From assembly GCA_031417495.1 (NCBI GenBank), contig JANOVQ010000620.1, positions 1 to 48,077 on the forward strand: a DNA stretch of 48,077 bases. Reading direction: 5' to 3'. This document shows, in pieces, positions 1-48,077 of the stretch. Origin of the DNA: Pseudomonadota bacterium. GTDB lineage: Bacteria > Pseudomonadota > Gammaproteobacteria > Ga0077536. The position numbers were made by a program, and so were the translations under genes. Within the stretch, counting starts at the first letter, position 1, and the number at the start of each line of letters is the position of its first letter. The notes under the pieces were generated by a model. That model saw nothing but the letters and a program-made list of their open reading frames with translations. It did no database searches and had not been told where the DNA came from.

Positions 1-459
1 AGCGCGCAGGTAGCGCCGACGTTTCAACAGCTCACCGAAGGTTGGAACGCTGAACCCAATGCGCCTGATCCCCAGATCGAGATCGATGGCGCAGACTTGC
101 TGCTCAAGTTCACGGTGGATGCCATCCAGTTCCCCGAGTTCGAACAGGACGAAATCGCCGTTCTTCGTTTCGCGAACTGTGCACGTTACCGTCTTGGGCC
201 GGTGAACGATGAAGGCTGGTATCGGGGCCGCTGCAGGTTCAGTGATTTGGCGCCGGCATGGGGTGAGTTCTATTCGATCAAGGCCGACCTCGCGCTGCTG
301 AATGCGCCGCAGGACTGGCAGCCGCTCGCTGTCGAGAACGTACCCAGGCAGCACTTTCTCTTTTACTTCCGCGAGAACACCTTCGAGTGCGTCGCTGAAC
401 AATGCCTGATTGAGCCTTGCGCTGAAAACGCGCTTATTCGGACCGACAAGAGGCTGTAA
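1..459 (+). CDS. hypothetical protein, 5'-truncated at window edge
   Basis: Frame 1 is open from base 1 with no stop before the listed 97..459 ORF, so the gene probably starts upstream of the window. No family recognised from the translation (NDEGWYRGRCRF, WGEFY). Confidence 0.4.
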   Translation, partial: SAQVAPTFQQLTEGWNAEPNAPDPQIEIDGADLLLKFTVDAIQFPEFEQDEIAVLRFANCARYRLGPVNDEGWYRGRCRFSDLAPAWGEFYSIKADLALLNAPQDWQPLAVENVPRQHFLFYFRENTFECVAEQCLIEPCAENALIRTDKRL

Positions 460-492
460 GTCCTCTGCCTCGCGTGCGGCAATGGTGGGGCA

Positions 493-1737
493 TCAAGCCT
501 GCGCAATAGCCCCCACGGCGATTAGCGCCTGAATTTGCGCCTCGTCATAGCCCAGCGTTTGTAACAGTTCGCGGGTGTGCGCGCCGAGTGCTGGTGCGGC
601 ATGCGGCGCGGTCTTCAGCACGCCTGCAATCTGCATTGGCGAATCGACGGTTTGCCTACCGGGGAGATCGACAATGTCGCGAAATACGCCGTTAGCCTGC
701 ATCTGCAAATCGTCAGGTAACGAAAAACTGCGCTGCACGACGCCGAATGTCACGCGATGATGGTTGAGAGATTCGGTCCATTCCGCAAGGGTGCGGGTCG
801 CGAATACCTGATCCAGAATTTCCACTAAGACTCGCGCATTGGCGCGTCGCTCGGCCGAGCTTGTGAAGCGCGGATCTGCAAGCAGATCTGGCCGCGCGAT
901 GGCGTCGCAAAAAAGCGCCCACTCGTGGGCTTCCTTAACCATCACCAGCGAGAAATGGCGCTGATCTTTAGTTTCATACACGCTCAGCAACGGGTTGGGT
1001 GACTCTGCATGGTTCCAGGGTTCGGCTGGTATCGCCTGACAGAGTGCCGCCTGGGCCATGATGCTATTGGCCCACACGCCGTTGGCCATCAGCGAGGTCG
1101 AGACCTTGGCGCCCTGCCCGGTGAGCGCGCGGCGATACAACGCCAGCATGATTGTGCCGAACAAGCTGACTGCCGTCGGATGGTCACCCATCCCCGGTGC
1201 GGATAGCGAGACCTCGCCGCCGCGCGGACGAATCAGATCCATCATGCCGGAGCGGGCCCACCACGCGGTCGCGTCGTAGCCTGGTCTTTCCGTCTCGGCG
1301 CCCAGATCTCCATAGCCGGTGACATGGGCGTAGATCATATTCGGGTTGAGCGCCTGCACATCTTCATGGCGGATTTGCAGATCGCTCAACACGGAAGGCT
1401 GATAGTTCGTGATGAAAACATCTGTGGTCGCCAACAGCTTATAGAGCGCGGCACGCCCGTCGGGGTGCTTCAGATTCAACGCCAGCGATTTCTTGTTGCG
1501 GGCGTCCAGCAACCAGGCGTAGTTTTCAGTGCATTCGGGAAGTGGCCGCAGGGTATAGAGATGGCGATACGGATCGCCGATGCCGGGCGGCTCGACATGA
1601 ATGACCTCAGCGCCGAAATCGCCCATGATGGTGCCGGCGGCCGGGCCGGCGATGAAGGTCGCCGCCTCCACTATCCGAATGCCGTCCAGGATCGATTGCA
1701 TGCTGCGGTTACTCCCGTTTGCCGTGGCCTGGAGCAT
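493..1737 (-). CDS. CoA-transferase family III (CaiB/BaiF-type) protein
   Basis: 414 aa. The N-terminal GIRIVEAATFIAGPAAGTIMGDFGAEVIHVEPP segment is typical of family III CoA-transferases, and length is typical. Confidence 0.8.
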   Translation of the reverse strand: MLQATANGSNRSMQSILDGIRIVEAATFIAGPAAGTIMGDFGAEVIHVEPPGIGDPYRHLYTLRPLPECTENYAWLLDARNKKSLALNLKHPDGRAALYKLLATTDVFITNYQPSVLSDLQIRHEDVQALNPNMIYAHVTGYGDLGAETERPGYDATAWWARSGMMDLIRPRGGEVSLSAPGMGDHPTAVSLFGTIMLALYRRALTGQGAKVSTSLMANGVWANSIMAQAALCQAIPAEPWNHAESPNPLLSVYETKDQRHFSLVMVKEAHEWALFCDAIARPDLLADPRFTSSAERRANARVLVEILDQVFATRTLAEWTESLNHHRVTFGVVQRSFSLPDDLQMQANGVFRDIVDLPGRQTVDSPMQIAGVLKTAPHAAPALGAHTRELLQTLGYDEAQIQALIAVGAIAQA

Positions 1738-1838
1738 AGCATTTCGTCACATGACCCTGGCGCGTAAGGGACGTTGCGAACCACGTGGAATGTGCGCGCA
1801 GCTCAATTATTCAAACTCAACTTGCACAAGGAAATCGG

Positions 1839-2402
1839 ATGAAACTCAGCAAACCCCGGGTGAACCCGCTCGACGAATCCCAATGGAACGAGACGGTCAA
1901 AAATACTTTGCGGGAGGTAAAGATTGGCACGGGTGCAGTGCCCAATATTTTCAAGACCCTGGCCCATCATCCGGATCTCATGCGGCGCTGGCTGGTGTTC
2001 GGCAATCACGTGTTGTTCAAGTCAACCGTGCCGGCGCGCGAACGTGAACTGGTGATTCTGCGCATCGGCTGGTTGTGCGAAGCCGAATACGAATGGGCCC
2101 AGCATGTGCGCATCGGCAAACAAACCGGCCTTACCGACGACGAAATTCATCGCATTAAAATCGGTCCCTCGGCTAAAGGCTGGACTGAACGGGATGTGCT
2201 GCTGCTGAAGGCGACCGATGAATTGCACAAGGATGCCTGTATCACCGATGCCACCTGGGCGGGCCTGAGCACGCACTACAATACCCAGCAGCTGATGGAT
2301 CTGGTGTTTGCGATCGGTCAATACAATCTGGTGTCGATGGTCCTGAATACCTTTGGCGTCCAGCTGGATGCCGATCTGGAGACTTCGTTTGCGAATACCT
2401 GA
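1839..2402 (+). CDS. carboxymuconolactone decarboxylase (AhpD-like) family protein
   Basis: RIGWLCEAEYEWAQHVRIGKQTGLTDDEI resembles the CMD-domain helix pair. I prefer the internal ATG at 1839 (MKLSKPR), which follows AAGGAAA, over the ORF-track start at 1785. Confidence 0.65.
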   Translation: MKLSKPRVNPLDESQWNETVKNTLREVKIGTGAVPNIFKTLAHHPDLMRRWLVFGNHVLFKSTVPARERELVILRIGWLCEAEYEWAQHVRIGKQTGLTDDEIHRIKIGPSAKGWTERDVLLLKATDELHKDACITDATWAGLSTHYNTQQLMDLVFAIGQYNLVSMVLNTFGVQLDADLETSFANT

Positions 2403-2598
2403 GGTGGAGCGGGCGCGCGCAACGGCGCGTTCAGCTGGAGTTCGCACAGCCTGGGTTCGATATCGGAGTGCCTACCAATCAGCGAGCGTACGTGTTTCAC
2501 GGGACGGCCGTCATCCCAGGCTGCGCGTTAATTCGCAAGTAGATCCTCAGTCCAAGGCAATGAACGAGGTCGAATAGACTTTACCCTAAGCGTCCCCG

Positions 2599-5397
2599 CT
2601 ACTCCCGCAAGCGACCCAGCTGCTCCGTCAGGCGTGCGATCTGATCGCGATTATCCGCCGCGCGTTTGCGCTCTTTCGCGACTACGTCAGGCGGTGCTTT
2701 GGCAACGAAGGACTCGTTGAAGAGTTTGCTTTCTACTCTTTGCAGATCCTGGGTTAGACGGGCGAGTTCTTTGGTAAGCCGCTCGCGTTCGACTATCGGA
2801 TCGATAAGGTCCAGCAGCGGCACGAGAATGGTCATTTCGCCGACGAGTGCAGTCGTCGCGTCGGGATCGGTTAGATCGTCGACCGGCGTAATCTGCGCCA
2901 CGCGAGCGAGCGTTTTGATGTAGCGTTCCAGTGCTTGCAGGCGATGCTGTTCGGCGTGATTTCCCCCATGCACCTTAATCGGAATGCGTTTAGCCGGCTC
3001 GAGATTGTTCTCGGCGCGAATGCGGCGCACGCCCAGCACGAAGCTCTTCAACCAGGCGATGGTTTCGGCGGCGACTGCGTCTTCGCTCAGATCGCTGACC
3101 TGCGGATAGGCCTGCAGCATGAGAGTCTGACCAAGCTCGCCGCGCAGCGGTGCCACCTTGCACCAGATTTCGTCGGTGATGAACGGCATCAGCGGGTGCA
3201 TCATGCGCAAGGTGCATTCGAGCACTTCAACCAGGGTGTGGCGTGTCGCGGATTTCACTTCGTCCGGTGTCTGCTCGTCGTTCAAGGTGACTTTCGCGAG
3301 CTCGATGTACCAGTCGCAATACTCGTCCCACACGAATTCGTAAATGGCCTGCGCGGCGAGATCGAAGCGATAGGTTTCGAAGCCGGCTTGCACTTCGCTG
3401 AGCGCGCTGCGCAGGCGTTGGCGGATCCAGCGTTCTGGCACGCCGAAGCTCGCGGCATGCGGGGTGCCGCTGAGCTTGGTTTCGCCCAGCATCATTAAAA
3501 CGAAGCGCGATGCATTCCACAGCTTGTTACAGAAATTTCGATAGCCATCGATGCGTCCGAGATCGAAGCGCACATCACGGCCCTGAGTGGCCATGGAGGC
3601 GAAGGTAAAGCGCAGCGCATCGGTGCCATAGCTCGGAATGCCGTCGGCAAACTGCCGGCGCGTAGCGGCCTCGATCTTCGCGGCGTCTTCGGGGCGCATC
3701 AAACCTGTCGTGCGCTTGGTGACCAGGGGTTCCAATGTGATGCCATCGATCAGATCGATCGGGTCGAGAATATTGCCTTTCGACTTCGACATCTTATTGC
3801 CTTCGGCATCGCGCACCAGGCCATGGATATAGACCTCGCGGAACGGCACATCGCCCATGAACTTCAGGCCCATCATGATCATGCGCGCGACCCAGAAGAA
3901 GATGATATCGAAGCCCGTGACCAGCACCGAGGTGGGATAGAAGGTGCTTAGCTCTGGCGTTTTCGCCGGCCAGCCGAGCGTGGAAAACGGCCAGAGCGCC
4001 GAGGAAAACCAGGTGTCGAGTACATCGGGATCCTGCGTAAGTTGGAGCTCCGCGCCAAGTTGATGCTTGGCGCGTGCCTCAGCTTCCGTGCGTCCCACAT
4101 AAATATTGCCGGCCGGGTCATACCACGCTGGAATGCGATGCCCCCACCACAGCTGCCGCGAAATGCACCAGTCATCGATATTGCGCATCCATTCGAAATA
4201 AGTCTTGCGCCAATTGTCGGGCACGAATTTAAGGCGACCGTCTTCGACACAGGCGATGGCGGGCGCGGCCAAGGGGGCGATACGCACGAACCATTGATCG
4301 GTCAGGAACGGCTCGATCACGGCCTGCGAGCGATCGCCACGCGGCACCATCATCTTGTGCGGATCGGCGCGCACCAAGAGGCCGAGTGCATCCAGATCAG
4401 CCACCACCCGGCGGCGCGCTTCAAAACGGTCAAGACCTTGGTAGGCCGCCGGCGCCTGGTCATTAATCGCTGCCTGCTCAGTGAAAATATTGATCATCGG
4501 CAACGCATGGCGTGCGCCGACTGCGTAGTCATTGAAATCGTGCGCGGGCGTAATTTTCACGCAGCCGGAACCGAATTCCGGATCCACGTAAGTGTCGGCG
4601 ATGATCGGGATGGTGCGCCCACAGAGAGGGAGCTGAACCGCCTTGCCAATGATGCGCCGGTAGCGATCATCTTCCGGATGCACCGCCACCGCCACGTCGC
4701 CGAGCAGGGTCTCGGGTCGCGTAGTCGCGACGACCACATAACCCGCGCCATCTTCGAGCGGATAGCGGATGTGCCAGATCTGTCCTTGTTCTTCTTGTGA
4801 CACAACTTCGAGATCAGAAATAGCGGTATTCAGCACCGGATCCCAGTTCACCAGTCGCTTGCCGCGATAGATGAGGCCTTCTTCGTGCAAGCGCACGAAG
4901 GCCTCGTTCACGGCCTGCGACAGGCCTTCGTCCATCGTGAAACGTTCGCGGCTCCAGTCCATCGAAGCACCCATGCGCCGCAACTGCTGGGAGATGGTGC
5001 CACCCGATTCCGCTTTCCAGTCCCACACCGCAGCGGTGAATTTCTCGCGCCCGAGTTCCTGCCGCGACTGACCTTTCAAACCAAGCTGGCGTTCGACCAC
5101 CATCTGGGTTGCGATGCCAGCATGGTCGGTCCCGCACTGCCACAGGGTGCGCCGTCCCTGCATGCGCTGATAGCGAATAAGCGCATCCATCAGCGTGTCC
5201 TGAAACGCATGCCCCATATGCAGACTGCCGGTCACGTTCGGCGGCGGCAGCATGATGCAGTAGGGATCGCTGCCCGTGGTCGGCTTGAAGTAACCGGCAG
5301 CTTCCCAGGCTCGATAACGCGTCTGTTCGATCGCGTGAGGATCGTAGGTCTTGGCAATTGCGGAGTCGGCGGGCGAGGGTGTCAAAGTTGCGCTCAT
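2599..5397 (-). CDS. valS: valine--tRNA ligase
   Basis: Class I aaRS motifs are present: [13 protein letters not shown] (HIGH) and KMSKSKGN (KMSKS), plus a C-terminal coiled coil. Homology-type sequence begins at MSATLTPS...YDPHAIEQ (ATG 5397). The same frame stays open upstream to 5745 and 5838 (see findings). Confidence 0.93.
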
Positions 5398-5752
5398 CCG
5401 GGGCTTTTCTTGGGTTGTCCGATCAAGGGAAGTCGCCTCTTCGGGTGGCGCGCATGGCGGCGTGACTGCAGGCTCCTCTATTTCGACGGCTAGCGGTGCC
5501 ACAGCTGTCGCTGCATCACTCATGAGGACTTGGTGCACCGCTGGGCTGCGCGGGCGCTCGCCGAACAACGCGCGATCGACATTCTCCACGCGCTCCGTCA
5601 GTACCGGCAGGATCACGCCAGGCGGCGGTCGGCGCCCGCCGAGCACCTCGCGCAATTCGTCGCGTTTGTGCTCGATCAGAGTTTCGAGCTCGTGGATCGT
5701 CGAGCCCAAGTCGGCGGGGGTAGCATCGTCTGAAGTCACAGCCATCGCAAAG

Positions 5753-6178
5753 TCATCCGTTGTGGGTGGCGAGCGGATATCCTCGATCCTTGTAGAAGCG
5801 GTAGCGCTCGCGGGCGAGTTGCCGGGTGTGATCGTCATGGCCGGTGGTTTCGATCACACGCTCGAATTGGCTGAAGAAGCTGGGCACTTCGGCGTGGAGA
5901 TTCAGCAAGGTGTCCATGCTCTCGGGGGCTGCTTCGGCACAGCCGAGTACGACTTTCGCGTGGCCGGCATCAGCGCTGCCGGCCAGCGCATGCGGCACGA
6001 AACTGGTGTCGTGAAAAGTCCAGAGCAGTTCATCCAGGCTGGTCGCCATGTCCTCGTCCAGGCAATGCACGTAAACCTGCCGCCCCGCCTGCCAGGCGCG
6101 TTCGACCAGTTCGCACACGCAGACATCGTGTTGACGCCGCGCCTGCGCCGGGAGCACATGAAAATCGATACTCGTCAT
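5753..6178 (-). CDS. holC: DNA polymerase III subunit chi
   Basis: 141 aa beginning IDFHVL...; has a 4-nt ATGA overlap with pepA; sits in the conserved pepA-holC-valS order. Confidence 0.8.
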
Positions 6179-7671
6179 GTGCTCGTCGGTTCGCAGCGTT
6201 GGAGGAGGAACTCAAGGAGCAACGGCACCGGGCGTCCGGTGGCGCCCTTGGCCTTACCGCCGGTCCACGCGGTGCCGGCGATATCCAGATGCGCCCAGTG
6301 ATAATCCTTGGTGAAGCGCGCGAGAAAGCAGGCGGCGGTGATGGTCCCTGCTTCGCGCCCGCCGACATTCGCCATATCGGCGAACGGACTTTCGATCTGC
6401 TTCTGATAATCCTCCCATAGCGGCAGACGCCACGCGCGGTCACCGGCCAATTGGCCTGCGGCGAGCAGTGCCTCAGCCAGTGAGTCTTGATTGCTGAGAA
6501 GTCCGCTCGCATGACTGCCGAGCGCGACCACACAAGCGCCGGTCAAGGTCGCGATATCTATCACTACGTCGGGCTCGAACCGCGCGCTGTAGGTCAGCGC
6601 ATCGCACAGGATCAGGCGACCTTCCGCATCAGTGTTGAGAATTTCGATGGTCTGTCCCGACATGCTGGTGACCACATCGCCCGGCTTGCTCGCATTGCCA
6701 TCGGGCATGTTCTCAGTTGCCGGCACGACGCCAACCACGTTGATCGGCAATGCCAATTGCGCCACGGCCTGCATGACGCCGAAGACGCTGGCGGCGCCTG
6801 CCATGTCAAATTTCATCTCATCCATCGCCGCCGCCGGCTTGATGGAGATGCCACCGGAATCGAAGGTCACGCCTTTGCCAACCAGCACCACGGGCCGGGC
6901 TTTGGGTTCCCCACCACGATACTCAATCGTGATCAGTTTGGGCGGTTGCCGGCTGCCGCGCGCCACCGATAACAGCGAACCCATGCCAAGTTTCTGCATG
7001 TCGCTTTCCTCCAGCACCGAAACCTTGAGCGCGGCATGGGTCTGCGCGAGTTCAAGCGCGACCTCGGCAAGGTGCGTGGGGGTGCAGTGATTGCCGGGAA
7101 GGTTGGCGAGATCCTTTGTCAGCGCTATGCCGCTCGCAATGCCCTTGCCCAGGGTAATCCCCGCTTCGACTGCGGCGGCCTCGGCGTTCTCGCTCAAGAG
7201 AAAGACCCGGCCGAGCTGCGGCTTACGTGCCGGCTTGCTCTTCATTTTATCGAATCGGTAGTTGGCGTTATTGAAGGCGACCGCCGTGTGGCGCGCCTTC
7301 CAGCACGCGTCATGTGTTTTCACTTTCACTTCGAGCAAGGCGCTTGCGGCGGTTTTGAGACCGGCTTCGCACACTGCTTTGGCGGCCTTGTGCAGGATCG
7401 TGAGGTATTCGGGTCCGGTGACTCCGTCCTGTTTGCCACAACCCACCAGTAATACGCGCTCGGCAGCGATTCCGCTGACGTCTGGCAGCATTAGCGCTTC
7501 CCCATGATTACCGCTAATATCGCCTCGCTTGATGACGCGAGTGAGCGCGCCGCGACTGGCCTTGTCGAGCGACTGCGCGGTCGGGCTCAGGCGCTTGCCC
7601 TGGAAGATTGCGACTGCGAGGCAAGCCGTTTTCAGGGTGCGTGCGCTACCAAGTTTGACCGAGATTTCCAT
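6175..7671 (-). CDS. pepA: leucyl aminopeptidase (M17)
   Basis: 498 aa with the NTDAEGRL signature, VGKGVTFDSGG and MKFDMAGAA. Confidence 0.93.
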   Translation of the reverse strand: MEISVKLGSARTLKTACLAVAIFQGKRLSPTAQSLDKASRGALTRVIKRGDISGNHGEALMLPDVSGIAAERVLLVGCGKQDGVTGPEYLTILHKAAKAVCEAGLKTAASALLEVKVKTHDACWKARHTAVAFNNANYRFDKMKSKPARKPQLGRVFLLSENAEAAAVEAGITLGKGIASGIALTKDLANLPGNHCTPTHLAEVALELAQTHAALKVSVLEESDMQKLGMGSLLSVARGSRQPPKLITIEYRGGEPKARPVVLVGKGVTFDSGGISIKPAAAMDEMKFDMAGAASVFGVMQAVAQLALPINVVGVVPATENMPDGNASKPGDVVTSMSGQTIEILNTDAEGRLILCDALTYSARFEPDVVIDIATLTGACVVALGSHASGLLSNQDSLAEALLAAGQLAGDRAWRLPLWEDYQKQIESPFADMANVGGREAGTITAACFLARFTKDYHWAHLDIAGTAWTGGKAKGATGRPVPLLLEFLLQRCEPTST

Positions 7672-7785
7672 CTTGACGTTTCTCCGCTGATGTTCCGCCC
7701 CATGAATGCCATCCGCGCGCCGTGCGAGCGGGGTTCACCGCAGTGTATTCGTTCGATGATTGAGCCGTAAAGTGCGCTTAGCTGT

Positions 7786-8850
7786 ATGAAGATCCTCGAT
7801 CGCTATATTGGTTGGAACATCATTTCCGCGACCGTCACAGTACTCTTCGTGCTGGTCACGATTTTTACCTTTTTCTCATTCATCGACGAATTGGAAGATG
7901 TTGGACGTGGCAATTATGGCTTGCCGCGCGCGGCGGTATTTGTCCTGTTCAGCGTGCCGAGCCTTACCTACGAACTGTTTCCGATGGCGGCGCTCATCGG
8001 TTCCTTGATTGGCTTCGGAACCATGATGCGTAATGGCGAGCTTGCGGTGATCCGCTGCGTAGGCGTGTCCAAAAGTCGCGTGGTCTACGCGGTGGTGAAG
8101 GCTGGTTTGGTGCTCCTCGGTTTGGCGATGTTCAACGGCGAGTTCATCGCCCCTCCCGCAGAACGTTTTGCGCGGGACTATCGCAATATCGCGATCAATG
8201 ATCGGATTACCTTCAAATCCGAAAATGGCTTTTGGGCGCGCGACGGCAATAACTACATCAACATCCGGGAAATTTTGCCCGGAGATCAATTGCGGGATGT
8301 GTTTATTTACGAATTCGATGCCGAGAACGCGCTGCGTCTGAGCACCTATGCGGAATTCGCCCATTACGCCGGTCGCGAGTGGGTGCTGCAGAATATTTCG
8401 CAGACGGTGTTGACTGAAGAGGGTTTAGAGAAGCGCACCTTGCCGGAGGCCGCGTGGGATTCGATCCTAAAACCCGATCTGTTGCAGATGGTGACCATCA
8501 ATCCGGACAGTCTCTCAATTTGGAATCTGTTCAAATACAGCCGATTTCTGCTGAGCAATGGACAAAATGCCCAGCGCTACCTGCATGTGATGTGGCTGAA
8601 GCTCTCGTATCCGCTGGCGAGTGTAGTGATGGTGGTGCTGGCGGTGCCGATGGTGTTCCGCGCCAATCGCAATGTGACGGTGGGCCAGCGCGTACTGGTG
8701 GGCGCGTTGATCGGACTGGGCTTTCATCTGCTCAATCAGGCGGCGGGTCATCTGGGCGTGGTGTACGAGATTCCGCCGATTTTGAGCGCGACGGGACCAG
8801 CGTTGCTGATGACGGCAGTGGCGGCCTACCTGTTGGCGCGGACGCCTTAG
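7786..8850 (+). CDS. lptG: LPS export ABC transporter permease LptG
   Basis: N-terminal LDRYIG, FWARDGNNYINIRE and NPDSLSI..L..Y..FL..NGQNAQRY align by eye with E. coli LptG rather than LptF. Six predicted TM segments. Confidence 0.85.
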   Translation: MKILDRYIGWNIISATVTVLFVLVTIFTFFSFIDELEDVGRGNYGLPRAAVFVLFSVPSLTYELFPMAALIGSLIGFGTMMRNGELAVIRCVGVSKSRVVYAVVKAGLVLLGLAMFNGEFIAPPAERFARDYRNIAINDRITFKSENGFWARDGNNYINIREILPGDQLRDVFIYEFDAENALRLSTYAEFAHYAGREWVLQNISQTVLTEEGLEKRTLPEAAWDSILKPDLLQMVTINPDSLSIWNLFKYSRFLLSNGQNAQRYLHVMWLKLSYPLASVVMVVLAVPMVFRANRNVTVGQRVLVGALIGLGFHLLNQAAGHLGVVYEIPPILSATGPALLMTAVAAYLLARTP

Positions 8851-8910
8851 TCACCTTCCAGCTTCGGCTAAGCGCAGCGTTATCCGACGCAGCATTTATA
8901 AAGACTCAAC

Positions 8911-9345
8911 TCAATCACGCACCAGGCGAGTCGCTGAGACCAAATCGTGCCAAGTGCGCTGTTCATCATCCCATAAGCATCGCCAGTAGCCCATTCCGGC
9001 GGGTAGCCAGCCCAGCAGCGCCACGCCAAAACGCAGCGCGGTTTGCCGCCAGCTCACGGCGTTGCCGGTGGTTGCATCTACCAAACGAAGTTTCCAACTG
9101 CGCATCCCGAGCGTGCGCCCGCGTCGCCAGCTATGCGCGAAGTAGCCGTAGCAAACCAGGCCAAGCCAGGCGCTGAACCACCAGGACCCATTCGCGATGG
9201 CTTGCCCGTGATGGAATGCCACCGCAATCGCACTCGCCACAAAACAGACCGCGAACACCGCGCAGCTGTCGTACACGATCGCGGCTAAGCGTCGCCACAA
9301 CGAGACGGGGCGAAGTTCGCGCGCAGGGGGCGGGGCGTCGGTCAT
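8911..9345 (-). CDS. RDD family membrane protein
   Basis: Taking ATG 9345 (MTDAPPP), the sequence has WRRLAAIVYD, TM helices and RGRTLGMRSWKLRLVD, typical of the RDD domain. The longer ORF-track start at 9636 adds an Arg/Pro-rich stretch that looks non-coding. Confidence 0.7.
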   Translation of the reverse strand: MTDAPPPARELRPVSLWRRLAAIVYDSCAVFAVCFVASAIAVAFHHGQAIANGSWWFSAWLGLVCYGYFAHSWRRGRTLGMRSWKLRLVDATTGNAVSWRQTALRFGVALLGWLPAGMGYWRCLWDDEQRTWHDLVSATRLVRD

Positions 9346-9422
9346 GTCGGGAAACTCAGTGCGGAAACTCGGCGTCCACGAATCTGTCACAATGCGGACC
9401 AGTCCGGCAAGACGCCATCGCC

Positions 9423-10523
9423 ATGCATGTTCTCGAACACCTTGCTCTAGGCCGCCGCAGTTTGCGCCTGATTGGGTGGGCATGGCTGCTCGCATTTTGT
9501 GCAAGGTCGGTGTTGGCCCATCCGCTCGGCGCGCCGCCCGGGAAATTGATCGACGTTCACGGCACGCGCTTGCATCTGTACTGCGCGGGGCGCGGCGCGC
9601 CGCTGGTGATCTTGGATGCGGGTCTGGGTGGCGCATCCTTGGAATGGCTACCCGTCATGAAACAGGTCGCGCGCTTCGTTGAAGTGTGCGTGTATGACCG
9701 CGCGGGGTATGGCTGGAGTGATATGGGCACTTCCCCTCGCACCAGTTCGCAGGAAGTGGACGAACTCCACGAGTTGCTCGCGAATGCCGGTCGCCGGGGA
9801 CCTTATATTCTCGTCGGACATTCCTTCGGCGGGTACAACGCCCAACTGTTCGCGCGTCGTTATCCGCTTCTCGCGGCGGGCCTAGTGTTGGTCGACGCTT
9901 CGCATCCGAATCAAGTGGAGCGTTTTCAGGCAACTCCCTATCGCATTAACACTGCGCCCTCGAGCCGCTACGGCTTGGTCCAGTTTGGTGAAATGCCGGC
10001 ACTGCACGCCAACCTCTCGCGTCGCGCACGCCTGTTAATGTTGTATCAATTTAAAAATTGGAAACCGCGCCGCACGATTTCGTATGAACTGCTGGGGTTT
10101 CGTGACAGTGCGCGTGAACTGCGCAGCGCCCGGGCGCTGCCCCCGCTGCCGCTCGTAGTGCTCACCCGGGGCAAACGCGCGTGGCCGCTGACGCCGCATG
10201 GGGATCTCCTCGAGCAATTGTGGATCGATCTGCAAAGCGAGTTGGCAGCGCAAAGTCCTGAGTCTGCGCACCTTATCGCGCGCGACAGCGGTCACATGAT
10301 CCATCTTGAGCAGCCTGCGCTGGTGGCCTATGCCATCGCGTTAGTCCTTGACGCGGTACGTGACGCACCGACTGACAGGCACGCAAGTCTGCTGCCCGGC
10401 AATGCCGCGCGGCGTTTCGATGGCATCATCGAGAATACGGTATGGCTGCGCGATTCGTTGGGTGTGCGCACGGCGGGTCGCGTGTCGTCAGGCGTGGCTT
10501 TGCGCGACACTGCGGCGCAGTGA
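9423..10523 (+). CDS. secreted alpha/beta hydrolase
   Basis: ATG 9423 gives a signal-like N-terminus (LIGWAWLLAFCARSVLA). The protein has a GHSFGG nucleophile elbow and an HG-type LVILDAGLGG motif. Confidence 0.75.
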   Translation: MHVLEHLALGRRSLRLIGWAWLLAFCARSVLAHPLGAPPGKLIDVHGTRLHLYCAGRGAPLVILDAGLGGASLEWLPVMKQVARFVEVCVYDRAGYGWSDMGTSPRTSSQEVDELHELLANAGRRGPYILVGHSFGGYNAQLFARRYPLLAAGLVLVDASHPNQVERFQATPYRINTAPSSRYGLVQFGEMPALHANLSRRARLLMLYQFKNWKPRRTISYELLGFRDSARELRSARALPPLPLVVLTRGKRAWPLTPHGDLLEQLWIDLQSELAAQSPESAHLIARDSGHMIHLEQPALVAYAIALVLDAVRDAPTDRHASLLPGNAARRFDGIIENTVWLRDSLGVRTAGRVSSGVALRDTAAQ

Positions 10524-10542
10524 CACCACTGAGCGGGACTCA

Positions 10543-11358
10543 ATGGTGAACCCGCTTCGCGAATTGCGTGCGGCGGCCGCGCAAGCCTTCGCGCTGGCCG
10601 ATCCTGCCGCTAAATGTGCGTCTGTCGCAGCGCTGCAAACTGCTGCTGCACAAGGCGCGTTGAGCCTCGATACTGCGCACATTTTTACCACCCACCAGGA
10701 ACCCGGGCGACCCGCGCGACCGCTGCTTATTCATCCGGCAAAAGTACCGCGTCGCCGACTTGGCACACCCGCTGGACGCACTGCGCTCATTCATGCGTTG
10801 GCACATATCGAGTTCAATGCGATCAATCTCGCGCTGGATGCCATCGCGCGATTTCCTGATCTGCCCGAGGCCTATTATTTTGACTGGCTCAAGGTGGCCG
10901 GAGAAGAGGCACACCATTTCGACTTATTGGTCGCACGCTTGATGGACTTCGGTCATGGCTATGGCGATTTCCCGGCGCATGATGGGTTGTGGGAAGTGGC
11001 GGCCAAGACCTGTCACGACGTGCTCGCTCGAATGGCGTTGGTCCCGCGGATTCTCGAGGCGCGTGGCTTAGATGTCACGCCGGGTCTGCAGGCGCGGCTG
11101 CAGGCAGTGGGGGATGTGGCGTCGGCGGCGATCCTGGAAATCGTCCTGCGCGATGAAATCAAGCACGTCGCAATCGGCAATCATTGGTTCACATTTTTGT
11201 GCCGGCAACGCGGCTGTGTGCCACCCGCGACGTTTCTCACGCTGTGCGAGACACATGCGATTAAGCCGCCACATCCGCCGTTCAATGTGCCGGCGCGGCG
11301 CGCCGCAGGTTTCGACGACGACGAACTCAGCGCGTGGGTGGTTCTCGCGCAAAACTGA
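10543..11358 (+). CDS. DUF455 ferritin-like domain protein
   Basis: HALAHIEFNAINLALDA, EEAHHFDLL, YGDFPAHDGLWE, LEARGLDVTP and DEIKHVAIGNHWF match my recollection of the DUF455 di-iron-like family. Start taken at ATG 10543. Confidence 0.7.
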   Translation: MVNPLRELRAAAAQAFALADPAAKCASVAALQTAAAQGALSLDTAHIFTTHQEPGRPARPLLIHPAKVPRRRLGTPAGRTALIHALAHIEFNAINLALDAIARFPDLPEAYYFDWLKVAGEEAHHFDLLVARLMDFGHGYGDFPAHDGLWEVAAKTCHDVLARMALVPRILEARGLDVTPGLQARLQAVGDVASAAILEIVLRDEIKHVAIGNHWFTFLCRQRGCVPPATFLTLCETHAIKPPHPPFNVPARRAAGFDDDELSAWVVLAQN

Positions 11359-11755
11359 GCTCGATCCGATTGCGCTCAGCATGCCGCGCGTAGTGGGCGC
11401 TGGTGGCGAGGCCCTCGACCAACAAGATGCCAAGGCCGCCAATTCGACGATTATCAGAGTCTTCTTGCAAGACCGCCCGATCAACCGACAAAAATGGATC
11501 GTACGCGGCCCCGTCATCTTCATAGATTATCTGCACGACCTCGGCGGTGGTGTGGACACTGAGGTAGATCTTGCCTTCCACGCCATCGCGGCGGCCATGG
11601 TGGACGCTGTTCAAGAATAATTCTTCCAGGACTAGCGCGAGCTTGTGGGCCAGGTGCGAGGGCAGCGCCAATTGGTTGGCATGCGCGGCGATTTGCGCGA
11701 GTAACGGGCTGAGTTCGCTTTGGATGGCGCGAAAACCCTGTTGCTCAATCTCCAT
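11327..11755 (-). CDS. RsbW/SpoIIAB-type serine kinase (anti-sigma-factor-like HATPase)
   Basis: 142 aa from ATG 11755. N-box LEELFLNSVHHG, DDGAAYDP (G1-like) and IGGLGILLV (G2-like). The size is typical of partner-switching kinases. Confidence 0.75.
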   Translation of the reverse strand: MEIEQQGFRAIQSELSPLLAQIAAHANQLALPSHLAHKLALVLEELFLNSVHHGRRDGVEGKIYLSVHTTAEVVQIIYEDDGAAYDPFLSVDRAVLQEDSDNRRIGGLGILLVEGLATSAHYARHAERNRIELSFAREPPTR

Positions 11756-11830
11756 TTTGAGAACCCTGCAATTGCGATGTCCAAACACTACTATACGTAC
11801 GTGCCATACGGGCGCTGGGAGAATACGGCC

Positions 11831-12295
11831 ATGCCGCTGCACGTTGTGACTACTTTTTGGGCGACTATTTTGTGGTTGGGGGTTACCGTAGCAATGGGCG
11901 GATACGCCTGCGCGGCGGAGACCACCGGTATTATTAAAACCCTGCAAGGGACGGTTTCGGTAGAACGCGCCGGCACCACGCTTCCGGCCCAGCTCGGGGC
12001 GTCCGTGCTGGAAGCCGATCAGATTGTCACCGGTGGTGATGGCAGTGTCGGGGTTACCTTCCAGGACAACTCGTTGCTTTCTCTTGGTCCGAATAGCCGC
12101 CTCGCTATCGCGCATTTCAATTTTGATTCGACCACCCACGATGGCAATTTCGAAACCGTCCTGACGCGTGGCAAACTCGCGGTGATCTCGGGCAAGATAG
12201 CGAAACACCAGCAAGATGCCATGAAGGTGCGGACCCCTTCGTCTATCCTCGGCGTGCGTGGCACCGAGTTCCTGGTGGAGGTCACGGCGCCATGA
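11831..12295 (+). CDS. secreted FecR-domain protein
   Basis: The signal peptide ends YACAAE. A FecR-like beta-rich domain follows (GIIKTLQGTVSVER...DQIVTGGDGSVGVTFQDNS...LGVRGTEFLVEV). The start is ambiguous among 11720, 11780 and 11831. Confidence 0.7.
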   Translation: MPLHVVTTFWATILWLGVTVAMGGYACAAETTGIIKTLQGTVSVERAGTTLPAQLGASVLEADQIVTGGDGSVGVTFQDNSLLSLGPNSRLAIAHFNFDSTTHDGNFETVLTRGKLAVISGKIAKHQQDAMKVRTPSSILGVRGTEFLVEVTAP

Positions 12296-12894
12296 AAAGT
12301 TTGTCGGCGGCGGGCCTGCTTATTTTACTGACGGGTTGTGCCAGCGTACCAGTTGAGCACGCCGCCGATCGCGTGGTGTTGCTCCCCGGCCCGGACGGTA
12401 GGCTCGGTAAGCTGGCGGTGACGTCGTCCGCGGGTGCCACCGTGCTCGATCAAGCTTATGGCATCGCGGCGGTCAGCACCGCCGGCAAGGTGGCGAATAG
12501 TCGCGGCGACGAGGCCGTCGTTCGGCGCGATTTTGCGACCACCCTCGCTGCGCTGCCGCCGCGCCCGGTATCGCATACGCTGTATTTCGAGCACGATTCG
12601 GATCGGCTCACGCCAGCGTCGGAGGTCGCGGCACAGGCGATTCTGGTCGAGATCGCGGCGCGGCCGGTCGCCGACATCATCGTGATCGGGCATACCGATA
12701 CGGTGGGCGAGCTCGTGTACAACGACCAGCTGTCACTGCAACGTGCGAATGCCGTGCGTGCGCGCCTGATTCAACTGGGCGGTGCCGCCGGTCGGATCAG
12801 CGCGGCCGGGCGCGGCGAACGCGAGCTCGCGGTGGAAACCCGAGATGACATGCATGAGCCTAGGAATCGACGGGCCGAACTGAATGTGCGTTAA
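12292..12894 (+). CDS. OmpA-family lipoprotein (peptidoglycan-binding)
   Basis: Lipobox LLTGC. The OmpA C-terminal-like motif is GHTDTVGELVYNDQLSLQRANAV...NRRAEL. Has a 4-nt overlap with the FecR gene. Confidence 0.85.
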   Translation: MKSLSAAGLLILLTGCASVPVEHAADRVVLLPGPDGRLGKLAVTSSAGATVLDQAYGIAAVSTAGKVANSRGDEAVVRRDFATTLAALPPRPVSHTLYFEHDSDRLTPASEVAAQAILVEIAARPVADIIVIGHTDTVGELVYNDQLSLQRANAVRARLIQLGGAAGRISAAGRGERELAVETRDDMHEPRNRRAELNVR

Positions 12895-12960
12895 GTCGAG
12901 GTCCCTGAAAAGTCACGTGATTGCAACCTAAGCGGTGGGCGGGCAATTGTTCGGGCGATT

Positions 12961-13090
12961 TAGCAGGTTGGTTGGGGTGCGCACAGCGAGCCCCAGCACC
13001 TAATCGCCGCTGCGTTTACGTATCTCTCCGCCCTCCGCGCGAGTTCGCTCACCCAGTGTTGGGCTTCGCAGGCTCAGCCCAACCTACCAG
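12961..13090. repeat. inverted pair of REP-like palindromic units at a convergent gene junction
   Basis: Unit B (13052..13090) contains the hairpin GTTGGGCT-N10-AGCCCAAC (13058..13083). Unit A (12961..13005, AGGTTGGTTGGGGTGCGCACAGCGAGCCCCAGCAC) resembles the reverse complement of unit B. The region has no ORF and lies between the two stop codons at 12894 and 13118. Confidence 0.5.
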
Positions 13091-13117
13091 ATGACCTGGT
13101 TTCGTCTTTCCGCGCTG

Positions 13118-15202
13118 CTACGTGGTCCGGCGCAGACACAATAACGTAATGTCGTCGGCTTGTTCGGTGTCGCCCACGAAGGAGGCGAGCGTCGCAGTCA
13201 CTGTGTGAATGAGTTCGGCGGCGGTCGCCTCGGGTGCTGCCGCGCGCAGGCAGGCATGCCAGCGCGCGGCGCCGAATAATTCACCGGTGGCGTTGTTCGC
13301 CTCGGTTACCCCGTCGGTTACCAGGCAGACCGCAGCGCCTGCCGTGAGGCTCGCATGGGAGGTCTCGTAGTGGTAGTCGTCCAACGCGCAAAGCGGAGGG
13401 CCTGAGCCGGAGAAAGGAGTCTCCAACGCGCCGTCCAGCAGGAGCGCGGGGCTGTCGTGTCCCGCATTCGACCAACGTAATGCGCCGGTATCGAGATTGA
13501 GTTCTGCCGCAAACACCGTGAGGAAGAGAAATTCCGGGTTGTCGTGGGTAAGCGCGCGATTCGCTGCGCTGAGGGCGGGCCCGGGATCCCCCTCAGCGCG
13601 CAGCACGGCGCCGCGGATCTGCGCCTTGGCCAAGGCCATGAACAATGCGCTCGGCAAGCCTTTACCGGACACATCGCCCACCAGCAGGAAGAGGCGCCGC
13701 TCGTCCAGCAGAAAAAAATCGTAGAGATCCCCGCCCACTGATTTTGCGGGCACCATGGCGCTGCCGAGAGTGAAGCGATGGTCGTGTGCGAACTCCCGTG
13801 GCTCGGGCAGCATGCCGAGCTGAATACGCCGCGCGGCATCCATCTCGCCCTGCATGCGCACCTCCGCTTCACGCGCGTGGGCCAATTCACGGTGCAAATT
13901 TCGACGTTGCGCCCGGGTCTCGGCCAACACCGCGCCCAAGGTGGATAACAGAACGAGCGCGCCGCCCATGCTGGGGTTGGCCACATCGAGCAACCAACCG
14001 CGCGCGACGAACGCCGCCATCGCGCCACCGGCGAGCGCGGCGCAGGTGGCCGCAAAACAGAGGATGGCGAGCAACGGTGGCCAGTAGATCACGCTCGCAA
14101 TCGCGCCGACACCGAGCCCCAGCAGGACCACAACTTCGAGTGTCGCGGTACGGTTGGTGCGCGTCAGCAGGCGCCCAGCCAGGGCATTTTCGAGGGCTTC
14201 AGCGTGGGCCTCCACCCCGGGCATGCGTCCCAATGGCGTCGCGACCGTATCCTGCAGGCCAAGTGCGGTGTAACCGATCAGCACGATCCGCCCGCGCAGG
14301 ATGTCGTGCTCGAGCTTGTCGCGCAGGACGTCGGCCGCCGAATAGGCCGGGCGCTCTTCCCAGCGCGAGAAATGCAGCCACCATTCGCCATTCGCGTCAG
14401 TTGGGATGCGGATACCCGCCACTTGGACCGCGCGAATACCAGCGCTGGACATTTCAACCCGCAGCGGATCGGTGCCGCCGAGATAGCGCAGGGCTTCCAC
14501 GGCGAGACCAGGGACGAGATGCCCCGCGGTGGTCCCGATCAAGGTCGGCAGGCGGCGCAGAATGCCCTGCTCGGCATCGGCGTTCAGCGCCCCGTGGCCG
14601 CGCGCGGCGTTATCCAGGACGGGCAGATTGCGCAGTAATCCGGGATAGCGGCGCACGAAATCGAGCGCGTTACCGCCGCGCTGGAGGATTAGGCTCGCCG
14701 CCGTCGTCGCCGCAGGCTGGGCCGCGGCTTCGGGGATGCCGGCCACGGCAAGGACCACCGGCGCGGCGCTGAGTGCGCGGGTCAGTTCCACGTCGCCATC
14801 AGGCAAAGTGGCGACCAGCCGCGCCGCGTCCTGTGGGTCGAGGCCAAGTTGCATTGCAAGCGCATGCGGCGCGTATTGATCTGGTTCGACAAACAAGGCA
14901 TCGATCACGATGACGGCGGGTTTGGCGGCGGCGATCTGGGCGATGAGGCCCGCCATGCGGGCACGTGGCCATGGCCATTGGCCAAAGGCCGCCAAGCTGC
15001 GTTCGTCGATTTCGACGATAACCACCGGCGCGGTGGTCCGGGCGCGCGGAAAGAGGCGCTGATAGACATCGAACCACTCGGTGCGCAGCAGGGTTTCCAA
15101 GCGGGTATCCCCCACCGCCAAAGTCACCGTGACTAAGGTTAATACGCCCAGGCCAATCAGCGCGGCGCTCCAGGGCGTGCGGGCGCGGCGCTCTTCACTC
15201 AC
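13118..15202 (-). CDS. CHASE2 sensor / PP2C (SpoIIE-type) serine phosphatase
   Basis: 694 aa. The order is an N-terminal TM helix, a roughly 330-aa periplasmic region of CHASE2 type, three TM helices, a coiled coil, then a PP2C domain with GDVSGKGLPSALFMA and VTDGVTEA. Confidence 0.8.
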   Translation of the reverse strand: MSEERRARTPWSAALIGLGVLTLVTVTLAVGDTRLETLLRTEWFDVYQRLFPRARTTAPVVIVEIDERSLAAFGQWPWPRARMAGLIAQIAAAKPAVIVIDALFVEPDQYAPHALAMQLGLDPQDAARLVATLPDGDVELTRALSAAPVVLAVAGIPEAAAQPAATTAASLILQRGGNALDFVRRYPGLLRNLPVLDNAARGHGALNADAEQGILRRLPTLIGTTAGHLVPGLAVEALRYLGGTDPLRVEMSSAGIRAVQVAGIRIPTDANGEWWLHFSRWEERPAYSAADVLRDKLEHDILRGRIVLIGYTALGLQDTVATPLGRMPGVEAHAEALENALAGRLLTRTNRTATLEVVVLLGLGVGAIASVIYWPPLLAILCFAATCAALAGGAMAAFVARGWLLDVANPSMGGALVLLSTLGAVLAETRAQRRNLHRELAHAREAEVRMQGEMDAARRIQLGMLPEPREFAHDHRFTLGSAMVPAKSVGGDLYDFFLLDERRLFLLVGDVSGKGLPSALFMALAKAQIRGAVLRAEGDPGPALSAANRALTHDNPEFLFLTVFAAELNLDTGALRWSNAGHDSPALLLDGALETPFSGSGPPLCALDDYHYETSHASLTAGAAVCLVTDGVTEANNATGELFGAARWHACLRAAAPEATAAELIHTVTATLASFVGDTEQADDITLLCLRRTT

Positions 15203-16182
15203 CTGGCGGCGAGATCGATTTCGAGACCGTCGTAGGCGGTGGTGACTTTCAGTGGCGGGCGTCCATTACGCGAGATTTCTTCGAAGCGGCGGGTCTCGGC
15301 CTCGACGCTCGCAATGCGCGTGTCATCGAACATCGGTTCGTGATGAAACAACGCGAGATGGCGGGCGCCGGCCATCTGGCACAGCTCAACCCCGGTGACA
15401 TTGCTGGAATGCCCCCAATCCTCCTTTACCGACACGGCTTCGGCGAACGAATACATCGCGTCAAAAATCACGAGATCGGCCGCGCGGAAAAAATCGACGA
15501 AGCGCTCGGTGATTTTGGGTTCATCGAGTTTGTGCTCGGAATCTGTCGAATACACCAGCGTGTGCTGTTGAGTTTCGAAGCGATAACCATAGGAATCGCC
15601 AACGTGTAATTGGCGGAGCGGGGTGACCTGCAGGCCCGCGATTGTGTGGCACCGGTCTGCGGTTAGGGTGATGAATTCGATGCGCGCGCCTAATTGATCG
15701 AACTCCACCGGAAACGAGGGCGTCCCGTGTTGGCGCCGAAAAGCAGCTTCGAGGTCGGCATGACAGCCATAAATCCGAATCTGATTACCGGGAATATAGG
15801 CGGGCGCAAACAACGGGAAGCCCATGATGTGATCCCAGTGCACATGGGACATAAACACATGGAAAATATTTGGCGTTTGCGCGCCATGCTGGGCGAGTAC
15901 CGCATTGCCAAACGGGCGGACACCGCTGCCGAGATCGCACAGCACATATTCATGCGAGTGCTGGCTTGGCGGCGTGAGCTCCAGCTCAACACAACTTGAG
16001 TGCCCGCCATAGGTTTGTGCGAGATGAAAGGGCAGGGTTAGCGCGAACGCCTGTGCTTCTTCAAGAGTGGCATATTGACGGCCTTGGGCGGCGAGTAAGG
16101 CGTGGCCAATTTTGCGCGCCACCTGCGTGGCCGTCAGCGAAACCGGCAACGAACCCCGTGTGCCCCAGAACCGCGCGCGCAT
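15199..16182 (-). CDS. MBL-fold metallo-hydrolase (paralog 1)
   Basis: Has the HVHWDH (HxHxDH) motif, N-terminal RFWGTRGS and GGHSSCVE. The 4-nt overlap with the phosphatase gene suggests translational coupling. Confidence 0.8.
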   Translation of the reverse strand: MRARFWGTRGSLPVSLTATQVARKIGHALLAAQGRQYATLEEAQAFALTLPFHLAQTYGGHSSCVELELTPPSQHSHEYVLCDLGSGVRPFGNAVLAQHGAQTPNIFHVFMSHVHWDHIMGFPLFAPAYIPGNQIRIYGCHADLEAAFRRQHGTPSFPVEFDQLGARIEFITLTADRCHTIAGLQVTPLRQLHVGDSYGYRFETQQHTLVYSTDSEHKLDEPKITERFVDFFRAADLVIFDAMYSFAEAVSVKEDWGHSSNVTGVELCQMAGARHLALFHHEPMFDDTRIASVEAETRRFEEISRNGRPPLKVTTAYDGLEIDLAAR

Positions 16183-16185
16183 CCT

Positions 16186-16554
16186 TCACGCGCTCAGCTG
16201 ACTGCCGGGAGACAGCGCCTGCAGTCCGTCGGCTACGGTGGCGTACACCGGAAATACCAGATTGAAGCGGGTGATTTCCAGCACTTCGCGCACCACGGAA
16301 TGGGGTGCTGCGACGGCGATTTCGCCGCCCACCGGCTTTGTTCGCTTGGTCGCGACCATCAACACGCGCAGCCCGGCACTGCTGATGTAGTCGAGTGCCG
16401 AGAGATCGAATAACAAGCGATCACCGCCTGTTTTGCAGTTCTCGAGATACGGCGCGAGCGCAGCGTTGAAGGTGGCGGCTGCTTCGTGATCGATGCGCCC
16501 GAGCGGTTTGAGCACGATCACGTCGGCACGGCGTTCGAACGACAGTTCCATCAA
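16186..16554 (-). CDS. STAS-domain anti-sigma-factor antagonist (SpoIIAA/RsbV-like)
   Basis: 122 aa. DLSALDYISSAGLRVL carries the conserved phosphorylatable Ser context. It ends 3 nt before the MBL start. Confidence 0.8.
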   Translation of the reverse strand: MMELSFERRADVIVLKPLGRIDHEAAATFNAALAPYLENCKTGGDRLLFDLSALDYISSAGLRVLMVATKRTKPVGGEIAVAAPHSVVREVLEITRFNLVFPVYATVADGLQALSPGSQLSA

Positions 16555-16639
16555 TGATCCTCTAGCGAATGACGGCCGGCGGGCAGTAATTTGGAGGCCG
16601 ATTCTAGGCGCTGCAGAGGACTCACGGCAAATACGCCTC

Positions 16640-17458
16640 TCAGTGCTGCCGGAGTTTGCGCAATTCCCGGATGGCCTTGCGATGGAAGGGATTTAACCAG
16701 CTCGCGCACAGCCGCTGGAGGACCCAAATGAAGCGGGCGTAGCCCGGAAAAACAATCACGGCCTGATTCCGCGCGACCCCACGCAGGATGGCGATCGCCG
16801 CGCGCTCGGTCGCGAGGGGCGTGAAGGGCATATTTTGCAGCATGCGTTCCCGATCAAGGTTGATGAACGGAGTCGCCTGATAGATGTTCGACTGAATGAA
16901 GCCCGGGCAAACCGCGCTCACTTTCACGCCCAGATCTTCGCCTTCGGCGCGCAGCGACAGCGATAACCCGACCACTGCGTGCTTGCTGGTGGCATACGGC
17001 GCATTGCTCGGAAAGGGAATCAGCCCCGCCAGTGAGGCAATGTTCACAATGTGCCCGTGGCCCTGGGCCGCCATCTGTTTGTAGGCCCCATTCGTGCCAT
17101 AGACCACGCCCATGAGATTCACCTCGAGTACCTTCCGCCAATGTTCAAGGCTGAGATCGCGTGCGTCGCCGGCCACCGAGACTCCCGCGTTATTGAACAT
17201 CAGATCCAGCCGGCCATAGGTTTTTACGGTGGCGGCGATCAGCTGCGCAACCTGGGCCGCATCCGTCACATCAAGCGTCTCCGCACTGGCCTGTCCGCCG
17301 GTGGCCGTGATTTCCTGGGCGACTGCGCGCGCCGCGTCACCTGCGATATCGGCGCAGATTACACGTGCGCCCCGCCGGCAGAGTTCACGGCTTAGGGCGG
17401 CGCCGATGCCTGAGCCCGCGCCCGTGATGATCGTGATGCAGTCTCGGAATTCTCGCAT
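16640..17458 (-). CDS. SDR family oxidoreductase
   Basis: TGAGSGIG Rossmann motif, NNAG, and YATSKHAV (YxxxK) catalytic motif. Confidence 0.85.
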   Translation of the reverse strand: MREFRDCITIITGAGSGIGAALSRELCRRGARVICADIAGDAARAVAQEITATGGQASAETLDVTDAAQVAQLIAATVKTYGRLDLMFNNAGVSVAGDARDLSLEHWRKVLEVNLMGVVYGTNGAYKQMAAQGHGHIVNIASLAGLIPFPSNAPYATSKHAVVGLSLSLRAEGEDLGVKVSAVCPGFIQSNIYQATPFINLDRERMLQNMPFTPLATERAAIAILRGVARNQAVIVFPGYARFIWVLQRLCASWLNPFHRKAIRELRKLRQH

Positions 17459-17598
17459 GTGAGTGCCTTTGCGGTGGTTAACGTTGGTTGGCTCGCGCGG
17501 CTACCGAATACCTCCGGCAGTGCTGGTGCCGCCTAGGCACTACGGCACAGTACACTTGGTGGCGATGATGGCCAACCCGCCAACGGCACCAAAATCTG

Positions 17599-17629
17599 CC
17601 CTTTAAACTTATTCACCGCGGACCCATCT
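17599..17629 (+). promoter_or_regulatory. candidate sigma32 (RpoH) heat-shock promoter for htpX
   Basis: CCCTTTAA (17599..17606), a 15-nt spacer, then ACCCATCT (17622..17629), against the consensus CCCTTGAA-N13-15-CCCCATNT. It sits about 45 nt upstream of the htpX start. Confidence 0.45.
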
Positions 17630-17672
17630 AACGGACTAGCTGCACTAAGCTAATACAGAAGGGGTGATGAAT

Positions 17673-18560
17673 ATGAAACGGATTGGCTTATTCCTGCTCA
17701 CCAACCTCGCCGTGATGGCAGTGATTGCCGTGATGTTCCGCCTGCTCGGCTTCGACACCATGGCGAGCCGGAGCGGTGGCGGGTTGAATCTTTCCAGCTT
17801 GCTGGTGATGTCGGCCATCATCGGGTTTGCAGGATCGCTGGTGTCGCTCGCGATGTCTAAATGGAGCGCGATTCGGATGATGGGCGCGCGCGTGATCACC
17901 AATCCCGGCAACGCCAACGAAACGTGGTTGGTGGAGACGGTGCGGCGGCAGGCCGAGCGGACAGGCATCGGCATGCCGGATGTCGCGATTTTCGAGGCCC
18001 AGGAACCCAATGCGTTTGCCACCGGCGCGCGGCGTGATCATGCGCTGGTGGCGGTCAGTACTGGTCTGCTCCAAGCCATGAGCCGTGACGAAGTCGAAGC
18101 GGTGCTCGCCCACGAGGTGAGCCATGTGGCGAATGGAGACATGGTGACCTTGACTCTCATCCAAGGCGTCGTGAATACCTTCGTGGTGTTTTTTTCGCGC
18201 TTGGTCGGCCAGCTGCTTGACCGCGCGATCTTCCGTTCGGAGAACGGGCATGGTCCCGGTTTTTTTATCACATCTTTTGTGGCCCAGATTCTGTTCGGAA
18301 TTCTGGCTAGCGCGATCGTGATGTGGTTCTCGCGCCAGCGCGAGTTTAGGGCCGATGCGGGCGCCGCTACATTGGCCGGCCGCGCCAAGATGATCGCAGC
18401 GCTGGAGCGCTTAAATGCCGCGCATAACCCGCAGGATCTGCCCGATCAGCTCGCGGCTTTTGGCATCAGCGGAGGGGGTACGGGCGGGTTGAAGGCGCTG
18501 TTTCTGTCGCACCCGCCGCTCGCGGAGAGGATCGCGGCGTTACGCGCGGGGGCGGCATGA
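17673..18560 (+). CDS. htpX: zinc metalloprotease HtpX
   Basis: [15 protein letters not shown] aligns with the E. coli HtpX N-terminus. [10 protein letters not shown] (HExxH) and [12 protein letters not shown] are present. ATG 17673 sits 8 nt after GAAGGGG; GTG 17664 and ATG 17667 are alternatives. Confidence 0.92.
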
Positions 18561-18591
18561 CCGTAATGGTTTGTAGGAGCGACCAGAATTT

Positions 18592-19008
18592 CTAAGCCAC
18601 CCGTTGCGCGCGCTGCTCCGGCGCCCAGCTGCCGCGACGATGGTTCTGGGTGGCGACTTGCGCCGGCGTAAAGCGTTCTTTGAGAAGGTCTACGCATTTT
18701 TTCGGATCGGCTTCGCCACACATGAACACATCGATTGCCGCGTAGCCCACCTCAGGCCAGGTATGGATGGTGATATGGCTTTCGGCGAGCACCGTGACGC
18801 CGCTGACCCCTTGTCCATCCCCAAAATGGTGATAGTGCGAATGGAGAATCGTCGCACCGGCCGCGCGCGCGCCATCTTCCAACGCGCGGCAGATGTATTC
18901 CGGTTCCATCAAGTGTTCAGCACCCCAGAATTCGACCAATAGATGATCACCGGCGTAACGCGCACCGGTAGCGTCGGTCTTGAAGTGATCCAGGGAACTG
19001 TCGTTCAT
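18592..19008 (-). CDS. speD: S-adenosylmethionine decarboxylase proenzyme (small, SpeH-type)
   Basis: VTVLAESHITIHTWPEVGYAAIDVFMCGE is the canonical self-processing Glu-Ser site and HTWPE motif. Has a 4-nt overlap with speE. Confidence 0.88.
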   Translation of the reverse strand: MNDSSLDHFKTDATGARYAGDHLLVEFWGAEHLMEPEYICRALEDGARAAGATILHSHYHHFGDGQGVSGVTVLAESHITIHTWPEVGYAAIDVFMCGEADPKKCVDLLKERFTPAQVATQNHRRGSWAPEQRAQRVA

Positions 19009-19868
19009 GCCAATCCTCCCGTAATTTCAGTCATCCAGCGCGGTAAAACAAAGCTCGCGCAGTGGAGCTCTGGCGTGTAGTGCTTGGTCGCGAAGCCGGC
19101 CGCTCTGAAGCGCGCCTGGAGGGCGGGCAGTTCCGGCTGCAGCGCGCTCACCTGATCGCTCGCGAGGCCCAAGGTCATCGTGCCGCCGTAATAGGTCGGC
19201 ACCGCGATCCCGTAACAACGCGCCTTCAGGCCTAAGTCACGCAGCAACTGCATGCTCTGGCGAGATTCCTGTGGCTGTAAAAAGATCACACCATCCTGCA
19301 GGGCGAGCACGCCACCCGGGTTCAAGGCCTTGCGACACAGGTCATAGAAGGTGCGCGAGAACAGCACTTCACCGGCGCCGACCGGATCTGTTGAATCGAC
19401 CAGGATCGCGTCGTACTTGCGGGTTTCCCGCTGCATGAATTTAAAAGCGTCTTCAATCACGAGTTCGGCGCGGGGATCGCGATAAATAGCACCGGCGAGG
19501 TTCAGTGACGGCATCTGCGTCACGCAAAAATCCACCACCGTGCGATCAATTTCGACCATATCGACATGGTCAATGGGGTGCTTGAGCACCTCGCGCAGGA
19601 TTCCCCCATCACCACCACCAACGATCATCACACGCCGCGGTTGCGCCGAAGCGAACAACGGCACGTGGGTCAGCATCTCGTGATAAACGAACTCATCTTT
19701 TTCGGTGGTCTGCACGATGCCGTCGAGCACCAGCACTTTGCCCCAGCGCTGGGTCGCAAAGATCTGCACCTTTTGAAAAGGGGTCGCACCCTCAAAGAGC
19801 AGGGCGTCGGCGGTAAACCCTTGGAAAACCTCGTCGCCGTACAAGGTTTCTTGAAAGCGTATCCCCAC
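19005..19868 (-). CDS. speE: polyamine aminopropyltransferase (spermidine synthase)
   Basis: VMIVGGGDGGILREV, VEIDRTVVD and DAILVDSTDPVG motifs. Confidence 0.9.
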   Translation of the reverse strand: MGIRFQETLYGDEVFQGFTADALLFEGATPFQKVQIFATQRWGKVLVLDGIVQTTEKDEFVYHEMLTHVPLFASAQPRRVMIVGGGDGGILREVLKHPIDHVDMVEIDRTVVDFCVTQMPSLNLAGAIYRDPRAELVIEDAFKFMQRETRKYDAILVDSTDPVGAGEVLFSRTFYDLCRKALNPGGVLALQDGVIFLQPQESRQSMQLLRDLGLKARCYGIAVPTYYGGTMTLGLASDQVSALQPELPALQARFRAAGFATKHYTPELHCASFVLPRWMTEITGGLA

Positions 19869-19873
19869 TATGG

Positions 19874-20272
19874 TCAGACCGCCTGCGCGAGCGCGGGCGC
19901 GAACCGGCCGCGTTCCAGCACGTGGGTGACCACGGTCTCTGGCGCGAAGTATTTGCGACAGACCTGCGCTGCGAGGTCGTTGTCGAAACGCTTGCAGGAG
20001 AAAATGTCGATGTAAACCTGCCCCAGGTTCTCAGCGAAATGGGCGCAGATATTGGAAGTTTCGATGAGCTGCAGCAGGGTATAACCTGCGGCGTCGAAGG
20101 AGTGCGTGGCGAAATGTTCGAGCTGCGGTTCGCCGTAGGCTTTCATCTTGATGGCAGCGATCAGGTCTCTGACCCATGCGCGCAGATGGTCGGCGTTGAC
20201 TAAGCGGTCGCGAGGGCAACCAGCGAGATCGAGGACCAGGTGTTGACCCCAAATCGGTGCGTCTTGATTCAT
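19874..20272 (-). CDS. AdoMetDC-family (SpeD-like) protein with divergent active-site motif
   Basis: 132 aa. LLQLIETSNICAHFAEN aligns with LAESHITIHTWPE of the downstream SpeD, and YIDIFSCKRF aligns with AIDVFMCGE. The Ser is retained but its surroundings have changed. Confidence 0.7.
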   Translation of the reverse strand: MNQDAPIWGQHLVLDLAGCPRDRLVNADHLRAWVRDLIAAIKMKAYGEPQLEHFATHSFDAAGYTLLQLIETSNICAHFAENLGQVYIDIFSCKRFDNDLAAQVCRKYFAPETVVTHVLERGRFAPALAQAV

Positions 20273-20474
20273 GTACAGAAACCCTCGTAGTTAAAAGTTG
20301 AGCATGACCCCACCACGAGTACAGCGCCGCTGCCAGCGCAGTTAGTTTCTTAACTTAGCCGCTGACTATGTGAGGAGCCTCCTCGCGTTCGCTTGTTCGA
20401 TTACTGGAACAACTCACAAAGCCTCCGACCTATTGCAGAGCGCGCAATCTACACTTTTTGTTCTTGATTGCAAG

Positions 20475-20505
20475 AAAAAAAACGGCGCATGGGGCGGCCG
20501 TTTTT
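20475..20505 (-). terminator. candidate intrinsic terminator after the alpha/beta hydrolase gene
   Basis: Read on the minus strand: AAAAACGGCC-GCCCCATGC-GCCGTTTTTTTT. That is a GC stem followed by a T-run, 17 nt downstream of the stop at 20522. Confidence 0.55.
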
Positions 20506-20521
20506 CAGGCTTGGCGGTGGC

Positions 20522-21181
20522 TCAGTTCTGGCGTTCGTCGCGCGGCAGCCAGGCGAGCAACTCGCGCAGTGCCGGCCGATAGCCAGCGATATTGAAATGA
20601 TCGATATCCGCGAGCACCTTGAATTCCAACGGACAGCCATTGGCGCGCAAGGCCGCTAGACGCGGTTGCAGGTGCGCGCTCGGAAAGAGGCGATCAGCAT
20701 GGGAATGCAGCACATAGGTGGGCGTCGTGAAGGTCGTCAGCGAATCCGGTATTTGGCCAGCGATGGGCACGACTGCGGCAAACACCAGCTCGGCCTGCGC
20801 AAGTAAATGCCAGCAGCCAATCGCGCCCAGGCTATAGCCAACGAGGTAGCGCAGCTGCGCAGCATTCGCATAGTGCGCTTCAACCTGTGTCAAGACGCTG
20901 CGCACAGCACGTGCGTTGACCGGCGTTTGCCAGTCTCCGCCTTGGCTGGTAGGCGCCACCAGGATTGCCTGGAGGGTTTGCCAGGCCGGGACGATCAACT
21001 GTTCGAGCAGACCGCGCCCGTAGTGGCCAACGGGCGTGCCACCGTAATGCAGCACCAAGACGATGGGTGCGCCGCGCAGGATGGCTGGCAGATGCAGGGT
21101 CACGGCGACCGGTGTCCCGTCCACTTCCAACGTGAGTTCGTGATAACCAGGGGTCGCTGGCAATTGGCTGGGGCTTGCCAT
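20522..21181 (-). CDS. alpha/beta hydrolase (esterase/dienelactone-hydrolase-like)
   Basis: GYSLGAIG nucleophile elbow and a late H (DIDHF). Start taken at ATG 21181 (MASPSQL). Confidence 0.7.
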   Translation of the reverse strand: MASPSQLPATPGYHELTLEVDGTPVAVTLHLPAILRGAPIVLVLHYGGTPVGHYGRGLLEQLIVPAWQTLQAILVAPTSQGGDWQTPVNARAVRSVLTQVEAHYANAAQLRYLVGYSLGAIGCWHLLAQAELVFAAVVPIAGQIPDSLTTFTTPTYVLHSHADRLFPSAHLQPRLAALRANGCPLEFKVLADIDHFNIAGYRPALRELLAWLPRDERQN

Positions 21182-21264
21182 GCTAGCGCGCGCGCCGTCT
21201 TGCGCTTGCCGGCGTGACGCGCGAATGCGCAGCCAGCCAGTCAAGAAAATACCTTAAGCGCATC

Positions 21265-22227
21265 TCAGGCGGCCTTCCATAGCGACTGAAGCGAGCACGG
21301 TAGCGGTTGGCGGCGCAGCACTTCGGCAATGCCAAATGCCGCGCGCTCCGCGGTATCGCGACATACCGGGTGCGCATACACACTGCCTTGCGGAGACTTA
21401 AAACAACTGACCAGCGGTTGGCTCGCGCGTTGCCTGCCACGCTGGAGGACGACGCCGATCTCGCCATTGTCCAGGCGGACAAAAATTCCAGGTGGAAAGA
21501 CCCCGAGTTCGTTGATGAAATCCGCGGCCAGGGACGCATCAATCTGCGCGCCACGTTGTAGAAAGATCTCGCGCAAAGCCTGCTGCGCGTGAATTCCATC
21601 GCGATAGTGACGCGGCAATACCATCGCTGCATACACATCGGCGAGCGCGACCAACCGGGCGGGGCGACACAGAGCCTGGCCGCGTAGTCCGTGCGGATAG
21701 CCGGTGCCATCGGGCCGCTCGTGATGTTGCGTGACGATGGTTAACCACAGCGCATCGGTGACCCCTGCGGCTTCCAATAAGGCGGCGCTTTTGAGTGGAT
21801 GTTCGTGGGCAATGGACAGTTGCGCAGGGGACAGTGCGCCAGCCTGGTTCGCGGCAGTCTCGTGCAGCGCAAGCATGCCGAGATTGCAGGTCAACGCGGC
21901 CGCGACGGTGGTCAGGCGGGTCGCTTCGTCGAAACCGCAGCGCTCGCCCAGTAGCGCACAGATTGCCCCCACCATGACCGGATGTACCTGCGCATAGGAC
22001 ACCGTCTCATCGAGGAGCAGGCTGTACAGCACGGCATCCGGCGTGCGTTGCAGGAGTTCCCCAAACTCCCGAGTAAAGTCGCGAATCTGGGCTGGCAGTG
22101 TGCTCGCAGGGTGCGTGAAATCCTGCGTGAGAAGCTGCCAAATCCGGGTACGCAGTACGGCCAATGTCTCCAACGCGCTGCCGTCGGCGCGCCGGTGGGC
22201 GTTGGTCTCAGTTTTCTCACCCTGCAT
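21265..22227 (-). CDS. HD-GYP-domain protein (HD replaced by HE)
   Basis: TQHHERPDGTGYPHGL is the HHExxDGxGYP signature. The upstream LHDIGK position reads LALHETAAN. Confidence 0.75.
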   Translation of the reverse strand: MQGEKTETNAHRRADGSALETLAVLRTRIWQLLTQDFTHPASTLPAQIRDFTREFGELLQRTPDAVLYSLLLDETVSYAQVHPVMVGAICALLGERCGFDEATRLTTVAAALTCNLGMLALHETAANQAGALSPAQLSIAHEHPLKSAALLEAAGVTDALWLTIVTQHHERPDGTGYPHGLRGQALCRPARLVALADVYAAMVLPRHYRDGIHAQQALREIFLQRGAQIDASLAADFINELGVFPPGIFVRLDNGEIGVVLQRGRQRASQPLVSCFKSPQGSVYAHPVCRDTAERAAFGIAEVLRRQPLPCSLQSLWKAA

Positions 22228-22252
22228 GCTGGGGATGCGCGCGCAGAAGTTT

Positions 22253-22720
22253 CTAGCCTGCAGTCAGGGCCGCCAGCACCGCGGCCGGATGGGTTTCGGC
22301 CTTCGGCACTTTCCGCCAGTGCTTACGGATCTTGCCATCGGCCCCGATCCAAACCGTCGAGCGAATCACCCCGACAGTTTTTTTGCCGTACAGCATCTTC
22401 TCGCCATAGGCCGCATATTTCACCATGACCTCGCGCTCGGGATCGGAGAGCAGAATGAAGGGCAGGCCGTACTTCAACGCGAAGGCTGCGTGAGATTCAC
22501 TGCTATCAGCCGACACCCCCAGCACCACCACGCCACGCTTCTTCAGCGCCGCCCAATGATCGCGAAAGCCGCAGGCTTCCTTGGTGCAGCCGGGCGTATC
22601 GTCCTTGGGATAGAAATAGAGGACGACGTCATGGCCTTTAAATTCAGTCAAGGTGCGCGCAGTGCCGGTGTGATCTTTGAGCGTGAAAGTTGGCGCGGCC
22701 TTGCCTTCTTCAATTGTCAT
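22253..22720 (-). CDS. bcp: thioredoxin-dependent peroxiredoxin Bcp
   Basis: FYPKDDTPGCTKEAC peroxidatic-Cys motif; 155 aa. Confidence 0.9.
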   Translation of the reverse strand: MTIEEGKAAPTFTLKDHTGTARTLTEFKGHDVVLYFYPKDDTPGCTKEACGFRDHWAALKKRGVVVLGVSADSSESHAAFALKYGLPFILLSDPEREVMVKYAAYGEKMLYGKKTVGVIRSTVWIGADGKIRKHWRKVPKAETHPAAVLAALTAG

Positions 22721-23249
22721 CGGGGCCTCCTTTTTTTATCGAGCGGCGATAACTCTGGGTCATGTACTCGTCAAAATCGGCAGGCGCGATCTCTTCTGCA
22801 TCGGCGGTATCGTAGACTTCCATGTGCTCGCCGCGGCGAAACATGCGTTTGCCGAGGCGTGGAAAGTCCGCGATATCGATCTCGCTGCGTTCGCCACCAA
22901 TTAAGCACACCAAGCTTCTGGTGAACGGATTGCGCAATTGATGGGGCAGCGATGGCGCCGAGAAGCCGACGAAATCGCCGACCCCCAGCAAGTGTTCGGC
23001 ACCGTCGATTTCGATCACCCCTTGGCCCTGCAACACGTAAATCCATTCTTCTTCGCAATGCCGGGTGTGATAGGGGGAGGCTTCGGTGCCGGGCGTCAGT
23101 CGGATCAAACTCACGCGCGAGCGCGTCAGACCGACCAGCCGATCAAGTTGGGTGCCGGGCACGATTGAACCCGGGTTCCACACCTGCGAGATAGTCTGGC
23201 GGAACTCGAAAGCCTTTTCGGCGCGGATGATGGGTTCTTTTTCTTCCAT
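22710..23249 (-). CDS. cupin domain protein
   Basis: YHTRHCEEEWIYVLQGQG...GDFVGF...PHQLRN has the two-motif cupin pattern. ATG 23249 (MEEKEP) is preferred over 23300. Confidence 0.7.
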   Translation of the reverse strand: MEEKEPIIRAEKAFEFRQTISQVWNPGSIVPGTQLDRLVGLTRSRVSLIRLTPGTEASPYHTRHCEEEWIYVLQGQGVIEIDGAEHLLGVGDFVGFSAPSLPHQLRNPFTRSLVCLIGGERSEIDIADFPRLGKRMFRRGEHMEVYDTADAEEIAPADFDEYMTQSYRRSIKKGGPDDN

Positions 23250-23412
23250 TAGGCTTGATGTCTGGTTAGCGAAATTAGGTGCACGCACGAGGTCAAGCAC
23301 AGGCCGACACGGATATCGACTCCGCGCCGTCGTTGCGAAGAGCGGAGCTTTGTCGCAATCCGGAGGAGCATAGCACTGTCGTGCAGCCCGTACAGCGGTC
23401 TCCGCGTTGTCC

Positions 23413-26400
23413 TCAGGCGGTCACCACCAACAGATCTTTGGCATCGACCTGTTGACCAATCGTCACCGCAATTTGCTCAATTTTCCCTGCCTGTTCGGCG
23501 CGTATCGACGTCTGCATTTTCATGGCTTCGAGCGTCATCAAAATTTCGCCGCGCGCCACCGTATCTCCCACCTTGACTGCAATCTGGGTAATCACGCCGG
23601 GCATGGGGGCGCCTAATTGCAGCGGATTGTCGCGCTCGGCCTTGGGCTGCGGCGCGCGTGGCTTGACCCGACTCAGATCGGCGACTTTGATCGGACGCGG
23701 CTGGCCATTGAGTTCGAAAAATACCGAGCGATGGTGATCGTCGTGCGGATCGCTGCTGCCCATATACCGAATGATGAGTGCTTTGCCGCGCCCCATCACT
23801 ACATTGATTTCCTGGCCGGCCTCCATCCCGTAAAAAAATACCGAGGTGGGCAGCGGCGTGAGATCGCCGAATTCGCGTTGGGTCGCGGCATAGTCGATGA
23901 AGACTTTGGGGTACATCAAATAGGACGCCAGCTCCGCTTCTGAAATGGCGCGCTGAACACTGCGTTCGGCTTCTTTGCGCGCGGCCTCCAGGTCAACGCC
24001 CGGCAGGTTCGCGCCCGGACGCGTAGTGAGCGCTACTTCGTCTTTAAGGATTTTGCGTTGCAGCGGCGCCGGAAAGCCCTGGTATGGCTGACCCAGGTCG
24101 CCGCGAAAGAAGGACACGACCGATTCGGGGAAAGTGATTTCGGTGTCTGCCGACTGGACATCCGCTGGCGTGAGTCCGCTGGTGACCATCATCAGTGCCA
24201 TGTCGCCAACGACCTTCGAGCTGGGTGTGACTTTGATGATGTCGCCAAACATCTCGTTGACCTGCGCATACGTCTTGGCGACTTCGGGCCAGCGCGCGGC
24301 GGCGATGCCGAGTGCGAGCGCCTGTTCACGCAGATTGGTGTATTGCCCGCCCGGCATGCCGTGCACATAGACCTCCGAGGCACCAGCACGGATTTCGCTC
24401 TCGAAGGCCGTATAGCAACCGCGCACCTGTTCCCAATAACTGGATAAGGTGCGGATGCGATCAGGATTGAGTCCGCTGGCGCGCGGACCGTGGCGCAGGG
24501 CTTCCACCAGCGAACCGAGATTGGGTTGTGAGGTCAGCCCACTGAAAGCGTCCATCGCCGCATCGACCGCATCCGCACCGGCCTCCACTGCGGCCAATAC
24601 GCTGGCAGCAGAAATGCCGCTGGTATCGTGGGTGTGAAAATGGACCGGCAATCCCACTTCGTCTTTCAGGGCTTTGACCAAAGTGTAGGCCGCCGCTGGT
24701 CGGCACAGGCCCGCCATGTCCTTGATCCCGATGACATGCGCGCCAGCCTGCGCGAGTTCTTTGGCGAGTCCCACGTAATATTTCAAATCATATTTAGTGC
24801 AGGTGGGATCGCTCAGGTTGCCGGTATAGCAAATCGCCCCTTCGGCCAGTTTGCCGCTGGCGACGACGGCGTCGATCGCTACCCGCATGTTTTCCACCCA
24901 ATTGAGGGAATCGAAGATTCGGAAGACGTCAATCCCCTCGTGCGCTGCCTGTTGCACGAAATGCTCTACGACGTTGTCGGGATAATTGGTATAGCCCACC
25001 GCATTGGAGGCGCGCAGCAACATCTGCAAAAGCACATTGGGCATCCGCTCGCGTAAGCCGCGCAGACGCTGCCACGGGCATTCATGCAGGAAGCGCATGG
25101 CGACATCGAAGGTCGCACCGCCCCAGCATTCGATGGAGAACAAGTCGGGCAGCAGCTCTGCATAGGCGCTTGCCACTTGCAGCATGTCGTAACTGCGCAT
25201 GCGGGTCGCGAGCAGCGATTGATGAGCATCCCGAAAGGTGGTGTCGGTGAATAGAACCCGTGGTTGGGCGAGCATCCAGTCAGCGAATTTTTGAGGCCCC
25301 AATTGCTGCAACAGCTGGCGGGTGCCGGGGGGAGTCGGCTCGCGCAAGAGCGCCGGGGCTTCAGGAATGAGCAAGGTCGTCGGCCGCGGCCGCCCTTTGA
25401 CGGCAGCGTTGCCGTTCACGATCACCTCACCGATAAAGCGCAGCAAGGGTGTCGCGAAATCCTGCCGATGTTCGAAATCGAAGAGCTCGGGGGTGGTATC
25501 GATAAAAGTGGTGCAATAGCGTGCGGCCGCGAAATCGGGGTGCCTTAGCAGTTGTTCCAGGAAGCGTAGGTTAGTGACCACGCCGCGCACTCTAAATTCG
25601 CGCAGCGCGCGTAGCATACGCGCGGTGGTTTCATCAGGCGTGGTGCCCCAGGCAGTCACCTTCACCAGCAGTGAATCGTAGAAGCGGGTGATTTGAGCGC
25701 CCGCGTACGCGGTGCCGGCATCTAAGCGGATGCCGAACCCGGCGGGACTGCGATAAGCGGTAATCGTGCCGTAATCGGGAATGAAATTGTTTTCGGGATC
25801 CTCAGTGGTGATCCGGCATTGCATGGCGAAACCATTGCAGCGGATATCCGCCTGTTGTGGCACGCCGCTGTCGATCTCCCCGATGGTGGCGCCTTCCGCA
25901 ATCCGGATTTGCGCTTTCACGATATCAACCCCGGTGATTTCCTCGGTGACCGTGTGTTCGACCTGGATCCGCGGATTCACCTCGATGAAATAAACCTCCC
26001 CGCTATCGGCGTTCTGCAGAAACTCCACGGTGCCGGCGTTGGAGTAGCCCGCCGCGCGACACAGTTTGAGCGCGGAGGCACACACCGCCGTGCGTTGCGC
26101 CTCGTTCAGAAACATCGATGGCGCGCGCTCGATGACTTTCTGATTGCGCCGTTGCACGGTGCAATCACGATCAAACAAATGGACCATGTTGCCATGGGTG
26201 TCGCCGATCACCTGCACTTCGACATGCCGCGCGCGACGGATCAATTTTTCGAGATAAACCTCGCCATTGCCGAAAGCCTGTGCGGCTTCGCGCCGCCCGA
26301 CGGCTACCAGTTCGAGCAAGGTGGTTTCGTCTTCGATCACCCGCATGCCGCGTCCGCCGCCGCCCCACGAGGCCTTGAGCATCAGCGGATAGCCGATGGA

Positions 26401-26856
26401 CGCTGCGAGCGCGCGGATCGCGCCGGGATCTTCCGGCAGCGGTCCGGTGGCTGGCATCACTGGCACGCCCGAGGCTTCCGCCAACCCCCTGGCCGCGACC
26501 TTATTGCCCAGGGTGCGCATGACGGCCGGCGAAGGACCGATGAAGATCAATCCTGCCGCGGCGCAGGCCTCCGCAAATTCGGGCCGCTCCGAGAGGAAGC
26601 CATAGCCTGGGTGGATGGCATCTGCGCCCGCTTCCAAGGCAATGCGAATGATATCTTCGCCATCCAGATAAGCTTGCACGGGGGCTTTGCCCTTGCCGAC
26701 CAGAAACGCTTCATCCACTTTGAAGCGATGCAAGGCAAAGCGATCCTCCTGCGAATAGATCGCAATGCTTTCAATTTCGAGTTCAGCGGCGGCACGCATG
26801 ACTCGGATCGCGATTTCGCCACGATTGGCCACCAACAGACGTTTTATTTTGCGCAT
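23413..26856 (-). CDS. pyc: pyruvate carboxylase (single-chain)
   Basis: The domain order is biotin carboxylase (KRLLVANRGEIAIR), a carboxyltransferase TIM barrel (FHTHDTSG), then a biotinyl domain (LEAMKMQT). ATG 26856 is preferred; GTG 26871 is the alternative. Confidence 0.93.
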   Translation of the reverse strand: MRKIKRLLVANRGEIAIRVMRAAAELEIESIAIYSQEDRFALHRFKVDEAFLVGKGKAPVQAYLDGEDIIRIALEAGADAIHPGYGFLSERPEFAEACAAAGLIFIGPSPAVMRTLGNKVAARGLAEASGVPVMPATGPLPEDPGAIRALAASIGYPLMLKASWGGGGRGMRVIEDETTLLELVAVGRREAAQAFGNGEVYLEKLIRRARHVEVQVIGDTHGNMVHLFDRDCTVQRRNQKVIERAPSMFLNEAQRTAVCASALKLCRAAGYSNAGTVEFLQNADSGEVYFIEVNPRIQVEHTVTEEITGVDIVKAQIRIAEGATIGEIDSGVPQQADIRCNGFAMQCRITTEDPENNFIPDYGTITAYRSPAGFGIRLDAGTAYAGAQITRFYDSLLVKVTAWGTTPDETTARMLRALREFRVRGVVTNLRFLEQLLRHPDFAAARYCTTFIDTTPELFDFEHRQDFATPLLRFIGEVIVNGNAAVKGRPRPTTLLIPEAPALLREPTPPGTRQLLQQLGPQKFADWMLAQPRVLFTDTTFRDAHQSLLATRMRSYDMLQVASAYAELLPDLFSIECWGGATFDVAMRFLHECPWQRLRGLRERMPNVLLQMLLRASNAVGYTNYPDNVVEHFVQQAAHEGIDVFRIFDSLNWVENMRVAIDAVVASGKLAEGAICYTGNLSDPTCTKYDLKYYVGLAKELAQAGAHVIGIKDMAGLCRPAAAYTLVKALKDEVGLPVHFHTHDTSGISAASVLAAVEAGADAVDAAMDAFSGLTSQPNLGSLVEALRHGPRASGLNPDRIRTLSSYWEQVRGCYTAFESEIRAGASEVYVHGMPGGQYTNLREQALALGIAAARWPEVAKTYAQVNEMFGDIIKVTPSSKVVGDMALMMVTSGLTPADVQSADTEITFPESVVSFFRGDLGQPYQGFPAPLQRKILKDEVALTTRPGANLPGVDLEAARKEAERSVQRAISEAELASYLMYPKVFIDYAATQREFGDLTPLPTSVFFYGMEAGQEINVVMGRGKALIIRYMGSSDPHDDHHRSVFFELNGQPRPIKVADLSRVKPRAPQPKAERDNPLQLGAPMPGVITQIAVKVGDTVARGEILMTLEAMKMQTSIRAEQAGKIEQIAVTIGQQVDAKDLLVVTA

Positions 26857-26878
26857 GGGCTTTGTATACACTCGCTTG

Positions 26879-28375
26879 ATGAGTGTGAAGGAAAGAAGGC
26901 CGCCGAGGCAGCGTGGTTCGCGACCGACTCTACACGAGCACTGGTGGCCAAGAAAGGCGGCGGTGGGGCGTGGCCTGCTGTGCGTGCTCGCCGTCAGCGG
27001 GTGGCTGCTGGTACCGCGCTCTGGCCTGAGCGCCCAGCTTCGCTACACCATTGCCGTTGATCGCGACCTGAAGGCGCTCCTCGTCGATGCCTGCCTCGGC
27101 GACGCGGCCCCTGCCGACCTAACCTTGAGTGCAGAAGTCCCACCGGAAATTCTGAGTGGTCTCGTCTTGGTCCGGCGGGCGCCGCACACTGCGCACTATC
27201 GGGCGACGTCGCTGGCGCACGGCTGCGCGCATTACGCGCTCGATCTTTCGCGTTTGCCGCCGGGCAATTCGCACAGTGCATTTCAGCGCTTCAGGGAGGC
27301 GATTCTGATCGATCCCACGTGGCTGCTCGCAGTGCCGCAGGACACCCAGCCGCGTACCCTGGAGGTGAACTTTCTGTTGCCGGCGAAGTACCGGATCTCG
27401 GCTCCCGCCGATCTCCAGCAAAGCGGCGTTGATCGTTGGCGTTGGCGAGTGCCTACGCGGGCATGGGCACGGGGCGGTCGTCTCGGCATCGGGCGGATGT
27501 TTCAAGCACAGGCGGCGGTCGCTGGCGCCCAGGTGGCGATTAGTCTGCTCGGGACGCCCGCAGCGGTCCGGCGTGAGTCGTATACAGAATGGGTCACGCA
27601 AATCGCGACCGCGATGACAGCGGAATTTGGTCGGTTCCCCGTCCCATCCACCCAGGTGTTAATGGTGGTACAGCCTGCCGCCAGCGAGGTCGTGCCGTGG
27701 GGTGAAGTGGTCCGCGCGGGGGCTGATGGCGTGCTGCTCTATGTTGATCGCAGCCGCACTATCGATCAGGTGGCGCGAGATTGGGTGGCCTTTCATGAGT
27801 TCTCCCATCTGCTGCATCCCTTCATGGCGCGGCAGGACAGCTGGTGGACGGAGGGCCTGGCAACTTATTACCAGAATGTCTTGCGCGTGCGCGCCGGACA
27901 GCTGACGAGCGCTGCTGCCTGGCGCGAACTGCACGCGGGCTTTGCACGGGGGCGGCGTGAGACCGACGGCGTCACAACCTTGGCCATAGCCGCGCGCGAG
28001 ATGATGGTCCGCCGCAAATTTATGCGGGTGTATTGGAGTGGTGCCGCGATCGCGTTGCTGGCGGACGTCGAATTACGCCTGCGAACCCACAATCGACAGT
28101 CGCTGGCGACAGTCCTGGACAAGTTTGCGAGCTGTTGTTTGCCGGCGACGCAGGAGTGGACAGCGCGGAAACTCATGCGCCGCCTCGATGTGATCGCCGG
28201 TGGTGCGGTGTTCGAACCGTTGCTGGAGCGTAATCTCGATTCAGTGGAGTTTCCTGATCTGTCCCCCGCGTATGCAGTGCTTGGCTTGAGCGATCATGCG
28301 AGCGAACTGGCGATCGACAGTGCGCGGGCGGCGCGGCGCCTGCGTGAGGCCGTCATGGGACACGAGGCGCCATGA
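26879..28375 (+). CDS. secreted gluzincin-type metallopeptidase (M1/M61-like)
   Basis: HEFSHLLHPF...WWTEGLATYY (HExxH followed by a downstream Glu). Signal-like LLCVLAVSGWLLVPRSGLSA. The start is uncertain: ATG 26879 is only about 22 bp from the pyc start, and GTG 26963 after AGAAAGG is a plausible alternative. Confidence 0.6.
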   Translation: MSVKERRPPRQRGSRPTLHEHWWPRKAAVGRGLLCVLAVSGWLLVPRSGLSAQLRYTIAVDRDLKALLVDACLGDAAPADLTLSAEVPPEILSGLVLVRRAPHTAHYRATSLAHGCAHYALDLSRLPPGNSHSAFQRFREAILIDPTWLLAVPQDTQPRTLEVNFLLPAKYRISAPADLQQSGVDRWRWRVPTRAWARGGRLGIGRMFQAQAAVAGAQVAISLLGTPAAVRRESYTEWVTQIATAMTAEFGRFPVPSTQVLMVVQPAASEVVPWGEVVRAGADGVLLYVDRSRTIDQVARDWVAFHEFSHLLHPFMARQDSWWTEGLATYYQNVLRVRAGQLTSAAAWRELHAGFARGRRETDGVTTLAIAAREMMVRRKFMRVYWSGAAIALLADVELRLRTHNRQSLATVLDKFASCCLPATQEWTARKLMRRLDVIAGGAVFEPLLERNLDSVEFPDLSPAYAVLGLSDHASELAIDSARAARRLREAVMGHEAP

Positions 28376-28435
28376 CGTTTTTGCAACCTTGGCAACCATG
28401 CATCGGCTTATTCAGGTGGGCACGGGGCTGCGAAT

Positions 28436-29212
28436 TCAAGCGACGACACGCGTCCCGAGCAGCAACTCTCGTTGCCGCATTCGCGTCAGGATCTCCAGGC
28501 CTCCCTCAATGACTGCCGTCGGATCCTCCTGACCAAGGTCGCCAGCGATTTGCGTGAGAATCGCGCGTGCAGTCTTCTCGCCTGAATCACGCACAGCAAC
28601 AAAGAGCTGGCGTGAAATTGCGTTGAGGTCGAGCACCCCATAGTGATGCGCGCGATCCCGGAACGCGACTAGATGGGTTTCTTTCGCCGGCGGCACCGCG
28701 GGTTTGTAGTCGACCGTAATTGCGTGCACTGGAAAGCGATAGGTCTCCAGGGTGTGGATGGGATTGACGACAATCTCTCCGTCCAGCAAAGCACCGAGTG
28801 GATCAATGCCAGCCATGGGCAACAGCCGTTCATCGGTGGCGATCAGGTTCTCCAGCCAATCGAAATGTGCGAGTTCGTAGAGGTAGGGTGGATCGTCAGC
28901 TGGCCGTAACCGGCGGGTGAGATAGGCGAGAAACTCACCCGGCAACCTGGCGAAGACCGGAGTCGTCGCTTGGTGTTTAAGTAAGTAATCCCGGACCAGG
29001 GTGTGCCATTGCGTGGCCGGCAGTACGTCTTTGACCCTCGGAAAGTTATTGGCGAGGAAACCTTCGATGTTGTGGAGCACGGCATGGCGGTAGACCGCGA
29101 CCCCCGCTGCGGGCAAACCTGGTGGGGCCGGAGCATGCTCAGGATCCCGCAGATGCTGCGCAAAAGCGCGTTGCGCGCGGATAAATGCGGGCTCGTTGGC
29201 GGGCGCTTTCAT
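28436..29212 (-). CDS. DUF2063 RiPP maturase partner protein (HvfC/BufC/MbnC-like)
   Basis: The N-terminal FIRAQRAFAQHLRDPE...VYRHAVLHNIEGFLANNFP is the DUF2063 pattern. Has a 4-nt overlap with the DUF692 gene. Confidence 0.8.
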   Translation of the reverse strand: MKAPANEPAFIRAQRAFAQHLRDPEHAPAPPGLPAAGVAVYRHAVLHNIEGFLANNFPRVKDVLPATQWHTLVRDYLLKHQATTPVFARLPGEFLAYLTRRLRPADDPPYLYELAHFDWLENLIATDERLLPMAGIDPLGALLDGEIVVNPIHTLETYRFPVHAITVDYKPAVPPAKETHLVAFRDRAHHYGVLDLNAISRQLFVAVRDSGEKTARAILTQIAGDLGQEDPTAVIEGGLEILTRMRQRELLLGTRVVA

Positions 29213-30060
29213 CTTTCTGCAACAGCCTGCAACAGGGGCCGTTGCGCCGCTTGTAAGCGCACGATCTGTGCAACTTCGGGGAGGATTTCTGCCAGTTCGG
29301 GAATATTCTCATCGCGCTCAAGAAGGGTGGGGAAAGTGCCCAGCTGTGCGTATGCGAAGCGCAGCAACTCCCACACGGGATCGATCACGGCTGCACCGTG
29401 AGTATCGATAATCAATCCAGAGTCAGTGCGCAGATGGCCCGCGATGTGCGCATAGGCGATGCGGGTGGCGGGGAGCTGTGCCAGAAAATCACGCGGGTTG
29501 TAGCCGTGATTCACGCTATTCACATAAACGTTGTTGATATCGAGCAAGAGATCGCAATCGGCCTCCTGCAGCACAGCGTTGATGAAGTCGATTTCGGACA
29601 TTTCCTGCAATGGCACGCAGTAGTAGGAGGCATTTTCGACTGCAATGCGGCGCTCCAGGATATCCTGCACCAGCCGGATTCGCGTGGCGAGATGGCTGAC
29701 GGCCTCGGCGGTGAAGGGCATTGGCAGGAGTTCGTAGAGGAGCCCGGACTCGCCACAAAAAGACAGATGATCCCCGTATACACGGATTTGAAACCGCTCG
29801 AGAAACTGCTTCACTTGGCGAACATAGGCGACATCAATGGGATCTGGTCCACCCAAATTCAGGAGCAGGCCGTGGCTCACCAGTGGAAAGTTGTGCGCGA
29901 TGCGCGCGAAGGCTTCGCCCAGGCGGCCACCAGCGCCTAACCAGTTTTCGGGGGCAATTTCGAGGAAGCTGATGGAGGCGGGGATTGAGATCTGCAGCGG
30001 GCCCAGATGAGCCCGCCGCAGACCGAGGCCAGCGCCATGGATCGCATGAGATTGCGCCAT
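29209..30060 (-). CDS. DUF692 / MNIO-family RiPP maturase (HvfB/BufB/MbnB-like)
   Basis: GLGLRRAHL, FLEIAPENW, SHGLLLNLGG, GDHLSF, LLPMPFT, AVENASYY, LLLDINNVYVNSVNHG and HIAGH make up the full set of DUF692 TIM-barrel blocks. Confidence 0.88.
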   Translation of the reverse strand: MAQSHAIHGAGLGLRRAHLGPLQISIPASISFLEIAPENWLGAGGRLGEAFARIAHNFPLVSHGLLLNLGGPDPIDVAYVRQVKQFLERFQIRVYGDHLSFCGESGLLYELLPMPFTAEAVSHLATRIRLVQDILERRIAVENASYYCVPLQEMSEIDFINAVLQEADCDLLLDINNVYVNSVNHGYNPRDFLAQLPATRIAYAHIAGHLRTDSGLIIDTHGAAVIDPVWELLRFAYAQLGTFPTLLERDENIPELAEILPEVAQIVRLQAAQRPLLQAVAER

Positions 30061-30096
30061 GGTTACCGGCAGGCAGTCGGGAACTGCCGAACCCTA

Positions 30097-30405
30097 TTAC
30101 TTCTGGAGATGGGGCATCGAGCAGCTGGCGCCGGCGAAAGTGCCACACACGGCCGGATCCTTGACGCCGGTCGCGAGTTTGCCACCAGAATATGCGCCCT
30201 TGCTGTCACCGCCGTAGGTAAAACCCGTCTCGTCATTGATCATGACTTTATTGCCCTGCATGTCGACGGATTCGGTCGCGACAGTCACTCCATCACCGAA
30301 ATCGACCATTTGGAACGGGTTGTCAGCATTTGCCACACTCGACAGCGCCAACACCACCGATGAGCCAATCGCCATAGCGATGGGCTTCAGATTATTTTTC
30401 TTCAT
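30097..30405 (-). CDS. Sec-signal RiPP precursor candidate (HvfA-like N-terminus, atypical two-Cys core)
   Basis: 102 aa. Signal peptide MKKNNLKPIAMAIGSSVVLALSSVANA|DNPF. The C-terminus is DPAVCGTFAGASCSMPHLQK. Strong RBS GAGGAGGAAGG. The gene lies 36 nt upstream of the MNIO gene. Confidence 0.75.
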   Translation of the reverse strand: MKKNNLKPIAMAIGSSVVLALSSVANADNPFQMVDFGDGVTVATESVDMQGNKVMINDETGFTYGGDSKGAYSGGKLATGVKDPAVCGTFAGASCSMPHLQK

Positions 30406-30627
30406 CTGACCTTCCTCCTCAATTGGAAAAAACGTTTTGCGACAACCCCTGCGCGAACCCTCAAAACGGTCGATAATCTCGTTATCCGATGCGCCGGCCG
30501 GTCGATGTCATTTGCGGCAGTGGTAGGCCGATGTTATGCCCGGTCAAAATGGCTGTCTACCGGTCGGACCGAAATCGGTGAGTGTGGGGAGTGTGGTTGA
30601 GGGATAGGGCAGGACGGGGATAAAAAC

Positions 30628-30650
30628 CCCGCCTGAAAATCTCAGGCGGG
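30628..30650 (-). terminator. strong hairpin; possible minus-strand intrinsic terminator or insulator
   Basis: CCCGCCTGA-AAATC-TCAGGCGGG is a 9-bp perfect stem. Read on the minus strand it is followed by GTTTTTATCCCC. It lies in the 311-bp divergent intergenic region. Confidence 0.4.
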
Positions 30651-30716
30651 TACGCAATATGCTGCGTAACGCTATCGCTACGGGGATGGATTTTAGAAGC
30701 GGAGTGACCTGCCGAC

Positions 30717-31790
30717 ATGGGAATAAGTCCCTTATTTACTGCGTGGTTGGATAGTTCTAGGTCGTGCCTTGGCTTAGTCCTGGCCTGCGCCCTCAGCGGC
30801 GGTTCGGCTGCGGCCGTCGACCACGCCGGTTCTGCGTTGGCCCAAGGTGATCTGACGACCGCCTTTCGACTGTTTGCACAGCGCGCTCAAGCTGGCGACC
30901 CGATCGCAGAAAACAACCTCGGCGTGCTTTACTTAAAAGGCCAGGGGACGCGGCGCGACTTTGGCGCCGCACGCGTGTGGTTTGAGCGCGCGGCGGCGCA
31001 TGGACTGCCAGGGGCCAAACATAATCTCGGCATCCTGTATTTGCGTGGGTACGGTATGAGCAAAGACCCACACCTGGCTGCGCGCTGGCTGAGCGAAGCA
31101 GCGGCTGAGGGTGATCGCGAAGCGCAGTTTTTCACTGGCCTGCTCTATTACCGCGGGACGGGAGTCACCCGTGACTTGGCGGATGCGCGAACCTGGTTCA
31201 CGCGGGCGGCTGACCAAGGTGTCACGGCGGCGGCCTACAATCTGGCCGTGATGCAGCTCCAAGGCGAAGGCGGCGGGCGCGACGAAGTCCAGGCGCGGGC
31301 CTATCTTGAGCAGGCGCAACACACCAGCACGGCGGCTGCTTTACTTCTTGGCGAGCTGTATCTGCAGCAGGCGGACATGCCTGGTCGGGGTGACCTGGCG
31401 ATGGCCATCTTCAAACCGCTCGCAGAAGCCGGCAATCCGGCCGCCCAATTTCAGTTGGGGATGATGTACGTGTTCGGTCAGGGTACGCTGCAAGATGCCG
31501 AAGAAGGTCGGTTCTGGCTGCAGCAGGCGAGCCATCTGGGATCGGCAGTGGCGCAACTGAATCTGGGCAATTTATATGCGCGCGGCGTTGGCGTGACCCA
31601 GGATCCGGTGGAAGCGGCGGCGTGGTACGCCTTGGCCGCTGCGAATGGTGAGTCCGTCGCCGATCAGAATTTGCAAAAGCTGCGCCGCGAATTATCGGGA
31701 GCGCAAATCGCGCAAGCCGAAAATATGGTTGCCACTTTGCGCGAGAAACACGCGAGTGCGGTACGTCCACCCGTGCCACCAGCTGAGTAA
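30717..31790 (+). CDS. Sel1-repeat (SLR/TPR-like) secreted protein
   Basis: There are around 7-8 tandem repeats of the A.NNLG.LY..G.GV..D...A..W...AA..G pattern, after a signal-like N-terminus. Confidence 0.85.
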   Translation: MGISPLFTAWLDSSRSCLGLVLACALSGGSAAAVDHAGSALAQGDLTTAFRLFAQRAQAGDPIAENNLGVLYLKGQGTRRDFGAARVWFERAAAHGLPGAKHNLGILYLRGYGMSKDPHLAARWLSEAAAEGDREAQFFTGLLYYRGTGVTRDLADARTWFTRAADQGVTAAAYNLAVMQLQGEGGGRDEVQARAYLEQAQHTSTAAALLLGELYLQQADMPGRGDLAMAIFKPLAEAGNPAAQFQLGMMYVFGQGTLQDAEEGRFWLQQASHLGSAVAQLNLGNLYARGVGVTQDPVEAAAWYALAAANGESVADQNLQKLRRELSGAQIAQAENMVATLREKHASAVRPPVPPAE

Positions 31791-31798
31791 GGACGTCT

Positions 31799-32494
31799 AT
31801 GTTTAATGAGGATTACACGCTCGTCCTGGACATGGACGGGACCTTGCTCGATTTGAACTTTGACGATCAAGTCTGGAATTTTGCGTTGCCGGCGGCACTC
31901 GCGACCAGGGACGCTCGCACGTTAAGTGAGGCGCGCGAACACGTCGCGCTTACCTTGGATGCAGTGCGCGGCACTTTACCCTGGTACTGTCATGATCATT
32001 GGGAGCGTCAATTCGGTATCTCAGTTCACGAGCTGGAGGTTCAGCTCGCGCATTTCATCGGAATCCGCGCCGGTACTGTTGAGTTCCTGCACTTTCTACA
32101 ACGCCATGCGTATCGCACGATACTGGCGACCAATGCGCATCCCGCCAGCTTGGCGCGCAAAATGGAACGCACGGGCCTCGCAGGGTATTTCACGACCTTG
32201 GTCAGTGCGCACACGCTTGGTGTGCCGAAAGAGGCGCCTGAGTTCTGGCACGCCCTAGAGTCGCAAATTCAATTTGATCCCGCCCGTGCCGTGCTGGTCG
32301 ATGACAATCTAGCGGTGCTGAGCACTGCCCGCGCAAGCGGCCTGCGCCATGTATTTGGGGTGCGCTCGCCAAGCAGCACTGGTCTGGCGAAGGAATTCCC
32401 CTGCTTCGCGAGTGTGGACAGCCTGACGGAATTAATTCCGTGGCTAGTCCGCGCGCGCGAGCGCGAATTCATGCACCGCGCGGTCATCGGCTAG
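31799..32494 (+). CDS. HAD-family GMP/IMP nucleotidase (YrfG-like)
   Basis: LVLDMDGTLLDLNFDDQVW, LPWYCHDHW, ILATNAHP and LVDDN align by eye with E. coli YrfG. Confidence 0.75.
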   Translation: MFNEDYTLVLDMDGTLLDLNFDDQVWNFALPAALATRDARTLSEAREHVALTLDAVRGTLPWYCHDHWERQFGISVHELEVQLAHFIGIRAGTVEFLHFLQRHAYRTILATNAHPASLARKMERTGLAGYFTTLVSAHTLGVPKEAPEFWHALESQIQFDPARAVLVDDNLAVLSTARASGLRHVFGVRSPSSTGLAKEFPCFASVDSLTELIPWLVRAREREFMHRAVIG

Positions 32495-33130
32495 GGCGCG
32501 CGCTTCGAAGCGCGTGCGGCTGCGTGCTTTCAGGCGTGGCGCAAAGACGCCGCGACCGGCGAGATTAAGCCAGCCGGTTTGAGTGCTTAGTTGCAGCGTG
32601 ATGTCCTCCGCGTAATCAGCGCTGTCGGTCGCGATATACACCCGGCCATTGCGCCGCACCGGCCGCAGGAGCATCGCCAAGAACGCCGCCTGCACCAGAC
32701 GCCGTTTGTGGTGACGCGCTTTGGGCCAGGGATCCGGAAAAAAAATGTAGACTGTGATCAGGCATTCGTCAGGCAATCGGGTGAGTACCGCATGGACATC
32801 GCAGACGCTCACGCGCACGTTCTGCAACTCAGATATGACGACCTGGTTGAGCAGGTGGCCGACGCCAGGTCGGTGCACTTCGACGCCTAGATAATCGTTC
32901 GCGGGGTTCCGCGCTGCGCACGCATGCAGGCAATCACCATTGCCAATGCCGATCTCAAGATAGACTGGCGCGCTGCGCACAAATTCTTTATTTAGATCAA
33001 GCTCACCTTCGGCGCTCAGCGAGAATTTCGGCAACAGGTTTTGTACGGCGCGAAGTTGCGCCCCGGTCATGCGACCTTCGCGGCGCACGAAACTCCGAAT
33101 TTCGCGCCGCGGTGGCGGATCCGTGGGCAT
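32444..33130 (-). CDS. trmB: tRNA (guanine-N7)-methyltransferase
   Basis: From ATG 33130: IRSFVRREGRMTGAQ, LEIGIGNGD and IFFPDPWPKARHHKRRL, the classical TrmB motifs. The gene sits downstream of thiG, as I recall for Pseudomonas. Confidence 0.88.
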   Translation of the reverse strand: MPTDPPPRREIRSFVRREGRMTGAQLRAVQNLLPKFSLSAEGELDLNKEFVRSAPVYLEIGIGNGDCLHACAARNPANDYLGVEVHRPGVGHLLNQVVISELQNVRVSVCDVHAVLTRLPDECLITVYIFFPDPWPKARHHKRRLVQAAFLAMLLRPVRRNGRVYIATDSADYAEDITLQLSTQTGWLNLAGRGVFAPRLKARSRTRFEARALADDRAVHEFALARAD

Positions 33131-33140
33131 CAGGCAAGTT

Positions 33141-33950
33141 TCAGCTGAAAAAAGTCCCATCCAAGGGCGAGGAGGCTGAGGCATGGAGGCGCCGTGGCAT
33201 CCGCCCGGCGCAATAGGCAAGGCGTCCCGCGATGACTGCGTGCCGCATCGCGCTGGCCATTTGGAGCGGATCGCGCGCTTCGGCAATCGCCGTGTTCATG
33301 AGGACGCCCGCGCAACCCAACTCCATCGCGATGCTGGCGTCAGACGCGGTGCCGACGCCAGCATCGACAATAACGGGGACTTTGATCGTCTCCACAATTT
33401 CGCGAATGGTGTAGCGATTTTGCAGCCCCAGGCCGGACCCGATCGGCGCGGCCAGCGGCATGATTGCGACACAGCCGATTTCTTCCAGGCGGCGCGCCGC
33501 AATGGGATCGTCGGTGGTGTAAACCATCACTTCGAAGCCCTCGCCGCACAGGATTTCGGCTGCGCGTATGGTCTCTACGATATTTGGGTAAAGCGTTTTC
33601 GGATCGCCCAGGACTTCCAGCTTGACGAGGCGGTGGCCGTCGAGCAGCTCACGCGCGAGCCGACAAGTTCGCACGGCACTTTCTACGTCGTAGCAGCCGG
33701 CGGTATTGGGCAGAATGGTGTAGTGATCGGGCGTCAGATAGTCGAGCAAATTCGGTTCGCCTGCATGCTGACCCAGATTGGTCCGCCGAATGGCGACGGT
33801 GACGATCTGAGCGCCACTGGCGGCGATAGCTTCGCGCGTCTGCGCGAAGTCGCGATACTTGCCGGTGCCGACCATCAGGCGTGAGGCATAGCTTACGCCG
33901 GCGATAATAAGTGGGTCGGTGTGGTCAGGGGAGATTTGCGTCATAAACAC
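33141..33950 (-). CDS. thiG: thiazole synthase
   Basis: [28 protein letters not shown] and [13 protein letters not shown]. Confidence 0.93.
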
Positions 33951-33988
33951 TTGCTTGGAAGGTGATGCCGAGCACGCCGTCGCCGGCT

Positions 33989-34186
33989 CTAACCGCCACC
34001 AATCGCCTTAACAATTTCGACGGTGTCATTCGGCTGCAAATGATACGCGCCAAATCGACTGCGCGGCACAATTTCGCCATTCACTTCAACCGCAAGCCGC
34101 CCGCGCACCGCGAGTTCTACCAGCAGCGCCGCAAGCGACAACGGTGGTTTGAACACCCGCAGTTCTCCGTTGAGCACGATCTGCAT
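33989..34186 (-). CDS. thiS: sulfur carrier protein ThiS
   Basis: 66 aa from ATG 34186, starting MQIVLNGE and ending in the IVKAIGGG C-terminal Gly-Gly. The longer ORF-track start is rejected. Confidence 0.85.
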
Positions 34187-34194
34187 GGCTGCAC

Positions 34195-35103
34195 TCACAG
34201 AGGGACGACGCTGCCCTCCCGTGCGACCTGAATCTGCAGGTGGGAACCCCGGGTGCTCGCGATTTGCTCGCATTCGCGATGAATGGCCGCCACGCGCGCG
34301 TCGTCGTAGGTTGGATCATGGTGATAGAGGTAGAGCGACTTCACCTCGGCGTCGATCGCAAAATTGACCACGTCCACGTAACAGGAGTGGCCCCAGCCGC
34401 GCTTCTTCGCGTAATCCTCCGGGCTGTATTGTGCGTCGTGGATCAGGAAGTCGGCACCTCGAATTGCCGACAATTCGGCCGCGCGCTCTTCGTTTTGCAT
34501 GCGCGTGATCATGCGATGTTCGTCGGCACTGAACTCGTCGGCGCGCCGCGCGATCGACGAGCGCAGAAAGTCTATTTCGTTATCCGACATATAGACGATA
34601 ACCTTGCCAGCGACTTCGATGCGGTAGCCGTAAGTCACGCCTGGATGATGCACGTTGTGGTAAGTGAGGGTAAATGGACCATGCTGGATCTGTCCGGCGA
34701 GCGCATCCACGTACTCAATCGCGGCCATCCAGGTTTCAATTTCAACGGGAAAGTAGGGCGACTTCATCTGGTTCGACAGCCGCTGCTCGATATCCTTGGC
34801 CGTTTGACCGGGTCCGAAGAAGCGAATTTTCCAGTTCGGCGAGAAGGCCGGTTGAAAAAACGGCAGGCCGCAAATGTGATCCCAGTGGTAGTGGGTAAAA
34901 ACGATCAAGGTTTCCGGCATCTTGTGGGCTGCCATCAACTGCTCACCCAGTGGGATGATGCCAGTCCCGCCATCACAGACTAGCAGATGTTCGCCAGCGC
35001 GGATTTCGACGCAAGATGTATTGCCGCCCACGCCGAGATGGCTCTGGTGAGGCGCGGCATAGGAGCCGCGCACGCCCCAGAAGCGAAGATAGGGCTCGGT
35101 CAC
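34195..35103 (-). CDS. MBL-fold metallo-hydrolase (paralog 2)
   Basis: RFWGVRGS, GGNTSCVE, CDGGTG and THYHWDHICGLPFF, the same blocks as the 15199..16182 protein. Has a 4-nt overlap with the receiver gene. Confidence 0.8.
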   Translation of the reverse strand: MTEPYLRFWGVRGSYAAPHQSHLGVGGNTSCVEIRAGEHLLVCDGGTGIIPLGEQLMAAHKMPETLIVFTHYHWDHICGLPFFQPAFSPNWKIRFFGPGQTAKDIEQRLSNQMKSPYFPVEIETWMAAIEYVDALAGQIQHGPFTLTYHNVHHPGVTYGYRIEVAGKVIVYMSDNEIDFLRSSIARRADEFSADEHRMITRMQNEERAAELSAIRGADFLIHDAQYSPEDYAKKRGWGHSCYVDVVNFAIDAEVKSLYLYHHDPTYDDARVAAIHRECEQIASTRGSHLQIQVAREGSVVPL

Positions 35104-35507
35104 GGGCGTGGCTGCTCCGCGCTGGTGTAGCGACCGATGAGCTCAACGATATGGCGGGTGGTCATCGGTTTGGCGACGAATTCCACGACCCCGAGTTCGC
35201 GCGCTGTCGCGCGATCCTGCGCGTAATCCTTCGAACTGATCATGATTGTCTGGGTCTCTTGATGTAACGGTTGACGCCGGAGCTCCTGCAAGAAGGTGAG
35301 GCCATCCTTTGCCGGCATGATGATATCCAGAAACAGGAGCGCAGGCTGATGGGTTTCAAGAAATGGCGCAGCGGCTTCGGCCGACGCGAAAGTGCGCAAA
35401 TCGACTGCGAGATCCGCCAACACTTTTTCGAAAAACACCCGCACAGCGGAACTGTCGTCCACCACGACGACGAGAGGAGCTGAAGAATTTTGTGCTGTGT
35501 GTTCCAT
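35100..35507 (-). CDS. stand-alone response-regulator receiver (CheY-like)
   Basis: From ATG 35507: VVVVDDS, LFLDIIMPAKDG (phospho-acceptor Asp context), and a late IMISSKD...AKP. Confidence 0.8.
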   Translation of the reverse strand: MEHTAQNSSAPLVVVVDDSSAVRVFFEKVLADLAVDLRTFASAEAAAPFLETHQPALLFLDIIMPAKDGLTFLQELRRQPLHQETQTIMISSKDYAQDRATARELGVVEFVAKPMTTRHIVELIGRYTSAEQPRP

Positions 35508-35698
35508 GATGATCTGTAAAGGCGGCGCAATCGGGATTGAGGCAGCCGGCGCCACTATAAGTCAAGGTGCCGGTAAGTGGCGAGCGTGATCACGGGAAGC
35601 GGCCACCTCGCGCACCCGGACCCGGGGCATCGCGTCCTAGGTCGAAGTGCGGCGCGTCCTTTGACGGGCGCAGGCAAACGACTAAAATGGTTCGCGCT

Positions 35699-35772
35699 GC
35701 GGGTGTAGTTCAATGGCAGAACATCAGCTTCCCAAGCTGAGAGCGTGGGTTCGATTCCCATCACCCGCTCCA
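35699..35772 (+). tRNA. tRNA-Gly (anticodon CCC)
   Basis: GCGGGTGTAGTTCAATGGCAGAACATCAGCTTCCCAAGCTGAGAGCGTGGGTTCGATTCCCATCACCCGCTCCA. The acceptor stem is GCGGGTG/CACCCGC, the anticodon loop is TTCCCAA, GGTTCGATTCC forms the T-arm, and CCA is encoded. Near-identical in architecture to E. coli glyU. Confidence 0.93.
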
Positions 35773-35796
35773 TTGAGCGCCCAGGCCGCGCGCAAT

Positions 35797-35813
35797 CCCG
35801 CCTAAGCGGCGGG
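35797..35813. terminator. possible bidirectional hairpin between tRNA-Gly and the SPOR gene
   Basis: CCCGCC-TAAGC-GGCGGG, flanked by two copies of AGGCCGCGCG. There is no clear T-run on either strand. Confidence 0.3.
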
Positions 35814-35835
35814 TAAAGCGCAAGGCCGCGCGTAT

Positions 35836-36447
35836 TCAATTTCCGCTGCCGCCGAGCTTCAGGACAATCGCATTCACCCCGAGCTGCGCAAGCAATGCAC
35901 GTTTGTGCTGTGCATCCACGAGCTTAGGGAAGGGGCCGACATGAACGCGGTACCACACGTCCTGTCCGTTGATCACCACCCGTTGAATCGTCGCCTGGAC
36001 CCCTTGCAACGCCAGCTGTGCCTTCGATTGGTCCGCGTCATCAAAATTCTGGAAGGAGGCCACCTGCAACATAAACGCGGCGCCCTTCTCGGTCGGTGAG
36101 TCGATGGCCGGCGTGGAATTCTTGAGTGCAGAGAGATCATCCTCGGGTACTTTGACTTCGATCTCGGGCAGGATCTTGTAGAAATCGAACTTGGGCAGCG
36201 ACAGTTGCTCTGCGCTCAATGGCGCCGCGGTCGCGACGTCCGCGGGTGGCGCGGCGGGCTCGCTTACGACCTCCGGCGAAGGCGGAAGAGGAGATGAAGC
36301 TGGCCGATGGTTCGGTTGCTGAATCCAAAGATAGCCGACGACCATGCCGCCGAGTCCAATCCCAAGGCCGGTTAGAAACGATAGCCAACTGCCCGGAGGC
36401 CGTTCGCTTGCGGGTCGTTTCGTGCCGCGTTTGTAGTCACGTGCCAT
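35836..36447 (-). CDS. SPOR-domain cell-division protein (FtsN-like)
   Basis: An N-terminal TM helix, a Pro-rich linker, then a C-terminal SPOR-type FMLQVASFQNFDDADQ...WYRVHVGPF. Has a TAATG overlap with argS. Confidence 0.75.
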   Translation of the reverse strand: MARDYKRGTKRPASERPPGSWLSFLTGLGIGLGGMVVGYLWIQQPNHRPASSPLPPSPEVVSEPAAPPADVATAAPLSAEQLSLPKFDFYKILPEIEVKVPEDDLSALKNSTPAIDSPTEKGAAFMLQVASFQNFDDADQSKAQLALQGVQATIQRVVINGQDVWYRVHVGPFPKLVDAQHKRALLAQLGVNAIVLKLGGSGN

Positions 36448-38198
36448 TACATTTCCTGCGGCGCGGAGACGCCCAAAAGCGCCAGGCCATTGGCTAGCAC
36501 AAGCCTAACTGCGGCGCACAGCGCCAGCCGGGCAAGGCGCAGTGGAACGTCTTCAACGTTAATCTTATGGTGGTTGTAGAACGCGTGGTACTCAGCCGCA
36601 ACTTCGCGTAGATAATTCGCGATCGCGTGTGGTTCGCGTTGCTCGGCGGCGCTCGCTACCACGTCAACATAACGTCCGAGAAGGGCGGCGAGTTGATGTT
36701 CACGTGCCTCGGTCAGACACGCCAGATGCGGAATGCCCGCCAGCGCATCGAGTGCCTCTCCGCGCTGCGCGACCTGCCGAAACACACTACAAATCCGGGC
36801 ATGCGCGTATTGGAGGTAATAGACAGGATTGTCCTGACTTTGTGCCTTGGCCAGATCCAGATCGAATTCAAGATGCTGATCCGAGCGGCGGCTGCTGTAG
36901 AAGTAGCGCGCAGCATCGACACCGACTTCGTCGACCAATTCACGCAAGGTGACGAATTCACCAGAGCGAGTCGACATTTGCACTTTTTCGCCTTGGCGGA
37001 ACAGGCTGGCAAACTGGACCAATAAGACTTCAAGGCGAGTGGGGTCTACTCCGAGTGCCTGCAAGGTGGCCTTCACGCGTGGGATATACCCGTGGTGGTC
37101 GGCACCCCAGATGTTTATGGCCCGCGCGAAACCTCGCTCGAATTTGTCGAGGTGATAGGCAACATCAGACGCAAAGTAGGTTGGCGCGCCGTTTTCGCGA
37201 ATCAGCACACGATCTTTTTCATCCCCGAAGGCGCTCGAACGGAACCACTCAGCGCCGTCTTTTTTAATGACAAAGGCGGTGTTTCGTAAGCGCGCCAGCG
37301 CAGACTCGAGCAAATCGCGCGTCACCAATGAGCGTTCTGAGTACCAGCAGTCAAACTCGACGCCGAAGGCGCGCAAATCCTCTTTGATCCCGCCGAGGAT
37401 CGCTGCGCACGCGAAGCCGTGAAGCAATTGATAGTCGATTTCACCGAGCGCTTGACGGCAGTGCGCAATGCGGGCATCCAGCGCTTCTTCTGCGTCAGCC
37501 AGGGTCGAGAAATCAGGCGGCGGATCGCCACTTGGCGGGAGCAAACGGTGGCCGTACTGCGCTTCAATGTCGGCGGCGATCTGGCGGATGTATTCGCCGC
37601 GGTACCCATTGCTCGGAAAGTCCAGTGGGCGACCGGCACCTTCCAAAACCCGTAGCCAAACGCTCAACGCCAGGATATCCATCTGGCGTCCAGCATCGTT
37701 GACATAGTATTCGGTCGCTACCTGATAACCCGCCGCGCGCAACAAGTTCGCGAGTGCTGCGCCGTAGGCCGCGCCGCGCCCATGTCCTACATGCAATGGA
37801 CCCGTGGGGTTCGCTGACACAAATTCCAGGAGAATGCGTTGTCCTGCCCCGTGCTGTGAACGGCCACAGTTGGCGGGATCGCGCAGCAGGGTTTCGACCA
37901 CCTGAAAAATCGCTGTCTGACGCAAATGGAAGTTGATGAAGCCGGGCGCCAGCACAGTCACTTTCTCCAACCGTGCGTCAGGCGCGAGCTGTGCGCTAAT
38001 CATCTCCGCGATCGCGAGCGGAGACTTGCGACAGGCTTTCGCCAGCAACATGCCAATGTTGCAGCTGAAATCACCATGGGCTGAATGTCGCGGTGGTTCA
38101 AGCGTGATGCTCGGCAAGGGCGTGGGAAGATCGAGTGCGCCAAGGTCGGCAAGCTGGTGCAACGCCTGCTCAATCAGCGATTTCAAAAAATCCTTCAA
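36447..38198 (-). CDS. argS: arginine--tRNA ligase
   Basis: 583 aa with SANPTGPLHVGHGR (HIGH), MSTRSG (KMSK-like) and a C-terminal DALR-type anticodon-binding region. Confidence 0.93.
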   Translation of the reverse strand: MKDFLKSLIEQALHQLADLGALDLPTPLPSITLEPPRHSAHGDFSCNIGMLLAKACRKSPLAIAEMISAQLAPDARLEKVTVLAPGFINFHLRQTAIFQVVETLLRDPANCGRSQHGAGQRILLEFVSANPTGPLHVGHGRGAAYGAALANLLRAAGYQVATEYYVNDAGRQMDILALSVWLRVLEGAGRPLDFPSNGYRGEYIRQIAADIEAQYGHRLLPPSGDPPPDFSTLADAEEALDARIAHCRQALGEIDYQLLHGFACAAILGGIKEDLRAFGVEFDCWYSERSLVTRDLLESALARLRNTAFVIKKDGAEWFRSSAFGDEKDRVLIRENGAPTYFASDVAYHLDKFERGFARAINIWGADHHGYIPRVKATLQALGVDPTRLEVLLVQFASLFRQGEKVQMSTRSGEFVTLRELVDEVGVDAARYFYSSRRSDQHLEFDLDLAKAQSQDNPVYYLQYAHARICSVFRQVAQRGEALDALAGIPHLACLTEAREHQLAALLGRYVDVVASAAEQREPHAIANYLREVAAEYHAFYNHHKINVEDVPLRLARLALCAAVRLVLANGLALLGVSAPQEM

Positions 38199-38349
38199 GG
38201 GTGTCTCACTCGTCCTGGCAGGCCGTAAGCCAACGCAGTCATCTTTGATTAACGAATCTAGTAGCGAATAATCCGGAGACGGAACACTACCAGCGATTGC
38301 GCTTTACTGAAATCCCGGCTCCCCGCCAGCAGACCGTTGGCGTTCACAG

Positions 38350-40560
38350 TCAGGAAATCTCCTGCGCATCAACATCCAGAGTCCAGCGTATCTTATTCGC
38401 GAGCGGCATGCTTTCTATGTGCGCGAGCAGCTGGCGGGTCGCACTCGCAAGGCTTGCGCGATCTTCGGCAGTTAACAAAAGATTGGCGCGAAACTTACCA
38501 ATCCTGCGCTCCATCAAGGCCGGCACGGGCCCGCCAATCGAGACCGCGGCAGGCAGGGTCCGTTTTAAGGCCACGGCTAATTGATTCAGGAAACGCAGCG
38601 GCAACGCCCGCTCGGTCGCCTCTGCACGCAGTAACACTAATGAGGTATGGGGTGGCAACTCCGCGGCGGCGCGTTCCTGTAAGGCGTGTTGGGCAAAGTC
38701 GCGATAACTGCCGCGGCACAAAAAATCGAACACCGGATGTTGTGGATGATGGCTTTGGATCAGCACCTCACCGGGACGGTCACCCCGCCCGGCGCGTCCA
38801 GCCACTTGCAGCACGAGTTGCACGAAGCGTTCCTCCGCACGAAAGTCTGTGGCGAGCAAACCGCTATCGCCATCGACGATGCCGACGAGAGTCACATTCG
38901 AAAAATCGTGACCTTTGGCGATCATTTGAGTGCCCACCAGGATATCAACTTCACCGGCCCTAATTTTAGTGAACGCTGCATCGAGCTGCCCTTTGCGGCT
39001 GACTGAGTCGCGATCGATACGGATAGCCCGTAAGCCTGGGAATAGTTTCGGAAACGCGCCCTCAAGCTGCTCAGTGCCCACGCCTAGACTGGCGTACTCC
39101 GTGAGCTTGCCGCAGGGATGCTCAGGAAACGCCGCAGTAACTTTGCGTTCAGTGCCGCAGTGATGGCAGCGCAGACAAGAGGGGGCTTGGTGCAGCACGA
39201 GCCGCGCATCGCAACGCGGACAGTTCGCGATCCAGCCGCAATGGTGGCAGAGCACAATCGGCGCAAAGCCCCGTCGATTTAGAAACAATAAACTCTGTTC
39301 GCCGCGCGCGGCGCGTTCCCTAACAGCCTGTTGTAGCGGCACGCTTATGCCTGCCTCCAGTCTTTGCCCACGGACGTCGAGAAGACGGATCTTGGGTAGC
39401 TTGGCGCCACGCGCCCGGGTCAGTATTTCCACGTACTGATATTTGCCTCGCGCGCAGTTTGCAAGGGATTCCAAGGACGGCGTTGCCGAGCCCAACACGA
39501 CCGGAATGCCTTGGCGATGTGCGCGTACCACTGCGAGGTCGCGGGCCGAATAGCGCATGCCTTCCTGTTGTTTGTAGGACATGTCATGTTCTTCATCGAC
39601 GACGATGAGCTGTAAGCTGGGTAACGGCATCCACACTGCGGAACGGGTCCCGACCAAGACGCGAATTTCCTGCGCGCGGCAGCGTTGCCAGACAGTGGCG
39701 CGCGCGCGTTCGCTCAGGCTGGAATGAATGACCGCCACAGTCTCGCCAAAGCGCTCCGCAAAACGCTTTACCAGTTGCTCTGTGAGACCGATTTCGGGAA
39801 TCAGAATAAGCGCCTGACCAGTACGCAGCAGCGCATCGCGGACCAGGTGTAAATAAATCTCAGTCTTGCCGCTGCCGGTGATTCCATGCAGTAGGTACGC
39901 ATGGTAGCCAGCACCTGCGCGCAGGATACCTATTGCGGTCGCTTGCGCGGCGTTAAGCGTGAGAAAACGTTCCGCGTGGATGGCCGGTGTCATCGACTTC
40001 GCTACTGCTGCGGCCCGCCTTAACCAGCCACGCCGTACGCAATCGGTCACGACCCGTAGATTAGTGACGCCGGCCGCAAGGAGCTGATCCCGCGAGCGCG
40101 AGTGCGCTGCCGTCAAACCCAATATTTCGCGTTGCCGTGCGCCAAGCGCAGAGACGCTGCTGAACGCAGATCGGCCAGCACTGGTGATCTCCCACCGCGC
40201 GACTTCGAGGTCGCGCAACGGTTTGCCATGGCGTAGCTCGGTTGAAAGCAAGGCCTCAAAGACATCGCCGGGCGGGCAGTGGTAGTAATCGACAGCCCAA
40301 GTCGCGAGGTCGAGCAGCGCGCGCTCGATCACGGGTTTGCTATCTAGAATCTCGATAACATTTTTTATTTTCAGCGGCGGAACCGTGCTGGTGGTAGTAA
40401 CAGCGACCACAATTCCCACGCGAGTGCTGCGCCCAAACGGGACTAAAACCCGGCAACCGGCAAGTTCGGTCTGGGTGCGCTCAGGGCAGGCATAGTCAAA
40501 AAGCGCGCGCAGCGGCGCGAAGACTGCGACCTTCAGAAAACGAGGCGGCACGCGTTTCAC
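38350..40560 (-). CDS. priA: primosomal replication restart helicase PriA
   Basis: GITGSGKTE (Walker A), VVDEEHD (DExH), and the Cys-rich insert CHHCGWIANCPRCDARLVLHQ...LRCHHCG. Confidence 0.93.
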   Translation of the reverse strand: MKRVPPRFLKVAVFAPLRALFDYACPERTQTELAGCRVLVPFGRSTRVGIVVAVTTTSTVPPLKIKNVIEILDSKPVIERALLDLATWAVDYYHCPPGDVFEALLSTELRHGKPLRDLEVARWEITSAGRSAFSSVSALGARQREILGLTAAHSRSRDQLLAAGVTNLRVVTDCVRRGWLRRAAAVAKSMTPAIHAERFLTLNAAQATAIGILRAGAGYHAYLLHGITGSGKTEIYLHLVRDALLRTGQALILIPEIGLTEQLVKRFAERFGETVAVIHSSLSERARATVWQRCRAQEIRVLVGTRSAVWMPLPSLQLIVVDEEHDMSYKQQEGMRYSARDLAVVRAHRQGIPVVLGSATPSLESLANCARGKYQYVEILTRARGAKLPKIRLLDVRGQRLEAGISVPLQQAVRERAARGEQSLLFLNRRGFAPIVLCHHCGWIANCPRCDARLVLHQAPSCLRCHHCGTERKVTAAFPEHPCGKLTEYASLGVGTEQLEGAFPKLFPGLRAIRIDRDSVSRKGQLDAAFTKIRAGEVDILVGTQMIAKGHDFSNVTLVGIVDGDSGLLATDFRAEERFVQLVLQVAGRAGRGDRPGEVLIQSHHPQHPVFDFLCRGSYRDFAQHALQERAAAELPPHTSLVLLRAEATERALPLRFLNQLAVALKRTLPAAVSIGGPVPALMERRIGKFRANLLLTAEDRASLASATRQLLAHIESMPLANKIRWTLDVDAQEIS

Positions 40561-40566
40561 GTACCC

Positions 40567-41220
40567 TTACTCAACTCGGACTAGATTCAAGCCTTCCAGG
40601 CAATAGCCGCCGGGATTCTGCGTCAGGAGCGTGGCAAGTTGAGAATAGTCGAGATATTGATAAGGCGCTGCGCTTAGCGAATTAATCAACGGACGCTTCA
40701 GGCGCGCGCGCGGTAGCAAAGTGAGCTCGAATTCGACGCCGTTATGGTCCAAACCGAGGGTGGGGTAGCGCTCCGGATCTTGCTTGCGCGCACCGTGCAG
40801 TCTTTCATCGAGATGATAGTGGACTCGCTGACTGAGTAGATAGCGCACTACCCTTTCGATTTCATCTTCAAAAAGATGTAAGCCAACCACGGAGTATCGT
40901 AGCGTTGTGCCATAGAGGACCGGACCGTGCAGGCGGGGTTCGAAATCTTGTAGGAAGCGCATGGCGCTGAGTGCCGCACGGCGTAGACGTTCGTTGCGCG
41001 GCGCGAGCGCGGCCCGATCAAACAACTGTTGATAGTCGATCACAGCGGCGAGTACGGTAAGGTTGTCCGGCAAGTCTTCGTTCGAAGTCACCGCCATCGT
41101 GGCGCCCGCCTTGCGTTTAGCAGTGCCGAAACTTTGGGTCGAGCCGTCTACTAGCAGGCGTGCCGCTAGCTGCGCGATTTGCGTGCGCTGTGCGCGAACA
41201 TCCCGACGCCGCGGAGACAT
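40567..41220 (-). CDS. conserved-looking hypothetical protein
   Basis: 217 aa, packed tightly between ponA (17 nt away) and priA (6 nt away). No motif I can name with confidence. Confidence 0.5.
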   Translation of the reverse strand: MSPRRRDVRAQRTQIAQLAARLLVDGSTQSFGTAKRKAGATMAVTSNEDLPDNLTVLAAVIDYQQLFDRAALAPRNERLRRAALSAMRFLQDFEPRLHGPVLYGTTLRYSVVGLHLFEDEIERVVRYLLSQRVHYHLDERLHGARKQDPERYPTLGLDHNGVEFELTLLPRARLKRPLINSLSAAPYQYLDYSQLATLLTQNPGGYCLEGLNLVRVE

Positions 41221-41237
41221 GGTGCGAGGTTGTCCGT

Positions 41238-43658
41238 TTAAAAAATCTGATCGACGGCGCTCGGTTTGGTCTCCGCTGCCTGATAGTGCGTCCCTTGCTG
41301 AGACGAGGCGCGCGGCACATCCTGCGCGCGATAAATTTCGGAGGTGGTGTGGCCACCGCTGTGGCTACGTACGGTGACCAGCCCCGCCGGAAGCGCAGGT
41401 TCCGTCACCGGCGTATCGCGCAAAGCCACCCGCATGTAATCAATCCACATCGGGAGTGCCGTACGGGCGCCGGTTTCCTGGGGCCCCAACGTGCGTGAAT
41501 CATCCGAGCCAACCCAGGTGGTTGTGACTACGTGACCATTGAAGCCTGAGAACCACCCATCCTTGAGATCATTAGTGGTGCCGGTTTTACCACCGAGGTC
41601 AGGACGCTTAAGTTCCAGCGCGCGGCGCCCGGTGCCGCGCGTAATCACCTCTTTCATCATCGAATACATAAGCCACGCATTCTGCGCATTGATGGCACGC
41701 GGTGCGCGTTCGGTGGGTAAGCTTTTTGCTGCCGCAGTCGGAGTGTCCAAAGTCGCGGATTTTGGTGCGGGCACTAAAGAGATATTTTCGCACTCGGCAC
41801 AGGCAATTTCAGGGTTTGCCGTGAAGACTGTGGTGCCCTCAGAGGTGTCGATTCGAGCCACAAAATAGGGAGTGATTAAGAAGCCGCCGTTCGAAAACAC
41901 TGCATACCCAGTCGCGAGCTGCAAGGGAGTTAATTCGCCGGTCCCCAGGGAGAGGGAGAGGTTATGGGGCAACGTGGCCGAATTGAATCCGAAACGACTC
42001 ACATGCCGCAGCGTTTTCTTAACCCCCATCTCGCGCATCACGCGGATTGAGACCAAATTACGAGAGTTCGCCAGTGCATCGCGCAGCCGGGTTGGCCCGT
42101 AGTAGGTGCCAGAATAATTTTCGGGACGCCAGGCGCCCTCGAGACCCGGCGTTTCGAACACAATAGGTGCGTCGTTGACGTAACTTGAGGGCGAAAACCC
42201 ATTTTCAAGCGCGGCGGAATAAATAAAGGGCTTGAAGTTCGAGCCTGGTTGGCGCATCGCCTGGGTAACTCGATTGAATTTACTTAATGCGAAGTCATAG
42301 CCACCGACCAGCGCAAGAATCGCTCCGTCACTGGAATCGAGCGACACCAGGGCGGCTTCTACATTAGGAATCTGCGCGAGGCGCCAGAACCCTGCGGGTG
42401 CGGCGGCAGTGGGAGGGCCACTAGTTTTCGCGTCGACCCAAATCACTCTAATGATGTCACCAGGTTTCACCAGGTCGCTCGCGCTCTGCGGCGCCTTGCC
42501 GATCTGCTCGCTACTCACGTACTGGCGTGCCCAACTCAAGCCAGGCCACTCGATTTTTAGCGTGATGCCACGGCTGTCGAGCGCCTCGACCTCGCGCTCG
42601 CGTACTGCGGTCACCAGTACTGGTGAGGCCTCCCCGATGGGTTGGAAGGGATTTAATAATTCCACCCATTTGGCATTAGGCGTGGTGGACAAATCGACGC
42701 TCGCCTCCGGACCGCGATATCCGTGGCGCCGGTCGTAGTCGCCAAGGGCGCTGCGCAAGGCTTTCACCGCGGCATACTGGTTATCACTGGCAATCGTCGT
42801 GAAAACGCGGAAGCCCTTCGTGTAGGCGTCATCGCCATATTTCTCGACCATGTATTCGCGGGTCATTTCGGCGACATGCGACGCCGAGGTTTCGACCGGT
42901 TGTCCGTGCATTTTGGACGTCAGTGGGGCGTCGCGCGCCGCCTCAAATTCACCTTGTGAGATAAAACCGAGCGCTAACATGCGGCCCAATACGTAAGTTC
43001 GTCTAATGAGCGCAGCGTGTGGATCAGCGATGGGGTTAAGGCGAGATGGCGCCTTCGGTAGACCGGCGATCAGCGCCGCTTCGGTTAACGTTAAGTTCTC
43101 CAGCGAACTTCCAAAATAGACCTGCGCCGCAGCGACGACCCCGTAAGCCCTTTGCCCCAGGAATATTTTGTTCAAGTAGAGTTCCAGAATCTGGTCTTTG
43201 GATAGTTCACGCTCGATTTTCATCGCGAGCACAATTTCTTTGAGTTTTCTCTGGTAGGTTTTCTCCCGACTCAGAAAGAAATTTCGTGCCACCTGCATCG
43301 TGATCGTGCTGCCGCCCTGGGAGCGTTCCTGCGAGCGCACGAGCTTGAGGGCGGCCCGTGTCAGCGCCATCCAATCAACTCCAGGATGTTGGTAGAAGCG
43401 ATCATCTTCCGCCGCAATAAAGGCCTGCTTTAGCCGTAACGGGACCTTGCCAATCGCCACCGGCGTACGACGTTTCTCACCAAATTCGGCAATAAGGCTG
43501 CCATCGCGGGTGTAGATTCTTAGGGGCGTTTGAAAACGAACATCTTGCAGGCGCGCGGTTGACGGCAATTGCGGCAAAGCCCACCACGCGATTCCGATCA
43601 CCAGGGCCACGGCGCATATGACACTAGACAGCAGACCGTAGAACGCAAGACGCAACAT
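41238..43658 (-). CDS. mrcA: penicillin-binding protein 1A (bifunctional transglycosylase/transpeptidase)
   Basis: AAEDDRFYQHPGVD and GGSTITMQ (GT51), SNFKP (SxxK), and KTGTTN. Sits divergent from pilM, as I recall for Pseudomonas. Confidence 0.93.
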   Translation of the reverse strand: MLRLAFYGLLSSVICAVALVIGIAWWALPQLPSTARLQDVRFQTPLRIYTRDGSLIAEFGEKRRTPVAIGKVPLRLKQAFIAAEDDRFYQHPGVDWMALTRAALKLVRSQERSQGGSTITMQVARNFFLSREKTYQRKLKEIVLAMKIERELSKDQILELYLNKIFLGQRAYGVVAAAQVYFGSSLENLTLTEAALIAGLPKAPSRLNPIADPHAALIRRTYVLGRMLALGFISQGEFEAARDAPLTSKMHGQPVETSASHVAEMTREYMVEKYGDDAYTKGFRVFTTIASDNQYAAVKALRSALGDYDRRHGYRGPEASVDLSTTPNAKWVELLNPFQPIGEASPVLVTAVREREVEALDSRGITLKIEWPGLSWARQYVSSEQIGKAPQSASDLVKPGDIIRVIWVDAKTSGPPTAAAPAGFWRLAQIPNVEAALVSLDSSDGAILALVGGYDFALSKFNRVTQAMRQPGSNFKPFIYSAALENGFSPSSYVNDAPIVFETPGLEGAWRPENYSGTYYGPTRLRDALANSRNLVSIRVMREMGVKKTLRHVSRFGFNSATLPHNLSLSLGTGELTPLQLATGYAVFSNGGFLITPYFVARIDTSEGTTVFTANPEIACAECENISLVPAPKSATLDTPTAAAKSLPTERAPRAINAQNAWLMYSMMKEVITRGTGRRALELKRPDLGGKTGTTNDLKDGWFSGFNGHVVTTTWVGSDDSRTLGPQETGARTALPMWIDYMRVALRDTPVTEPALPAGLVTVRSHSGGHTTSEIYRAQDVPRASSQQGTHYQAAETKPSAVDQIF

Positions 43659-43810
43659 ATGGTGGTGACCGCAAATCCAAGTAACTATATCTACGAGGCT
43701 TTACATTAAAATTTAGAGATAACGTATGGTTTTATATTAAGATTTCATTTAAAAATCGTTTGTGTTTTGAAAACGGCTTGACTATAGTTAATGCTAGTTT
43801 CTAAGGTTAA

Positions 43811-44916
<1,106 letters not shown>

Positions 44917-44917
<1 letters not shown>

Positions 44918-45492
44918 TGGCTCGCATAAACCTACTCCCCTGGCGCGCCGAATTACGGCGAGAACGGCGTACGGAATTCCTGACCATTGTGGGAATATGT
45001 GCTGGGGCCGCTGCGCTGGTCTGGGGCGCTGTGCACTACCACTTCCAGGGGCGGATCGAGTTTCAAAAGGAGCGTAACGAATACATTTCTGCAGAAATAG
45101 CCAAACTTGATACACAGATAAAGGCGATTCAGGAACTGGAGAAAGAAAAAGACCGCCTTATTGCGCGGATGAAAGCCATTGAATCCCTGCAGACCAGCCG
45201 TCCCATCGTCGTCCATCTGTTCGACGAGATGGCGAATTCGCTTCCGGACGGGGTTTACCTCAAAGAAGTCTCTCAAACCGGCACGACGATCGAACTCAAA
45301 GGCGTGGCCGAATCGAACGCCCGGGTCTCGAGTTTCATGCGCAATATCGAAAAATCCGAATGGCTGAAAAATCCCAAATTGGAAATCATTCAAACGACTG
45401 ACGAAGCGAATCGCCGCATTTCGAACTTCACGTTGAAGGCCGAGCAGATCATCCCGCAACCGAGTACAGGCGAAGAGGACGACGCAACATGA
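44917..45492 (+). CDS. pilN: type IV pilus inner-membrane component PilN
   Basis: MARINLLPWR N-terminus, a single TM helix and a coiled coil. Confidence 0.88.
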
Positions 45493-46109
45493 AATTGTCG
45501 GATCTCAATAATCTGACGATCGACAACATCGGCATTTGGCCGATGCCGGTCAAGGCGGCGTTCACGATTCTTATTTGCGGGGCAATTTTGGGGCTGGGAT
45601 ATTGGAAGGACATCAGCCCGCTGCAGGACATTTTAGTCCAAGAACAGGAAAAGGAAGCCGGACTTAAGAGTACGTTCGAGATCAAGCAGAAAAAAGCCGT
45701 CAACTTGAACGCCCTGAGGCAACAACTCGAAGACATCAAAGAAACTTTCGGCGACTTGCTTAAACGCCTGCCAAATAAAACCGAGGTCGCCGCCCTGCTC
45801 GTGGATATCTCGCAACAGGGATTGGCGGCTGGGCTGGAGTTCGAGCTGTTTAAGCCTGGCGCCGAGCAACCGGCAGACTTTTACGTCGAGCTTCCGATCC
45901 AAATTACCGTAGTCGGGAACTATCACGCGTTCGGTAACTTCATGAGCGGTATGTCGGATCTGCCGCGAATTGTGACCAACCACGACATTCGAATAGTCCC
46001 CAAAGCCGACGGGCTTTTGACGCTCACGACAACCGCCAAAACCTACCGGTATATGGATGAGGAAGAGGAGATGGCGGGAGCTGAGGCAGGAAAGGCGAAT
46101 AGCAAATGA
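45489..46109 (+). CDS. pilO: type IV pilus inner-membrane component PilO
   Basis: Position in the operon, a TM helix plus coiled coil, the PIQITVVGNYHAFGNF motif, and a 4-nt overlap with its neighbours. Confidence 0.85.
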   Translation: MKLSDLNNLTIDNIGIWPMPVKAAFTILICGAILGLGYWKDISPLQDILVQEQEKEAGLKSTFEIKQKKAVNLNALRQQLEDIKETFGDLLKRLPNKTEVAALLVDISQQGLAAGLEFELFKPGAEQPADFYVELPIQITVVGNYHAFGNFMSGMSDLPRIVTNHDIRIVPKADGLLTLTTTAKTYRYMDEEEEMAGAEAGKANSK

Positions 46110-46693
46110 GTCGGAATGCGGCGAATCGCCTCAAGTTCAGCAGGCACCTTGGAATTCTATTGCTGACCGCTACGGCGGTCGGCTGTGTCAATCGGGACAA
46201 AAGCGATCTCGAAAATTATGTCGGCGAAGTGCTCAAGCGGCCAGGCGGTCAGATCGAGCCGCTGCCCCCAATTCGTCCGTATCAGCGATATCTCTACCAA
46301 TCCGCTGAGGCGAATCTCAGGGACCCATTCCAGACCTTCGCCAATCAGGCCCCGGATAAGGAAGTCGCGGCCGGGCAAAACAACGACGCTGAACAGCAAC
46401 GTTACGCTGACGAAGTTGCCGCCCACAATCGCGAAGAGCTAGAGGGCTTTGAGCTCGACAGTCTGCGCATGGTCGGGACGCTCCAGAACGATGATGAATT
46501 GTGGGCGATTATTCAGGACAATGCCGGTGCGGTGCATCGTGTGCAGATCGGCAATTACCTTGGGCGCAACTACGGAAAAATCCTGAACATTCAGGAGGAA
46601 AGTTTGGAGTTGCGCGAAGTAGTCAGAGATTCCGACGGACGATGGGAAGAGCGCCAGGCGAGTCTGGCGCTTAACCAAGAAGGCAACCCATAG
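46106..46693 (+). CDS. pilP: type IV pilus lipoprotein PilP
   Basis: Lipobox TAVGC, a C-terminal beta domain (LRMVGTLQNDDELWAIIQD), and its position in the operon. Confidence 0.85.
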   Translation: MSRNAANRLKFSRHLGILLLTATAVGCVNRDKSDLENYVGEVLKRPGGQIEPLPPIRPYQRYLYQSAEANLRDPFQTFANQAPDKEVAAGQNNDAEQQRYADEVAAHNREELEGFELDSLRMVGTLQNDDELWAIIQDNAGAVHRVQIGNYLGRNYGKILNIQEESLELREVVRDSDGRWEERQASLALNQEGNP

Positions 46694-46708
46694 AAGGGGT
46701 AATTTCGA

Positions 46709-48077
46709 ATGAGATCTTCCAACGTAATGAAACTACGCGGCGCAGATGTGATCGCGAAGCGCGGCGTCTTGAATGCCGCTGACTGGCGACGGCTCCGTGC
46801 CTGGGGAAGCGTGTTACTCGTTCTCGGCACACAAGCAGCCTTCGCGGGCGTCCTCAACGATCTGAAGTACACGTCGTTGCCGGGAAATCGGGTCCAGATA
46901 AAAATGACGCTGTCTGAGCCACTTGCGGCAGAACCTCTTAACTTTACGATCGATAATCCGGCGCGCATCGCACTCGATTTCCCGGCGACGTCGTTGGCCC
47001 TCAAAAACAAGAATCAGTCGGTTGGCGTTGGTAAGGTGGAAAGTGTGACAGCAGTGGAAGCTGAAGGTCGCACCCGAGTCGTGGTCAACCTGGTTCAGCT
47101 CATCCCATACAAAATCGAAACCGTGGGCAACGTCGTCACCCTGACCTTGGAAGGAATTCAGGGAGACATTACGGCAGAATCCGGTGCTGCGACCACGGCC
47201 CCGCCAGCGGCCACTACCGCTGCGAGCGGCATCACCATGCCGGGCGGAGCGACTCACGCGCAGGTTCGTGGCATAGATTTCCGGCGCGGTCCACGCGGCG
47301 AAGCGCAGGTGGTGGTTGATCTGTCGGATCCCAACGTCGGCATTAACATCGAGGAGCAAGGCGAGAAGCTCATCGTTGATTTCATCGACACCAAACTGCC
47401 CGAGGCGCTTGATCGCAAGCTCGATGTAATGGACTTTGCGACACCCGCGCAAGAAATTGATACTACCCGACACGGCAATGGGACACGGATGACGATCACT
47501 CCCAAAGGGCTATATGAGCATCTCGCATATCAGTCGGACAACACCTTTACTCTCGAACTGCGACCGCTGACTAAAGTCGAAGAAGAGCAGTTGAAGAAGG
47601 ATAAATTCGGCTTCACCGGTGAACGTCTGTCACTCAACTTCCAGGACATCGAAGTGCGCGCGGTGCTCCAGCTCATCGCGGATTTCACTGGCTTTAACCT
47701 GGTGACGAGCGACACGGTGGCTGGCAATGTCACGTTGCGCTTGAAAAATGTGCCTTGGGATCAGGCGATGGATCTGATTCTTAAGACCAAAGGCCTCGGC
47801 ATGCGGCAATCAGGCAATGTGATCATGGTCGCGCCGCAGGAAGAGATCGCGGCGCGCGAAAAGCTGGAACTTGAATCTCAAAAGCAGATCCAGGAGTTGG
47901 CACCACTTAAGACCGAATTTGTGCAGGTCAATTATGCCAAGGCGGAAACGCTTGCCGAACTGCTGAAGGCGGAGTCGAACAATCTGTTAACTGATCGTGG
48001 CAACGTTACAGTGGACCAAAGAACTAACACCCTGTTGGTACAGGACACGGCCGAGGCGCTGACTGACATTCGCAAAG
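46709..48077 (+). CDS. pilQ: type IV pilus secretin PilQ, 3'-truncated at window edge
   Basis: My own translation of frame 2 from ATG 46709 gives MRSSNVMKL..., two AMIN-like repeats (RIALDFP...VVNL), then LNFQDIEVRAVLQLIADFTGFNLV (secretin N0). The frame is open to the end of the window and is not in the ORF track. Confidence 0.88.
   Translation, partial: MRSSNVMKLRGADVIAKRGVLNAADWRRLRAWGSVLLVLGTQAAFAGVLNDLKYTSLPGNRVQIKMTLSEPLAAEPLNFTIDNPARIALDFPATSLALKNKNQSVGVGKVESVTAVEAEGRTRVVVNLVQLIPYKIETVGNVVTLTLEGIQGDITAESGAATTAPPAATTAASGITMPGGATHAQVRGIDFRRGPRGEAQVVVDLSDPNVGINIEEQGEKLIVDFIDTKLPEALDRKLDVMDFATPAQEIDTTRHGNGTRMTITPKGLYEHLAYQSDNTFTLELRPLTKVEEEQLKKDKFGFTGERLSLNFQDIEVRAVLQLIADFTGFNLVTSDTVAGNVTLRLKNVPWDQAMDLILKTKGLGMRQSGNVIMVAPQEEIAAREKLELESQKQIQELAPLKTEFVQVNYAKAETLAELLKAESNNLLTDRGNVTVDQRTNTLLVQDTAEALTDIRK

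Follow-up and report, generated by a model that had tools for sequence, protein, structure and literature searches.

Gene content and organization of the locus

Six genes were identified between positions 11327 and 16554 of the window (the whole stretch of DNA analysed, 48,077 nucleotides). The genes, identified from their open reading frames and Pfam domains, and the regions associated with them are as follows.

11327..11755, minus strand: RsbW/SpoIIAB-like serine kinase, 142 aa (Pfam HATPase_c_2, 6.9e-19)
11756..11830: divergent intergenic region between the kinase gene and the FecR-OmpA operon (read off the sequence)
11831..12295, plus strand: secreted single-domain FecR protein, 154 aa (Pfam FecR, 1e-12)
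12292..12894, plus strand: OmpA/Pal-type peptidoglycan-binding lipoprotein, 200 aa (Pfam OmpA, 1.2e-15; lipobox LLTGC)
12895..13117: convergent spacer between the two operon ends (weak terminator-like hairpin)
13118..15202, minus strand: CHASE2-PP2C membrane phosphatase, 694 aa (Pfam CHASE2, 5.6e-52, and SpoIIE/PP2C, 5.7e-43)
15199..16182, minus strand: cytoplasmic metallo-beta-lactamase (MBL)-fold hydrolase of phosphodiesterase type, 327 aa (Pfam Lactamase_B_2, 1.6e-18)
16186..16554, minus strand: single-domain STAS protein, 122 aa (Pfam STAS, 6.6e-17)
16601..16630, minus strand: sigma-70-like promoter candidate for the STAS-MBL-PP2C operon (consensus scan)

The STAS and MBL genes are separated by a 3-nt gap and share one frame, a 4-nt overlap joins the MBL and PP2C genes, and another (ATGA) joins the FecR and OmpA genes. 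The kinase and FecR genes are divergent, with 75 bp between them, and the OmpA and PP2C genes converge across a spacer of 223 nt. These coordinates, domains and junctions bear out an earlier note on this DNA, except at the start codons. The STAS protein, whose start that note places at 16554 (a TTG), more likely begins at the ATG at 16551. The FecR start is ambiguous, the alternative being an upstream ATG at 11777 that would shorten the divergent region to 21 bp. The surrounding genes in the window are housekeeping genes (ValS, PepA, LptFG, SpeDE, HtpX), flanking synteny is maintained in near relatives, and no mobile-element genes were seen around the cassette.

Predicted functions of the encoded proteins

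The STAS protein contains the acceptor motif DYISSAGLR (Ser58/Ser59), and both serines of ISSAG are retained in at least 95% of 84 homologues. It passes the NCBIfam model for the anti-sigma-factor-antagonist superfamily (TIGR00377; 71 bits, cut-off 53), and the earlier description of a STAS antagonist with a serine in an ISSAG context is upheld. The RsbW/SpoIIAB-like protein is probably the STAS kinase. Across 55 homologues its N-box (EE..N...HG) and G2 region are retained, and its NCBIfam matches (RsbA, RsbW and SpoIIAB) are weak, all far under the cut-offs.

The phosphatase has a first transmembrane helix (aa 10-33), a periplasmic CHASE2 domain (aa 26-364, nt 14111-15127), a transmembrane bundle at about aa 351-400, a helical linker and a PP2C/SpoIIE domain (aa 500-692, nt 13127-13705). 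This layout is backed by a hydropathy scan and by metal-binding motifs (GGDLYDF, GDVSGKG, NAGH, TDG and DD) that are conserved in 73 homologues. Among the NCBIfam models SiaA comes closest, but its 64 bits fall far short of the cut-off (700), and the protein is therefore not a SiaA orthologue.

The FecR protein has a signal peptide (cleavage ...ACA/AE) and is 47-72% identical to its counterparts in other loci. Its nearest NCBIfam matches are the Leptospira FecR-domain lipoproteins LipL45 and Lsa33 and not the anti-sigma factor FecR. The OmpA lipoprotein has Ala at position +2 of its lipobox, a conserved N-terminal domain of about 95 aa with no assigned fold, and a peptidoglycan-binding motif (TD..G....N..LS..RA) conserved in 63 homologues. 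The NCBIfam models YiaD, PA1041 and YfiB match it at 57-64 bits, all under their cut-offs (YfiB, 57 bits against 128).

The MBL hydrolase has the metal motif HxHxDH (H113, H115, D117, H118), with ligands invariant in 25 homologues, and a family-specific helical insert (about aa 15-58) that is also found in the inspected STAS-fused forms. The best Foldseek matches of its AF2 model (pLDDT 83) are YhfI, RNase Z, BA1088, PhnP, ELAC1, PDE1 and Apyc1, and by structure it falls in the RNase Z/YhfI/PhnP/PDE1/Apyc1 phosphodiesterase clade. It has the fold and metal site (HxHxDH...H...D...H) of RNase Z/ElaC, B. subtilis YhfI, PhnP, class II PDE1 and phage Apyc1, and its GHSS loop aligns with the 'HST' loop of RNase Z. 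However, identity to these enzymes is only 12-19%, with all equivalog models far under their cut-offs, and the helical insert is extra relative to them. The protein lacks a tRNA exosite arm, and in the alignment FDAM stands where the HEAT motif would be. In a profile search the protein fell below the Apyc1 and cyclic-nucleotide-PDE models, so these do not fix its substrate class. The most likely substrate would be a nucleotide phosphodiester, in the form of either a cyclic nucleotide or the end of an RNA.

Conservation of the cassette

With the MBL protein as the sole query, 79 species-level loci were retrieved; denominators vary with the number of loci that have room for a given neighbour (76, 68 or 59). 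STAS lies directly 5' of MBL in 72/76 loci. CHASE2 is present in 62/68 and PP2C in 63/68, with the CHASE2-PP2C gene 3' of MBL in about 62/68. FecR and OmpA each occur in 51/59 loci and the RsbW-like kinase in 42-43/59; five genes are found jointly in 50/59 and the complete six in 38/59. Order and orientation are preserved in about 50/59 loci from several classes and phyla, the loci being species representatives, yet phylogenetically related. They span Gamma-, Beta- and Alphaproteobacteria and Methylomirabilota, many being metagenome-assembled genomes with unreliable labels (Burkholderiales, Rokubacteria/Methylomirabilota, Kordiimonadales). Cultured carriers include Nevskia soli, Dechloromonas denitrificans and D. 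hortensis. The kinase-FecR-OmpA block is flipped as a unit in two loci (L005, L011), where it still adjoins the remaining genes, and MBL occurs without the other cassette genes in three (L013, L015, L078).

Dozens of species in several classes and phyla retain this arrangement, far more than chance would produce, and the six-gene set is a real signalling cassette conserved in many bacteria. The gene-neighbourhood analysis, suggested in the earlier note as a check, thus refutes a fortuitous adjacency of unrelated genes; given the retained order and orientation and the coupled junctions in the window, the probability of this explanation is negligible. The cassette had been described as a sigma-less partner switch, and this description holds: all three switch components have conserved catalytic or acceptor motifs, no seventh gene family occurs in more than 8 of 80 loci in a recurrence count of neighbours, and no sigma factor recurs across the 80 loci. 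No sigma-70-family protein was identified among the screened ORFs of the window.

The FecR and OmpA pair is present in 51/54 loci with CHASE2 and in 0/5 without it (hypergeometric p about 1e-5). This supports the earlier suggestion that the two proteins form the periplasmic input for CHASE2, and we propose that the FecR protein is a periplasmic modulator of this domain. With 29-63% identity, the kinase is less conserved than any other member, and in 11/59 loci, all of one beta-proteobacterial clade, it was not found beside FecR or the cassette. Linkage of the phosphorylating half of the switch is thus not universal. The MBL hydrolase is by far the best conserved member, with 57-72% identity where other components have 30-50%.

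Proposed coupling of the STAS protein and the MBL hydrolase

Among the 150 nearest 50%-identity representatives, we identified 9 two-domain STAS-MBL or MBL-STAS fusion proteins and ~42 MBL-STAS-Pkinase(-AAA_16-TPR) proteins. Natural fusions exist in both domain orders, a read-through artefact is excluded for the reverse order, and one fusion is present on more than 140 contigs. Many of the MBL-STAS-Pkinase giants have another residue in place of the canonical serine (LNVAGL), and STAS-MBL coupling is therefore not always dependent on that phosphosite. Neither PP2C nor kinase was found within 8 kb of one STAS-MBL fusion. The MBL and STAS pair also occurs with no CHASE2-PP2C gene nearby in two loci (L014, L085), and in another (L081) it is kept where the PP2C carries a different sensor. 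Elsewhere in the window, an MBL paralogue (32% identical) shares a 4-nt overlap with the gene of a receiver-only response regulator, a pair that is kept in 79/79 loci. Thus, the MBL branch appears to be repeatedly slaved to a single-domain phospho-switch.

We propose that the STAS protein is a phospho-switch subunit of the MBL enzyme. The earlier note had left the hydrolase as either a regulated output or a co-factor; the evidence favours an output through direct STAS-MBL coupling, because of the near-universal adjacency, the fusions, and the persistence of the pair in L014 and L085 without CHASE2-PP2C.

Alternatively, the cassette could be a classical partner switch with an unlinked target, in which the kinase acts as an anti-sigma factor, or inhibits some other regulator, with its target encoded elsewhere, dephosphorylated STAS frees that target, and the MBL hydrolase is a passenger or accessory. 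Studied members of the HATPase_c_2 family are mostly anti-sigma factors, the weak matches of the kinase are to RsbA, RsbW and SpoIIAB, the STAS protein passes an anti-sigma-factor-antagonist model, and other partner switches (e.g., the Chlamydia Rsb system) have unlinked targets. This alternative is nevertheless improbable, as a sigma factor is neither found in the window nor recurrent in the 80 loci, the supposed passenger is the best conserved gene, the kinase is the most dispensable member, and in the surveyed fusions STAS is joined to MBL and never to an RsbW-like kinase.

We also consider it unlikely that the MBL hydrolase acts upstream, as an input that makes or destroys a small molecule required by the PP2C or the kinase. 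Its overlap with the PP2C gene, and their adjacency in most loci, would fit such a role. The precedent is the energy branch of B. subtilis (RsbP-RsbQ-RsbV-RsbW-sigma B), which includes a PP2C, a co-transcribed hydrolase, a STAS antagonist and a HATPase_c_2 kinase, and in which the alpha/beta hydrolase RsbQ serves the PAS domain of RsbP (PMC3183031). However, the output of that branch is an operon-encoded sigma factor, and an RsbQ-type hydrolase tracks the sensor domain whatever the output, whereas the MBL hydrolase tracks STAS whatever the sensor or kinase. It persists in loci with no nearby PP2C or with another sensor on the PP2C, and is fused with STAS and Hanks kinases. In addition, no ligand-binding domain lies on the cytoplasmic side of the PP2C protein, between its membrane segments and its catalytic domain.

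The giant fusions raise a further alternative, a conflict or defence system in which the MBL is a nuclease-type toxin restrained by the STAS/kinase/phosphatase module. These proteins are numerous, STAND-like and 1,500-1,640 aa long, their kinase domains resemble PD-T4-6-type defence kinases (PADLOC), and RNase Z-like folds are able to cut RNA. Yet 0/6 window proteins match a PADLOC model, bar generic OmpA/MotB similarity, the setting is one of housekeeping genes with conserved flanks and no mobile-element genes seen, and the input is an envelope sensor rather than a phage sensor. We regard a defence function as very unlikely.

Proposed mechanism and comparison with known systems

We predict, with a probability of roughly 0.55, that CHASE2, FecR and OmpA provide the input, that the PP2C and the kinase set STAS phosphorylation, and that STAS gates the MBL phosphodiesterase independently of any sigma factor. 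This prediction, including its protein-protein contacts and direction of regulation, builds on the observed gene content, motifs, co-conservation, fusions and MBL fold class. Counting against it are the poor conservation and inconstant linkage of the kinase, the three loci with MBL alone, the giants with another residue at the serine, the fusion with neither PP2C nor kinase nearby, and the profile scores below the Apyc1 and cyclic-nucleotide-PDE models. The cassette would be a self-contained six-gene system that relays information from the envelope to the cytoplasm. The secreted FecR protein and the OmpA lipoprotein (anchored at the outer membrane/peptidoglycan) would be accessory sensors whose input is received by CHASE2, the periplasmic domain of the inner-membrane phosphatase, much as YfiR and YfiB act on YfiN. 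The RsbW-like kinase would phosphorylate, and the PP2C dephosphorylate, the conserved STAS serine. In one of its two phospho-states, STAS would bind and gate the co-translated MBL-fold phosphodiesterase, and this enzyme, not a sigma factor, would be the output.

In sigma-less STAS switches, a non-sigma partner is under the control of the STAS protein's phosphorylation state. The target of HsbA is a diguanylate cyclase, Chlamydia RsbU too senses through a periplasmic domain, and in HsbR and SypE kinase and phosphatase are fused with a receiver domain. To our knowledge, none of HsbR-HsbA, SypE-SypA, BtrUVW and Chlamydia RsbU/V/W includes an MBL hydrolase, a CHASE2 sensor or FecR/OmpA partners. 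Described switches of this kind are HptB-HsbR-HsbA(-HsbD/FlgM), Vibrio SypE-SypA, Bordetella BtrUVW and Chlamydia RsbU/V/W (reviewed in PMC8256260). The wiring of the cassette was not found described in the literature, where we found no paper linking STAS with an MBL hydrolase, consistent with the earlier note, which could not assign it to a described system.

The cassette reads as a form of partner switching, with SiaABCD and YfiBNR as the closest analogues. In P. aeruginosa, the membrane PP2C SiaA and the small kinase SiaB set the phosphorylation of SiaC, which in one state binds and activates the co-encoded nucleotide-signalling enzyme SiaD, with no sigma factor (PMC7647112, PMC8457831). 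The cassette likewise combines a membrane PP2C, a small kinase, a switch protein and a co-encoded enzyme, sigma-free. It differs in its output (an MBL-fold hydrolase instead of a GGDEF cyclase), its switch (a canonical STAS protein, PF01740, with a Ser acceptor instead of SiaC) and its sensor (CHASE2 with FecR/OmpA partners).

In the YfiBNR system of P. aeruginosa, a signalling enzyme of the inner membrane is controlled through its periplasmic domain by an OmpA/Pal-like, peptidoglycan-binding lipoprotein of the outer membrane together with a small soluble protein of the periplasm (PMC2837407, PMC4887326). The cassette resembles this tripartite envelope sensor, and the YfiB model is among the top matches of its lipoprotein. 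A FecR-domain protein stands in place of YfiR and CHASE2-PP2C in place of PAS-GGDEF, and the sequestration logic of YfiBNR is for the cassette an analogy only.

FecR and CHASE2 genes have been reported side by side before, with other output domains: Burkholderia 'BiofilmReg' pairs a LysM-FecR protein with a CHASE2 histidine kinase (PMC5192318), and a Campylobacterota cluster comprises a CHASE2 adenylate cyclase, a phosphodiesterase (as may the cassette), FecR and TPR (PMC9239204). CHASE2 receptors depend on envelope accessory proteins, as in Sinorhizobium CyaD1/D2/K with NsrA, where the receptor relies on an outer-membrane partner (PMC13001267). The cassette shares with these systems a CHASE2 sensor that is beside a secreted FecR-domain protein or reliant on an outer-membrane partner. 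Their outputs, however, are a histidine kinase or cyclase with no STAS, kinase or PP2C module, and in place of a minimal FecR protein and an OmpA lipoprotein they have LysM-FecR, FecR-TPR or a beta-barrel as accessories.

Candidate promoters and terminator

The promoter candidate upstream of STAS consists of TTGCCG, an 18-nt spacer and TAGAAT. A related 8-mer (TATAATCG) occurs 5' of STAS in 13/72 loci, and a pattern scan of the 72 loci detected no enrichment of sigma-54, ECF or sigma-28 patterns in this position. These sequence patterns are no more than suggestive of a sigma-70-like promoter for the STAS-MBL-PP2C operon. The consensus scan also identified one sigma-70-like hexamer pair in the kinase/FecR intergenic region (11783-11754, minus strand). 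The terminator-like hairpin in the OmpA/PP2C spacer (13086-13100, plus strand) is only a weak consensus match.

Gene content and organization of the cassette

The cassette points to an enzymatic output of partner switching, a predicted phosphodiesterase of the metallo-beta-lactamase (MBL) fold. We identified its six ORFs at exactly the coordinates reported in the earlier note, and our reading of the junctions agrees with the one made there.

Genes of the cassette (position, strand, product)
11327-11755, minus, RsbW-like kinase (Pfam HATPase_c_2)
11831-12295, plus, FecR protein (Pfam FecR)
12292-12894, plus, OmpA protein (Pfam OmpA)
13118-15202, minus, CHASE2-PP2C phosphatase (Pfam CHASE2 and SpoIIE/PP2C)
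15199-16182, minus, MBL (Pfam Lactamase_B_2)
16186-16554, minus, STAS protein (Pfam STAS)

A 3-nt gap lies between the STAS and MBL genes, which share a common frame. The MBL and PP2C genes overlap by 4 nt, as do those for FecR and OmpA. The kinase and FecR genes are divergent and 75 bp apart (21 bp if FecR starts at the upstream ATG at 11777), and the OmpA and PP2C genes converge with 223 nt between them. The flanks encode ordinary proteins (DUF455, SDR, HtpX, SpeD/SpeE, LptF, PepA and ValS), as does the more distant part of the window (pyruvate carboxylase, ArgS, PriA, PBP1a and PilM). The DUF455 and SDR neighbors are common to close relatives only.

The components of an RsbU/RsbV/RsbW-type module are present. 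The STAS protein (PF01740 at 6.6e-17) exceeds the cut-off of the anti-sigma-factor-antagonist superfamily model TIGR00377 (71 versus 53 bits), and at least 95% of 84 homologues retain the serines of its YISSAGLR motif. In the kinase (PF13581 at 6.9e-19) conservation extends to the N-box EE..N...HG and to G2, and G1 (DDGAA) is canonical in part only. The PP2C domain (PF07228 at 5.7e-43) carries GGDLYDF, GDVSGKG, TDG and DD motifs that are conserved in 73 homologues.

Conservation across genomes

A search with the CHASE2-PP2C protein recovered six close relatives, and the whole cassette is present in every one of them that is not ended by a contig edge. The kinase-FecR-OmpA block is turned around as a unit in two loci (L005 and L011), with adjacency retained. 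With the MBL alone as anchor (A1, an alignment of its homologues), more than 590 species-representative genomes were matched. The best 80 loci were retained, of which 79 are non-redundant and were used for co-conservation counts; FecR, OmpA and the kinase were scored in the 59 with at least 5 kb of downstream sequence. Within this set of the best 80 of more than 590, 72 of the 76 loci with room have STAS directly 5' of the MBL and in the same orientation, and CHASE2 and PP2C lie 3' of the MBL in 62/68 and 63/68, respectively. FecR and OmpA were found in 51/59 loci and the kinase in 42/59 (43/59 by HMM). The earlier note had named lack of co-conservation as grounds for abandoning its proposal; five of the genes occur jointly in 50/59 loci and all six in 38/59. 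Chance adjacency is excluded, and the cassette is almost certainly a functional unit.

The MBL is by far the best-conserved component, with 57-72% identity across loci. Corresponding values are 36-63% for STAS, 40-54% for PP2C, 33-49% for CHASE2, 44-71% for FecR and 38-60% for OmpA. The kinase (29-63%) is the loosest member. Eleven loci that belong to a single beta-proteobacterial clade (L019, L020, L022, L024, L028, L029, L037, L040, L047, L067 and L068) lack it next to FecR; a two-round HMM did not recover it there, and unrelated, differing genes are found instead. The clade retains STAS-MBL-CHASE2/PP2C-OmpA-FecR. Where the kinase would normally lie, a class III cyclase is encoded in both L019 and L022, in L019 together with a membrane GGDEF protein. 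Cyclase and GGDEF genes are sporadic across all loci, and for this reason we leave them out of the system.

Some loci depart from the common arrangement in other ways. In L036 (10813-15059; a MAG labelled Rokubacteria), a gene for a 705-aa CHASE2-class III cyclase lies between those for the MBL and the CHASE2-PP2C in an otherwise complete cassette, so that one operon encodes two CHASE2 receptors with differing outputs. In L013 (548-2323), the MBL gene adjoins the DUF455 gene that flanks the kinase in the window, and STAS, PP2C, OmpA, FecR and the kinase are all absent; it seems that either the remainder of the cassette was deleted or the MAG is misassembled here.

Cultured carriers are Nevskia soli DSM 19509, Dechloromonas denitrificans ATCC BAA-841 and D. 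hortensis DSM 15637, and the existence of such strains makes the CHASE2 signal and the MBL substrate directly testable. The MAG carriers are labelled Nevskiales, Burkholderiales, Rhodocyclales, Usitatibacter/Casimicrobiaceae, Rokubacteria/Methylomirabilota, Kordiimonadales and others, and some labels are plainly unreliable. The nearest relatives of the window (L001, L088 and several more; 88-95% protein identity) come from lake and groundwater MAGs deposited as 'Klebsiella pneumoniae' or 'Enterobacteriaceae'. These labels are wrong, given the gene content (pilMNOPQ, Nevskiales-like relatives) and the G+C content of about 60%.

Probable coupling of STAS and the MBL

The enzyme family is large. 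In addition to the more than 590 species-level genome matches, a profile search with A1 against 1.84 billion 50%-identity representatives returned 7,747 clusters at E ≤0.001, of which 1,410 were at E ≤1e-30. The best 150 of the 7,747 include 99 stand-alone proteins or fragments, 9 two-domain fusions in either order (STAS-MBL, e.g., clusters P0122-P0124, and MBL-STAS, e.g., P0128) and about 42 long MBL-STAS-Pkinase proteins. Most of the latter are extended with AAA_16 and TPR regions to 1,500-1,640 aa (e.g., P0147, P0152 and P0162), an architecture that appears STAND-like; shorter forms have about 705-720 aa. One STAS-MBL fusion occurs on more than 140 contigs, and the MBL-STAS order, also found in NCBI records (e.g., Candidatus Desulfobacula maris), cannot arise by read-through because the gene pair runs STAS then MBL. 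Thus, the fusions are real. The two-domain forms retain the acceptor motif (FMTSAGLR, YTSSMGLR and YISSAGLR), which is gone in many kinase-fused giants (LNVAGL).

The fusion neighborhoods examined have no uniform context, and around one STAS-MBL fusion there is no PP2C or kinase within 8 kb. In Ca. Desulfobacula maris (L173/L174, 1-11171), a gene for a GAF-HD_5 protein lies directly 3' of the MBL-STAS fusion, and genes for a CHASE2-guanylate-cyclase and a FecR-TPR protein lie about 5 kb 5' of it, with four sugar-metabolism genes in between. The setting may reflect cyclic-nucleotide signaling, or it may be coincidental.

In loci where the components separate, the MBL tracks STAS and not the phosphatase. 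L014 encodes the MBL and a convergent kinase-STAS operon without PP2C; L085 has the gene series kinase, STAS, STAS, MBL; L081 has STAS, MBL, kinase and a PP2C carrying another N-terminal sensor; and L061 has STAS, MBL, CHASE2-PP2C and kinase, and lacks FecR and OmpA. As Rosetta-stone evidence, the fusions suggest that STAS and the MBL form one functional unit in which the type of kinase is interchangeable, and direct coupling of the two is very probable. A helical insert of the MBL (aa 15-58) occurs both in STAS-linked MBLs that stand alone and in the fused forms inspected, and is a candidate STAS docking element.

The hydrolase could instead act upstream of the switch, as RsbQ does. In the RsbQ-RsbP pair, an alpha/beta hydrolase goes with the PAS sensor of the phosphatase whatever the output (PMC3183031). 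The hydrolase here has the MBL fold, occurs with STAS even without CHASE2-PP2C and is fused to STAS. We consider an RsbQ-like role improbable, since it is STAS, rather than the sensor, that the MBL accompanies.

Partner switching is commonly presented as a means of freeing sigma factors, and we know of only a handful of non-sigma outputs. The kinase could accordingly be a classical anti-sigma factor for an unlinked sigma factor. The earlier note had found no sigma factor nearby, and this stands: no sigma-70-family domain was detected in any screened ORF of the 48-kb window, and all-vs-all clustering of flanking ORFs revealed no seventh gene family that recurs in over 8 of the 80 loci. (The clustering fused STAS, kinase and PP2C through shadow ORFs, and was used solely for this last result.) The anti-sigma reading is a poor fit to the conservation pattern and the fusions, and we give it little credence. 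Among 72 regions upstream of STAS, sigma-54, ECF and sigma-28 promoter patterns were not above shuffled sequences; the sole pattern to emerge was a sigma-70-like TATAATCG in 13 of the 72.

A role as a defense effector is hinted at by the STAND-like giants alone. In PADLOC the six proteins had no match beyond generic OmpA/MotB similarity, and genomic context lends no support; a defense role is very unlikely.

We suggest, tentatively and at somewhat below even odds, that STAS-gated MBL phosphodiesterases could be an unrecognized and widespread class of signaling output. In this class STAS (free, fused, or within Hanks-kinase/STAND giants) would directly switch on or off an RNase Z/Apyc1-like enzyme whose target is either a nucleotide second messenger, which it breaks down, or one particular RNA end, and in proteobacteria this output would be wired to a trans-envelope CHASE2/FecR/OmpA sensor. 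If so, that wiring would open the first practical route to the signals of CHASE2 domains.

Predicted activity of the MBL

The metal ligands of the MBL are invariant (H113, H115, D117, H118, H193, D214, H258 and H280/H281), and the protein has no signal peptide. Foldseek searches with its AF2 model (pLDDT 83, pTM 0.81) matched YhfI, RNase Z, BA1088, PhnP, ELAC1, PqqB and PDE1 (4ojv, E 1.5e-9), with the phage anti-Pycsar enzyme Apyc1 (7u2r, E 2.4e-8) at lower rank. Nearly all of the structural matches are phosphodiesterases. The TM score against 1y44 (RNase Z fold) is 0.65-0.77. Among solved structures there is no close homologue, the best being remote RNase Z-type matches (E 1e-5 or weaker). 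We conclude that the MBL is a predicted cytoplasmic phosphodiesterase.

Identity as tRNase Z/ElaC was rejected, with 54 bits against a cut-off of 293 for TIGR02651. The MBL does carry an HST-like GHSS loop, but FDAM stands in place of HEAT, and neither the alignment nor the AF2 model has a tRNA exosite arm or insertion. The cyclic-nucleotide phosphodiesterase model NF041851 gives 56 bits (cut-off 400). PF23023 (Apyc1) was not detected on the window MBL, is recorded on most close homologues and is marked weak on a fused homologue. The leading candidate substrates are cyclic nucleotides and the ends of RNAs or oligonucleotides. We lean toward a nucleotide phosphodiester of some kind; a cyclic nucleotide specifically is rather doubtful.

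A second MBL with a response regulator

The same enzyme branch occurs elsewhere in the window beside a response regulator.

MBL paralogue and its partner (position, strand, product)
34195-35103, minus, MBL paralogue, 302 aa (32% identical to the cassette MBL, E 7e-42)
35100-35555, minus, receiver-only response regulator, 151 aa (4-nt overlap with the MBL paralogue)

The paralogue has the N-terminal RFWGxRGS motif of the cassette MBL and lacks the aa 15-58 helical insert. The pair, for which we know of no described function, is kept in 79 of 79 related loci. Therefore, the MBL branch is repeatedly slaved to a single-domain phospho-switch (STAS or REC), as is expected of a regulated output enzyme; with the fused giants, STAS, receiver domains and Hanks kinases are all represented.

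Proposed envelope sensor

CHASE2 was identified in the phosphatase at 5.6e-52 with hydrophobic segments on either side, in keeping with a CHASE2 receptor that has a FecR accessory. In the MBL-anchored loci (best 80 of more than 590), FecR is present in 51/54 CHASE2-positive loci versus 0/5 CHASE2-negative ones, and likewise OmpA (51/54, and 0/5 with enough sequence; hypergeometric p ~1e-5 for the association). The FecR protein (154 aa) consists of a signal peptide and a single FecR domain and nothing else. The OmpA protein has a lipobox (LLTGC) and a conserved TD..G....N..LS..RA motif. FecR and OmpA are probably CHASE2 accessories. To our knowledge, the signals of most CHASE2 domains are not known, and the cassette links one such domain to two defined periplasmic partners. 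CHASE2 receptors adjoining FecR genes have been published for other outputs (PMC5192318, PMC9239204), as has a CHASE2 receptor that needs an outer-membrane partner, NsrA (PMC13001267).

A FecI/FecR ECF anti-sigma system was rejected (18 bits against a cut-off of 385 for the FecR equivalog), and no ECF sigma factor or TonB receptor was found near the cassette among the screened window ORFs or by flanking-ORF clustering of 80 loci. In L018 (3392-5597), two tandem FecR-OmpA gene pairs lie 3' of one CHASE2-PP2C gene.

Proposed mechanism and comparison with known systems

Drawing on the observed gene content, motifs, co-conservation, fusions and fold class, we propose that the OmpA-type lipoprotein would attach to both the outer membrane and peptidoglycan and, jointly with the soluble FecR-domain protein, would modulate CHASE2. 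The PP2C (catalytic aspartates intact) and the RsbW-like kinase (N box conserved) would set phosphorylation of STAS at Ser58/59, and STAS in one phospho-state would bind and gate the MBL. Protein contacts, the sign of regulation and the substrate are what we infer here. We assign a probability of about 0.55 to the whole chain from envelope input through the STAS switch to MBL output.

The modules are familiar (partner switching, PP2C/STAS/kinase, and the CHASE2-FecR neighborhood). The combination appears new, above all the STAS-coupled MBL phosphodiesterase as output: in the literature we found no description of a wiring that joins STAS, CHASE2-PP2C and an MBL. Membership in SiaABCD was rejected (SiaA equivalog 64 bits, cut-off 700); the logic alone is shared, but here the switch is a canonical STAS and an MBL hydrolase takes the place of the cyclase (PMC7647112, PMC8457831). 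YfiBNR was also rejected (YfiB equivalog 57 bits, cut-off 128). Its architecture is analogous only (PMC2837407, PMC4887326), as here a FecR domain takes the part of the periplasmic partner and a CHASE2-PP2C that of the membrane enzyme.

Other genes in the window

At 18592-20272 (minus strand), a spermidine synthase gene lies between two separate AdoMet-decarboxylase-family genes (138 and 132 aa). A 320-aa HD_5 (HD-GYP-related) protein without a recognized sensor domain is encoded about 5 kb from the cassette (21265-22227, minus); its family does not recur beside the cassette in other loci (all-vs-all flanking-ORF clustering, 80 loci). Genes for an MbnB/TglH/ChrH-family (DUF692) enzyme and a DUF2063 protein were identified at 28436-30405 (minus), with a 102-aa ORF 5' of them whose N-terminus is signal-peptide-like. 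By sequence, this layout appears to be that of a RiPP or copper-related DUF692/DUF2063 cluster.

Follow-up and report, generated by a model that had tools for sequence, protein, structure and literature searches.

The window, that is, the whole 48,077-nucleotide stretch of DNA that was analyzed (contig JANOVQ010000620.1 of the gammaproteobacterial assembly GCA_031417495.1), carries on its minus strand three genes in the order A-B-C. According to the list of open reading frames of the window, these encode a small precursor, an MNIO maturase, and a DUF2063 partner. The genes and the divergent neighbor are located as follows.

30405..30097 (-), gene A, 102-aa precursor; open reading frame with its stop codon at 30097-30099; 100% identical to P0001
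30060..29209 (-), gene B, 283-aa MNIO (DUF692) of the HvfB family; open reading frame, NF003818, PF05114
29212..28436 (-), gene C, 258-aa DUF2063/HvfC-type partner (PME1); open reading frame, NF050145, PF09836, PF22106
30717..31790 (+), divergent Sel1-repeat protein; Sel1 E = 2.6e-50

The coordinates confirm the three co-directional genes described in the first-pass annotation, with a spacer of 36 nt between A and B (30061-30096) and an overlap of 4 nt between B and C. The overlap reads tcat on the plus strand (29209-29212) and ATGA on the coding strand, which suggests that translation of C may be coupled to that of B. Gene A lies directly upstream of B in 48/48 window-type loci from other species, and the small open reading frame precedes the maturase in approximately 50 other species. 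Since the A-B(-C) order holds in all 48 loci and both cysteines of A are invariant in 120/120 homologues, the arrangement is far beyond chance.

The cluster is embedded among housekeeping genes. None of the neighbors scanned encodes a DoxX protein, an exporter, or a regulator, in agreement with the absence of exporter and DoxX genes reported before, and no copper-responsive regulator, DoxX, or metal-homeostasis gene was found nearby. A homologue of the divergent Sel1-repeat protein (41 to 81% identity) occurs in nearly all maturase-containing loci. Because the whole region is syntenic, this conservation may reflect linkage only, and the protein is at most a candidate member of the system. The other neighbor, earlier called a peptidase, is indeed convergent and is a 536-aa HExxH protein, but its match to M61 is weak (E = 1e-3, below Pfam's cutoff) and it is not conserved with the cluster; it occurs in only about one-quarter of the loci and was rejected as a member of the system.

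Short elements were also found upstream of A and in the A-B spacer.

30411..30420 (-), Shine-Dalgarno region, GAGGAGGAAGGTCAG ATG; nearly invariant in a 14-species upstream alignment
30531..30559 (-), putative promoter-like site, TAGACA, 17 nt, TAACAT; from a consensus scan, with both hexamer regions conserved in the upstream alignment
30072..30088 (-), A-B spacer hairpin, GGCAGT-TCCCG-ACTGCC; spacer fold of -13.7 kcal/mol

Hairpin potential in the spacer recurs in many loci, though not all, with differing sequences, and the hairpin may set the ratio of precursor to enzyme expression. A riboswitch or attenuator upstream of A was rejected, given that no Rfam family reached threshold in this region (best score, 16.5 bits; gathering score, 49.5) and that shuffled sequences fold at least as well as the 5' UTR of A (z = +1.3).

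Precursor A and its family

Precursor A is divided into three segments, the last of which contains both cysteines.

30325..30405 (-), signal peptide, residues 1 to 27, MKKNNLKPIAMAIGSSVVLALSSVANA; -3/-1 Ala rule, predicted cleavage after Ala27
30268..30324 (-), leader-like segment, residues 28 to 46, DNPFQMVDFGDGVTVATES; homologous to Lys-Cys captophorin leaders
30100..30267 (-), C-terminal module, residues 47 to 102, VDMQGNKVMINDETGFTYGGD...Y..GK.ATG.KDPAVCGTF....CSMPHLQK; putative core or cargo with many invariant positions
30145..30147 (-), Cys87 codon TGT, in the motif KDPAVCG(T/S)F; invariant in all homologues, including one-Cys variants; predicted modification site
30121..30123 (-), Cys95 codon TGC, in an (S/T)-C-S context; invariant in all maturase-linked members; predicted second modification site

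The N terminus, MKKNNLKPIAMAIGSSVVLALSSVANA|DNPF, combines a positively charged n-region with a hydrophobic core and carries Ala at both -3 and -1; neither a lipobox nor a twin-Arg motif is present. These traits fit the classical signal peptide cut at ANA|DNPF that had been proposed, the signal peptidase I site being a reading of the sequence by the -3/-1 rule. In the leader, N29, P30, F31, Q32, F36, and G37 are invariant in the alignment of homologues. The codons bear out that A contains exactly two Cys, Cys87 and Cys95, which lie in the C-terminal stretch within VCGTFAGASCSMPHLQK and are spaced C-x7-C. The Met and His that the first-pass annotation pointed out in this tail as soft-metal ligands are present here, but Met97 and His99 are not universal, since some maturase-linked members end in CSIKY.

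Precursor A had no match among the Pfam and NCBIfam models, including those for HvfA, the bufferins (BufA), and DUF2282, even at E ≤ 1. This agrees with the earlier statement that its mature part has neither (E/D)GKCG repeats nor the multi-Cys pattern of bufferins. As a positive control, the HvfA models detected HvfA, FonA, the EGKCG relatives P0158, P0170, and P0171, and the chimera P0128. AlphaFold2, run on an alignment of 24 sequences, predicted no fold for the precursor (mean pLDDT, 43.6), and a PDB-sequence profile search returned nothing better than E = 0.5.

The gene A family comprises 233 homologous clusters, all unannotated, and spans approximately 59 species of uncultured Gammaproteobacteria. 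Among 1.84 billion representatives, the family profile retrieved the EGKCG precursors P0158, P0170, and P0171 (E = 5.5e-5 to 8e-4), with matches that run through the signal peptide and the NPF leader, from residue 1 to approximately residue 80. At the sequence level, the signal peptide and NPF leader of A are homologous to those of the "Lys-Cys" (EGKCG) captophorin precursors. The NPF motif, earlier taken as an HvfA-type trait, is found in FonA and in many EGKCG precursors but is absent from HvfA of H. influenzae. Large EPTP/FN3/Ig-repeat proteins that also matched the family profile were judged to be unrelated.

The precursor is modular in its homology, in that a two-Cys module of approximately 55 aa (KDPAVCGTF…CS) stands in place of EGKCG repeats. 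The module is found in several architectures: behind EGKCG repeats, leaderless, as a lipoprotein, and without an adjacent maturase. In the chimeras L059, L061, L064, and P0128, it follows an EGKCG core, and in leaderless variants of 85 aa, it alone is left next to an intact B-C pair. Met-rich tails or insertions, e.g., AAMGAMKEEMTGKMMDKAMEGMEKM, are found in paralogues.

Maturase B and partner C

The assignment of a DUF692 enzyme and a DUF2063 partner was upheld by Pfam and NCBIfam matches. B matched PF05114 (MbnB_TglH_ChrH/DUF692; E = 1.5e-96, 323 bits; cutoff, 25) and the NCBIfam HvfB equivalog NF003818 (387.2 bits; cutoff, 360), and it remained below the cutoffs of the BufB (258 bits; cutoff, 310) and MbnB (33 bits; cutoff, 325) models. 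C matched the NCBIfam HvfC model NF050145 (217 bits; cutoff, 142) and has both domains, PF09836 (DUF2063; E = 2.4e-22) and PF22106 (NGO1945_C; E = 4.5e-18). The identity of B is 55% to FonB, 50% to NgoB, and 44% to HvfB, all of which were experimentally shown to install 5-thiooxazoles on Cys (PMC13097082), and that of C to FonC is 35%.

Over 58 aligned enzymes, including FonB, HvfB, and NgoB, 82 positions are near-invariant, among them H63, D97/H98, E142/N143, D174, N177, H205/H209, D219/H221, and E248-R249-D250, as are the motifs HGL, DHLS, EN, DxNN, HxAGH, DTHG, and ERD. The iron ligands of B are identified from the alignment of these motifs and not from a structure. Both its family score and its iron-ligand and catalytic-base motifs place B in the MNIO superfamily, and judging by profiles and motifs, B and C are genuine members of the maturase families. 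The window-type enzymes are told apart from the thiooxazole-forming ones by four positions close to the active site, namely, 66 (L/S), 73 (D/A), 110 (E/D), and 251 (E/L/V/I versus F).

Proposed function and alternative readings

Gene order and sequence tie A to B-C through the order kept in 48/48 loci, an N terminus homologous to known substrates, the leaderless variants, and joint losses. Given that A has only two Cys, both of them invariant, and that a Gly comes directly after Cys87, the arrangement seen in every KCG site, the Cys are the likely target of B-C. FonB favors Cys-Gly dyads, and an NVCGG test substrate was modified once by FonBC (PMC13097082). Hints of copper come from the Met-rich tails and insertions of paralogues and, by analogy, from the characterized relatives, which bind copper (PMC11252979, PMC11626156, PMC12538549, PMC13097082).

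We propose, with a probability of roughly 0.55, that the locus encodes a minimal, non-repeat MNIO-PME1 ("captophorin") RiPP system, in which Cys87 and likely Cys95 would be converted to 5-thiooxazoles, giving a Sec-exported peptide with one copper site. The precursor would consist of a Sec signal peptide, a short leader derived from EGKCG precursors, and the two-Cys module of approximately 55 aa. In the cytoplasm, the iron enzyme B, together with its partner C, would oxidize Cys87 (KDPAVCGTF) to a 5-thiooxazole (-4 Da) and most likely also Cys95 (SCS), again to a 5-thiooxazole (-4 Da). Sec export followed by signal peptidase I cleavage would then yield a periplasmic peptide of 75 residues. This product would carry one thiooxazole pair and so probably one copper site, compared with at least three pairs in the characterized relatives. 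We infer that A is the substrate, and likewise the identity of the modified Cys, the 5-thiooxazole chemistry, the binding of copper, and the role in copper homeostasis. Counted against the thiooxazole-copper reading are the conservation of the module in maturase-free copies, the lack of metal genes nearby, the CSIKY tails, and the mean pLDDT of 43.6.

It is also conceivable, though unlikely in our judgment, that only Cys87 (VCG) becomes a thiooxazole and that the mixed-ligand metal site of a single-heterocycle peptide is completed by the thiol of Cys95, joined by Met97 and His99 in the members that have them. The context of the first Cys, KDP.VCG[TS]F, is invariant in every architecture, as this reading would have it, and CSMPH supplies Cys, Met, and His ligands, although Met97 and His99 are not found in all members. 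The Cys-Gly preference of FonB (PMC13097082) points the same way, whereas each copper in the characterized relatives takes a pair of heterocycles. Two rare variants, P0130 and P0154, lack the second Cys, which would suit a single target at Cys87. However, P0130, the sole one-Cys variant with a readable context, has no bearing on targeting; it was rejected as a natural test of the target Cys because it has no adjacent maturase, a convergent gene following it on a 1.8-kb contig.

The enzymes themselves argue against a role for Cys87 alone and speak for our main proposal. Selectivity around the Cys is governed by the residue after the catalytic Asp, Phe250 in FonB (PMC13097082), and B has Glu251 at this site. 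The residue is Phe in 5/5 enzymes with KCG-repeat precursors, and in the 53 window-type enzymes it is E (46), L (4), V (2), or I (1) and never F. Residue 251 covaries with the flank of Cys95 and not with that of the first Cys: L, V, or I is paired with GE(S/T)C before the second Cys in 7/7 cases, and E occurs mostly with neutral residues there (29/36), with a Fisher p of ~1e-4 that is uncorrected for phylogeny and shared ancestry.

The maturase-free copies bear on a further reading, which we hold to be less likely still, i.e., that the C-module is an autonomous periplasmic mini-protein with unmodified Cys (a disulfide or a thiolate metal site) and that B-C is dispensable, acting on another substrate or on paralogues in trans. 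The C-module is equally conserved without an adjacent maturase (L051, L054, L056, L057, L058, L062, L063, P0127, and P0130), so that recognition by the maturase is insufficient on its own to explain its conservation, and this separable module probably has a role of its own. Orphan copies keep the full module and both Cys; those of L051, L057, and L058, where the flanking genes are retained, B and C are lost, and the leader is lost in 3/3, sit at the same chromosomal position, and the complete chromosome L054 has only an orphan copy in the pattern scan. The Cys pair may function without any modification, either disulfide-bonded or as a thiolate metal site, and some Cys of HvfA and bufferin 1 are left unmodified and form a disulfide (PMC11252979, PMC11626156). 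It would nevertheless be hard to regard B-C as dispensable where B and C, with intact catalytic motifs, lie directly downstream of an A that has no other Cys (48/48), where leaderless 85-aa variants retain B-C right behind the module, and where the selectivity residue of the enzyme covaries with the module sequence. Moreover, a PME1 protein almost always serves only the precursor encoded next to it (PMC13097082).

It is improbable that, instead of forming thiooxazoles, B carries out another reaction on the module, such as an oxidation at the C terminus or at a residue other than Cys, or the formation of a Cys-derived cross-link, and that the active-site substitutions reflect this. The reactions of the MNIO superfamily are very diverse (PMC12452194) and positions 66, 73, 110, and 251 consistently differ from those of thiooxazole-forming enzymes, yet 5-thiooxazoles on Cys are the product of every characterized MNIO that has a DUF2063 (PME1) partner (PMC13097082). 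B itself exceeds the HvfB equivalog cutoff, is 55% identical to FonB, and has unchanged catalytic-base and metal-ligand motifs, and MNIOs with other chemistries form separate sequence clusters with other partner types.

Beyond the proposed one-site copper peptide, a more speculative idea, which we regard as doubtful, is that the module of approximately 55 aa is an autonomous periplasmic metal-handling mini-protein (free, lipid-anchored, Met-rich-tailed, or EGKCG-fused) and that an HvfB-type MNIO was retuned from Phe to Glu to install a single thiooxazole pair in it. If true, this would amount to the enzymatic building of a prosthetic metal site in a partner-docking scaffold, rather than of a repeat metallophore, and the system could differ from known captophorins in metal or partner specificity.

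The locus joins a known type of iron-enzyme pair to an undescribed, highly conserved two-Cys peptide, which widens the range of substrates within a known kind of system. With two Cys and a single putative metal site, the family supplies a minimal substrate that occurs in nature. Its leader-bearing and leaderless forms bear on the need for leader recognition, and the contrast of Phe with Glu or Leu at the selectivity site bears on the choice of Cys by the enzyme. Maturase-linked and orphan copies contrast thiooxazoles as a built-in cofactor of a conserved domain with repeat metallophores. Captophorin cores and an undescribed secreted domain have also been shuffled as modules in this family.

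Comparison with known systems

The adjacent, overlapping B and C constitute the co-localized MNIO and PME1 of the captophorin class. Precursor A, with 2 Cys in 102 residues (1.96%; 2.35% in the 85-aa form), falls below the captophorin survey filter, which asks for 2 or more Cys and a Cys content of 2.5% or higher (PMC13097082 SI methods), and such Cys-content filters miss low-Cys substrates of this sort. The signal peptide and leader are homologous to those of the Lys-Cys captophorin subgroup, but the Phe of its selectivity site is lacking. No match at E ≤ 1 to the HvfA-family models (NF050188 equivalog; NF050137, KCGExKCG_twice) and no KCG motif were found, and the spacing C-x7-C differs from the C-x4-C of the CxxxxC family (PMC12452194). 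Being close to FonB and HvfB, the window MNIO should group in the mega-cluster and not in SSN cluster 3 of adjamnio-3 (PMC12452194). That such MNIOs neighbor hundreds of signal-peptide precursors without a classification is already acknowledged (PMC12452194). The NCBI accessions of the family did not appear in the portions of the survey tables consulted (PMC12452194, PMC13097082), and no earlier description was found by motif or accession in the portions of their supplementary files covered, which is not proof of absence.

FonABC of Fontimonas thermophila, a Lys-Cys captophorin system (PMC13097082), has the same A-B-C order and no DoxX among the listed fon proteins. Like precursor A, FonA (sequence from PMC13097082 SI) has a Sec signal peptide; its leader is SVFQASDLGAGYMVAS, with the shared motif reading FQASDLGAGYMVA in FonA and FQMVDFGDGVTVA in precursor A. 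The two systems also share the Arg15-Arg16 pair and the ERD catalytic motif. FonA, however, has seven Cys in EGKCG repeats, whereas precursor A has no repeats and two Cys in its 55-aa module; BLAST of the two found no similarity, and the HvfA-family models detect FonA but fail on precursor A. The selectivity residue Phe250 of FonB is Glu in B.

HvfABC/oxazolin of nontypeable Haemophilus influenzae (PMC11252979), whose product structure was revised to thiooxazoles (PMC13097082), shares the Sec-exported precursor, and B and C score above the HvfB and HvfC cutoffs. Removal of the N-terminal region does not abolish modification of HvfA, a parallel to the naturally leaderless variants of the A family. 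Unlike the A locus, the operon of HvfA also encodes DoxX; HvfA itself contains six Cys in KCG motifs and a further pair in an unmodified disulfide but lacks an NPF leader.

The bufferins BufABC (DUF2282, 6/12-Cys families; PMC11626156, PMC12452194) likewise combine an MNIO and a DUF2063 partner with a Sec-exported precursor; thiooxazoles form on a subset of the bufferin Cys. Bufferin 1, a small folded protein with only two Cys modified, is the closest precedent for a low-Cys substrate. In contrast, precursor A has no DUF2282 match or multi-Cys pattern, B is under the BufB cutoff, and the sigma/anti-sigma genes and DoxX of bufferin loci are absent here. Buf_EGKCG precursors fused to a C-terminal EF-hand_5 (PMC12452194) have the layout of the chimeras L059, L061, L064, and P0128. 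What is appended there is an EF-hand, whereas here it is an undescribed two-Cys module, and the EGKCG part is wholly absent from the window-type precursor.

The bulbicupramide system mmrABC of Microbulbifer (PMC12538549) differs in that MmrA has 5 to 8 Cys in EGKCG cassettes, belongs to a cultured lineage, and gives a product whose copper binding was shown. Its setting is nonetheless like that of the present locus, i.e., a minimal A-B-C cluster that lies among housekeeping genes, has neither protease nor exporter, and is vertically conserved across a whole lineage.

Gene cluster and precursor family

Three co-directional open reading frames lie within positions 28436-30405 of the window:

30405..30097, minus strand: gene A, putative precursor peptide, 102 aa
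30060..29209, minus strand: gene B, MNIO (DUF692) maturase, 283 aa
29212..28436, minus strand: gene C, DUF2063/PME1 partner, 258 aa

A and B are separated by 36 nt and B and C overlap by ATGA; the genes, spacing, signal peptide and two cysteines described in the first-pass annotation are all present. B matches Pfam PF05114 (E=1.5e-96) and the NCBIfam HvfB equivalog (387 bits, cutoff 360), and scores far under the cutoffs of the NCBIfam BufB, ApyH, MbnB and ChrH models. C is an HvfC-family PME1 (217 bits, cutoff 142) with both DUF2063 and NGO1945_C domains. The surroundings are housekeeping genes (pyruvate carboxylase, TrmB, ThiG, ArgRS, PriA, PBP1A, ValRS), and the neighbours scanned included no exporter or DoxX gene, as first noted, and no regulator or copper gene. 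The convergent gene at 26765-28375 (plus strand, 536 aa) encodes an HExxH protein (HEFSH...WTEG) with a sub-threshold M61 match only, homologues of which flank the cluster in just about one quarter of loci; because the start as annotated runs into the 5' end of the pyruvate carboxylase gene, translation probably begins at a more downstream position.

Precursor A consists of a classical Sec/SPI signal (−3/−1 rule), MKKNNLKPIAMAIGSSVVLALSSVANA, followed after the predicted cleavage site by DNPFQMVDFGDGVTVATESVDMQGNKVMINDETGFTYGGDSKGAYSGGKLATGVKDPAVCGTFAGASCSMPHLQK, with exactly two cysteines, at positions 87 and 95. The proposal that it belongs to neither the HvfA nor the bufferin class was borne out by the absence of any Pfam or NCBIfam match, even at E≤1. 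The NCBIfam HvfA models NF050188 and NF050137, run as a control, detected HvfA, FonA, three EGKCG relatives and one chimeric relative; they did not detect window-type (leader plus two-Cys module) or leaderless proteins. Across 5.8 billion protein clusters, 233 were retrieved as homologous to A. Among the 120 listed, full-length identity to A was 71-100%, the naming was "hypothetical protein" at most, and Cys87 and Cys95 were invariant in 120/120, as were NPFQ, F36-G37, D48-M49, G51, D58-E59-T60-G61-F62, G65-G66-D67, Y72, G75-K76, G80, K82-D83-P84 and V86-C87-G88.

Scanning one genome per species gave 63 loci, of which the related ones are nearly all from MAGs of uncultured Gammaproteobacteria/Pseudomonadota. 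B directly follows A in 48/48 window-type loci, which upholds the earlier pairing of the small gene with its maturase, with C next after B whenever the contig extends that far. The A-B-C system is real and well conserved. Public titles of six MAGs (L006, L010, L025, L034, L040, L049) include Klebsiella pneumoniae, Hydrogenophaga intermedia and Dehalococcoidia despite a gammaproteobacterial locus; these are probably mislabelled or misbinned.

The Shine-Dalgarno region of A (GAGGAGGAAGGTCAGATG) is nearly invariant across species and a promoter-like site, TAGACA-17-TAACAT, is conserved; no structured 5'-UTR or Rfam family was found upstream of A. A hairpin in the A-B spacer occurs in the window and many relatives and is absent in some. 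Between the divergent Sel1 gene start and the A promoter, a block of about 90 nt (30628-30716, minus strand) shows conservation across at least eight species, with a strong intrinsic terminator at its end, CCCGCCTGAGATTTTCAGGCGGGGTTTTTAT (30650..30628). It has no Rfam match and a fold z-score of −1.9. The block could encode a small RNA or act antisense to the 5' end of Sel1.

Selectivity site of the maturase

B shares 55% identity with FonB, 50% with NgoB and 44% with HvfB, and the identity of C to FonC is 35%. Aligning 53 window-type enzymes with L061, L064, FonB, HvfB and NgoB gave 82 near-invariant positions, and every recognisable metal-ligand and catalytic motif is among them. Gadgil et al. 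(PMC13097082) showed that selectivity around Cys is controlled by the residue following the catalytic Asp (Phe250 in FonB), which contacts the Lys and Gly of the substrate; Lys-Cys enzymes have Phe there and Cys-Lys enzymes have Asp. In the window this residue is Glu251.

Residue at the selectivity site
Enzymes with a KCG-repeat precursor (n=5): F 5/5
Window-type enzymes (n=53): E 46, L 4, V 2, I 1, F 0

Positions 66 (L vs S, beside the HGL motif), 73 (D vs A) and 110 (E vs D) also discriminate the classes (window-type residue first). B is intact yet retuned.

Among window-type loci, L/V/I at 251 always pairs with GE(S/T)C ahead of the second Cys (7/7) and E mostly with neutral residues there (29/36; Fisher p ~1e-4, a statistic that ignores phylogeny). 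In chimeras, whose enzymes have Phe, Lys precedes the second Cys (AKC). Since residue 251 covaries with this flank while the first-Cys context is constant, with no variation seen, the sequences suggest that Cys95 also enters the active site. Modification of A at a single site is an unlikely alternative; rare one-Cys variants (P0130, P0154) keep the first Cys and have lost the second.

Modular precursors, with and without a maturase

Searching 1.84 billion representatives with a family profile yielded no more than 52 hits. These revealed that the signal peptide and NPF leader are homologous to those of classical EGKCG ("Lys-Cys") precursors, such as P0170 (MAKKYQLKPIAAALGTTFAVTLAASPLVNAAENPFSVTTFESGYMVA...), and the characterised FonA leader SVFQASDLGAGYMVAS (PMC13097082 SI) aligns with NPFQMVDFGDGVTVAT of A. 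The NPF motif, initially ascribed to HvfA-type precursors, is carried by FonA and many other EGKCG precursors, but H. influenzae HvfA itself lacks it. The C-terminal module of about 55 aa (DMQGN...GFTYGGD...Y..GK.ATG.KDP.VCG[TS]F....CS..H) was seen in at least five formats.

Formats of the two-Cys module
Leader + module: window type
Leader + EGKCG repeats + module: L059, L061, L064, P0128
Signal peptide + module, no leader, 85 aa: P0124, P0173, P0180
Lipoprotein + module: L062, L063, P0138, P0139
Met-rich tails or insertions: L047, L049, L054, L056, P0123

EF-hand_5 fusions are a precedent for an EGKCG core joined to an unrelated C-terminal domain (PMC12452194). The Met-rich stretches on orphan copies (L047, L049, L056, P0123 and L054, the last on the complete chromosome OZ244981.1), of which DMDAMKDKAVGMAKDMAKGMMG and AAMGAMKEEMTGKMMDKAMEGMEKMKDKL are examples, look like the Met motifs that bind Cu(I) in the periplasm. 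Profile positions 22-58 (leader and module start) also match 4-11 repeats in very large EPTP/FN3/Ig-domain proteins (P0133, P0140, P0152 and about 15 others; E down to 7e-14), which may be a beta-strand-like resemblance.

In the leaderless forms B and C still come immediately after A, and the synteny matches the one in the window (Sel1, A, B, C, M61-like, PYC); there the module is the sole possible substrate. Several other copies lack adjacent B-C. L051, L057 and L058 keep the syntenic position and flanking genes and have lost B-C and the leader; P0127 and P0130 are orphans with a leader; and second copies in MAGs that also bear an A-B(-C) locus (L047 with L008, L055 with L023, L056 with L053) could be matured in trans. 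Because such copies exist, module function is probably not strictly dependent on the maturase, and this is the chief caveat for the mechanism proposed below. They fit an autonomous, unmodified module, which we consider improbable for A.

At L075 (1281-2869), P0127 abuts a 419-aa GSDH/TrAA12-type (PQQ-dependent dehydrogenase-like) gene that begins at its last base, suggesting a different functional partnership. At L061 (8221-11347), the chimeric A-B-C is followed co-directionally by Zn_protease (PF05618), 7TM-transglutaminase and ATP-grasp genes, an apparent peptide-modification trio that may belong with the cluster or be independent of it.

Proposed maturation and known systems

Neither B nor C has a signal peptide, and both are therefore placed in the cytoplasm, where they would bind pre-A and turn Cys87, and probably Cys95 as well, into 5-thiooxazoles. 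After passage through Sec and removal of the signal peptide, the product would be a periplasmic peptide of 75 residues bearing one heterocycle pair, hence probably one Cu site. Gene content, the families of B and C, conservation, the modular homology of the precursor and the enzyme-precursor covariation are directly observed; A as substrate, the chemistry, its stoichiometry and copper are inferred. A different chemistry, by an enzyme with these conserved motifs, is very improbable.

MNIO-PME1 clusters are well known (>24,000 loci). The captophorin-class survey dropped ORFs with <2.5% Cys (SI methods), a filter that excludes the A family (1.96% and 2.35% for the 102-aa and 85-aa forms). Antoine et al. 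(PMC12452194) counted 776 unclassified signal-peptide ORFs beside such MNIOs, 93 with two Cys, and did not describe them as families. NCBI nr holds two A-family members only, the parts of the published survey tables searched did not contain A-family accessions, and we found no published description of the precursor family, the two-Cys module or the Phe-to-Glu enzyme class. For work on how MNIOs select their substrates, the system supplies a minimal natural substrate together with several natural "mutants"; it also raises the possibility of thiooxazoles as the built-in site of a conserved mini-protein. The natural leaderless forms next to B-C parallel HvfA, which is still modified without its N-terminal region (PMC11252979). 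The novelty is the precursor family and its module, with a retuned maturase, within a category of system that is already known.

Follow-up and report, generated by a model that had tools for sequence, protein, structure and literature searches.

Background

The bacterial protein RpfG joins a receiver (REC) domain to an HD-GYP domain, and HsbR/HsbA-HsbD is a partner-switching system in which the output is an enzyme. To our knowledge, few bacterial phosphodiesterases of cyclic mononucleotides (cNMPs) are known, and almost none of these is known to be regulated. In Dictyostelium, RegA combines a receiver with a class I cAMP phosphodiesterase (PMC11988041), and in the SiaABCD system of Pseudomonas aeruginosa, SiaC activates the cyclase SiaD (PMC8457831). 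The atypical class II (PF12706) cNMP phosphodiesterases, which include Rv1339 of M. tuberculosis, CpdA of C. glutamicum, YhfI of B. subtilis and BA1088 of B. anthracis, carry the signature [T/S]HxHxDH (PMC9293780). This signature is weakly specific, being one that RNase Z fits as well.

The sequence analysed here (the window) is a 48,077-nucleotide stretch of gammaproteobacterial contig JANOVQ010000620.1 that encodes two hydrolases of the metallo-beta-lactamase (MBL) fold, MBL1 and MBL2, each next to the gene of a small switch protein, a receiver in one case and a STAS protein in the other. We examine the relationship between the two enzymes, their association with the switch proteins across the family and the possibility that they are regulated phosphodiesterases.

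Results and discussion

Two paralogous hydrolases with intact metal-binding sites

The two enzymes are encoded as follows:

34195..35103, minus strand: MBL1, MBL-fold (Lactamase_B_2) hydrolase, 302 aa, REC-linked branch
15199..16182, minus strand: MBL2, MBL-fold (Lactamase_B_2) hydrolase, 327 aa, STAS-linked branch

Both proteins match the Pfam family Lactamase_B_2 (PF12706; E = 1.3e-13 and 1.6e-18, 51.4 and 67.5 bits) above the 27-bit cut-off of that model, are 32% identical to each other over 291 columns (BLASTP, E = 7e-42) and are the only two copies of this family in the genome. The first-pass annotation had placed them in one specific MBL subfamily on account of shared sequence blocks, and both the alignment and the level of identity agree with this assignment. 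The blocks RFWG(V/T)RGS, GG(NT/HS)SCVE, CD(G/L)G(T/S)G, H(Y/V)HWDHI, YGYR, WGHS and HH(D/E)P are indeed common to the two proteins, the exception being the block given as PFF.PAF, which reads PLFAPAY in MBL2. The paralogs also differ by a 37-aa insertion that follows RFWGTRGS in MBL2 and is absent from MBL1, and by a 22-aa helical insertion in MBL1 that is absent from MBL2. MBL1 and MBL2 are nonetheless old paralogues; one falls in a deep REC-linked branch of the family and the other in a deep STAS-linked branch.

The AlphaFold2 model of MBL1 is of high confidence (pLDDT 92.8, pTM 0.91). Metal coordination is predicted to involve D44, H71/H73/D75/H76, H153, D174 and H261, together with H239 of the WGHS block. 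Across 162 aligned sequences, which represent every architecture and include six REC-adjacent MBL1-type enzymes, the ligand positions of the five metal-binding motifs (D; HxHxDH; H; D; H) show little or no variation; the retention of these ligands implies that the MBL domain is, by prediction, an active enzyme. The active sites of both paralogs are intact, and MBL1 and MBL2 are most likely catalytically active binuclear-metal phosphodiesterases.

The REC-MBL1 locus

The features around MBL1 are the following:

35100..35507, minus strand: REC, single-domain CheY-like receiver, partner of MBL1 (PF00072, 5.5e-21)
35554..35583, minus strand: promoter-like site, TCGCCA / 18 nt spacer / TATAGT (consensus scan only)
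35699-35772, plus strand: tRNA-Gly(CCC)
33989..34186, minus strand: thiS (PF02597)
33141-33950: thiG, after thiS and followed by trmB

The receiver retains each of the features that characterize PF00072, namely, the acidic pair DD (VVDD), the acceptor Asp (LFLD-IIMP), the Ser of the Ser/Thr position (ISS) and the Lys (AKP). Its gene overlaps that of MBL1 by 4 nt, with the sequence GTGA common to the stop of REC and the start of MBL1, exactly as originally noted. The ATG start of REC at 35507 is consistent with the promoter-like site at 35583-35554, which points away from the tRNA gene; the open reading frame also has an alternative GTG start at 35555. No histidine kinase gene is encoded near the REC gene.

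The STAS-MBL2 cassette

MBL2 belongs to a larger set of genes:

16186..16554, minus strand: STAS, single-domain, anti-sigma-factor-antagonist type, partner of MBL2 (PF01740, 6.6e-17; TIGR00377, 6.1e-20)
13118..15202, minus strand: fusion of a CHASE2 sensor and a PP2C (SpoIIE-type) phosphatase (PF05226, 5.6e-52; PF07228, 5.7e-43)
11327..11760, minus strand: RsbW-like serine kinase (HATPase_c_2; PF13581, 3.3e-18), the end at 11760 being approximate
11720-12295, plus strand: FecR-like envelope protein (PF04773), accessory gene of the STAS cassette
12292-12894, plus strand: OmpA-like envelope protein (PF00691), accessory gene of the STAS cassette

Between the stop of STAS at 16186 and the start ATG of MBL2 at 16182 there are 3 nt, in agreement with the gap first reported, and the CHASE2-PP2C gene overlaps MBL2 by 4 nt. 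The phospho-serine motif of the STAS protein is Y-I-S-S-x-G-L-R, and its two serines are kept in 69/72 and 72/72 partner sequences, respectively. Thus, with a STAS protein (PF01740) in which the phosphorylatable serine is conserved, an RsbW-type kinase (PF13581) and a PP2C phosphatase (PF07228), the partner-switching module is complete; no sigma factor gene was seen within the cassette. The CHASE2-PP2C protein is presumed to be the STAS phosphatase, and the best named NCBIfam match of its PP2C part is SiaA; the RsbW-like protein is presumed to be the STAS kinase. The kinase gene was found again in the cassette at many MBL2 loci, and the FecR-like and OmpA-like genes again adjoin the PP2C gene across these loci. 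Among cultured relatives, the MBL2 cassette is present in Solimonas and Nevskia. As listed, the open reading frame of the kinase extends to 12214, with the domain confined to the last 130 residues or so.

Conserved pairing and natural fusions across the family

At an E-value of 0.001 or lower, the family comprises 11,696 clusters at 50% identity. A receiver gene lies directly upstream of the MBL gene in 32 of the 33 testable MBL1 orthologue loci, and of the 74 MBL2 orthologue loci, 67 have STAS upstream of the enzyme gene, two have it fused to the enzyme and two have a convergent STAS gene (71/74 altogether). The pairing of an MBL protein with a switch protein, REC or STAS, is repeated over hundreds of genomes. 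The partner identities first proposed, a receiver (PF00072) at MBL1 and a STAS protein (PF01740) at MBL2, are right, and so is the claim that such pairing recurs: the finding set beforehand to count against it, a lack of enriched association among homologues, is clearly not what was observed.

Of the best 150 representatives of the family, 47 are natural fusions, which take the forms STAS-MBL, MBL-STAS, MBL-STAS-protein kinase and REC-MBL, so that STAS is found at either end of the enzyme. The REC-MBL fusions, in which REC is N-terminal, make up more than 100 clusters, and at least one of them is encoded directly behind a hybrid histidine kinase; in the structure model of a natural fusion of this type, the two domains form one rigid unit (pTM 0.91). 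The fused receivers were rejected as orthologues of the receiver in the window, which is absent from the tblastn matches of three fused receivers in this genome at 1e-5. The lack of a close relationship between them implies that receivers were recruited more than once.

The sequence SSKDYAQDR is a signature of the partner receivers, carried by 33 of 34 aligned sequences (32 partner receivers, the receiver in the window and one fused receiver) and occurring only once in the whole genome. The acceptor position in the 32 orthologous receivers is occupied by Asp in 20, Asn in 10, Ser in one and Gly in one. Phosphorylation is accordingly not a universal signal in this group, because 12 of the 32 are devoid of the acceptor Asp.

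A third clade, represented by 46 loci mostly from Myxococcota, had no REC or STAS neighbour detectable with our own HMMs and Pfam. Several long open reading frames of this clade (L059, L077, L064 and others) were considered as new fusions and rejected; they contain no extra Pfam domain and probably reflect over-extension of reading frames in GC-rich DNA.

Relationship to RNase Z and other MBL-fold enzymes

The top Foldseek matches of MBL1 were BA1088, YhfI, RNase Z, a PhnP-family diphosphatase and Apyc1. The best of these were BA1088 (1zkp) and YhfI (6kns), with 18-19% identity and a TM-score of 0.79-0.80 on the target; the phmmer E-values of the two MBL proteins to YhfI were 2e-5 and 9e-5. 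MBL1 and MBL2 resemble the atypical class II phosphodiesterases in having the MBL fold and the [T/S]HxHxDH signature (THYHWDH in MBL1, SHVHWDH in MBL2) and in lacking the exosite of RNase Z. However, the present family is 50-80 residues longer and is set apart by an FWGxRGS block of its own at the N terminus, by the blocks WGHS and HHDP, by a Cys that never varies and by insertions specific to individual clades, and, whereas the atypical class II enzymes are stand-alone proteins, its members are wired to REC or STAS.

Among solved structures, the family profile matched RNase Z of B. subtilis (4.5e-17) and E. coli (3.3e-16) best, followed by BA1088 (3e-13) and YhfI (1e-10), which makes tRNase Z / RNase BN (ElaC; TIGR02651) the closest family by this measure; by profile, RNase Z is at least as close to the family as BA1088 and YhfI. 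Conceivably, then, the two proteins are RNase Z / RNase BN-like ribonucleases or oligonucleotide phosphodiesterases (RNA, pGpG-type) that are controlled by REC or STAS and do not act on cyclic mononucleotides. Consistent with this possibility, TIGR02651 is the top NCBIfam match of MBL1, the HxHxDH motif and the HST-like (WGHS) and HEAT-like (HDAQ) loops are retained, and no true RNase Z was found in the genome, where MBL1 is the best match to the RNase Z model. Nevertheless, we consider a ribonuclease function unlikely. The scores of MBL1 and MBL2 against TIGR02651 (66.7 and 54 bits) are far under the curated cut-off of 292.95, and the RNase Z exosite, which we take to be the flexible arm between motifs III and IV, has no counterpart, the profile match to 1y44 breaking exactly there, at RNase Z residues 154-212. 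What we take to be the RNase Z loop, PxKxRN, was not seen in the sequences of MBL1 and MBL2, which lack K-x-R-N after the conserved Pro. Furthermore, BA1088 and YhfI, whose folds are the nearest, have no exosite, and the tRNA-Gly(CCC) gene beside REC encodes its own CCA, so that 3' endonucleolytic trimming is unneeded for that tRNA.

Neither protein could be assigned to another established family. Against NF041851 (cyclic nucleotide-degrading phosphodiesterase), a narrow model that none of 14 control genomes passed, they scored 56 and 40 bits, with a cut-off of 400 bits. The class II phosphodiesterase model (PF02112) had no match among the MBL proteins or in the whole genome, and the two proteins are not among the genome's matches at E <= 1 to the anti-Pycsar protein Apyc1 (PF23023, 50-bit cut-off). 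A weak precomputed match to Apyc1 was seen on relatives only. The first-pass annotation could name no characterized member of the subfamily, and our profile, sequence and literature searches found none either; in particular, no paper describing the family turned up in the literature on REC- or STAS-linked MBL hydrolases. One candidate paper (PMC1262709) was set aside, beta-lactamase appearing there only as a kinase substrate.

The case for a cyclic nucleotide substrate

The genome encodes about 28 cNMP-binding domains, and its class III cyclase domains number at least 32; neither CpdA nor a PF02112 enzyme was found in it, and its best matches to NF041851 are MBL2 and MBL1. Cyclases are present in 47 of the 48 family-positive genomes and in 219 of 353 others, these being raw counts uncorrected for relatedness and genome size. 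Individual loci offer additional hints: in genome G223, the MBL gene forms a triad with the genes for a cNMP-binding protein (sensor) and a cyclase; a cNMP-binding-domain kinase is encoded just upstream of REC-MBL1 at two loci; and 11 of the 46 third-clade loci have a gene for a GAF-sigma54 activator directly downstream. Cyclase or cNMP-binding genes were found within 6 kb of family members at only about 9% of loci, a level that may be due to chance in cyclase-rich genomes and that is too low for a conserved link. Displacement of CpdA by the family was considered and rejected, as family-positive genomes encode CpdA no less often, and possibly more often, than the others (29/48 versus 152/352). 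This circumstantial support makes a cyclic nucleotide a plausible substrate, albeit with somewhat less than an even chance of being the correct one.

A proposed scheme and its alternatives

Conservation of gene adjacency and the natural fusions indicate that MBL1 and MBL2 are probably functionally coupled outputs of their respective switch proteins. In the scheme that we infer, which extends to physical binding, the direction of control, gating by phosphorylation and the substrate, MBL1 would be paired with its own dedicated single-domain receiver; a histidine kinase would phosphorylate the receiver Asp, and the altered beta4-alpha4 face of the phospho-receiver, the face that bears SSKDYAQDR, would alter the hydrolase activity of MBL1. 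MBL2, in turn, would be the output of a sigma-less partner-switching cassette in which the CHASE2-PP2C phosphatase and the RsbW-like kinase set the serine phosphorylation of STAS, which in one of its forms would bind and switch MBL2; the 37-aa N-terminal insertion of MBL2 would be expected to take part in the interface. The likeliest substrate of both enzymes would be cAMP or cGMP, or else a nucleotide phosphodiester closely related to them, which would make the two genes regulated "off" arms of the very large cyclase network of this organism. Taken as a whole, the explanation that the two proteins are active phosphodiesterase outputs of two kinds of phospho-switch, possibly with a cNMP substrate, has in our view about an even chance of being correct.

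The logic proposed for MBL1, a receiver that switches a second-messenger phosphodiesterase, is that of RegA and RpfG, and the REC-MBL fusions have the same N-to-C domain order. In contrast to these proteins, the catalytic fold is MBL and not HD, the receiver in the window is a separate protein, and the substrate is putative. Similarly, in SiaABCD and HsbR/HsbA-HsbD, a small switch protein is controlled by a serine kinase together with a PP2C phosphatase and then binds a second-messenger enzyme rather than a sigma factor, which is the scheme proposed here for MBL2. The differences are that the proposed output is a hydrolase (breakdown) instead of a cyclase (synthesis), that the input is CHASE2 with FecR and OmpA partners, and that binding of STAS to MBL2 is suggested by adjacency and fusions only.

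The tight stoichiometric coupling evident from overlapping genes and fusions would also fit an enzyme-substrate pair, in which the MBL protein acts on its partner as a phosphatase of phospho-Ser STAS or phospho-Asp REC; alternatively, the MBL protein could be a ligand-sensing input module. The MBL-STAS-kinase fusions, which have no separate phosphatase domain, are compatible with the former role. Both possibilities seem improbable, given that a dedicated PP2C phosphatase is already part of the STAS cassette, with the CHASE2-PP2C gene following MBL2 in 54 of the 59 testable loci, and that over a third of the orthologous receivers (12/32) are not Asp-phosphorylatable and yet the metal ligands are kept throughout the 162 sequences. 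In addition, the N-terminal position of REC in the fusions conforms to the standard input-then-output order of response regulators, and we know of no MBL-fold protein phosphatase of such a type.

There is a similarly small chance that the substrate is another small-molecule phosphoester, such as a PhnP-like ribose cyclic phosphate, a diphosphate or a thiamine-related compound, and that the switch proteins merely tune a metabolic step. PhnP itself is among the fold matches, along with the PhnP-family diphosphatase, and JGI names many family members "phosphoribosyl 1,2-cyclic phosphodiesterase", a label that we regard as misleading. The ATG of thiS lies 8 nt past the stop of MBL1, with which it may be co-transcribed, and the MBL1-thiS order is seen again in about 20 orthologue loci. 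Against a metabolic role, the two proteins score only 23.4 and 25.2 bits with the PhnP model (TIGR03307; cut-off 272) and no phn genes are located nearby; more distant MBL1 orthologues have lost or inverted the thiS-thiG surroundings whereas the REC-MBL pair stays intact; and MBL2 has no metabolic neighbours.

Finally, that the MBL proteins are housekeeping hydrolases whose adjacency to small signalling genes is devoid of regulatory meaning, as the existence of the partnerless third clade and the inferential nature of the REC/STAS-MBL interaction might suggest, is highly improbable in view of two partner types each conserved over dozens of distant loci, independent fusions at both termini, independently recruited receivers and a partner-receiver signature that is unique in the genome.

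Implications

Bacteria with dozens of adenylate/guanylate cyclases, such as the one described here, need to remove the signal. We tentatively suggest, considering it possible rather than probable, that the family is the missing, directly regulated cNMP-degrading arm of cyclase-rich bacteria, a module captured independently several times by receivers (split, fused or Asp-less pseudo-receivers) and by STAS switches (adjacent, N- or C-terminal, or with Hanks kinases), and that the STAS cassette is the first partner-switching system with second-messenger breakdown as its output. Gating of the enzymes by the receiver and the STAS protein is open to direct test, the two protein pairs being small and soluble. 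If the MBL proteins are indeed receiver- and STAS-gated phosphodiesterases, they would provide natural matched sets, split versus fused and Asp versus Asn receivers, for studying the control of enzymes by small switch proteins, and a function would be gained for thousands of genes labelled "MBL fold metallo-hydrolase", "response regulator" or, misleadingly, with the phosphoribosyl name. The family would then represent a new, very widespread output domain for two-component and partner-switching signalling.

Two hydrolase genes linked to signaling domains

The first-pass annotation had described two paralogous genes for MBL-fold hydrolases, MBL1 and MBL2, the first preceded by a gene for a CheY-like receiver (REC) with a 4-nt overlap and the second by a STAS gene across a 3-nt gap, and this arrangement was confirmed from the window sequence. 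The two loci, which lie ~19 kb apart and are both on the minus strand, have the following features.

35699-35772, divergent from the REC promoter region: tRNA-Gly(CCC), 3' CCA gene-encoded
35583-35554, minus: promoter-like site immediately upstream of REC
35100-35507, minus: REC, 135-aa receiver; ORF alternatively readable from GTG 35555
34195-35103, minus: MBL1, 302-aa MBL-fold gene (Lactamase_B_2)
33141-34186: thiS and thiG; thiS starts 8 nt past the MBL1 stop, without a leader of its own
32444-33100: trmB, after thiG
16186-16554, minus: STAS gene, 122 aa
15199-16182, minus: MBL2, 327-aa MBL-fold gene (Lactamase_B_2)
13118-15202, minus: CHASE2-PP2C phosphatase gene, 4-nt overlap with MBL2
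Remaining members of the MBL2 cassette: RsbW-like kinase gene and FecR/OmpA pair

The bases shared by REC and MBL1 are GTGA, and the divergent tRNA gene marks the edge of the REC-MBL1 unit. The description of MBL1 and MBL2 as paralogs is upheld because the two proteins share 32% identity (E = 7e-42), the Lactamase_B_2 domain and the previously listed motif blocks, except that the block given as PFF.PAF reads PLFAPAY in MBL2, and because they are the only two members of the family in the genome (4.4 Mb, 95% complete).

Conservation of the gene pairs

Gene neighborhoods were examined, using simple ORF calls, in 80 loci from genomes, ranked by their match to MBL1, and 80 from metagenomes, ranked by their match to MBL2, which are the best-scoring loci and hence non-random with respect to the family. 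The 34 loci with MBL1 orthologs (51-75% identity) among these all come from Gammaproteobacteria, and in 32 of the 33 with sufficient upstream DNA, a receiver orthologous to REC lies directly upstream of MBL1; in the exception (L025 4064-5989, Candidatus Parabeggiatoa), REC is located ~1.5 kb upstream, whereas elsewhere the genes abut. The common gene order is priA, argS, SPOR gene, REC, MBL1, thiS, thiG, trmB. The stretch from REC to trmB was found in ~20 ortholog loci and is elsewhere inverted or lost, with REC and MBL still joined; the pair is flipped relative to thiG and trmB in two loci and is flanked by different genes in Thiotrichales-type genomes. Because the flanks vary or invert around the intact pair, the conserved unit is the two-gene REC-MBL pair. 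In two loci, the MBL1 ortholog is split into two ORFs (L022 6001-6912 and L026 5516-6367), through a frameshift or pseudogenization or an assembly error.

The orthologs of MBL2 (58-70% identity) have a STAS gene directly upstream in 67 of the 74 testable loci, two further loci encode STAS-MBL fusions, and in another two the STAS gene is convergent. The association with REC and STAS genes, which the first-pass annotation suggested surveying among homologs, thus recurs in these orthologs. A PP2C gene follows MBL2 in 54 of 59 loci.

A catalytic family of the MBL superfamily

Across 162 aligned family sequences of every architecture, the metal ligands (D44, HxHxDH at 71-76, H153, D174 and H261) are invariant or nearly so, as are H239 of the WGHS block and D223. 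Given this conservation of the ligands, the MBL domain is, judging by sequence, a catalyst as opposed to a degenerate binding module. The confident structural model of MBL1 (pLDDT 92.8, pTM 0.91) has its best PDB neighbors at 12-19% identity overall, namely, Bacillus anthracis BA1088 and B. subtilis YhfI at the top (TM ~0.8 on target, 18-19% identity), followed by RNase Z, a PhnP-family diphosphatase, ELAC1 and PqqB and, further down, a Brucella MBL protein crystallized with AMP or GMP, PhnP and Apyc1. In the profile comparison, the family is marginally nearer to RNase Z than to BA1088 and YhfI, and the alignment to RNase Z is interrupted precisely at the tRNA-binding exosite of that enzyme. 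Membership of MBL1 and MBL2 in the RNase Z, PhnP or NF041851 families was rejected, with scores far under the curated cut-offs, and the PF02112 and Apyc1 models did not match either protein at all. Both proteins match the signature [T/S]HxHxDH, a motif of low specificity that Thomson et al. (PMC9293780) used to define the 'atypical class II phosphodiesterases' Rv1339, CpdA and YhfI. Within the MBL superfamily, the family is a separate one among the ElaC-like phosphodiesterases that lack the exosite.

Phylogeny and domain fusions

A maximum-likelihood tree of the 162 MBL domains, midpoint-rooted without an outgroup, fell into two groups whose SH-aLRT support, 91% for each, is under the 95% star level of the method. 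In group A, the MBL1 clade stands with the REC-MBL fusions and a clade of mainly myxobacterial members, and group B includes the MBL2 clade together with every STAS-containing architecture. The initial assignment of MBL1 and MBL2 to one MBL subfamily holds, though they fall in different groups; given the way the groups split, the two are old paralogs, each in the branch of its own partner type. In the 46 loci of the mostly Myxococcota clade, no REC or STAS neighbor was found using the respective HMMs and Pfam; in 11 of them (L042, L047, L053, L061-L063, L070, L076, L079, L082 and L083), the MBL gene is directly followed by that of a GAF-sigma54 activator-HTH_8 regulator.

A family profile search over 1.84 billion representative proteins detected 11,696 members at E <= 0.001 (2,402 at E <= 1e-30). 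The best 150 of the 11,696 comprised 103 stand-alone proteins, 36 long MBL-STAS-protein kinase proteins, often extended by an AAA_16 domain and TPR repeats, 8 short proteins joining STAS and MBL in either order and 3 REC-MBL proteins. Proteins of 1,200-1,650 residues with the predicted architecture MBL-STAS-Hanks kinase-AAA_16-TPR (P0257, P0266, P0271, P0276 and ~30 others) form one large clade within the STAS-linked branch. With the REC-MBL fusion of locus L035 as the query, more than 100 additional fusion clusters were retrieved, labeled merely 'response regulator' at NCBI, and one such fusion gene lies directly behind that of a PAS-HisKA-HATPase-REC hybrid kinase. The acceptor aspartate is invariant in 65 aligned REC-MBL fusions, and AlphaFold2 predicts the fusion as a single rigid body (pLDDT 90.7, pTM 0.91) in which helix alpha5 of the receiver continues straight into the first MBL strand. 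The fused receivers show no close kinship to REC of the window, and STAS is found at either end of the enzyme, so the links to switch domains have several origins. These repeated, independent links are the strongest argument for physical cooperation between enzyme and switch.

Probable regulation by the partner proteins

The receiver of the window retains the full set of phosphorylation residues, including the acceptor aspartate. Among the 32 orthologous partners, the acceptor position holds Asp in 20, Asn in 10 (L006-L010, L017, L021, L023, L026 and L036), Ser in one (L018) and Gly in one (L033), so that 12 of the 32 are predicted pseudo-receivers beside an intact enzyme; the alignment of metal ligands includes six REC-adjacent, MBL1-type enzymes. 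Because the acceptor is lost in these 12 while the ligands are invariant, the receiver looks like an obligate regulatory subunit of MBL1, and some lineages have abandoned phosphorylation. All MBL1 partner receivers have [ST][ST]KDYxQD[RK] at beta4-alpha4 as a common signature, and a six-frame translation of the window's genome contains it a single time. In canonical receivers, the beta4-alpha4 face shifts upon phosphorylation; the face with this signature probably contacts MBL1.

The phospho-serine motif of STAS is kept in 69-72 of the 72 MBL2 partners. The kinase of the cassette and the CHASE2-gated phosphatase would act on this serine and, by analogy with SiaC-SiaD, one form of STAS would bind MBL2. 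A 37-aa insertion that is present in MBL2 and its close relatives and absent from MBL1-type proteins is a candidate docking site.

Possible substrate

Circumstantial evidence points to a cyclic nucleotide as the substrate. At least 32 class III cyclase domains and ~28 cNMP-binding domains are encoded in the window's genome, in which MBL2 and MBL1 score best against NF041851, a model of cyclic-nucleotide phosphodiesterases; a search of this genome for an E. coli-type CpdA, a PF02112 enzyme and a true RNase Z found none. Of 400 genomes sampled evenly from the same class, 48 have the family, and class III cyclases were detected in 47 of the 48 family-positive versus 219 of 353 family-negative genomes (Fisher p = 2e-8, uncorrected for relatedness and genome size). 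Another genome (G223) has a family member flanked on one side by a cNMP-binding-Rce1 gene and on the other by a convergent class III cyclase gene (L176, G223:C9, 2172-4909), a set that looks like a triad to sense, degrade and make the nucleotide. In two MBL1 loci from related genomes (L022 4048-5340 and L016 18-281), the gene immediately upstream of REC encodes a Ser/Thr kinase that carries a cNMP-binding domain at its C terminus. Against a cyclic nucleotide counts the presence of cyclase genes within 6 kb in only ~9% of the loci, and RNase Z-type chemistry acting on RNA is a possible alternative. Displacement of CpdA by the family was considered and rejected, CpdA being present in 29 of 48 family-positive and 152 of 352 other genomes, which likewise counts against a cyclic-nucleotide substrate.

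Similar logic is found in RegA and RpfG, where a receiver controls a phosphodiesterase, as proposed for REC-MBL1, and in SiaABCD and HsbA-HsbD, where partner switching acts on an enzymatic output, as proposed for STAS-MBL2. A literature search for a characterized member of the REC/STAS-linked MBL family found none. We class these proteins as probable switch-controlled phosphodiesterases of the second-messenger type, in which the catalytic family and its wiring are new.
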